Shown one piece after another: positions 1 through 28,564 of a stretch of 28,564 nt of DNA. Origin of the DNA: an uncultured virus (IMG/VR IMGVR_UViG_3300037840_000439) (lineage: Duplodnaviria; Heunggongvirae; Uroviricota; Caudoviricetes); IMG/VR virus record IMGVR_UViG_3300037840_000439. One strand, written 5' to 3'. Both the position numbers and the translations under genes were made by a program. Under the pieces are notes generated by a model. That model saw only the letters and a list, made by a program, of their open reading frames with translations, had not been told where the DNA came from and did no database searches. The number at the start of each line of letters is the position of its first letter. Position 1 is the first letter of the stretch.

Positions 1-2
1 AT

Positions 3-131
3 ACTCCCGGCTGGCTTAGAGTCGGCTTGGTGGCAACAGGTATGGTCCTTGGCAGCGGCCTCGTCTACGTCCTCATGCGGAACGAGGTATTGGAGACAAC
101 GACCCACCATTACATACGGCCGGGGAAGTGA
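3..131 (+). CDS. 3' end of a membrane protein with a C-terminal TM helix (partial)
   Basis: Frame 3 reads TPGWLRVGLVATGMVLGSGLVYVLMRNE...PGK*. Its TGA overlaps the start of the next gene, and the TM tail resembles those of downstream genes. Confidence 0.6.
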   Translation, partial: TPGWLRVGLVATGMVLGSGLVYVLMRNEVLETTTHHYIRPGK

Positions 132-358
132 TGGAACGGATCAAGATTGGCGGACGGCCCGTAGCCGGGTTCGGCGTCGGTCTCGACCTCGACGAGATCG
201 CGAATAGGTACGACCCTCTCTACAAATGCCACAACGACAAGATCGTCAAGCTCAAGGTAGTCGGTGCGGTCGTTGCTACCGCGCTGGTGACCGCAGGGAC
301 CATCCTCTACATTTTGCCGCTCATGAAGACTGAGTACGAACTTCGAAAGAGGACGTGA
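128..358 (+). CDS. small membrane protein with N-terminal GRxVxGFxVG motif and C-terminal TM
   Basis: ERIKIGGRPVAGFGVG at the N-terminus; hydrophobic VVGAVVATALVTAGTILYIL; start/stop overlaps on both sides. Confidence 0.75.
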   Translation: MMERIKIGGRPVAGFGVGLDLDEIANRYDPLYKCHNDKIVKLKVVGAVVATALVTAGTILYILPLMKTEYELRKRT

Positions 359-1065
359 TGGAACAGATCAGGTTTGCCGGGCGGCGAGTAGCGGGGTTCG
401 GGGTTGGGGCTTGGTACAGCACCAACCCAATGGAGCAAGTAGAGGCTCTAGTCAAAGACTCCGACATGCGGATGCAGCAACTGACGGACGCATTCAATGC
501 GTTCTCTCCGAAGTGGAGTGCTACCAACACGGCCACGTACAACGATTTCTTGGCTGACTACACCAGCCTTTTGTCACGTTACGCCATCGCGAAGATCCTA
601 GCGCCTGCCGCGACTGGATTCTGGGCAACGCCGACGGATATCGAAAAGGCAACTACCGCACTTACGAAAGCATTCCGAGCCGGCGCTCCTGGTGAACAGA
701 CGAAAGGCGATTGGGCCGATCTGGTTGAACGTCTTCGTCTCGCCCAGAAAGCAACGGGTGTTCCAGAAATGGTTGATCAGCCACCAACTGCACTTAAGAA
801 TGTACAGAACGAAGAAAATGTCGCAGACAATTTCTACAAGGCAACGGCGAAATACGATATCCCCGCGCAACTGACGGGCGAGATGGCGCCACATGCACCT
901 GTCCAGGCAGCTCTTGATGCGGCAGCTGCGGCAGCCAAAGCGGCTGCTGACGCGGGTAAGACGATCACCGACGCAGCCAAATGGTTCGACGACCACAAGA
1001 CCGGCATCGCGATCGGCGCAACCGTTCTAGTTGGCGGCATTCTTTACGCGATCGTCCGACGATGA
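355..1065 (+). CDS. tail-anchored protein with N-terminal GRxVxGFxVG motif (putative virion/membrane protein)
   Basis: EQIRFAGRRVAGFGVG; C-terminal KTGIAIGATVLVGGILYAIVRR; last ~80 aa similar to the C-terminus of 1062-2051. Confidence 0.8.
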   Translation: MMEQIRFAGRRVAGFGVGAWYSTNPMEQVEALVKDSDMRMQQLTDAFNAFSPKWSATNTATYNDFLADYTSLLSRYAIAKILAPAATGFWATPTDIEKATTALTKAFRAGAPGEQTKGDWADLVERLRLAQKATGVPEMVDQPPTALKNVQNEENVADNFYKATAKYDIPAQLTGEMAPHAPVQAALDAAAAAAKAAADAGKTITDAAKWFDDHKTGIAIGATVLVGGILYAIVRR

Positions 1066-2051
1066 TCTCGTTCGGGGGTCAATCCGTAAGGCTTGGCGGC
1101 CGACCTGTCTGCGGCTTCTCTCTCGGTGTCGACGACAGCGACGTCGACTCGCTTGTCGCCGCGAAGCTCGCCGAAGGTGGTTATTCAGACGTCTCGGCAT
1201 ACCAACGAGCGAAGGGTCTCGCGGTCGACGGCGTAGCGGGCCACGACACGCTCACCGCGATGGGCTACGGCTACCTGTACGATCTCGCTGGACAGGGGAA
1301 GCTCAAACCAGGACAGACGCAGCTCGACACAAAGAAGACGCCGCTCACGCCCGAAAAAGCGGCACAGGCGCTTAGCACTGGTTACCAGGCGATTGCAGGC
1401 ACGGCGCCAACACCTGAAATTCTCGCGCTTCTCATCGCACAATCTGCCAGTGAGACCACCAACTGGCGAGACATCTCCAACTACAACTTCGCCGGAATCA
1501 AGGCGTCACCTGGCGACAAATATGTGCAGGCCATGGTGGATGGCAATCGAGGAAATCGTCATGTGTACGCATTTGCGGCGTACAAAACTCCGGCTGAAGG
1601 CGCCGAGAAGTACATCAGTCTGCTCAAGGCGCATGGACGCGAACCATGGTGGGAAGGACTCCAAACCGGCGACCCTGAGACATACGTGAACGCGCTTGTG
1701 TCGATTCCTGGCGCGCACTACTTCGAGGCTCCTACGGAGAAATATCTTGCCAGCGTTCGGGCTGGTGTTGCTCGATTCGCTGACTTGGCGCGGCAGTACG
1801 CAACAAGCAATGCAGCTGACACCTTCTACAAGAAGGCTGCTCCGTACGACGTCGTCGCGCAAGTAACCGGTAAGCAGGCACCCAGTGCACCTGTCAAGGT
1901 TGCCGTCAACGTAGCTAAGACTACGTTCGAAGAAGTGGTCAAGGCTCAAGGGTGGGTCGACAAGAACAAGACGTGGATAGCGGTCGGAGCTACGGTCTTG
2001 ATCGGGAGCGTATTCTACGCGATCGTGCGACCCAGGACCCAGGAGAGCTAG
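1062..2051 (+). CDS. peptidoglycan hydrolase: PG-binding domain + GH73/glucosaminidase-like lysozyme domain + C-terminal TM
   Basis: ATGA-coupled start at 1062; YQRAKGLAVDGVAGHDT (PG_binding_1-like); LIAQSASET..NYNFAGIKA..FAAYKTPAEG (FlgJ/GH73-like); TM tail. Confidence 0.75.
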   Translation: MISFGGQSVRLGGRPVCGFSLGVDDSDVDSLVAAKLAEGGYSDVSAYQRAKGLAVDGVAGHDTLTAMGYGYLYDLAGQGKLKPGQTQLDTKKTPLTPEKAAQALSTGYQAIAGTAPTPEILALLIAQSASETTNWRDISNYNFAGIKASPGDKYVQAMVDGNRGNRHVYAFAAYKTPAEGAEKYISLLKAHGREPWWEGLQTGDPETYVNALVSIPGAHYFEAPTEKYLASVRAGVARFADLARQYATSNAADTFYKKAAPYDVVAQVTGKQAPSAPVKVAVNVAKTTFEEVVKAQGWVDKNKTWIAVGATVLIGSVFYAIVRPRTQES

Positions 2052-3136
2052 TGAACTTCAACGGTCGCCCTGTAGTCGGTTTTGGCCTTGGTGCTATCAC
2101 CAAGCCAACCGGTAGTCCCTCCACGCTCCCTATCCTGGTGGGAGCGGGTGCCGGCGTTGGTGCGGCCGTCATCGCCTACCGCTACCTCGATACTCCACCC
2201 TTGCAGGCTGCCGCGGGGGGCGCTGTGATTGGGTTGGGAACGGCGATCGGAGTTTCGTTGCTCAGTGGCCGCGAAAAATCTTCAACCAAATTTCTTCCAC
2301 CTGCGCGAACAACCACCAAACGAGGCTCTGAGATCATGACAACCCCCGGAAGCTTCACTTCTACCGTTCAGCAAGCCCTAACCAATGCCGGCTTCAACAC
2401 GGGCGGGATCGACAACGACTGGGGCTCCCATACAAGCGCCGCTGTGCGTGCGTTCCAGAACACCAACAACATGGCGTCCACTGGTCTCCCGGAACCCGAG
2501 ATGCTTCATGCGCTCGGTGTCGCGATCCCGGCCTATCCAGGTGCGACAGACATCGCCAGCGCACTTGCAACAGACCTCGCTGGCGTTGTTGATCCGAAAG
2601 ACGCGATCAAGGTTCTGCTGAACGAGTCGGGTATGGACCCGACCGCCATCAACCATGACTCGAAGGGGAACCCTGTTGCTGCTGGCGTCTTCCAGCTCCT
2701 CGTGTCGGCCATACCCGGATTCACGGGCATGTCGCTCGAAGATTGGACAGCGCTATCGGCTGCCCAGCAGATACCGTACGCAGCTAAGTTCTGGCGGGAG
2801 AAGACATCACAGAATGGTGCGCCATTGCCGGTCTCTGCGCGGGACCTCTACTGGCTCAACTACATGCCTGCGGCCTATACTCCTGGTGCACCCGACGACT
2901 ACCAGTTCGTTCGCAGCGACGACACATGGCTCCCGCGAGGCTCGTCAACCTGGAAGCACGCAGCCGGCTTCTATACCCAGAATGCTGGACTCGACCACCC
3001 TCTGACTCCCGGTGGACCACCGAAGGGATTTATTACGGCTGGCGACATGGCACTCGCGGCTGATCGTGGCGCCATGAACAAGCCGGTGACATACGCCGCG
3101 ATTGCTGACGCGCTGTCTTCCCAAGGAGTCGCATGA
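2051..3136 (+). CDS. membrane-anchored lytic transglycosylase-like protein with PG-binding domain
   Basis: GTG at 2051 overlaps the upstream TAG; two N-terminal TM helices; VQQALTNAGF..GIDNDWGSHTSAAVRAFQ (PG-binding); LLNESGMDPTAIN..AAGVFQL (SLT-like ES and GxxQ motifs). Confidence 0.75.
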   Translation: MNFNGRPVVGFGLGAITKPTGSPSTLPILVGAGAGVGAAVIAYRYLDTPPLQAAAGGAVIGLGTAIGVSLLSGREKSSTKFLPPARTTTKRGSEIMTTPGSFTSTVQQALTNAGFNTGGIDNDWGSHTSAAVRAFQNTNNMASTGLPEPEMLHALGVAIPAYPGATDIASALATDLAGVVDPKDAIKVLLNESGMDPTAINHDSKGNPVAAGVFQLLVSAIPGFTGMSLEDWTALSAAQQIPYAAKFWREKTSQNGAPLPVSARDLYWLNYMPAAYTPGAPDDYQFVRSDDTWLPRGSSTWKHAAGFYTQNAGLDHPLTPGGPPKGFITAGDMALAADRGAMNKPVTYAAIADALSSQGVA

Positions 3137-3354
3137 ACCCCACCATCGACATCGACAGCACCCCTTACGAGGTCTTGCAAACGTTCGGTTTCAACCGTTG
3201 CCTGATCCGCTACGACGGCGGTACGTGCGTGCTCGCCGACCGCGGACCCATCACAGGAGCTTGGGCCCTGTCCGCGATCCCGGCGACCCCCGAAGAAAAC
3301 AAGGTCATTCAGGCGTTCATGCCTACGGACGAGGTCGACACGATACCGGAGTAG
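3133..3354 (+). CDS. hypothetical protein
   Basis: ATGA overlap with the upstream gene; AAGGAG RBS. Confidence 0.65.
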   Translation: MNPTIDIDSTPYEVLQTFGFNRCLIRYDGGTCVLADRGPITGAWALSAIPATPEENKVIQAFMPTDEVDTIPE

Positions 3355-3355
3355 T

Positions 3356-3733
3356 TCAGAACCGTCGTCGCGACATCCGTTGCCGAACCAACGTTGGTGG
3401 CGGTCTAAGTTCTCTCACAAGTGCCGGAATGTCTTGTGTAGCGACTTCCCACACCACATCAAGATCTACCTCCCAGTACTGGTGAACCACGATGTTTCTC
3501 ATGCCGATAATCTGACGCCACGGAATTGATGTATGTGCTGTACGAAATACAGGAGACAGCTTGGACGCAGCCTCTCCAACAATTCCAACTTGACGAATAA
3601 CTCCATCTCGTAGGAGTGCGCTCTGTGTTCCATTAGCAAGAAAATCGTCTTCGGTTACATCATAGATGTAATCTCTAATGCTGGCGGCAGCGGTCAGAAT
3701 ATCACCAACAAAAGCCTCATCTGTTCGCTTCAT
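3356..3733 (-). CDS. hepT: HEPN (DUF86/HepT-like) ribonuclease toxin
   Basis: IPWRQIIGMRNIVVHQYWEVDLDVVWEV contains Rx4HxY; coupled to the MNT gene. Confidence 0.9.
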   Translation of the reverse strand: MKRTDEAFVGDILTAAASIRDYIYDVTEDDFLANGTQSALLRDGVIRQVGIVGEAASKLSPVFRTAHTSIPWRQIIGMRNIVVHQYWEVDLDVVWEVATQDIPALVRELRPPPTLVRQRMSRRRF

Positions 3734-4257
3734 ATCAGTACCCCCGCCAAACTGGCACGCCCATTCTCGTAGACCACACGTTCATCCTCAAAAATCGACT
3801 TCCTCCGATGCTCGTTCTTGCTGTTTTCGATCAAGGAGCGCTTGATGAAGTCGACGCGTCGACCAAACAAGTCCGCCATTGCGTCGTTTGCCGCCGTAAG
3901 GCTGCTCAGCGTGCCGAGATGACCCGTCTCGGGTTCGTACAGGATGTCGACATCGCTGGCCGGTCCGAAGTCGTCACGCACGACGGACCCAAATAGCGAT
4001 AGCCGCTTGATGTGATGCTTCTTGCAGATGCGCGCAAGGCGGCGCGGATCTACATGTGGTTTTGACGTAGGGCTATCTGTCTTTGCAAGTCCGGACGGCG
4101 ACAAAAGCGCCACAACACGACCGTTGCGAAGTACCTCGATCGGACCATCCGTACTTAGGTTCCGCAAAACGTCGAACAGTTCACGACGTAGCGAGCTTGC
4201 ATCTACCTGCGGCAGCGACCGAGAGACCGATGAGACCGATTGTGAAACCGTGCGCAT
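3730..4257 (-). CDS. mntA: minimal nucleotidyltransferase antitoxin (MntA-like) with N-terminal Phd/YefM-like domain
   Basis: LFGSVVRDDFGPASDVDIL (GSx10DxD); N-terminal ASSLRRELFDVLRNLSTDGPIEVLRNGRVVALLSP is Phd-like. Confidence 0.85.
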   Translation of the reverse strand: MRTVSQSVSSVSRSLPQVDASSLRRELFDVLRNLSTDGPIEVLRNGRVVALLSPSGLAKTDSPTSKPHVDPRRLARICKKHHIKRLSLFGSVVRDDFGPASDVDILYEPETGHLGTLSSLTAANDAMADLFGRRVDFIKRSLIENSKNEHRRKSIFEDERVVYENGRASLAGVLI

Positions 4258-4264
4258 TTACCAA

Positions 4265-4312
4265 AGTGTACATCGGAGGGGACGGATGTGCAAGCCATGA
4301 TGTACATCATGG
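4265..4312 (-). promoter_or_regulatory. sigma70-like promoter and palindromic operator of the TA operon
   Basis: Minus strand TTGCAC-N17-TACACT, then 7 nt, then ATG; perfect palindrome CCATGATGTACATCATGG at 4295-4312; second TGTACA at 4267-4272. Confidence 0.7.
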
Positions 4313-4315
4313 GGC

Positions 4316-4690
4316 TTAAAACGTAGTCGTCAGCGTGTCGAGCCTGGGGCTCGATGGCCACTGAAGTCTCCGCACCGCCCGATCCACGCACGCCGCGACT
4401 CTAGCGTCCGAAGACTCGACCGTCACACCGACCGCTCGTCCGTGCTTCACGGCTACCTTGATCGTCACGCTGACGTCGTCCGGAACGTTGCACCCCGACA
4501 GCACGTTGTTCATCGGCGCCGAAAGCTGGTTGTTGGTGAGGTCAGCGCCACTGGTTGTCTCGCCGTACTCGTTCACGCGCTCCAAGCTGGTTGCGTCCGC
4601 AACAGCGTCGACGGCGTCTTCGTAGCTCGTTGCGCCAAGCGCGAAACCTGGCACACGGCGACCTCCTCGAGAGATCGTTTCGGTTTTCAT
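4316..4690 (-). CDS. protein with GRxVxGFxLG leader fused to a myxobacterial AgmX/PglI-C (TonB-C-like) domain
   Basis: MKTETISRGGRRVPGFALG; GCNVPDDVSVTIKVAVKHGRAVGVTV..ACVDRAVRRLQWP resembles C-terminal domains I recall from Polyangiaceae. Confidence 0.6.
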   Translation of the reverse strand: MKTETISRGGRRVPGFALGATSYEDAVDAVADATSLERVNEYGETTSGADLTNNQLSAPMNNVLSGCNVPDDVSVTIKVAVKHGRAVGVTVESSDARVAACVDRAVRRLQWPSSPRLDTLTTTF

Positions 4691-4887
4691 TTGGCCAGCT
4701 CCTTGGGTGTACTCGCCGCCCCGCCCACGAAGGCACCGATCACAGCGCCCGCTGCCCCACCAAGGACCATGGCGTCCTCGACATTGACATCGTAGCGAAG
4801 TCGGACCGCATACTTGGCGGCAGCCGCCCCCACGACACCACCTGCGATTGCGCCGAAGGCGCTCCAGAAGCCGGCTTTGTTGTTCAT
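4687..4887 (-). CDS. small two-TM glycine-zipper membrane protein
   Basis: FGAIAGGVVGAAAA and LGGAAGAVIGAFVGGA; ATGA-coupled to the next gene. Confidence 0.7.
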   Translation of the reverse strand: MNNKAGFWSAFGAIAGGVVGAAAAKYAVRLRYDVNVEDAMVLGGAAGAVIGAFVGGAASTPKELAK

Positions 4888-5011
4888 GTCAAGAGCCTAC
4901 GACAAATCAAGCCTGTCGCCCATTGTTCGCGGTGCAACCTTGGCTGACGGCGGATCTACTTGGCCGAAGGCCCAGCGAGCAGCTCAGTTACGAACCATGG
5001 ATTTCAAGGCT

Positions 5012-5212
5012 TCACCGAACCAAGAGACGACGCCGAACCGCATCGGCTGCCCAGCTCAAGGCGCTTCCTACGACCACCCCAGCGGTTCCGGCAACGCTTC
5101 CCCCGATGACCGCACCTACCCCGATCAGCGCAACCGTTGCTGGACCGGGTCGAGCCGGACCGGTCGTGGGAGGGTTCACCCGGTCGTGTCCGTCGTGAGG
5201 GATGTGTCTCAT
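5012..5212 (-). CDS. small glycine-zipper membrane protein
   Basis: VALIGVGAVIGGSVAGTAGVVVGSALSW followed by a basic tail. Confidence 0.55.
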   Translation of the reverse strand: MRHIPHDGHDRVNPPTTGPARPGPATVALIGVGAVIGGSVAGTAGVVVGSALSWAADAVRRRLLVR

Positions 5213-5249
5213 GCTCTACGGAGCTTAGCAGCTCACCGAAGCCGAAGCC

Positions 5250-5642
5250 TTAGCTCAGCTCAGCCTCGGTCTTGTGCAGGTACGTCCCGATCGCACAAGA
5301 AGCTATGGCACCCTCCTCTGGCATCTCAATGACGAGCCAAAAGGCCAGTGCGTCCATCGGCATCTGAAGCTTCTTCTGTGCCGACTCGCGGGCAAGAGGA
5401 TGGGCGGCTCGCTGCATCTCATTCCAACGCACGAACGCCGTTTCGACGTACACGCTACGTGGAGCTGCGGCAAAGCCATCTTCGTTCCCCTCCCGGTGAC
5501 CAACAAGAACAATATCAGCGGTCTGAAACTGCTCTCGCGCCTCCAAGTACGCCCCCAGCAGTTGGCGAGGAGCGATCGACTCAACGATTTTCTTCATGCT
5601 ATCGCTGGTCCCGGGGGCAACTATGAGTTCGGCCTTATTCAT
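5250..5642 (-). CDS. hypothetical protein
   Basis: ATGA-like coupling to the upstream ORF; globular composition. Confidence 0.6.
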   Translation of the reverse strand: MNKAELIVAPGTSDSMKKIVESIAPRQLLGAYLEAREQFQTADIVLVGHREGNEDGFAAAPRSVYVETAFVRWNEMQRAAHPLARESAQKKLQMPMDALAFWLVIEMPEEGAIASCAIGTYLHKTEAELS

Positions 5643-5935
5643 TTGGAATGGTCTCCTAGCTTGCACAACACTGCGCGTCCAGCCTCGTCCAGCGCACTCA
5701 CGTTCTCTTCCTCACTTCCCCGGGCGATCTCCTCAAGCATAGCGTCGGCATTACGGGAGCAAAGCTCCTCTAAGGCGCGAACGAACTTCTCTTGTGAGCG
5801 TTGAGAACGGAAGTGGACCGCCGAGATACTGCCGCCGCAATCTTCACCATCACGGACGATGCTGTACTCGACGTCCACTATGTAGCCTCGCTTCCCCGCG
5901 CGCACTCGCGCATCGAATCGGTTACTACGCTTCAT
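5639..5935 (-). CDS. hypothetical protein
   Basis: ORF within the minus-strand gene run; likely start MKRSNRF. Confidence 0.55.
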   Translation of the reverse strand: MKRSNRFDARVRAGKRGYIVDVEYSIVRDGEDCGGSISAVHFRSQRSQEKFVRALEELCSRNADAMLEEIARGSEEENVSALDEAGRAVLCKLGDHSK

Positions 5936-6215
5936 GACGACGACCTTCTGATTTCGGTGCGCGGAACACATTGACCTCGTAGTCTTCGCACTGCACGTCC
6001 ATGGGCATACCCGCGGTGTCAGGAACGCGCGGCTCGGTACACTCCATCTGCCGCCATGGAAGCCAACGATACTCGAACTGTCGTTCCCAGTGGCCTCCGA
6101 GCTTACGACGTGCGAAGCGAAAACACGTTAGGGCGTCCAAGAACCAGATCCACCTGTAACCGTTTCATTAGGCATCGCTACGTCTCCTTTCTCTATTCGT
6201 GATTGGCGCACATCA

Positions 6216-6386
6216 CTACCTCGGTACCTTCGTCTTGACGCTCACCTCGCCGTCCAACCCGTGGAAGTCGATGTTGTAATAGATGCGTGTCGGCGAACCG
6301 ATCTCGACGGCCCCGCAGTTCGCACAGAGACGGCGTCTGCGCGTGCCGCTGTACCTCGGCTTCGAGCAGCAGTCCTTCACGCACAC
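6216..6386 (-). CDS. small Cys-rich hypothetical protein
   Basis: My translation: MCVKDCCSKPRYSGTRRRRLCANCGAVEIG...KVPR*; GTG follows the TAG-TC junction. Confidence 0.5.
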   Translation of the reverse strand: MCVKDCCSKPRYSGTRRRRLCANCGAVEIGSPTRIYYNIDFHGLDGEVSVKTKVPR

Positions 6387-6388
6387 GA

Positions 6389-6598
6389 CTACTCCCCGGA
6401 TCCTTCGGCTGGCATCGACGTCCCATCACGTCTCAGTCGGTCCCGCTCCTCCCCGACGTCTCCCAACATCCGAAGAAGCTGGTCTAGTGCCGCCTCTGCC
6501 AGCGCCCCGTCATAATCGCGCTTCAGACCCTTTCGGATTCGGCGCGCGAGTGCGAGCGAAGCTCCACGCCACATCGGCAAATTCACAACTTCACCCAT
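6389..6598 (-). CDS. hypothetical protein ending EGSGE
   Basis: MGEVVNLP start; bounded by junction repeats. Confidence 0.55.
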   Translation of the reverse strand: MGEVVNLPMWRGASLALARRIRKGLKRDYDGALAEAALDQLLRMLGDVGEERDRLRRDGTSMPAEGSGE

Positions 6599-6629
6599 CC
6601 GCTTCGACCCTTCCTGATTAGCGCGCACG

Positions 6630-6821
6630 TTATTCTGCCTCCACCGACGACATCAGCGCACGAGGATCGCCATCCTCCCTCAGCGCCTTCTCGTGCGTAC
6701 GGATCTGGTAGCCGCACACCGAGCACCATCGCTGCCCGTACTGCTCGCGTGCCTTCTCACGAAACGCGACGCCTCGTAGCTGAATGCACTTCCGAACCTT
6801 CTCGGGTCCATGACCGCTCAT
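6630..6821 (-). CDS. small CxxC hypothetical protein
   Basis: WCSVCGY; bounded by junction repeats. Confidence 0.55.
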   Translation of the reverse strand: MSGHGPEKVRKCIQLRGVAFREKAREQYGQRWCSVCGYQIRTHEKALREDGDPRALMSSVEAE

Positions 6822-6863
6822 CGCCTTCGTCCTTTCCTGTCCAGCGCGCACGATTGTCATCGG

Positions 6864-7055
6864 CTATTCGCCGGACCCTTCCGATCTGAAGTGCTCCTTG
6901 GCGCACCGCGGGCACATCGGTGTCCCACAGTCGAGGCACCGGATCATCGTGTCGTGATCGACGGCGGGGTCTCTCCCATACCTCTCCGTACGCAGGGGCG
7001 CGCCGCACCCGACCGTAGGCCCCGCCCATCCTCCGCACGTCATCGGCTCACTCAT
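6864..7055 (-). CDS. small Zn-finger-like protein ending EGSGE
   Basis: CLDC..CPRCAKEH; bounded by junction repeats. Confidence 0.6.
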   Translation of the reverse strand: MSEPMTCGGWAGPTVGCGAPLRTERYGRDPAVDHDTMIRCLDCGTPMCPRCAKEHFRSEGSGE

Positions 7056-7103
7056 CGGTCATCCCCTCGTGATTGGCGCGCATGTTGGGTCCGTTCTCCG
7101 CGC

Positions 7104-7457
7104 TCACTCGTCGGCACCCGTCGCTACCTGTCCGATGCGGTGGCCGCACGCGCCGTACCGGCAACGACCGATCACCTTGCTAGGTTCAATGGGCTTGTCG
7201 CACGTCGGGCACCGACCAGCGGCTAGGCGAGCAAGAAGCGCCTCGACTCTCGCCTCCTGCTCCTTGAGCTGTTCTTCGGTGAACGGTTCGTACTTGGAAC
7301 ACGAGCCTCCGTCGCCGACGCACACGAAGCTGCCTCGCTTACCGGCGCCGACGCTCTCGTACAGAACGCCAGCCTTGCACTCCGTGTGCGTCACGAAACC
7401 ATTCGGGCCAGGTTTCATCAGGCCGTTGTAGTGCTGGCACCATCCACGACGGCTCAC
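7104..7457 (-). CDS. Cys-rich hypothetical protein
   Basis: GTG start after GGAGAGG; CPTC..CRYGACGH; flanked by identical 19-bp direct repeats. Confidence 0.6.
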   Translation of the reverse strand: MSRRGWCQHYNGLMKPGPNGFVTHTECKAGVLYESVGAGKRGSFVCVGDGGSCSKYEPFTEEQLKEQEARVEALLARLAAGRCPTCDKPIEPSKVIGRCRYGACGHRIGQVATGADE

Positions 7458-7491
7458 GACGCTTCGTTCCTCTCCTCGTGATTGGCGCGCA

Positions 7492-7767
7492 TCACTGCGC
7501 CTCGAATCCTTCGACCAACAACCACCCATGCTCACGCAGAATCCGGTCAGCACCGTCACGATCTGATGTGCGAACCGGAACACGCCATGGCGCTGTGGGG
7601 TACCTCGGCGTCACCCAGAGCGTGGTAGCCACAACCTTCCCGTCCGGATGACGTCGGGATTCCATCTCGCCGCTCTCACCAGGTTCCCACGGACCGGCAA
7701 CCTTCGGCGGCGACCGGAGCGCGGCCCATACCTCCGACGGCGTAAACGCCTTCCAGTCTACGGGCAC
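7492..7767 (-). CDS. hypothetical protein
   Basis: GGAGG RBS before GTG at 7767. Confidence 0.55.
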   Translation of the reverse strand: MPVDWKAFTPSEVWAALRSPPKVAGPWEPGESGEMESRRHPDGKVVATTLWVTPRYPTAPWRVPVRTSDRDGADRILREHGWLLVEGFEAQ

Positions 7768-7795
7768 GGCGTCCTCCGTTGCTTCGCGCGCACGA

Positions 7796-8353
7796 CTACG
7801 TGCCTGATCCTTCGTTGGACACTGACTCAACCAGACTCGGCAGCACGTTCGCGTAGAAGTCGCGGAACTTCGACTGCGCAAGGAAGTCTGCCACCGTCAT
7901 CCACTGCACCCGACAGCCCTCCTCCATTTCACGAGGCTCGCCGAACGCCTCGACCACGAAGACGCTGACGTGCGACGCGCGGCCGGGCTTGTGTGGGAGC
8001 CCGTGCGGACCGTAATGCACGAGCGTAGCGGTCGCCGTTGCCATGCCGGTCTCTTCTTCCAGCTCACGCCGTTGCGCCTGTTCCGCCGTCTCTCCGTCTT
8101 CGACCATGCCGCCAGGTAGAGCCCACGACTCGTACCTCGGATTCCACACGCAGAGCAGTCGTGCGGGGACCTCACCGTCGTCTACGACGACCGAAACCGC
8201 TGCCGTACGTTCACCCATCTTCGACTGCTGGTGATTGGCGGCGTGCGTGTTGTCGCCCATCGGCGCACGCTCGACCGTGCCCAGCTCGCGCACGACTTCG
8301 GCTTCGGCTTTAAGCCGATCAGACTCACGCACATCGTCGTCTCGTTCTTCCAC
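7796..8353 (-). CDS. Nudix hydrolase (true start may be ATG 8218)
   Basis: WALPGGMVEDGETAEQAQRRELEEETG is a Nudix box. Confidence 0.9.
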   Translation of the reverse strand: MEERDDDVRESDRLKAEAEVVRELGTVERAPMGDNTHAANHQQSKMGERTAAVSVVVDDGEVPARLLCVWNPRYESWALPGGMVEDGETAEQAQRRELEEETGMATATATLVHYGPHGLPHKPGRASHVSVFVVEAFGEPREMEEGCRVQWMTVADFLAQSKFRDFYANVLPSLVESVSNEGSGT

Positions 8354-8355
8354 GA

Positions 8356-8520
8356 CTAGTCCTCGACCCGATCAATGACGAGCCAGCCAGGGAAGGCTCC
8401 CGTTGTCGTCTTGAGTGGTAGACGCCCACGCAGCGCGTCGGCTAATGCATCGAGCAGCGGGTACAGTGGCACCTTCACCTTGTTGCCGTTCACGTCGGTG
8501 ACTTCGATCTCTTCGCCCAT
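8356..8520 (-). CDS. small hypothetical protein
   Basis: My translation: MGEEIEVTDVNGNKVKVPLYPLLDALADAL...IDRVED*; ends in the TAG-TC-GTG junction. Confidence 0.55.
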   Translation of the reverse strand: MGEEIEVTDVNGNKVKVPLYPLLDALADALRGRLPLKTTTGAFPGWLVIDRVED

Positions 8521-8558
8521 GTCTCATTCCCTTTCTCGCTCCTCGAATGCTACGGTCC

Positions 8559-8756
8559 CTACTCTTCCTTCGTGACAGGGATGCTGTGTTCAGCTCCAAT
8601 CTTGTCGGCGGCGGCTTGCGCCTCGGCAGCAGTGGAGTAGCGCGACGACGTGACCTTGCTGCCGTCCTCGGCGTGCACCGTGACAAAGTGCGGTTTGTCG
8701 CCACTCTTCTTGCGCCCGCATGTCGTCGTAGAGACGTCCACATCCGCGACGCGCAC
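8559..8756 (-). CDS. small hypothetical protein
   Basis: GTG start within the junction repeat. Confidence 0.55.
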   Translation of the reverse strand: MRVADVDVSTTTCGRKKSGDKPHFVTVHAEDGSKVTSSRYSTAAEAQAAADKIGAEHSIPVTKEE

Positions 8757-8758
8757 GA

Positions 8759-8926
8759 CTACGCGCCTGATCCTTCGATGGACGCCGACACCGGCACACC
8801 GTTCGCCTCAGTAGCCCCGCGAGGTCGCCACACCCACTGCGCCTGAGTCATCCCGAACATGACGCTACAGTTGCAACAATAAGCGACGAGTAGCTCGTCC
8901 CCGCCCTTGTCCCATTCTTTCAACAT
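8759..8926 (-). CDS. small hypothetical protein ending EGSGA
   Basis: My translation: MLKEWDKGGDELLVAYCCNC...SASIEGSGA*; GAGGTG RBS. Confidence 0.5.
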   Translation of the reverse strand: MLKEWDKGGDELLVAYCCNCSVMFGMTQAQWVWRPRGATEANGVPVSASIEGSGA

Positions 8927-8963
8927 GACCACCTCGTCTCCTGGTGCTTGGCGCGCATGATTG

Positions 8964-9440
8964 TCACGCTCCGCCTGACTCCGGCTTCGCCCTCAGTGCG
9001 GCCTTCGCCGCCACCACGGCAGCATCGGCGAGGTCTGCCAGCTCCCGCAGAACCGTAGGCGACAGACCTGCATGTCCGGCGACGGCGAAGACCACGTTCC
9101 CGTCGTCGGTGATCGTCGCTATCAGCACGCCGTTCTGCTGTGGGTACTTCCTCGTCTCTACGATGTTCGCCATGACACGCTCACTTCCTTCTTGTCGGGC
9201 CTCTACCCTCGGCACACTGAGTCCAAGGAGGTTCTCTCGACACTGGGCGGCCACGTAGGGATCGCGCTCGCGTCGCCGTACTGCCTTCCCGCCCTTCTTC
9301 CCAACCTGGCCTGCTTCTTCCGAGGTCCATTCGTGGGCGGTGCCGGCTTGGTGTGCCGCCCTGCCGCCCTTGCGAGAAATCTCGGCGAGCTTCTCTTTCG
9401 TCAGCGCCGCAAAACCCCTCGGCTTCTTCTCGTTACTCAC
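8964..9440 (-). CDS. KGG-repeat (general stress, YciG/GsiB-like) domain protein with C-terminal extension
   Basis: RGFAALTKEKLAEISRKGGRAAH..AHEWTSEEAGQVGKKGG; GTG at 9440 overlaps the upstream stop. Confidence 0.8.
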   Translation of the reverse strand: MSNEKKPRGFAALTKEKLAEISRKGGRAAHQAGTAHEWTSEEAGQVGKKGGKAVRRRERDPYVAAQCRENLLGLSVPRVEARQEGSERVMANIVETRKYPQQNGVLIATITDDGNVVFAVAGHAGLSPTVLRELADLADAAVVAAKAALRAKPESGGA

Positions 9441-9697
9441 GATTGCCTTTCCTTTCTTGGTGTTCCCACGTTCTTGATCTTGGAGCGACTCACCCATCCG
9501 GCATTGCGGAAGAAAACGTTCGCCTTCCGGTGAAACTGCCAGATGCGCCACGGTCGGCTCACGAAGCCGGCGAAGTCTGGTCGGTTCATCATCACGTGTG
9601 TCTCCAGTCCGAAACGATTAGCCATACGACGAACCCGATCATCACCAGCCCGTGTACCAGCACGGCCAACGTCAGCCGCGGATGCTCGTAGGCCCAT
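9437..9697 (-). CDS. hypothetical protein
   Basis: ORF coupled to the KGG gene; start uncertain. Confidence 0.4.
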   Translation of the reverse strand: MGLRASAADVGRAGTRAGDDRVRRMANRFGLETHVMMNRPDFAGFVSRPWRIWQFHRKANVFFRNAGWVSRSKIKNVGTPRKERQS

Positions 9698-9725
9698 TTC
9701 TCAAGCCACGCGCGCGGCGGGTACA

Positions 9726-9980
9726 TTACGAACGCTTACCACGCCGCTTGGCGAACCCACTGGCCACCTTTTTGAAGATGGTTGTGGCGGCGTCCACGGT
9801 CTCCTTGTCGAGACCCGTGACGTCGCTGAGGTCAATGCCGTCGAGCGGGCTGGCGAGAAGATCGTGTTCCTTGATGATCTGGAGAGCCTTGAAGGCTGCT
9901 GCCACGCGTTCCTTCTCGTTGCCCTTGGCCTCTTCGAGCGCGAGGCTCATCAAGTCCTTCGCCTTCTGTCGCATGTCCAT
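9726..9980 (-). CDS. helical hypothetical protein
   Basis: AGAGGG RBS; KAKDLMSLA..NEKERVAAAFKALQII. Confidence 0.6.
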   Translation of the reverse strand: MDMRQKAKDLMSLALEEAKGNEKERVAAAFKALQIIKEHDLLASPLDGIDLSDVTGLDKETVDAATTIFKKVASGFAKRRGKRS

Positions 9981-10004
9981 GGTTATCCCTCTCTGTTTTG
10001 CCAC

Positions 10005-10301
10005 CTAGGAAACGGTCCTACCACTTCCTCGTCTGGCTCGCGACCGAATGCTTGCCGCGATATCGTGCGCAACATCCGCATCCCGGCTGACGCCTTCAGA
10101 GTAGTTTGGGCACCAGTAGTCTGCCAGCTTGGCACACGCTTCGCGCTCGACTGCGACCGCGTCACAGCTAGGTAACCGCCATTCCCCGGGTGCCGCACCG
10201 TGATCGCCGTTGTTGTCGAGGATCGCCCCGCAAAACGGGCACCAGTTTACGAGCGTCTCCCCCGCGTCGATGGTGACAGCTTCAGAATGCGTACAGCTCA
10301 T
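10005..10301 (-). CDS. hypothetical phage protein
   Basis: CPFCG; EREACAKLA..IAASIRSR is typical of small phage proteins; ATGA coupling with parB. Confidence 0.6.
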   Translation of the reverse strand: MSCTHSEAVTIDAGETLVNWCPFCGAILDNNGDHGAAPGEWRLPSCDAVAVEREACAKLADYWCPNYSEGVSRDADVAHDIAASIRSRARRGSGRTVS

Positions 10302-11245
10302 TCCGCCGCTTTCTCCCCATGCTTCCTCCACTCGCCGCTCCGAATAAGCCCCGGGATCTGATCAGGTGCTCCAGCCCAGTCGCCTTTGGCATTCCAGGTA
10401 GCCTCGATCCAAGAGGCGATGGCCTCGGCGACCTCGTTCTCTAGCTTCTTCCCCGCCTTTGCTTCCGCTTTCGCCTCCGAAGCTTCCGACGAAGCCTCCA
10501 ACAAAGCCCCCAACTTCTTCGTCTTTGTCTTGCGCACGATCTCGCGCGCTTTCTTCGCATTCTTCGAACGCTTCTTGCCGGGGGTGCGAGGGGCCTTCTC
10601 CAGTAGCTCGGCGAGCATCTTCTTCGCCTGCTCCGGATCGGTTTTCGCCTCGCGCGCGAGCTTGTACGAATCAGACGTTGAGATCTTGCCGGCAGCCTCA
10701 GCGTTACGAACAGCAGCTGGAGCATCAAGTAGCCGCAGGAGATTTTTGACGGTCGACTCGCTGACACCGAGCAGGACAGCCACTTCTTTCTCGTCCCGCC
10801 CGAGAGCTATGTACCGCTGGATTTTCTTCGCTCGGTTCTCCGCCGAATCTTCGGTTCGGTGCTCGTTGGCCGAAATGAGCATGCCCATGGCACTCTGATC
10901 GCTTGCCCGCTTGATCCAAACCGGTAGCCGGATCGGTTCGAGACCTTGCTTCTTGAGCCGACGATTGGCTTCTCGCGCGGCCTTGGTGCGCTGCCGACCA
11001 TCGATGATCTCGATCTTGCCGGTCTCTCTGTTCCGGCGACCAGAGAGCGGCTCTATAATACCCTGCGGGACCCCCTCGGGCGCAAACATAATATTCAAGA
11101 CCAACGACTCCTTGTAGTCGTTGTCCACACGCTCATCGTAGAGCGCCGAGGCCTTATCGTCGACCAGCACAACATCATCCGGATCGAACGTGGGAACGTC
11201 GATCTTGCCCAAGTTACCCAGCTTGTCCCGCGCTGCTTTCGGCAT
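10298..11245 (-). CDS. parB: ParB/Spo0J-like protein (ParB N-terminal domain + HTH)
   Basis: GIIEPL..IEIIDGRQRTKAA; HTH EKEVAVLLGVSESTVKNLLRLL; GGAGG RBS. Confidence 0.85.
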   Translation of the reverse strand: MPKAARDKLGNLGKIDVPTFDPDDVVLVDDKASALYDERVDNDYKESLVLNIMFAPEGVPQGIIEPLSGRRNRETGKIEIIDGRQRTKAAREANRRLKKQGLEPIRLPVWIKRASDQSAMGMLISANEHRTEDSAENRAKKIQRYIALGRDEKEVAVLLGVSESTVKNLLRLLDAPAAVRNAEAAGKISTSDSYKLAREAKTDPEQAKKMLAELLEKAPRTPGKKRSKNAKKAREIVRKTKTKKLGALLEASSEASEAKAEAKAGKKLENEVAEAIASWIEATWNAKGDWAGAPDQIPGLIRSGEWRKHGEKAAE

Positions 11246-11265
11246 GGTGAATCCCTCCAACACGC

Positions 11266-11302
11266 ATTCTGGCATCGCCGCTATCGGTTGTCAACACTTG
11301 GT
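11266..11302 (-). promoter_or_regulatory. sigma70-like promoter of parB
   Basis: Minus strand TTGACA-N17-CAGAAT. Confidence 0.55.
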
Positions 11303-11322
11303 TGACGTCGTCACCATCGCTG

Positions 11323-11625
11323 TCAGCGGTCCATGGTTAGATGCACGTGAATTCCCAGACGCCTCGCGGCCATGGAATCGTTGCGCAACTGTTCTTCTGC
11401 GTACCCGACGGCCTCCACGCGCCGAAAAAACCACTGGCTCGTTCTCTCCGTGACCTTGCCGACATGACGAACCACACGCCAGCCCACCTTGCGCACAACG
11501 GGGTCCGGCGGGGGAATCCCCTCTACGATCTGGTAGTGGATCGTTGTGCTGCTGTGGTTGGCGGCTTCGCGCGCTTCGTAGTCGCGCTGGTGCGCGATTT
11601 CTTCATCGGTTCGAACGTAGTCCAT
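11323..11625 (-). CDS. hypothetical protein
   Basis: AAAGGAG RBS. Confidence 0.65.
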   Translation of the reverse strand: MDYVRTDEEIAHQRDYEAREAANHSSTTIHYQIVEGIPPPDPVVRKVGWRVVRHVGKVTERTSQWFFRRVEAVGYAEEQLRNDSMAARRLGIHVHLTMDR

Positions 11626-11659
11626 TTTCTTTCTCCTTTATCCGATTCCATTTCTACCG

Positions 11660-12064
11660 CTACCAACTGTTCCCCTCTCCGTCATTTTGCCCAGACCTAA
11701 ACTGATCCGCAGTCGCCGTGAGCTCCGTCATCTTGCCAGACCTAAACTGATCCGCAGTCGCCATGAGTATCGACCACCCGCACATGCGGCACTGGACGTG
11801 GAAGTGCTCGCGGGTCTCGAGGCAAGCTTTCCGGAAGGGCCAGAAGCGTGTGCAGCCAACACAGAGCTTCGAAGCTCTCAGGATAGGAGGAGCCCGGCGT
11901 GTGACGACCATTGCCGTGACTACGCTGTATTCCGTCCAGGTTTTGCCACGGGTGTAACGGCATTTGGGACATGGCTCGTTGTGCAGGTTATGCCACGCCC
12001 ACAGCGGTGCGGGCTCCTGGATCGACGGCACCAGTGCTAGCTCGTGGTAAGGACGCAGGCTCAC
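11660..12064 (-). CDS. Zn-ribbon-like hypothetical protein
   Basis: CPKC, CVGC, HFHVQCRMCGW; duplicated C-terminus. Confidence 0.6.
   Translation of the reverse strand: MSLRPYHELALVPSIQEPAPLWAWHNLHNEPCPKCRYTRGKTWTEYSVVTAMVVTRRAPPILRASKLCVGCTRFWPFRKACLETREHFHVQCRMCGWSILMATADQFRSGKMTELTATADQFRSGQNDGEGNSW
11677..11767. repeat. tandem duplication, 46 + 45 bp
   Basis: ctccgtcat(t/c)ttgcc(c)agacctaaactgatccgcagtcgcc(g/a)tgag twice. Confidence 0.9.
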
Positions 12065-12324
12065 GTAGGGTCCTGGTCAGCGTGGAACAGTTCCACGTCC
12101 TCGGGCGTCGCGACTCGAACGAAGGATATTTCCATGTGGTTGCACGCGCACTCATCACCGCGCTCTTCCAGTCGCCTTACAAGCGCTGTTAGCTCGTTGC
12201 TGGCGCAGTGAGACGACTCGTTGAAATGAAACTCGACGTGGTGAGCGAGGTCGTCTTTCCAGTTCTCCAGGACGTAGACGACCATCTTGATCTCAACGAT
12301 GACTGGAACCGTGTGTAGACTCAT
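12061..12324 (-). CDS. hypothetical protein
   Basis: Overlaps neighbours on both sides; VEFHFNESSHCASN..CAC. Confidence 0.6.
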   Translation of the reverse strand: MSLHTVPVIVEIKMVVYVLENWKDDLAHHVEFHFNESSHCASNELTALVRRLEERGDECACNHMEISFVRVATPEDVELFHADQDPT

Positions 12325-12500
12325 TGACGAACAATCCTTAGGCGCGGCCAAACGCGAGGCTGTCGCATCTTTTCAGAAGGGGTCTTTTTCCCACACGCGC
12401 TGCACTTGACAGATCCCCAAAACCCCATGCATGTCTCTTCTCCCGGCGACATACTCCCCAACGCAGCGATGACACAGTCTTCGCAGACCAGAACGCTCAT
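12321..12500 (-). CDS. small Cys-rich protein
   Basis: CEDC..CSAC; ATGA coupling. Confidence 0.5.
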   Translation of the reverse strand: MSVLVCEDCVIAALGSMSPGEETCMGFWGSVKCSACGKKTPSEKMRQPRVWPRLRIVRQ

Positions 12501-12642
12501 TTGGACTTCTTCTTCCTCGACGCATTGCAACGCTTGTTGCGGCACGTCGTGCAATACGAAAGACCCGGCTGGCGGATCCGTCCGCACCCGTCGACGCACG
12601 GGCGCTCGGTCGCACCGATGGCACTCACCTTAGGTCGGTTCT

Positions 12643-13044
12643 TCATAGAGCAGCCTTGAGAACCACGATCATTTCGTCAACCTTGATGATCGCTTGTTTA
12701 ACGTCACAACGATTCTGGTCAACAGACGCGCATAACTGCTCAATGAGCGCCGGAAGTACATTAGCTGCGGCAACTCGCTGCTGACGTGAAGCCGATAGCA
12801 AGGGTGTCGTTCCAGCATTTGGGTTGAATACGTAAAGTCCCCACACGACATTCCCCACGACACCATGCTTTTTGAACACCAACAATGAACCTTTGACGTC
12901 TAGCCCCTCAAGAGGAACACTGACCGAGACACCAAGGTTGGAAGCAATAAGTTGAACCTCAACCTCTTTAAGCTTAACGTTGAGTTCTTCGGTCGCACGA
13001 GTCAATTCGATACCCATCGCACGTGCATCATCAAGCGTCTTCAT
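12643..13044 (-). CDS. hypothetical protein
   Basis: 133-aa ORF with lower GC than the flanks. Confidence 0.65.
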   Translation of the reverse strand: MKTLDDARAMGIELTRATEELNVKLKEVEVQLIASNLGVSVSVPLEGLDVKGSLLVFKKHGVVGNVVWGLYVFNPNAGTTPLLSASRQQRVAAANVLPALIEQLCASVDQNRCDVKQAIIKVDEMIVVLKAAL

Positions 13045-13264
13045 CGGACTCCAAACGGTTGAAGCGCGGTAGCACCGCAGAGACAGTCTCGGCCTCGTGG
13101 CGCAGTTGCGCCACGAAGCACCACGCTTTTTCGTCTTTGCCTACGCAGCATTTCTTGTACTTCACGCCACTACCGCACGAGCAGGAATCGTTGCGGCCTG
13201 GAGTTGGGAAAATGGATTCGAGCGCGAGTGGGTCGATGCCTGGGGCGATGACGTGGTCGGTCAT
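13031..13264 (-). CDS. SEC-C metal-binding motif protein
   Basis: PGRNDSCSCGSGVKYKKCC. Confidence 0.8.
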   Translation of the reverse strand: MTDHVIAPGIDPLALESIFPTPGRNDSCSCGSGVKYKKCCVGKDEKAWCFVAQLRHEAETVSAVLPRFNRLESDEDA

Positions 13265-13503
13265 GATCGGTTCCGTTCGAGGAAACAGGACGTGCAGCAA
13301 GAGCGCGCTGTGAAGTTCTTTGCGGGTGGCATGAGAAGACGATTGCACAAGCAGAACATCGGCGCGTGTGTCGGCAACTTGTCGTCATATGTCGTGAACA
13401 TCTGTCCGCAAGCGTTGCAGACAACCTCGCCGTTCCACGGCTTCTTGCCGTGAATGCCGCACTTAACCAGCACCTGGGAACCGAGCTTTTTCATACTTTT
13501 CAT
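13261..13503 (-). CDS. Cys-rich hypothetical protein
   Basis: CGIH, CNAC, CLC, CCTSC; ATGA coupling. Confidence 0.55.
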   Translation of the reverse strand: MKSMKKLGSQVLVKCGIHGKKPWNGEVVCNACGQMFTTYDDKLPTHAPMFCLCNRLLMPPAKNFTARSCCTSCFLERNRS

Positions 13504-13551
13504 CGTGGCAGGTGTGGCTTCTGGATTCGAGACCTGGGAAGAGAGGAAGTG

Positions 13552-13767
13552 TCATCGTGGCTTCCTGGCGGCATCTGTCCGAGCCCACCGAGCAATACGT
13601 TCAGCACACCTCGCGATGTTAATGGCGGCTTCGGTGCTGAGGACGTCCGTCACATCGCGGCGGTTGGCCCCCCGCTTAGGATCGTAGCCAAGCTCGCGAA
13701 GAATAGTCTCTAACATTCGGGCAGCGTCATCTTCGTCCTCGCAGAGACGGTGATCGTACTTCATCAT
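13552..13767 (-). CDS. hypothetical protein
   Basis: AAGGAGG RBS. Confidence 0.6.
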   Translation of the reverse strand: MMKYDHRLCEDEDDAARMLETILRELGYDPKRGANRRDVTDVLSTEAAINIARCAERIARWARTDAARKPR

Positions 13768-13792
13768 GCCTCCTTCGCATCGTTGTCAGCCA

Positions 13793-13975
13793 TTAGAGCT
13801 TCACTGCCTCCAGCCCCTTCTCGATAAGCGAGCGTGCGGCCGATGAGAAGCTCACCTCCAGGCCGCTCGTAGCATCCTCCAGCTTCTTCTGGTACTTGCT
13901 GATGCGCGCTTTGAGCGCATCATCCATGCGGATCTGGTTTTGCGATTTGGTTTTGCTAGCTGTCTTCGTCGGCAT
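13793..13975 (-). CDS. small ribbon-helix-helix-like DNA-binding protein
   Basis: NQIRMDDALKARISKY..SFSSAARSLIEKGL; first gene of the leftward unit. Confidence 0.6.
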   Translation of the reverse strand: MPTKTASKTKSQNQIRMDDALKARISKYQKKLEDATSGLEVSFSSAARSLIEKGLEAVKL

Positions 13976-14049
13976 GAAGTCAGTCCTAGCACCAAAAATT
14001 ACCGGTGACAACGGTTGACACTGAGTTACGAGCCAGCTAAACGTTCTCC
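13976..14049. promoter_or_regulatory. back-to-back divergent promoters
   Basis: Plus strand TTGACA(14015)-N17-TAAACG; minus strand TTGTCA-N17-TAGGAC; each lies 6-7 nt before an ATG. Confidence 0.65.
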
Positions 14050-14286
14050 ATGGTTGATCTCCTCCGTGTCGTAGCAGCACACATCGAAGTGGTCCGGTGC
14101 GCGAAGACGTTCCTAGAGACAGAGAAGGTCGTGAACGCTAGACTCGTGAACGCTAGACTCTCGACAGCGCGGGATGCACTGGTGGCTGCGCTCAAACAGC
14201 TCGAACCAGTTCCGGTTCCTAGTAGCGGCTTCATTGGCCCGCTTCAAGATCCTATGAGACCATTCGGAACGGCGGACAAGCGATGA
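14050..14286 (+). CDS. hypothetical protein with a 15-bp tandem duplication (VNARL x2)
   Basis: gtgaacgctagactc at 14131-14145 and 14146-14160; ATGA coupling. Confidence 0.6.
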   Translation: MVDLLRVVAAHIEVVRCAKTFLETEKVVNARLVNARLSTARDALVAALKQLEPVPVPSSGFIGPLQDPMRPFGTADKR

Positions 14287-15458
14287 CCCGAGCCGAGTTC
14301 ATCCAGCAGGCCGTGATCGCTCTCGTTCGCGCCGGCACCACCCAGGAGCACGCCATCGGGGAAGCCGAAAGTCTTGCGGCCAAGCTCCAAGCTCGAAACA
14401 TCGCTCCGTGGTCCGAACCAAACGATGGCACACTTCTCAAGCGCATCGACCACGATCAGCGCAGCTACAAGACGGATCTCGGAGCCGGCGAGACGCGGGG
14501 GCAAAAGCAAGAGTGGGAAGCGTCGGGTACTGCACCAGATCCGCGCTGCGTCTGTGGCATCCTCGCTTCCGAACACGGGACGCGCGGATGCGACGATTAC
14601 ATACCAGATGACCGCAACCCATCCAAGAGAGAGCGTGATGCGCTTCTCGCAGTCGAGGAAGCAGCTCGAAATATCCGAATGCCATGCGGATACAGATGCG
14701 TCGACGGCGGAGCAACTTCCACCGATCTCGACGCTGCGCTTGAAAGACTCGACAACCTCCGTGAGCCAGAATCGGACGCGCTACTCGCATCGCATGCACC
14801 TAAACGTGCCGGCAATCCTGCCGGTCGTGATTCGACAACCTCCCGTGACGTCCCGCGTGTCGTCACGGGAGCCGTTGACTCCTGGGGTGTTTGGAACATT
14901 GATCTCGCGAAGTGGGCAAACAGGCTGCCCATGTCAGAGGAGAGTGCTAGACGAACAGCTGAGGCATGGGCCCATCTAGAAACACGGTTTGAAGCACGTC
15001 GACAGTCTACAGAAATCACCCGCCGTGCCTTCTCCGTGTCCGTCTATCTCCAAAGTGCTCGTACCGTGCTCCTTATCAAGCACAAGCGCTTGAACGCATG
15101 GCTCCCTATCGGCGGTGAGCGCCGTGGAGACGAGACTCCGCTGGAGACGGCCAAGCGTAAGGTGCGCGAAGAAACCGGATGGGATCCAGAAGCTCTAATC
15201 TGGTCGGAGTCACGCAACACCTTGGGTCAAGGTGCTCCTTATGGGTTTCTCGGATACGAAGAACACCCGGCTGGCAACCGTGGCCTGCACATGAACTTCG
15301 TGTTCAAAGCGTTCGTACCGAATTTTTTACATGATCAACCACCGCGCTCCGACGGCTCATGGTCGGATTTCGTGTGGCACACGAACGTGCCACCTATCGA
15401 GGAGCCCACCAACGTTGCCGAGGTATTGCGCCTACTACTGAGTAGCGAAGCAACATGA
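14283..15458 (+). CDS. multidomain protein with C-terminal Nudix hydrolase
   Basis: VLLIKHKRLNAWLPIGGERRGDETPLETAKRKVREETG. Confidence 0.75.
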   Translation: MTRAEFIQQAVIALVRAGTTQEHAIGEAESLAAKLQARNIAPWSEPNDGTLLKRIDHDQRSYKTDLGAGETRGQKQEWEASGTAPDPRCVCGILASEHGTRGCDDYIPDDRNPSKRERDALLAVEEAARNIRMPCGYRCVDGGATSTDLDAALERLDNLREPESDALLASHAPKRAGNPAGRDSTTSRDVPRVVTGAVDSWGVWNIDLAKWANRLPMSEESARRTAEAWAHLETRFEARRQSTEITRRAFSVSVYLQSARTVLLIKHKRLNAWLPIGGERRGDETPLETAKRKVREETGWDPEALIWSESRNTLGQGAPYGFLGYEEHPAGNRGLHMNFVFKAFVPNFLHDQPPRSDGSWSDFVWHTNVPPIEEPTNVAEVLRLLLSSEAT

Positions 15459-16406
15459 GCACCGACTTCGAAATCGTCTGCGACGCTTGCGAGCTCCGGA
15501 TGCATGCTGGCCAATTCATGGGTGGTGGCTCGTCGTTTGGTTACGGATCCACCGATGCAGAAAGTCGCCAGGCTGTCTCAGACTTCGCGTTCGAACATGC
15601 ATACCACTCGCTTGATGGCGTGCGTATCGTCGTATCAGACACGACGGAGAAGAAGCGGAGCGACCAGTACAAGGATCTGGACGAAGAAGCCGACCTGGCA
15701 GGCGTCGATGTCGGTACTATCGTGGAACGCCATCGGAAAAGACGTGAATTGCTTGAGTCCGGCGTCGAGCACGCCGAGGCACTAGGTCAAGCCGTCACCA
15801 GCTTTTTAGCCACTCCCACCAGCGATATGGTGGAACGGTTCGGTAAAACCAACCACCAAGTCCCCAAAGAATGGGGTCGTCGAGCCCGCGACTTCGTACG
15901 CTACTACTTTCACAAGAACAATCACCTCCCAACACATGGGATGGTAGAGCAAGGTGTCAGTCTAACGGCAGCTCAGCTTCGTCATCTCATCGAGGTAGGC
16001 CAGCTCGTCGAGCTACCACTGTACCCAGACGGTCCAAAAGTACAGATCGGTTGTAGTACAGCACACGAGGACGACGAGATTCGAGATCGGATCGGATCGC
16101 TAATCAACGGTAGCGGTGATTTTTCGATCGGTAGCAAAGTCTGGCCAGGCGCATCGAAAGTCATCGAGGAAATAGGTGAACTGATGCAGGTGCTGGGTAA
16201 GCTCATTGCCGTAGCCGGCGATACGAAGCACTGGGATGGTGACCTGCGACCACGGCTCGTCGAGGAGATGGGTGACCTCACCGCCGCGCTTATGTTCTTC
16301 CACAACAGAGAACCTAACCGCTGACGAACAACAGCAAATCGTCGAACGAACCAAGAAAAAGCGCGATCTTTTCCGGCAGTGGCACGCCGACCCGAGGAAA
16401 CCATGA
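15455..16406 (+). CDS. protein with C-terminal MazG-like NTP pyrophosphatase domain; apparent frameshift near 16300
   Basis: KVIEEIGELMQVLGK..LVEEMGDL; the shifted frame continues ENLTADEQQQIVERTKKKRDLFRQWH to an ATGA overlap at 16403-16406. Confidence 0.65.
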
Positions 16407-16530
16407 GCGTTCTACCCGACCACGAGATTCGCGCCATGGGCACTCGGCTCATCGAACCGTTCGACCCGGAACGCGTGCAACCGGCGAGCTACGATCTCAC
16501 ACTTGCAGACGAGATTTTGCTTCCCAGCAA
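16403..16530 (+). pseudogene. dcd: dCTP deaminase 5' fragment
   Basis: MSVLPDHEIRAM..LIEPFDPERVQPASYDLTL; similarity is lost after ~40 aa. Confidence 0.8.
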
Positions 16531-16754
16531 AAGCGACAAAACACCTGTTCGACGACAATCTTTCGAGCGGAGAAGAGATCGATATCCAGCAGCTAGCATG
16601 GCTGCTGGATACAGTAGGAGCCAAACCTTACCTGCGAAGGCGCCTGGCAGTGCTCCAGGAGATCATTGATACCTCGCGTGTCTTCGGTAAGCGTTACAAC
16701 GCAGCCGTAGACGAACTGGAAGAAATTGAAGAGTTGCTTGACATCAACCAATGA
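16530..16754 (+). pseudogene. 3' remnant of an unrelated gene joined to the dcd stub
   Basis: Protein-like helical frame (HLFDDNL..EELLDINQ) with no convincing start. Confidence 0.4.
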
Positions 16755-16786
16755 TGTCGGGCTAGCAACAGAATGAGGACACGACC

Positions 16787-17347
16787 ATGGACATCAAAGA
16801 CAAGTTGAAGAATCTGTTTGCCGAGAAGCTCGCCGACGCCATCCAGCCTGCCTTCGAGCAAGCTGCCGAGGAGCTGGTCAATGCGCTGAGCGAGGTTTCG
16901 CTCCGAGACCTAGTCGAACTCACAGAAGGCGGCGACAGCGGTTCGACCCGCAAGTCGGCGTCGGCACCGAGTCGCACCAAGAGCTCATCCAAGCGCCTCC
17001 CACGCCGCTCCACCGAGGAGATCGACGCTGCCGCCGACAAAGTTGCATCGCTCCTCGGCAAGAAGAAGAACGGGCTCCGCGCCGAGGAGATTCGCGGTGC
17101 GCTCAAGATGGATGTCCGCGAGCTGCCGCGCGTAATCAAGGCGGCGCTTGCGGCCAAGAAGATCGCCGTACTGTCGGGCCAGAAGCGTTCCACGACCTAC
17201 GGAATCAAGGTGGGAGGCGCCGCCAAGCCGGCCAAGAAGAAGGCGAAGCCGGCCAAAAACGCAAAGTCCGAGGCGAAGGCCACCAAGAGCAAGACCAAGA
17301 GCACGGCGAACGGGGTCGCGGCAACACCGCCTTCAGCCAGCTCATAG
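16787..17347 (+). CDS. histone-like nucleoid DNA-binding protein (Polyangiaceae type)
   Basis: RLPRRSTEEI..GLRAEEIRGAL..ELPRVIK..GQKRSTTY plus a K/A-rich tail; GAGG RBS. Confidence 0.8.
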   Translation: MDIKDKLKNLFAEKLADAIQPAFEQAAEELVNALSEVSLRDLVELTEGGDSGSTRKSASAPSRTKSSSKRLPRRSTEEIDAAADKVASLLGKKKNGLRAEEIRGALKMDVRELPRVIKAALAAKKIAVLSGQKRSTTYGIKVGGAAKPAKKKAKPAKNAKSEAKATKSKTKSTANGVAATPPSASS

Positions 17348-17535
17348 CCGAATGGATTACCTCCAACCCAATAGAGCCGGAGACATGCGCTAGTAAGCAT
17401 AAAGGTCCACACGCACACACGCACACTTTCGTTGCCTAACGTGCAGCCCAAATGGTGGGATGTGCATGCTCATAGCACTTGAAGAACCACCAAAGGAAAC
17501 CTGACGTAGGCGCCAGGTGATATCTCGCTGCGACA

Positions 17536-17922
17536 ATGAGGACGCTGCGACCAAGAGGGAGACCTGAAGGCAATGCGAAAGAAGGTAATTCCGGCTACAC
17601 TAAAATGTTTGTAGTTAGTGAGCGGGGTTCATACGAGCCGTCGTCTCCCTATGTATGCCGTGGTTGTGGTTCAACTCTTCGCCCGTACTGCTACCCAGGA
17701 CAGTACGCCAAGTGCCGCGAGTGCGAACGCATCCTGCTCTACATGGGACGCGTTCCGTCGGCTCCGTGCGTCACTCCTACGGGCCGGATTGACTGCCACG
17801 GACACCAAGTGCGTGTGGTAGACCAAGTCTGGTGTTGTCATTTCTGTGCTGAGCCACTCGACTTACACATTCGAGGCACCACGGCTCGAAGGGCCGGCAG
17901 CCATGGTAGGAAAACGAGATGA
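17536..17922 (+). CDS. Zn-finger-like hypothetical protein (start uncertain)
   Basis: CRGC, CREC, CHFC; ATGA coupling to the next gene. Confidence 0.5.
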   Translation: MRTLRPRGRPEGNAKEGNSGYTKMFVVSERGSYEPSSPYVCRGCGSTLRPYCYPGQYAKCRECERILLYMGRVPSAPCVTPTGRIDCHGHQVRVVDQVWCCHFCAEPLDLHIRGTTARRAGSHGRKTR

Positions 17923-18267
17923 ATGAATCCTCCCGCCGCATCCGCCAAGCTTCCCGTCAGGCAATCCTAGGTCTGGCGGACTACACAGAGGACGACGTGA
18001 AGTGGGCGGAGATTCGAATCATCGCCCTCATAATCGAGGGTACATCGCGCTGCCGAGTACGCATTTCTTCGAGTGCTCGAAACACTTGGATTTCACGGTC
18101 AAGGATCCGTTGTGCACACTCTTCTGAGGCTTGAAGCACGGCGGGGACGAAGGATCGGTGGTCTTCTCGCTTGGTGCGAGCTTCATCTGGAGGCCCAAGC
18201 AACACTTGGGCAGCGACCTACCCTGAAGACGTCGCTCGGAGACATCTTGGCGGCGAAGAAGCGATGA
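17919..18267 (+). pseudogene. paralogue of 19131-19502 disrupted by two adjacent internal inversions
   Basis: The 5' and 3' parts match the paralogue on the + strand; the middle matches on the - strand (FVPAVLQASEECAQRILDRE..EMRTRQRD). Confidence 0.85.
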
Positions 18268-18438
18268 TAAACCGGTGGGATCAGTGGGTAAAATTTCTCT
18301 GGAAATGGGATGCAACCGCGGCATGGCTCGTTGCTGCTTGCTGGTGCCAAGACGGCTGTTCGGCATCACATGGATCTGGTACCCACTCTTCCTACTCACA
18401 CTCTCTAATGTCCTCTTTTCCTTTCTGAGAGCACGCAA

Positions 18439-18693
18439 ATGACGTGGAACCTACTCGAAGCACCGTTCACCCTGAAGCAAGGCACCCTGTACGCGTGCAT
18501 GTTGAAGCTCAGCTTCGGCGAGAAGATCGTCGCGACCGCCGACATGGTTGCCCAGAAGTTCACCGACGCGGGCTTCACCGGTGTGACCGTCGACATGAAC
18601 GTGCCGCGCGCGGAGGGTACCTGGGGGCAGCCGGACGATGCGGGAGTCACGCTACCGAGTGAGGTTGTCACGGTGTGGCGCTGGGATCCGTGA
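18439..18693 (+). CDS. hypothetical protein
   Basis: 84-aa ORF with a strong GC3 codon pattern. Confidence 0.7.
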   Translation: MTWNLLEAPFTLKQGTLYACMLKLSFGEKIVATADMVAQKFTDAGFTGVTVDMNVPRAEGTWGQPDDAGVTLPSEVVTVWRWDP

Positions 18694-18805
18694 CCTGAGT
18701 GTTGAACTCTGCGAGCACAATGCGAGGCAAAGTAACTTCAAATGTCGTAATGCGATGGTCTTCGTAAGAGATTGAGTCCTTCAGAATTTTGGCGCTATAT
18801 CCCAT
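18668..18805 (-). pseudogene. thyX: flavin-dependent thymidylate synthase 5' fragment (copy A)
   Basis: MGYSAKILKDSISYEDHRITTFEVTLPRIVLAEFNT matches phage ThyX N-termini and stops just before the expected HR..SR motif. Confidence 0.75.
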
Positions 18806-18911
18806 TGTCAAATCTCTCCCTAGTTGCGAACCCATCTGGTTGGTATCTCCACACATCGAGATCGTCCGTAAACGACGGACGCGGGTTCGTCCGCTGCCCG
18901 AAACACGACCA

Positions 18912-19115
18912 ATGAAACTCGACCTCATCCAGCAAGTGATCGGTGAGTCCTTGGCCCCCAGGTTGAACCTGCGCGACATCGAACAGAGATTGCGCAAGCT
19001 GCTACCCGATTCCGATCAGGCGGAGCGCGCTGTGGGTGCTCTGTACGGCCACGCATTCCGGCGAGGCGAAGAAGCATACATGGCTCGCGGCTCCCGTGGT
19101 CGCCAGCTGTGGTAA
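18912..19115 (+). CDS. hypothetical protein
   Basis: MKLDLIQQVIGE.. ORF upstream of 19131. Confidence 0.55.
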   Translation: MKLDLIQQVIGESLAPRLNLRDIEQRLRKLLPDSDQAERAVGALYGHAFRRGEEAYMARGSRGRQLW

Positions 19116-19130
19116 TAATTTCGAGGGTCC

Positions 19131-19502
19131 ATGAGTGAATCAAGCCGCCGCATCCGAGCCGCCTCACGCCAAGCCACGACCGCCATAGAGGGTTTCACCG
19201 AATCTGACGTCGCCTGGGCCGAGGTTCGGACCATCGCCCTCATGATCGAAGGAGTGGTCTTCGTGGAGGCTGTGCTCCAGGCGTCCAGGGAGTGCGGCGC
19301 ACGGATTCTCGAGCGCCAGCTTCGGGCCATCCAGGATCTAGAGGCCATGCGGCGCCGCCAGCGCGACGAGACTGCCGCCAAACGAGAAGCCGAAGAGACA
19401 GAACGGCGAAGCAGATTGGAGGGGCGCGCAACGCTTGGGCAACGGCCGTCCCTGAAAGCTTCGCTCGGGGACCTTCTTGCAGCTCGGGAGCGGACGCGGT
19501 AG
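19131..19502 (+). CDS. helical hypothetical protein (intact paralogue)
   Basis: GAGGG RBS; homology to 17919-18267. Confidence 0.75.
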   Translation: MSESSRRIRAASRQATTAIEGFTESDVAWAEVRTIALMIEGVVFVEAVLQASRECGARILERQLRAIQDLEAMRRRQRDETAAKREAEETERRSRLEGRATLGQRPSLKASLGDLLAARERTR

Positions 19503-19619
19503 ACGACAGCGCCCCCTGAGCCCTTGAGTCGTCGGGAAAGCTCGCGCAACGAGCAAACCGCCCTGGGAAGCGGCCGGGGGCATTTTCATAGTCAGAAGTG
19601 GACTCCCCGCGCGTCGTCT
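19501..19619 (+). ncRNA. candidate structured RNA or cis element
   Basis: Nested complementary segments span the whole intergenic gap (see findings). Confidence 0.35.
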
Positions 19620-19623
19620 GGGC

Positions 19624-19995
19624 ATGAAGCCCAAACCGCTGAAGCCAACTCCCGCTAGCTCTCCTCTTTTCAAGACCCGCTCTGATCGTCTGGATCACTA
19701 CGGTGAGCCCACACATCCAGATCTCGTACGCGACCCGGCGGACCTTGCACCCCTGTGCTCCGAGGACGGAGACTGGGACGTCGAAGCTGTTTGGGCCTGG
19801 GTGGGAGAAGGCGAGGTCTCCTACACGTTCTGGTACCACTTCAGTGACGGCGAAGTACGTGGCATCCACGCCCGCGCGAACAGCTACGCCGAAGCGGCAC
19901 GCCTGGCACGAACAGATCTGAGAGGACTGCCGTGGCTCTGTACGATCCTGAGCGTCACAGTCGTGCGGCTCCAGTCCGTCGACATCCACGACTAG
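19624..19995 (+). CDS. hypothetical protein
   Basis: 123-aa ORF with plausible composition. Confidence 0.6.
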   Translation: MKPKPLKPTPASSPLFKTRSDRLDHYGEPTHPDLVRDPADLAPLCSEDGDWDVEAVWAWVGEGEVSYTFWYHFSDGEVRGIHARANSYAEAARLARTDLRGLPWLCTILSVTVVRLQSVDIHD

Positions 19996-20046
19996 CGTGT
20001 CACCGGTTGTCAACTCTTGGTATACGCGTTGCACTATCCGGCCACC

Positions 20047-20427
20047 ATGAACGCCAAGCGCGCAATCGTTCGACTCTTCGTTGCCGTCACGGGACTTCTC
20101 GCCTCACTGTTCGAGCTAGCTGGGGCGTTCGTGCGGCTCGGTACAGCCGTACTGGAACGGTTTACCAACCGCCTCCGGAACCCCGTAGCCGCGCCGATCT
20201 CAGCGACCCATGCCATGGCGCTCGCGCCCACCGTTATCGCGCCAGCGGCCTCCGTGGCGCCAAGAGCGACCGTCTGCATGACGGTCGATGAGCGCCTTAC
20301 GAGCGCGCTCCTGAGCCTAGGGTTCCGTGCGGCCAACGTCCGTGCGTTTGCGGCATCGGTTTGTGGCCGAGAGGCCCCACTGGAGGTGCTGGTCAAGGAG
20401 GGGATCGTCGCGCTCAGCGCGAATTAG
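20047..20427 (+). CDS. protein with hydrophobic N-terminus and RuvA C-terminal-like domain
   Basis: DERLTSALLSLGFRAANVR..LEVLVKEGIVAL. Confidence 0.55.
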   Translation: MNAKRAIVRLFVAVTGLLASLFELAGAFVRLGTAVLERFTNRLRNPVAAPISATHAMALAPTVIAPAASVAPRATVCMTVDERLTSALLSLGFRAANVRAFAASVCGREAPLEVLVKEGIVALSAN

Positions 20428-20627
20428 CGTTCTCGCCCCTGGCACGCGCACCACCCCACCGGCCTGTGGGTTCCCAGCTCGGACGTATCCACGACCGTCC
20501 ACACCCACCCGTCGGGGTAGCAGTAGGCGCTGCACGCACCACGCGACGTCGTGGAGGGCTCCCAGTGCACATGGCGCGGGGACGCAACGCATCCCGCAAG
20601 GAGCAGAGTTAGGATGAACAGCCTCAC
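20424..20627 (-). CDS. small Cys-rich lipoprotein
   Basis: MRLFILTLLLAGC signal with LAGC lipobox. Confidence 0.7.
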   Translation of the reverse strand: MRLFILTLLLAGCVASPRHVHWEPSTTSRGACSAYCYPDGWVWTVVDTSELGTHRPVGWCACQGRER

Positions 20628-20654
20628 GGGGTCATCGTAGCAGCATTAGCAGCA

Positions 20655-20897
20655 TCACCGTCGTCCTCGCCCAGCCCACGGCCACAGTTCGGGCGCCACG
20701 TCTGCCACCGCGTGAAACGGATCGAACGTGATGACCGTAACTAGCCGCACACGCCGTCGGTCCCGCGGGATCTTCTTGCCGTCGGGTCCCGTGACCTCGA
20801 TGTCATCGGGTAGCTCGACGAACTTCGTGTCGTCCCGGGCTATGCCGATGGCGTCCCTTTCTACCATCCGGAGTTCGTTTCGAGCCGCCACGCGCAC
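20655..20897 (-). CDS. hypothetical protein or 3' remnant joined to thyX stub B
   Basis: Protein-like frame beginning where thyX similarity ends. Confidence 0.4.
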   Translation of the reverse strand: MRVAARNELRMVERDAIGIARDDTKFVELPDDIEVTGPDGKKIPRDRRRVRLVTVITFDPFHAVADVAPELWPWAGRGRR

Positions 20898-20980
20898 CGA
20901 TACAACGGCATGTCGAACGTCGTGAGGCGGTGACCCTCTTCGGAGATCGAGTCCTTCAGAATCTTGGCACTATATCCCAT
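20861..20980 (-). pseudogene. thyX: thyX 5' fragment (copy B)
   Basis: My translation: MGYSAKILKDSISEEGHRLTTFD..; 20949-20999 is near-identical to 18774-18826. Confidence 0.7.
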
Positions 20981-20992
20981 TGTTGGATCTCC

Positions 20993-21277
20993 CTAGTTGA
21001 CCGCGTCCTTACGTTGACAGAACGTCTCTTCCCACCCTCGGCGATACTGCTCGGTAGCGACCTGCGCGGGCCCCGAACAAGGCTTCGTTCCTGGCGTAAG
21101 CATCTCGTATTTGCCATTCTCGTGCACGAAAGCCACGTTCTGGCCCGCGATGTTCTCGCCGTCTTTCAAGGTGCGATACGGGACATGACAGACGTGCTCC
21201 TCGTCGCGGTGCTCTGCGATACCGAAGCGGCGGCCGTCATGTTCGAAGGAGGTCTTGGGTTTGAGGGTGGCAGTCAT
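20993..21277 (-). CDS. hypothetical protein
   Basis: GGAG RBS; GPAQVATEQYRRGWEETF. Confidence 0.65.
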   Translation of the reverse strand: MTATLKPKTSFEHDGRRFGIAEHRDEEHVCHVPYRTLKDGENIAGQNVAFVHENGKYEMLTPGTKPCSGPAQVATEQYRRGWEETFCQRKDAVN

Positions 21278-21289
21278 GGTGTCTCCGTT

Positions 21290-21784
21290 CTATCTAGGAG
21301 CCTGCGGCGCGAGCCAGGCAGAGCGCTCAGGACAAAGGGCCTGGGCACGGTCATGATTCCTAGCCATCGTGCCTTCGTACCCAATCTTGCACTCTCCGTC
21401 GCACGCTACGCAGATGCGCCTAAGATCATTGCATTTCGAACACTCGGGTTGCCGAGGCCCAAGGATACGCTCCCCTATCTCTTGCAGGATGCCGCGCACC
21501 CAGGCAAGCCTCTTAGGATCCCTCGGATCCCCCGCATCCCGTCGGGCCTCGAAGAGGCCCCAGGCGAGCGCACGCATGATGTCGATGACGTACTGCTCGT
21601 CCCGGCCCGCCTTGAATACGTAGGCCCCACCAACATCGATCTCGCGGCCGTCCTTGCCCCACCCAACGCCAACCAGGCGGAGGTCGGGAAGCTCGGCGAC
21701 CTCCATCGCCTGCGCTGTCTCACGCAGGCCGTCCGCCATGGTGCGGAGTTGATTGACGTATTTGCGACGTGCTCCAGGTCTCAT
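21290..21784 (-). CDS. hypothetical protein with C-terminal Cys cluster
   Basis: AGGAGG RBS; CSKC, CVAC. Confidence 0.65.
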   Translation of the reverse strand: MRPGARRKYVNQLRTMADGLRETAQAMEVAELPDLRLVGVGWGKDGREIDVGGAYVFKAGRDEQYVIDIMRALAWGLFEARRDAGDPRDPKRLAWVRGILQEIGERILGPRQPECSKCNDLRRICVACDGECKIGYEGTMARNHDRAQALCPERSAWLAPQAPR

Positions 21785-21981
21785 GCAGATTCCTCCTGTA
21801 TTTCGGCTCCGATCCATACGAACTCCGGCAGCTTAGCGGCGATCTCCTGGATGGGAAGGCTAGTCTTGCGACGCAGCTCCCGAAGATGCGTTGCGCATAG
21901 GTGCACGCGCACTCTGCGAAGAAGATAGCTGCATACGGCCTCGTCCATGCAGAGGTGGGCGCCGCAGAGGTGAATGCTCAT
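21781..21981 (-). CDS. small Cys/His-rich protein
   Basis: ATGA-coupled on both sides. Confidence 0.55.
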   Translation of the reverse strand: MSIHLCGAHLCMDEAVCSYLLRRVRVHLCATHLRELRRKTSLPIQEIAAKLPEFVWIGAEIQEESA

Positions 21982-22274
21982 GGCTTTCCACAATCCGTGT
22001 GATACGGCGAGTCGCAGTTCGGGCACTTCTCGGCTGCCTCAACCATCTCGACGTCGTCCTCATAGCTCCCCGAGAGATAGGCGCGCTCGACCTCGTCGCA
22101 CCTAGACTCGACGCTGATACCACGAAGAAATGCTTGCGCAAGATCGGCACCCTCCTCAAGATCAGCGATCTCCAGCGACACAGGCATGTCGTCGGGGACA
22201 CCGGCGAGCGCCTTCCGGAGGTCGCCGACCGTTAGAGTTTTTTCGACGCTTGGAAACCGCACGACGTCACCCAT
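21978..22274 (-). CDS. hypothetical phage protein
   Basis: LTVGDLRKALAGVPDDMPV. Confidence 0.6.
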   Translation of the reverse strand: MGDVVRFPSVEKTLTVGDLRKALAGVPDDMPVSLEIADLEEGADLAQAFLRGISVESRCDEVERAYLSGSYEDDVEMVEAAEKCPNCDSPYHTDCGKP

Positions 22275-22488
22275 CCTTCTTCCTTTCATAGGAGATCCCC
22301 ATGGCTCCAGGCTTGTGCAGCCACATCTCAAGCATTTCGTGTAACGCTTCGGCATCAACACGGTCCAGAATCGTGCGATGACCCTTATCAGGAGAACCTA
22401 CGATGAACTCGAATCCCCGTTCGACAGGGCCCGCTGACCATTCGTGATGAAACGGTCCGCGTCCTTCCAGCAACTCGTTTTTGCTCAT
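22267..22488 (-). CDS. hypothetical protein
   Basis: GGAG RBS; directly downstream of dnaE. Confidence 0.55.
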   Translation of the reverse strand: MSKNELLEGRGPFHHEWSAGPVERGFEFIVGSPDKGHRTILDRVDAEALHEMLEMWLHKPGAMGISYERKKDG

Positions 22489-22505
22489 GTCTCGTTCTCC
22501 GATTT

Positions 22506-25500
22506 TCATCGAATTTCTACCGCCCCACCCCCATACGCTCGCTCCACTCCAGCGAGAAACACTTCGCTAACTTCAATTCGCTGAGGGAGCTTCATCAAGG
22601 TCTCCGCTCCCGTCTCCAACACGAGCCGCAACCCCACGGGCACACTCCCCTTCACCTTCTCGAGCACGTCCTGAAGCGGTTCCAGTGTCGCGGGTGCCCG
22701 CACGGTCACAATCGCAGCTCTCGCCTCGAGCTTCACAGCATCGCTCAAAAGCCGCACGTCTTTGACTAGCAGAGTCGTTGTGACCTTCCCTTCTTCGTCC
22801 TCATCCTGCTTCAGCCGACCGAAGACCATAACGGGCTCGCCGCGAGCCAAGAGCGACCCATACGCGTCGTAGCTGCGAAGCTTCGCATCCACGTGACCCG
22901 TACGATCGCCGAGCGAGAAGAACGAGATGTTCCACTCTTCCTTCACGCGGTACTCCTGCACCATCCCCGTCAAGCGGACCATTGTACCGTCCGCCAGTTC
23001 GTCGCAGCGCTCGATGGGAATCACCTGCAAGCGTTCTAGAACACGGCTGGCACCCGCGTAGCGATCCATGGGGTGTCCGGAAACGTAAAAGCCCAGCGCC
23101 TTGCGCTCTCTGGCGAGCTTCTCGCGCTGGTCCCACGCCGGAACGCTGACGTACTCGGGCTTCCCCTCGAAGATCTCTGCTGTGGTCCCCCCAGAGAACC
23201 AGTTGAGCTGCCCCCGCTTCGCGTCCTTCGCTAGCGGCTTGGCGCGCTTGATTGCAAGCTCCACGGTTGCGAACGCTTTTGCCCGCTCAACGCCAAGAGA
23301 GTCGAGCGCCCCGCACTGGACGAGCGTTTCGAGTACCCCCTTCTTCACGTCCACACGCGAAGCGACGTCAAAGAGATCGTGGAACGGGCGCTTGTCTAGT
23401 ACGCCCGCGAGCGCGGCTTCTCCGAGACCACGGACGGCGCCGAGCCCGAAGCGAATTGCGCCATCTTCCACCTTGAAGCTGAGATCGCTCTGGTTGATGT
23501 CCGGTGGGAGCACCCGGATCCCCATCGCGAGCGCGTCGGCGAGCGTGCGCACCACCAGCTCGCTCTTGTCCTGGTCACACGTGAGGGAGGCGCACAGCAG
23601 CTCGGCCGGGTGATAGATCTTCAAGTACGCAGTCTGGTACGTCAGCAGCGCATAGCCCGAGGCGTGCGAGACGTTGAAGCCATAGCCAGAGAAAAAGTCG
23701 AGCAGGTCGAAGATGCGGTTCGCCTCTTGTGCCTCGACGCCGTTCTTTCCAGCACCCTCGACGAACCCCGCTCTCTCCTTCGCCATCTCTGCCGGCTTCT
23801 TCTTGCCCATCGCTCTCCGCAGGAGGTCGGCTCGTGCCAGCGTGTAGCCCGCGAGCAGGCGAGCCACCCACATAACCTGCTCCTGGTAGACCACAACGCC
23901 GTAAGTGTCCTTCAGGTGCTCATCCACGAGTGGGTGGAACGACGTCACCTTCTCGCGCTTGTTCTTGCGCTCCACGTAGCTCTTGCACATCCCCGAACCT
24001 AGCGGCCCTGGACGAAAGAGCGACACACCGGCCACGATGTCGCCGAAGCGATCGGGCCTCATGTCCCGAAAGAGCTGCTGCATTCCCGACGACTCGAGCT
24101 GAAACACGCCCTTGGTCTCGCCAGTCGCCAGGAGCGCGTACACCTTCGGATCATCGAGAGAGAGCTGATTCAGGTAGAGCAACCCCTCTGCGTCCACAGG
24201 TTCTCCACAGCCTGAGGGAAACCCTCCACACGCCCTGTAGGCTTGCTCCCACGCCAGTGGGGGCAGGACTCCGCCACATGCCTCGTACGCCCTCTGCCAC
24301 GCCTCCGGAGGCCCTCCTCGGGGGCCAATGAGCCGGCGCGCGATCTCCAACACTGTGAGCGTCTTGAGCCCCAGAAAATCGAACTTGACGAGCCCGGCTG
24401 CCTCCACCTCGTTCATCGCGTACTGCGTGACGTAGTTGCCGTGGTCGTCGCGAAATACGGGCACGTGATCCCAAAGCGGCCCTTCGCTGATGACGATACC
24501 GGCCGCATGCACGCCCACGTGGCGCGTGAGACCCTCGAGCTTCTGCGCGTACGAAATGACCTCCTTGTACTCGGGCGCGCCGAGCTTCGATTCCGCCACG
24601 ATAGCTTCCGCGATCGTGGTCGAGTGGGTCTGCGATCCAGGTGGGATCATGTTCGCGATCTTTTGCGCATCCATCGGTGCCATGCCCAGCGCACGAGCCA
24701 CATCCTTGATGACGCTTCGAGCCTTCAGCTCCATGAAGGTTGCGATCTGCCCCACGCTCTCAGCGCCGTACTTCTGCCGGACGTAGGCCACAACTTCGTC
24801 GCGCCGCACCATGCAGAAGTCGATGTCAAAGTCCGGCATGCTCACACGATCTGGATTCAGAAAGCGCTCGAAGAGAAGTCCGTGGCGGATGGGATCGATG
24901 TCCGTGATACGGAGTGCGTAGGCCACGAGGCTTCCGGCACCACTACCTCTGCCCGGACCCACAGGGATGCCGCGTTCCTTCGCGAAGCGGATGAAGTCCC
25001 ACACGATCAGAAAGTAGCCCGGGAAGTTCATCTTGCAGATGACGTCCAACTCGAACGCCAACCGTTGCTCACAGACATCTCTCGGTGCGCCGGCTATGCC
25101 ACCCTCAGCGAACCGGCGCTCCAGCCCCTCACGAGCGAGATGCCGGAAGTAACTTTCCGCCGTGTACCCCTGCGGAACCGGAAAGTTCGGCAACATTGGC
25201 TTGTTCAAGTCGAGCTTCAGTCCCGAGCACTTTTCTGCAATCTCCAGAGTGGCGGCGAGCGTAGGTGCCGTGAAGAGCTGTGCCATCTCTTCGCCCGACT
25301 TGAGATACATCTCACTCGACCCGTGATGGTCACCTCGAGCAACAACGAGTTGTCGCTGGTTCTTGACGCATCCGAGAACCAAGTGTGCATCAGCGTCGCC
25401 ACGCTCCGGGTAGTGCACGTCATTGGTCGCGACCTTCCGCAGCCCGTGGTGAATCGACAGGTCGTGTAGAATCGCGTTCAGGGGAGCCTGCTCTGGCAAG

Positions 25501-26021
25501 TGATGATCCTGAAGCTCGACGTAGAGCGCTCCTGGTTCGAACCGTTCCCGGAGCTGCCCCAAGAGCAGGCTTCCCTGGTGCTCACCCTCGTGCAGGATGC
25601 GTTGCGACAGCGGGCTACCCATGCAGCCGGTCAGGCCAATGAGCCCCTTCGTACGGCCTTCCAGGTGGTGCAGCAGGTGCTCGGCGCGGGCGCGCTCCAG
25701 CGCGACTGGATCTTGCGGAACGCCCAGCTCGGCCTGCGGAATCGCGGTCGCATGGGAGGCTAACCACATGAGGTTTTTGTAGCCTTCTGCGGTTGCTGCC
25801 AGGAGCGGGAGGTGACCGATCTCACAGCCGAGGATGGGCTGGATGTTGGCTTCCTTCGCCGCCTTGTAGAAGTTCAGGATGCCGAACATGTTGCCGTGAT
25901 CGGTCACCGCGACGGCGCGCTGGCCTGCGGCGGCCATGCGCTTGACGAGATCCTTCACCTTCACCGCTCCGTCGAGGAGCGAGAACTGCGTGTGGACGTG
26001 GAGGTGGACGAACTCTGTCAC
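22506..26021 (-). CDS. dnaE: DNA polymerase III alpha subunit (family C)
   Basis: PHP HLHVHTQFSLLDG and TDHGN; GPGRGSGAGS; PDFDIDF; KFDFLGLKTL; OB-fold C-terminus. Confidence 0.97.
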   Translation of the reverse strand: MTEFVHLHVHTQFSLLDGAVKVKDLVKRMAAAGQRAVAVTDHGNMFGILNFYKAAKEANIQPILGCEIGHLPLLAATAEGYKNLMWLASHATAIPQAELGVPQDPVALERARAEHLLHHLEGRTKGLIGLTGCMGSPLSQRILHEGEHQGSLLLGQLRERFEPGALYVELQDHHLPEQAPLNAILHDLSIHHGLRKVATNDVHYPERGDADAHLVLGCVKNQRQLVVARGDHHGSSEMYLKSGEEMAQLFTAPTLAATLEIAEKCSGLKLDLNKPMLPNFPVPQGYTAESYFRHLAREGLERRFAEGGIAGAPRDVCEQRLAFELDVICKMNFPGYFLIVWDFIRFAKERGIPVGPGRGSGAGSLVAYALRITDIDPIRHGLLFERFLNPDRVSMPDFDIDFCMVRRDEVVAYVRQKYGAESVGQIATFMELKARSVIKDVARALGMAPMDAQKIANMIPPGSQTHSTTIAEAIVAESKLGAPEYKEVISYAQKLEGLTRHVGVHAAGIVISEGPLWDHVPVFRDDHGNYVTQYAMNEVEAAGLVKFDFLGLKTLTVLEIARRLIGPRGGPPEAWQRAYEACGGVLPPLAWEQAYRACGGFPSGCGEPVDAEGLLYLNQLSLDDPKVYALLATGETKGVFQLESSGMQQLFRDMRPDRFGDIVAGVSLFRPGPLGSGMCKSYVERKNKREKVTSFHPLVDEHLKDTYGVVVYQEQVMWVARLLAGYTLARADLLRRAMGKKKPAEMAKERAGFVEGAGKNGVEAQEANRIFDLLDFFSGYGFNVSHASGYALLTYQTAYLKIYHPAELLCASLTCDQDKSELVVRTLADALAMGIRVLPPDINQSDLSFKVEDGAIRFGLGAVRGLGEAALAGVLDKRPFHDLFDVASRVDVKKGVLETLVQCGALDSLGVERAKAFATVELAIKRAKPLAKDAKRGQLNWFSGGTTAEIFEGKPEYVSVPAWDQREKLARERKALGFYVSGHPMDRYAGASRVLERLQVIPIERCDELADGTMVRLTGMVQEYRVKEEWNISFFSLGDRTGHVDAKLRSYDAYGSLLARGEPVMVFGRLKQDEDEEGKVTTTLLVKDVRLLSDAVKLEARAAIVTVRAPATLEPLQDVLEKVKGSVPVGLRLVLETGAETLMKLPQRIEVSEVFLAGVERAYGGGAVEIR

Positions 26022-26233
26022 AATTCCGTGACCCGTCTAAACTCTTCATCAGTGTCAACTGGTCCTAGCGGGCCGCACGCGTCGACCGCAAGCCGCCTCG
26101 GGTTTTGGATATGGCGCACCACGTTGAGCGAGCCGCAGAACATATCCACGAAGAGCGAGTTCTCTCCCAGTCTCTCAGAACAGAGAGAAGCGATGCGGGC
26201 GCCGGGGCCGGCCTTGCCGCCTAGGTATTGCAC
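26018..26233 (-). pseudogene. Dam/D12-class DNA adenine methyltransferase 5' fragment
   Basis: MQYLGGK..FVDMFCGSLNV (motifs X and I); no DPPY motif; 71 aa. Confidence 0.75.
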
Positions 26234-26766
26234 TTGTCCTCACCCCGCCGGTCCTCAGCTTCTCGCTTGGCCTCCTCCGCCTTCGCTGCACTCATGTAGA
26301 TGCTGATGCGTTGTTCGACAGCAGCTGATTCGACACGGAGCTTCTCCAGATCGGCGAGAATCGCAGGTAGCGTGTCATTCGGCAGGTAATCCGTCCCGTC
26401 ATTGTTCCAACGTGCGTTGTCGCTAGGCGGCGCACGGAACCACGTCTTGATCGCATCCATCCACTCGGCGCGACAACTCTTGCAAACACGTAGCGTGAAC
26501 ATCGGATGATGCGCGGTTCTCTCGTTGCGATCTTGTTGATCGTACGGCGGTTCCTCAAACTCGGGGGCGCCCCACCGATTGGCCTCGCCGGTTGGATTCA
26601 AAATGAGACCGTAGACAGAGAACTGTTCGAACGGAACACCAAGCTCGTTCATCGCATAAAAGCACGCCATCCAGAGTGTGCGTCGATCCCCACCAACCAC
26701 TCCACACCTGGCGCAAGCTTCGTTGTGGCCTAGCGGATTTTGCCTCTCTTCGCTCTCCATTGTCAC
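26221..26766 (-). CDS. hypothetical phage protein
   Basis: CARC..DRRTLWMACFYAMNEL..FTLRVCKSCRAEW. Confidence 0.7.
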   Translation of the reverse strand: MTMESEERQNPLGHNEACARCGVVGGDRRTLWMACFYAMNELGVPFEQFSVYGLILNPTGEANRWGAPEFEEPPYDQQDRNERTAHHPMFTLRVCKSCRAEWMDAIKTWFRAPPSDNARWNNDGTDYLPNDTLPAILADLEKLRVESAAVEQRISIYMSAAKAEEAKREAEDRRGEDKCNT

Positions 26767-26984
26767 ACGCCCTTTGTAATCACGACCTTCAGGTTCACAT
26801 CAAGTCCGCAGTGCCCGCACACGCCCCTGAAGTCCTCGCGCTTGTCCGTCCAGTGAACCCCGTGCACGCAGTGGTGCGGCGGCTCGTGTCCCGACATCCG
26901 CACGCATTGCGTGTTGACCGGGCACGGGCCGTCGATGGCGAGTTCGCGCGTTCGGCAGCGCTTTAGGCCGCGACCCTTGCTCAT
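26763..26984 (-). CDS. small Cys/His-rich protein
   Basis: GTGA coupling; CVH, CGHC. Confidence 0.5.
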   Translation of the reverse strand: MSKGRGLKRCRTRELAIDGPCPVNTQCVRMSGHEPPHHCVHGVHWTDKREDFRGVCGHCGLDVNLKVVITKGV

Positions 26985-26986
26985 CG

Positions 26987-27235
26987 TCAGGTCGTTCCAT
27001 CGCGAAGACGAGCAAGCTCGCGGCCGAGGTCGTTTGCACGTCGCATGAGGGAACCAGGGGCACCGACGTCCTTCGACAGACATGGGTGCTCAACAGCGTT
27101 GAGTATCGCTTCCATGTTCTCGCACCCACATGAGTCAAACAGAGCCGCGAGCAGTCCGATTCGTACAACGTCGGTCACAGGACCGTTGCCGCACAGAAAG
27201 CTAATTGCCTTCGCTATCGCCTCTTCGCTCGGCAT
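26987..27235 (-). CDS. hypothetical protein
   Basis: GGAG upstream; fits the gene run. Confidence 0.45.
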   Translation of the reverse strand: MPSEEAIAKAISFLCGNGPVTDVVRIGLLAALFDSCGCENMEAILNAVEHPCLSKDVGAPGSLMRRANDLGRELARLRDGTT

Positions 27236-27269
27236 ACCTACACATCTCCCGTCTTCGGATCACAACCGG

Positions 27270-27476
27270 CTACGACTGTACTTGCGTCTGCGGTCTTGTT
27301 GGTTGAACGGAACAGAACGATCCTGTCTGGAACATGCCAAATGGTAATCTGCGGTGCCAAGGGCATGTACCAGATCCAATGCATTCAATGCGATGAGCGT
27401 ATCCACCGCACTCGCAATGAAAGTCGCCACACACCTCTGTCCCATTCCACTGAATGCAGACATCAGACTCGCCCAT
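27270..27476 (-). CDS. small Cys-rich phage protein
   Basis: IQWNGTEVCGDFHCECG; coupled to the upstream stop. Confidence 0.5.
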   Translation of the reverse strand: MGESDVCIQWNGTEVCGDFHCECGGYAHRIECIGSGTCPWHRRLPFGMFQTGSFCSVQPTRPQTQVQS

Positions 27477-28063
27477 CACACGTCTCCCGTCTTTGAATCG
27501 ACCCGATGCAGCGCCATATTCCGTCTGCCGGGCTCGACGACCCGGTAGCATGTGACCTTGTGCGCTCTCGCGTGCACAATCGCGTCCTCGTCGAAGCGCG
27601 ACGTCGAGATAAGCCAGCACTCCCAGGAGCCAAACTTCCGGACGTCCCGGAACTGGTACTGGAGCTTCATGATCAGGTCACGCTTGATCGACCCCTGGAG
27701 ATTCTTGCACTCGACCCACACGTACTTCGTGCTTCGCTTGGCTGCGATGATGAAGATCAGAAAGCTTAGTGGGACCGACCAGTCCAGAGAACGGAGAAAC
27801 CCAACCGGCACACCATCCATCTCTTCAGTGAGCCACCCGAGCCAGTAAGCAATTCCGGCGCTCCCGAACAACAGACAGACGATCGACAGGAATCTCCAGC
27901 CGAGACTCCTCTTCGTGGCGAAGATGTCGCAGTCGTGCTTTCGGACAGCAACGCGACCTTTGAAGTGGCGGCCGAGCGTGGGCTCCCAGCCGCGCTTCTC
28001 GAGGAAGCGGGCCACCTGTTCTTCGAAGGTCTTGCCCTTGTAGTGGTTTTCTTCGCCGCTCAT
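27476..28063 (-). CDS. Mrr-like PD-(D/E)xK endonuclease with an internal TM hairpin
   Basis: KGKTFEEQVARFL..CDIFA..[2 TM]..VECKN..LISTSRFDEDA. Confidence 0.75.
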   Translation of the reverse strand: MSGEENHYKGKTFEEQVARFLEKRGWEPTLGRHFKGRVAVRKHDCDIFATKRSLGWRFLSIVCLLFGSAGIAYWLGWLTEEMDGVPVGFLRSLDWSVPLSFLIFIIAAKRSTKYVWVECKNLQGSIKRDLIMKLQYQFRDVRKFGSWECWLISTSRFDEDAIVHARAHKVTCYRVVEPGRRNMALHRVDSKTGDV

Positions 28064-28350
28064 GCGAGTTGTGGATCGATCGTGCTTGGCATCACAACAA
28101 CACCGACGGCACGTACCGCATTGTTGTTAGCCACATCGTAGAAGACCAGCACGTATTCCGTCTCCTCACGATGACCGTGAATAGACTTTAACTTCTCGTG
28201 TAGCTCTCCCGGAGACTTGGGGTGATCATGAATCACACACACCCTGTGCGCTTCCGTTGAATGCTCCACACGAATTTCCAAGTCGGTAGCAGGCCAGTAT
28301 TGGAGAACCTCTTGGTACTTCTGGAGCCCGTTGTTCGCTTCATGCGTCAT
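28060..28350 (-). CDS. hypothetical protein
   Basis: ATGA-coupled to the nuclease gene. Confidence 0.5.
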   Translation of the reverse strand: MTHEANNGLQKYQEVLQYWPATDLEIRVEHSTEAHRVCVIHDHPKSPGELHEKLKSIHGHREETEYVLVFYDVANNNAVRAVGVVVMPSTIDPQLA

Positions 28351-28564
28351 GACGTTCCCTTGTCTTACACACAGGACACCACCAACCAAGCTCCGCGAGC
28401 CCCATCGCGAACCGTTGCCAGCCCCATGCGCCTGTCGGAACAATCTTCATGTGCGCCCCACACGTCGCGCACGGCTGATTGCTTCACCGTGTTGTTTCTT
28501 CTGCTCTGGTGTTCGTGCAGCGTGCCCGAGCCTGATCTTTTCAGCGCGCATTACCCGTTGCTGC

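Follow-up and report, generated by a model that had tools for sequence, protein, structure and literature searches.

A stretch of 28,564 nucleotides from an uncultured virus of the class Caudoviricetes, hereafter the window, raises the question of why five proteins with unrelated middle parts should begin with the same short peptide, and what such a peptide might do. The original prediction had proposed that the peptide is a portable leader and that it loads its carriers into a particle or marks them for cleavage during maturation. The analyses described below bear out the leader itself and point to a different role.

The leader and its carriers in the window

A regular-expression search of all six frames with GR[PR]V.GF.[VL]G gave exactly five matches, starting at nt 152, 379, 1098, and 2063 on the plus strand and at 4663 on the minus strand, and thus reproduced every copy that had been placed in the proteins starting at 128, 355, 1062, 2051, and 4690. 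The motif lies 8, 8, 12, 4, and 9 codons after the start codon, respectively (starts at 128/131, 355/358, 1062, 2051, and 4690). The six-frame residue composition gives a chance expectation of 1.1e-4 matches in the window, versus the five observed, and none of 300 first-order Markov simulations contained a strict match. The leaders, each with a regex match, are MERIKIGGRPVAGFGVG (131..181, plus strand; match at 152-181, with an ATG at 131 and a GTG at 128), MEQIRFAGRRVAGFGVG (358..408, plus), MISFGGQSVRLGGRPVCGFSLG (1062..1127, plus), whose first half is partly duplicated, VNFNGRPVVGFGLG (2051..2092, plus), which starts with GTG, and MKTETISRGGRRVPGFALG (4634..4690, minus); the first, second, and fifth were included in alignment A2. 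The DNA of the five sites shows a mean column identity of 59% with differing third positions, so the leader is conserved at the protein level, in agreement with the codon differences pointed out originally.

Five plus-strand genes (128-358, 355-1065, 1062-2051, 2051-3136, and 3133-3354) overlap start to stop, indicating that they form one operon. They are preceded by the 3' end of a plus-strand gene (1..131, open frame 3..131) that ends in a membrane helix and whose N-terminus lies outside the window. Carrier 1 (128..358, 76 aa) consists of the leader and one membrane helix (residues 39-57) and matched no Pfam, PHROG, or NCBIfam family. Carrier 2 (355..1065, 236 aa), which belongs to no known family, has a mainly helical-looking middle and a C-terminal anchor (216-234) ending in RR. 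Carrier 3 (1062..2051) combines the leader with a PG_binding_1 domain (Pfam, E 1.4e-5), a wall hydrolase domain of the GH73 fold, a stalk, and a C-terminal anchor (304-322). Its score against Pfam Glucosaminidase PF01832 (25.9 bits) is below the cut-off of 30.2; the original GH73-like label is supported by the fold, since the AlphaFold model (core pLDDT 84-97) gave FlgJ 5dn4 (E 1.7e-4), Auto 3fi7, and AtlA 7qfu as the best Foldseek matches (probability 1.00). A glutamate at position 131 is invariant in all 18 sequences of this cargo. Carrier 4 (2051..3136) carries, behind the leader, a Gly/Ala-rich two-helix hairpin (24-42 and 53-71), PG_binding_1, and a C-terminal domain of a putative lysozyme-like type; neither Pfam nor a PDB sequence search supported its earlier description as SLT-like. 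Over 171 residues, this domain shares 28% identity (E 1e-6) with the cargo of a leader-bearing, helix-free protein (L025:5986-6627), in which the cargo directly follows the leader. The last gene of the operon (3133..3354, 73 aa) has neither a leader nor a family match, and its place in the leader system is uncertain.

Carrier 5 (4316..4690, minus strand, 124 aa) has no membrane helix; an acidic linker joins its leader to a small domain at the C-terminus in which two cysteines are invariant. No Pfam match was found for it, and the AgmX/PglI C-terminal domain named originally (NF033768) was matched below threshold (14.1 bits where the cut-off is 40, E 0.038); the domain is possibly a distant TonB-C-like fold. 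The start of its gene is overlapped by the stop of a minus-strand gene (4687..4887) for a 66-aa Gly-zipper membrane protein, which gave weak Gly-zipper Pfam matches and has no leader. In a homolog in the carrier 5 alignment, P0070, this Gly-zipper protein is fused to the carrier 5 cargo, and the two-helix Gly-zipper module takes the place of the leader. The first gene of the minus-strand operon (5250..5666) encodes a conserved soluble protein of 138 aa with an AlphaFold pLDDT of 81.7, for which no clear fold match and no recognizable function were found. Its homologs adjoin leader clusters in the window, G001-G004, L140, G006, G008, and G009, a co-occurrence that may just reflect the common ancestry of these phages.

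Conservation and distribution of the leader

Similarity among the carriers had been said to stop right after the final glycine. This holds for the middle parts, which are unrelated, but the proteins starting at 355 and 1062 have 81 further residues in common at their C-termini, which form a stalk and membrane anchor (47% identity, E 1e-19). The carriers are thus not paralogs over their full length.

The leader is a peptide of about 17 residues with the consensus M-E-x-[IV]-x-[RFL]-G-G-R-P-V-x-G-F-[AGS]-[LV]-G. In the 17 copies from 8 contigs aligned in A2, six positions, including the arginine, are invariant; three are still invariant and two more at least 90% conserved in the 30 rows of alignment A3. 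The regions flanking the leader diverge completely while these positions are kept, which indicates purifying selection on the peptide itself. One could suppose that the motif is a relic of common descent without a role of its own, left by an ancestral membrane protein whose ends were kept and whose middle was replaced; the tandem arrangement of the carriers and the sharing of both the leader and the 81-residue module by carriers 2 and 3 are in line with this. We regard this explanation as very improbable, because the six positions remained invariant beside fully diverged flanks, and because the leader is retained on three different architectures, namely proteins with a C-terminal anchor, proteins with an N-proximal hairpin, and helix-free proteins.

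A leader profile searched against 1.84 billion proteins gave 39 matches, 35 of which start at residue 1-9 rather than at random positions, and in the related records every HMM match to the leader with E<1e-3 sits at the start of an ORF. The leader is thus strictly N-terminal and portable among unrelated cargoes, as had been predicted. It also persists in most of the closest homologs. In alignment A5 (carrier 2 and 10 homologs), the leader and a hydrophobic C-terminal end are found in 11/11 sequences, the leader being degenerate in P0065; in the carrier 5 alignment (the window protein and 23 homologs), the leader is present in 20/24 rows. For the GH73 cargo, it is present in 12 of the 18 sequences and absent from six. 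All 12 leader-bearing GH73 sequences have a membrane segment and four of the six leaderless ones are plain soluble enzymes; leader and anchor are gained or lost jointly in these sequences.

The motif recurs in related contigs of uncultured phages from soil and peat, about 60-125 kb in length. In this phage group, leaders of an identical type head five to eight otherwise different cell-envelope proteins, and complete genomes contain five or six carriers at E<=0.01, in two clusters. So far, the sole occurrence outside virus-like contigs is on a contig of 2 kb that had been assigned to a bacterial MAG. Among 185,579 species genomes, 53 motif matches were found, just one of which is N-terminal, and 50,697 records of cultured phages yielded no match. 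The near-absence of the leader from species genomes and cultured phages leads us to favor a phage-encoded receptor over a host pathway.

Membrane segments, export signals, and lysis genes

By AlphaFold, the leader is predicted with a pLDDT under 50 as a short hairpin (strands at residues 9-11 and 14-16) that makes no contact with the well-modeled core. A hydrophobic 17-mer is found in 29 of the 40 carriers and in 30 of the 181 crude gene calls of G001 that served as the background (odds ratio 13, p 1.3e-11); carrier 5, L025:5986-6627, and L139:2535 have no membrane segment. Among the carriers with a single anchor, the C side of the anchor is more positive in 14/17, from which the cargo and the leader are predicted to lie outside the cytoplasm. 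The opposite topology is predicted for carrier 4 and P0012, in both of which leader and hairpin are fused to a hydrolase, because a basic stretch follows the hairpin.

The 17 copies were compared with the known classes of export signal. No copy has the hydrophobic core, some 7-15 residues long, that follows the basic N-region in a Sec signal, and the residues after the motif are polar or acidic in all 17. When a cleavage site after the final glycine is assumed, position -3 is A, G, or S in 17/17 copies, a count to be read with the regex leaving -3 free and fixing glycine at -1. With regard to the Tat signal [ST]-R-R-x-F-L-K, two copies contain R-R and the others R-P, R-S, or R-Q, and the phenylalanine sits four residues past the second Tat position, not two. 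A lipobox has its cysteine immediately behind [LVI]-[ASTVI]-[GAS]; a cysteine after the final glycine occurs in 0/17 copies. The Gly-Phe pair that recalls prepilins (class III) is invariant, but a glutamate at +5 occurs in 1/17 copies and the run of about 20 hydrophobic residues typical of prepilins does not follow.

The leader might still be a non-classical signal for export or topogenesis that takes the place of a signal peptide, a possible reading that we regard with some doubt. Together with a C-terminal stop-transfer anchor, it would produce type-I-like proteins with the cargo facing the cell wall, and a later cleavage behind [AGS]-[LV]-G might take the leader off. The charge bias of the single anchors (14/17), the small residues at -3 and -1 of the motif end (17/17), and the joint gain or loss of leader and anchor in the GH73 sequences would suit such a signal, as would cargoes of types that act outside the cytoplasm (PG_binding_1 with the GH73 fold, bulb-lectin-like repeats, and the two-Cys domain). 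In addition, an N-out topology has been argued for the C-terminally anchored endolysin M4Lys, whose lytic action needs neither Sec nor a holin (PMC7143992). Against this, the leader has no hydrophobic core, the stretch between the arginine and the last glycine being P-V-x-G-F-x-[LV]-G; it departs from the Tat, lipobox, and prepilin definitions; its strict motif is unlike the degenerate Sec signals; and the basic stretch after helix 2 of the hairpin carriers argues for a cytoplasmic N-terminus. With just 1/53 genome matches being N-terminal, host proteins do not carry the leader, and therefore a host pathway that reads it is unlikely.

The gene order pointed to lysis. In L139, a leaderless wall hydrolase (10001-10681) is immediately followed by a leader-bearing two-helix protein of 89 aa at 10742, and in L012 a leaderless SLT_3 protein (3220-3786) is likewise immediately followed by a leader-bearing two-helix protein (2997-2764). 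G001 offers a weaker case (L130, hydrolase at 16637-17512 and a leader protein at 16341). Endolysin and holin genes usually stand in this order, hydrolase first and two-helix protein next, and we therefore read the arrangement as that of a lysis cassette. The proteins at L139 10742 and L012 2997-2764 are small, have two membrane helices, and lie beside a wall hydrolase, much as class II holins lie beside the endolysin; by this resemblance, the leader-bearing two-helix proteins are putative holins.

Loading into the capsid or virion, as first proposed, would make the leader a signal like the capsid-targeting sequence (CTS) of phage T4, perhaps cut by a maturation protease, and its carriers ejection proteins that breach the next host's wall and membrane. 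In other phages, proteins of this class are known to include wall hydrolases as well as hydrophobic segments. In G001, collagen-like fiber genes start at 13.3 kb, with the leader cluster at 9.5-11.6 kb just upstream of them, and the genome also encodes an S8-type peptidase (L130:1-1515, E 5.6e-8), both of which agree with loading. The leader is also terminal and present on several different cargoes per genome, like the 10-residue T4 CTS (PMC9026906). The link to a particle or a prohead-type protease found no support, as no capsid or protease gene was linked to the carriers. Neither in the window nor in three related CheckV-complete records could a gene for a capsid, portal, terminase, or prohead protease be recognized; the HK97-type capsid family PF05065 had no match in five related records, nor had the TerL families PF03237 and PF03354 in three. 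These empty capsid and TerL searches show only that the structural genes are unrecognized. What makes loading unlikely is that 29/40 carriers are membrane proteins, that hydrolases and two-helix carriers follow the endolysin-holin order, and that conservation spans about 12 residues and is not centered on one scissile bond. Membrane anchoring and the lysis-cassette order point toward the cell membrane as the site of action, and not toward the inside of the capsid.

The carriers, all of them potentially lethal envelope proteins, allow a regulatory reading, in which the N-terminus, terminal in position and with its invariant arginine, would be a degron or an antiholin-like timing element that silences these proteins until late infection. 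Charged N-terminal extensions set holin timing in lambda S and phage 21. We nevertheless hold this reading to be quite improbable, since such timing extensions of known holins are 2-3 residues long and have no sequence motif.

A proposed address tag and its relation to known systems

As the best explanation, we tentatively favor a phage-private address tag that operates at the cytoplasmic membrane and serves a module of lysis and envelope proteins. The proteins headed by the leader would be the envelope-acting ones: small Gly/Ala-rich two-helix (holin-like) proteins, wall hydrolases and helical proteins with a C-terminal anchor, and lectin-like and TonB-C-like binding domains. The flexible, hairpin-prone leader, lying outside the cargo fold, would attach every carrier to a single partner encoded by the phage, in the simplest case the identical tag on the holin-like hairpin proteins. 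Such docking might collect the lysis and envelope effectors together with the membrane-breaching proteins and allow their joint release. A full-text literature search found no description of such a leader, and an address tag of this kind looks to be undescribed.

The lectin-like cargo was recognized by eye from bulb-lectin-like repeats in L136 10281. The wall-binding, lectin-like, and Cys-pair cargoes would suit a docking tag and an export signal equally.

A variant that we consider somewhat unlikely is that the leader is the core-less signal of a phage-private sorting route, read by a phage-encoded membrane component that, independently of Sec and Tat, inserts folded wall hydrolases and lectin-like or TonB-C-like domains into the cytoplasmic membrane or passes them through it. 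The leader-carrying holin-like hairpin proteins might be this component. If true, the route would amount to a secretion code encoded by the virus and would account for how endolysins whose transmembrane domain (TMD) is C-terminal reach the wall.

Sec and Tat signal peptides resemble the leader in being N-terminal, in having a basic residue and small ones at -3 and -1, and in pairing with a C-terminal anchor, Tat-dependent C-tail-anchored proteins being known. They differ in that the leader has neither a hydrophobic core nor the twin-arginine consensus, follows a strict motif, and is absent from host proteins. The type IV prepilin (class III) leader is a common N-terminal segment of major and minor pilins that assemble together, and it shares with the leader the conserved segment on differing bodies and the invariant Gly-Phe junction. 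However, the membrane anchor of the carriers is at the opposite end of the protein, glutamate at +5 is found in one copy of 17, and no hydrophobic stretch follows the phenylalanine.

The T4 CTS, too, is a short, phage-private peptide that sits at the extreme N-terminus of several mutually unrelated proteins and can be moved to other cargo (PMC9026906). In T4, soluble proteins are brought into the head and lose the CTS to the prohead protease, whereas most carriers of the leader are membrane proteins in a lysis-type gene order with no capsid or protease link found.

Likenesses are also found among lysis proteins. Carrier 3, with its GH73-fold domain, helix 304-322, and basic residues in the RPRTQES behind it, and without a Sec signal, has the layout of the C-terminal-TMD endolysins M4Lys of phage BSPM4, LysAP of phage AP1, and that of Enc34. 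In the portions of the reports used, the C-terminal helix is needed for lysis by LysAP and M4Lys (PMC7143992, PMC8879335), and the Enc34 enzyme is described as a C-terminal-TMD endolysin (PMC8943055). Those portions note no common N-terminal motif, a comparison made by description and not by N-termini, and the leader, unlike these endolysins, also heads non-enzymatic proteins. Gp1 of mycobacteriophage Ms6 is a chaperone that binds the N-terminal region of LysA. It serves a single client and recognizes no short shared motif, unlike what we propose for the leader, and no protein resembling Gp1 was recognized in the sequences analyzed. As a phage-encoded helper in Sec-independent endolysin export (PMC7143992), Gp1 with LysA would offer an earlier example of an N-terminal region that has a phage-private receptor.

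The leader and its carriers in the window

Six-frame translation of the window yielded exactly five matches to GR[PR]V.GF.[VL]G, starting at nt 152, 379, 1098, and 2063 on the plus strand and at nt 4663 on the minus strand, against about 1.1e-4 expected from composition and none in any of 300 Markov simulations. In all five copies the motif follows the start codon at a distance of 4–12 codons, confirming the repeated N-terminal motif of the original prediction, and the codon third positions vary among the copies. Start and stop codons overlap between successive plus-strand genes, and the four thus form one operon. Directly behind it lies a HepT/MNT toxin-antitoxin pair (3356–4257, minus strand), 65–79% identical to the pairs in two related virus records (G002 and G004); because the pair is more conserved than its neighbors, its sequence suggests a mobile cassette.

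The gene content of the window (a DnaE-type polymerase at 22506–26021, minus strand; ParB; two NUDIX proteins; and the HepT/MNT pair) reads as that of part of a phage genome, and a protein database entry places the window's proteins on a 90,564-base contig. The DnaE protein shares 36–39% identity with its counterparts in Streptomyces and Pseudomonas phages. No close cultured relative was found, and positions 1–5000 had no DNA match among cultured phages. The match of a 96-aa ORF (16379–16669, plus strand) to dCTP deaminase is confined to the first third of that family (Pfam DCD 2–56 of 153); the gene may be truncated or split.

The five carriers differ in what follows the leader. Carrier 1 (128..358, plus strand; 76 residues) has one membrane helix. 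Carrier 2 (355..1065, plus strand; 236 residues) belongs to no family and ends in a C-terminal membrane anchor; an Atlas search with it returned only unnamed phage clusters, at 0.89. Carrier 3 (1062..2051, plus strand) shows PG_binding_1 and a Glucosaminidase match just below the Pfam cut-off, followed by a stalk and an anchor at the end. AlphaFold models its core with confidence, and the fold corresponds to that of the GH73 enzymes FlgJ, Auto, and AtlA, so the predicted structure favors the GH73-like label given to it originally. In the same model the leader has a pLDDT under 50 and forms a small hairpin that contacts nothing. The first half of this leader (1062–1127, plus strand) is partly duplicated in tandem (ISFGG, then QSVRLGG), and the homolog P0002 carries the single, unduplicated form. 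In carrier 4 (2051..3136, plus strand), two Gly/Ala-rich helices right behind the leader precede PG_binding_1 and a C-terminal domain. The SLT-like label of that domain stays a guess from short motifs, as neither Pfam nor a PDB sequence search names it. Carrier 5 (4316..4690, minus strand) has no helix, and its proposed AgmX/PglI C-terminal domain reached that model only below threshold (E 0.038, 14 bits against a cut-off of 40). The claim that similarity ends at the last glycine of the leader does not hold for carriers 2 and 3, whose final 81 residues are alike as well (47% identity); their middles, bracketed by these shared ends, are indeed unrelated.

A degenerate leader lacking one residue (GRPV-x-FGVG) was observed on other contig pieces (L135:7714-8400, L133:6882, L130:15586, and L136:6010-8806). 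It heads proteins with Pro/Trp-rich repeats (WRPEWG.RPAGFGA) and then a C-terminal anchor, a cargo type without a known family.

Portability and distribution of the leader

Comparison of homologs showed that the leader is portable. Among 18 sequences with the GH73 cargo, the window's included, 12 bear the leader, each together with a membrane segment. Of the six that lack it, four are plain soluble enzymes beginning exactly at the wall-binding domain; a fifth is extended at the C-terminus by a different hydrophobic stretch, and the sixth has a C-terminal helix. The homolog P0012 runs from leader through a two-helix hairpin to a GH73 enzyme, the layout of carrier 4 with another enzyme, and at locus L025 the C-terminal domain of carrier 4 stands right behind the leader, with the helices absent. 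For carrier 2, the window's protein and its 10 aligned homologs all keep the leader and a hydrophobic C-terminal end (11/11); for carrier 5, the leader is kept in 20 of 24 sequences, three of the others being short at the N-terminus. In P0070, found on 12 contigs, a homolog of the upstream Gly-zipper protein (window 4687–4887) is fused to the carrier 5 cargo and replaces the leader.

The least biased test of N-terminal restriction was a search of 1.84 billion representative proteins with a 30-row leader profile. Of its 39 matches at E<=0.001, 35 begin at residue 1–9, as the original prediction anticipated. The four exceptions are two unrelated AGFGLGS-repeat proteins, one protein with a duplicated copy, and one extended upstream of an internal Met. 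Applied to whole virus records at E<=0.01, a 19-column profile built from 17 leader copies matched 6, 6, 6, 5, and 2 times in G001–G005 and 3, 1, 5, and 5 times in G006–G009, all related to the window, and not at all in the unrelated record G010. Each of G001–G004 holds two clusters of matches. In a separate HMM scan, every match at E<1e-3 was located at an ORF start. The relatedness of the carrier-bearing records to the window is evident from ParB (63% identity), MNT (79%), HepT (67%), and NUDIX (50%).

DNA-level searches gave few further cases. A back-translated pattern hit 71 loci on 69 contigs in IMG/VR, and the motif lies 5–10 codons past a start codon in 12 of these loci (10 contigs); the other 59, most of them deep in long open frames and one (L044) ambiguous, were left out as not clearly N-terminal. 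A stricter pattern hit 53 loci in 185,579 species genomes, and 52 were set aside on the same ground, three of the 53 being a common internal motif of one unrelated conserved protein; the single N-terminal case (L109) is on a 2-kb contig of an acidobacterial MAG. Single-protein queries found no close relatives in IMG/VR or JGI metagenomes. Among cultured phages, tblastn matched neither carrier 3 nor, at E<=10, the 25-residue leader, the latter being a weak test because the query is short.

Possible functions of the leader

Hydrophobic 17-mers are enriched among the carriers: 29 of 40 contain one, compared with 30 of 181 genes called crudely in G001 (odds ratio 13, p 1.3e-11). The 11 carriers lacking one include several that are fragments or have weaker Gly/Ala helices or a basic amphipathic C-terminus. 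Where a single C-terminal anchor is present, its C side is the more positive in 14 of 17 carriers, which by the positive-inside rule places the cargo outside. The basic stretch after the hairpin in carrier 4 and P0012, however, argues for the opposite orientation, and charge bias thus gives conflicting topologies for anchor-type and hairpin-type carriers. The leader itself lacks a hydrophobic core, a twin-arginine consensus (R-R appears in 2 of 17 copies), and a lipobox Cys (0/17). It has a Gly-Phe junction, with Glu at +5 in only 1/17 copies and no hydrophobic run after it. The main rival to the reading we prefer is that the leader is an export signal of a core-less kind, which we regard as rather unlikely.

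We tentatively favor a phage-private address tag of a lysis and envelope module, by which the carriers would all dock, at the cytoplasmic membrane, to one partner encoded by the phage. A possible partner is a soluble 138-residue protein (window 5250–5666) that adjoins the leader clusters in the window, G001–G004, locus L140, G006, G008, and G009, and is absent from five unrelated phage records; it was not found in G005. The carrier phages are relatives, so shared descent alone may account for this co-occurrence. The protein was not found in G007 either; this record was at first taken for a single-carrier genome without the gene. That view was rejected, as G007 shows no DNA match to the part of its relative G006 in which the carriers and the gene lie; judged from contig coordinates, this part is beyond the end of G007. 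The model of the 138-residue protein is good (pLDDT 81.7) and has no clear structural match: searches gave no Pfam or NCBIfam family, no usable Atlas hit, and no Foldseek match at E<=0.001, and the best VIA match (CcmS, Z 5.2) is within the range of chance arrangements.

The original prediction took the leader for a particle-loading or maturation-cleavage signal. Loading into capsids is possible, unsupported, and in our estimate improbable. No capsid gene was recognized that could be linked to the leader: the HK97 capsid and two TerL Pfam models matched nothing in the related records, and PHROG and Pfam scans named no head gene in G001. The same holds for G003 and G004, which like G001 are 118–125 kb and complete by CheckV, and the structural module of the clade is unrecognized. 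We considered that the carrier phages are tail-less, membrane-containing viruses, in line with the lack of recognizable capsid and terminase genes and a HerA/DUF87-type ATPase in these records (L129:6970-8742); however, this ATPase sits amid replication genes, and collagen-like fiber genes are also present. At least six collagen-like (GPTGPTG repeat) proteins per genome share a second N-terminus, MSF[VI]IGRGRY..E.YPTAP, probably a common fiber-protein attachment domain (in G001, L125:13259-15115, L125:18826-20000, L126:104-1153, L126:6980-7675, L126:9548-10705, and L126:15844-17226; also in G004 and G008). Between leader cluster and fiber genes, G001 encodes a conserved, leaderless 86–100-aa membrane protein with a CSQC motif (L125:12408-12668), with homologs in G002–G004, G008, and G009.

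Significance and comparison with known systems

Cells and viruses use shared terminal address tags to sort proteins, and each such tag, when discovered, has led to a new machine. The leader marks nearly all envelope-acting genes of its clade, a deep and uncultured group of phages in which structural and lysis genes cannot otherwise be recognized, and therefore offers a sequence handle to find them in metagenomes. Should it prove sufficient to target proteins to the membrane or to export them, it would also serve engineering as a compact, portable module. A full-text literature search found no paper treating a conserved N-terminal motif together with phage transmembrane proteins and endolysins.

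The T4 CTS, as treated in passages of PMC9026906, is a comparison system for the leader. Endolysins with a C-terminal helix have already been described (PMC7143992, PMC8879335, and PMC8943055), and for one of them, M4Lys, a cargo-outside topology was argued likewise (a passage of PMC7143992); the leader bears on the question of how such enzymes reach the cell wall without a signal peptide. The usual endolysin–holin order is seen at loci L139 and L012 and, weakly, in G001: directly after a wall hydrolase without the leader comes a small leader-bearing two-helix protein.
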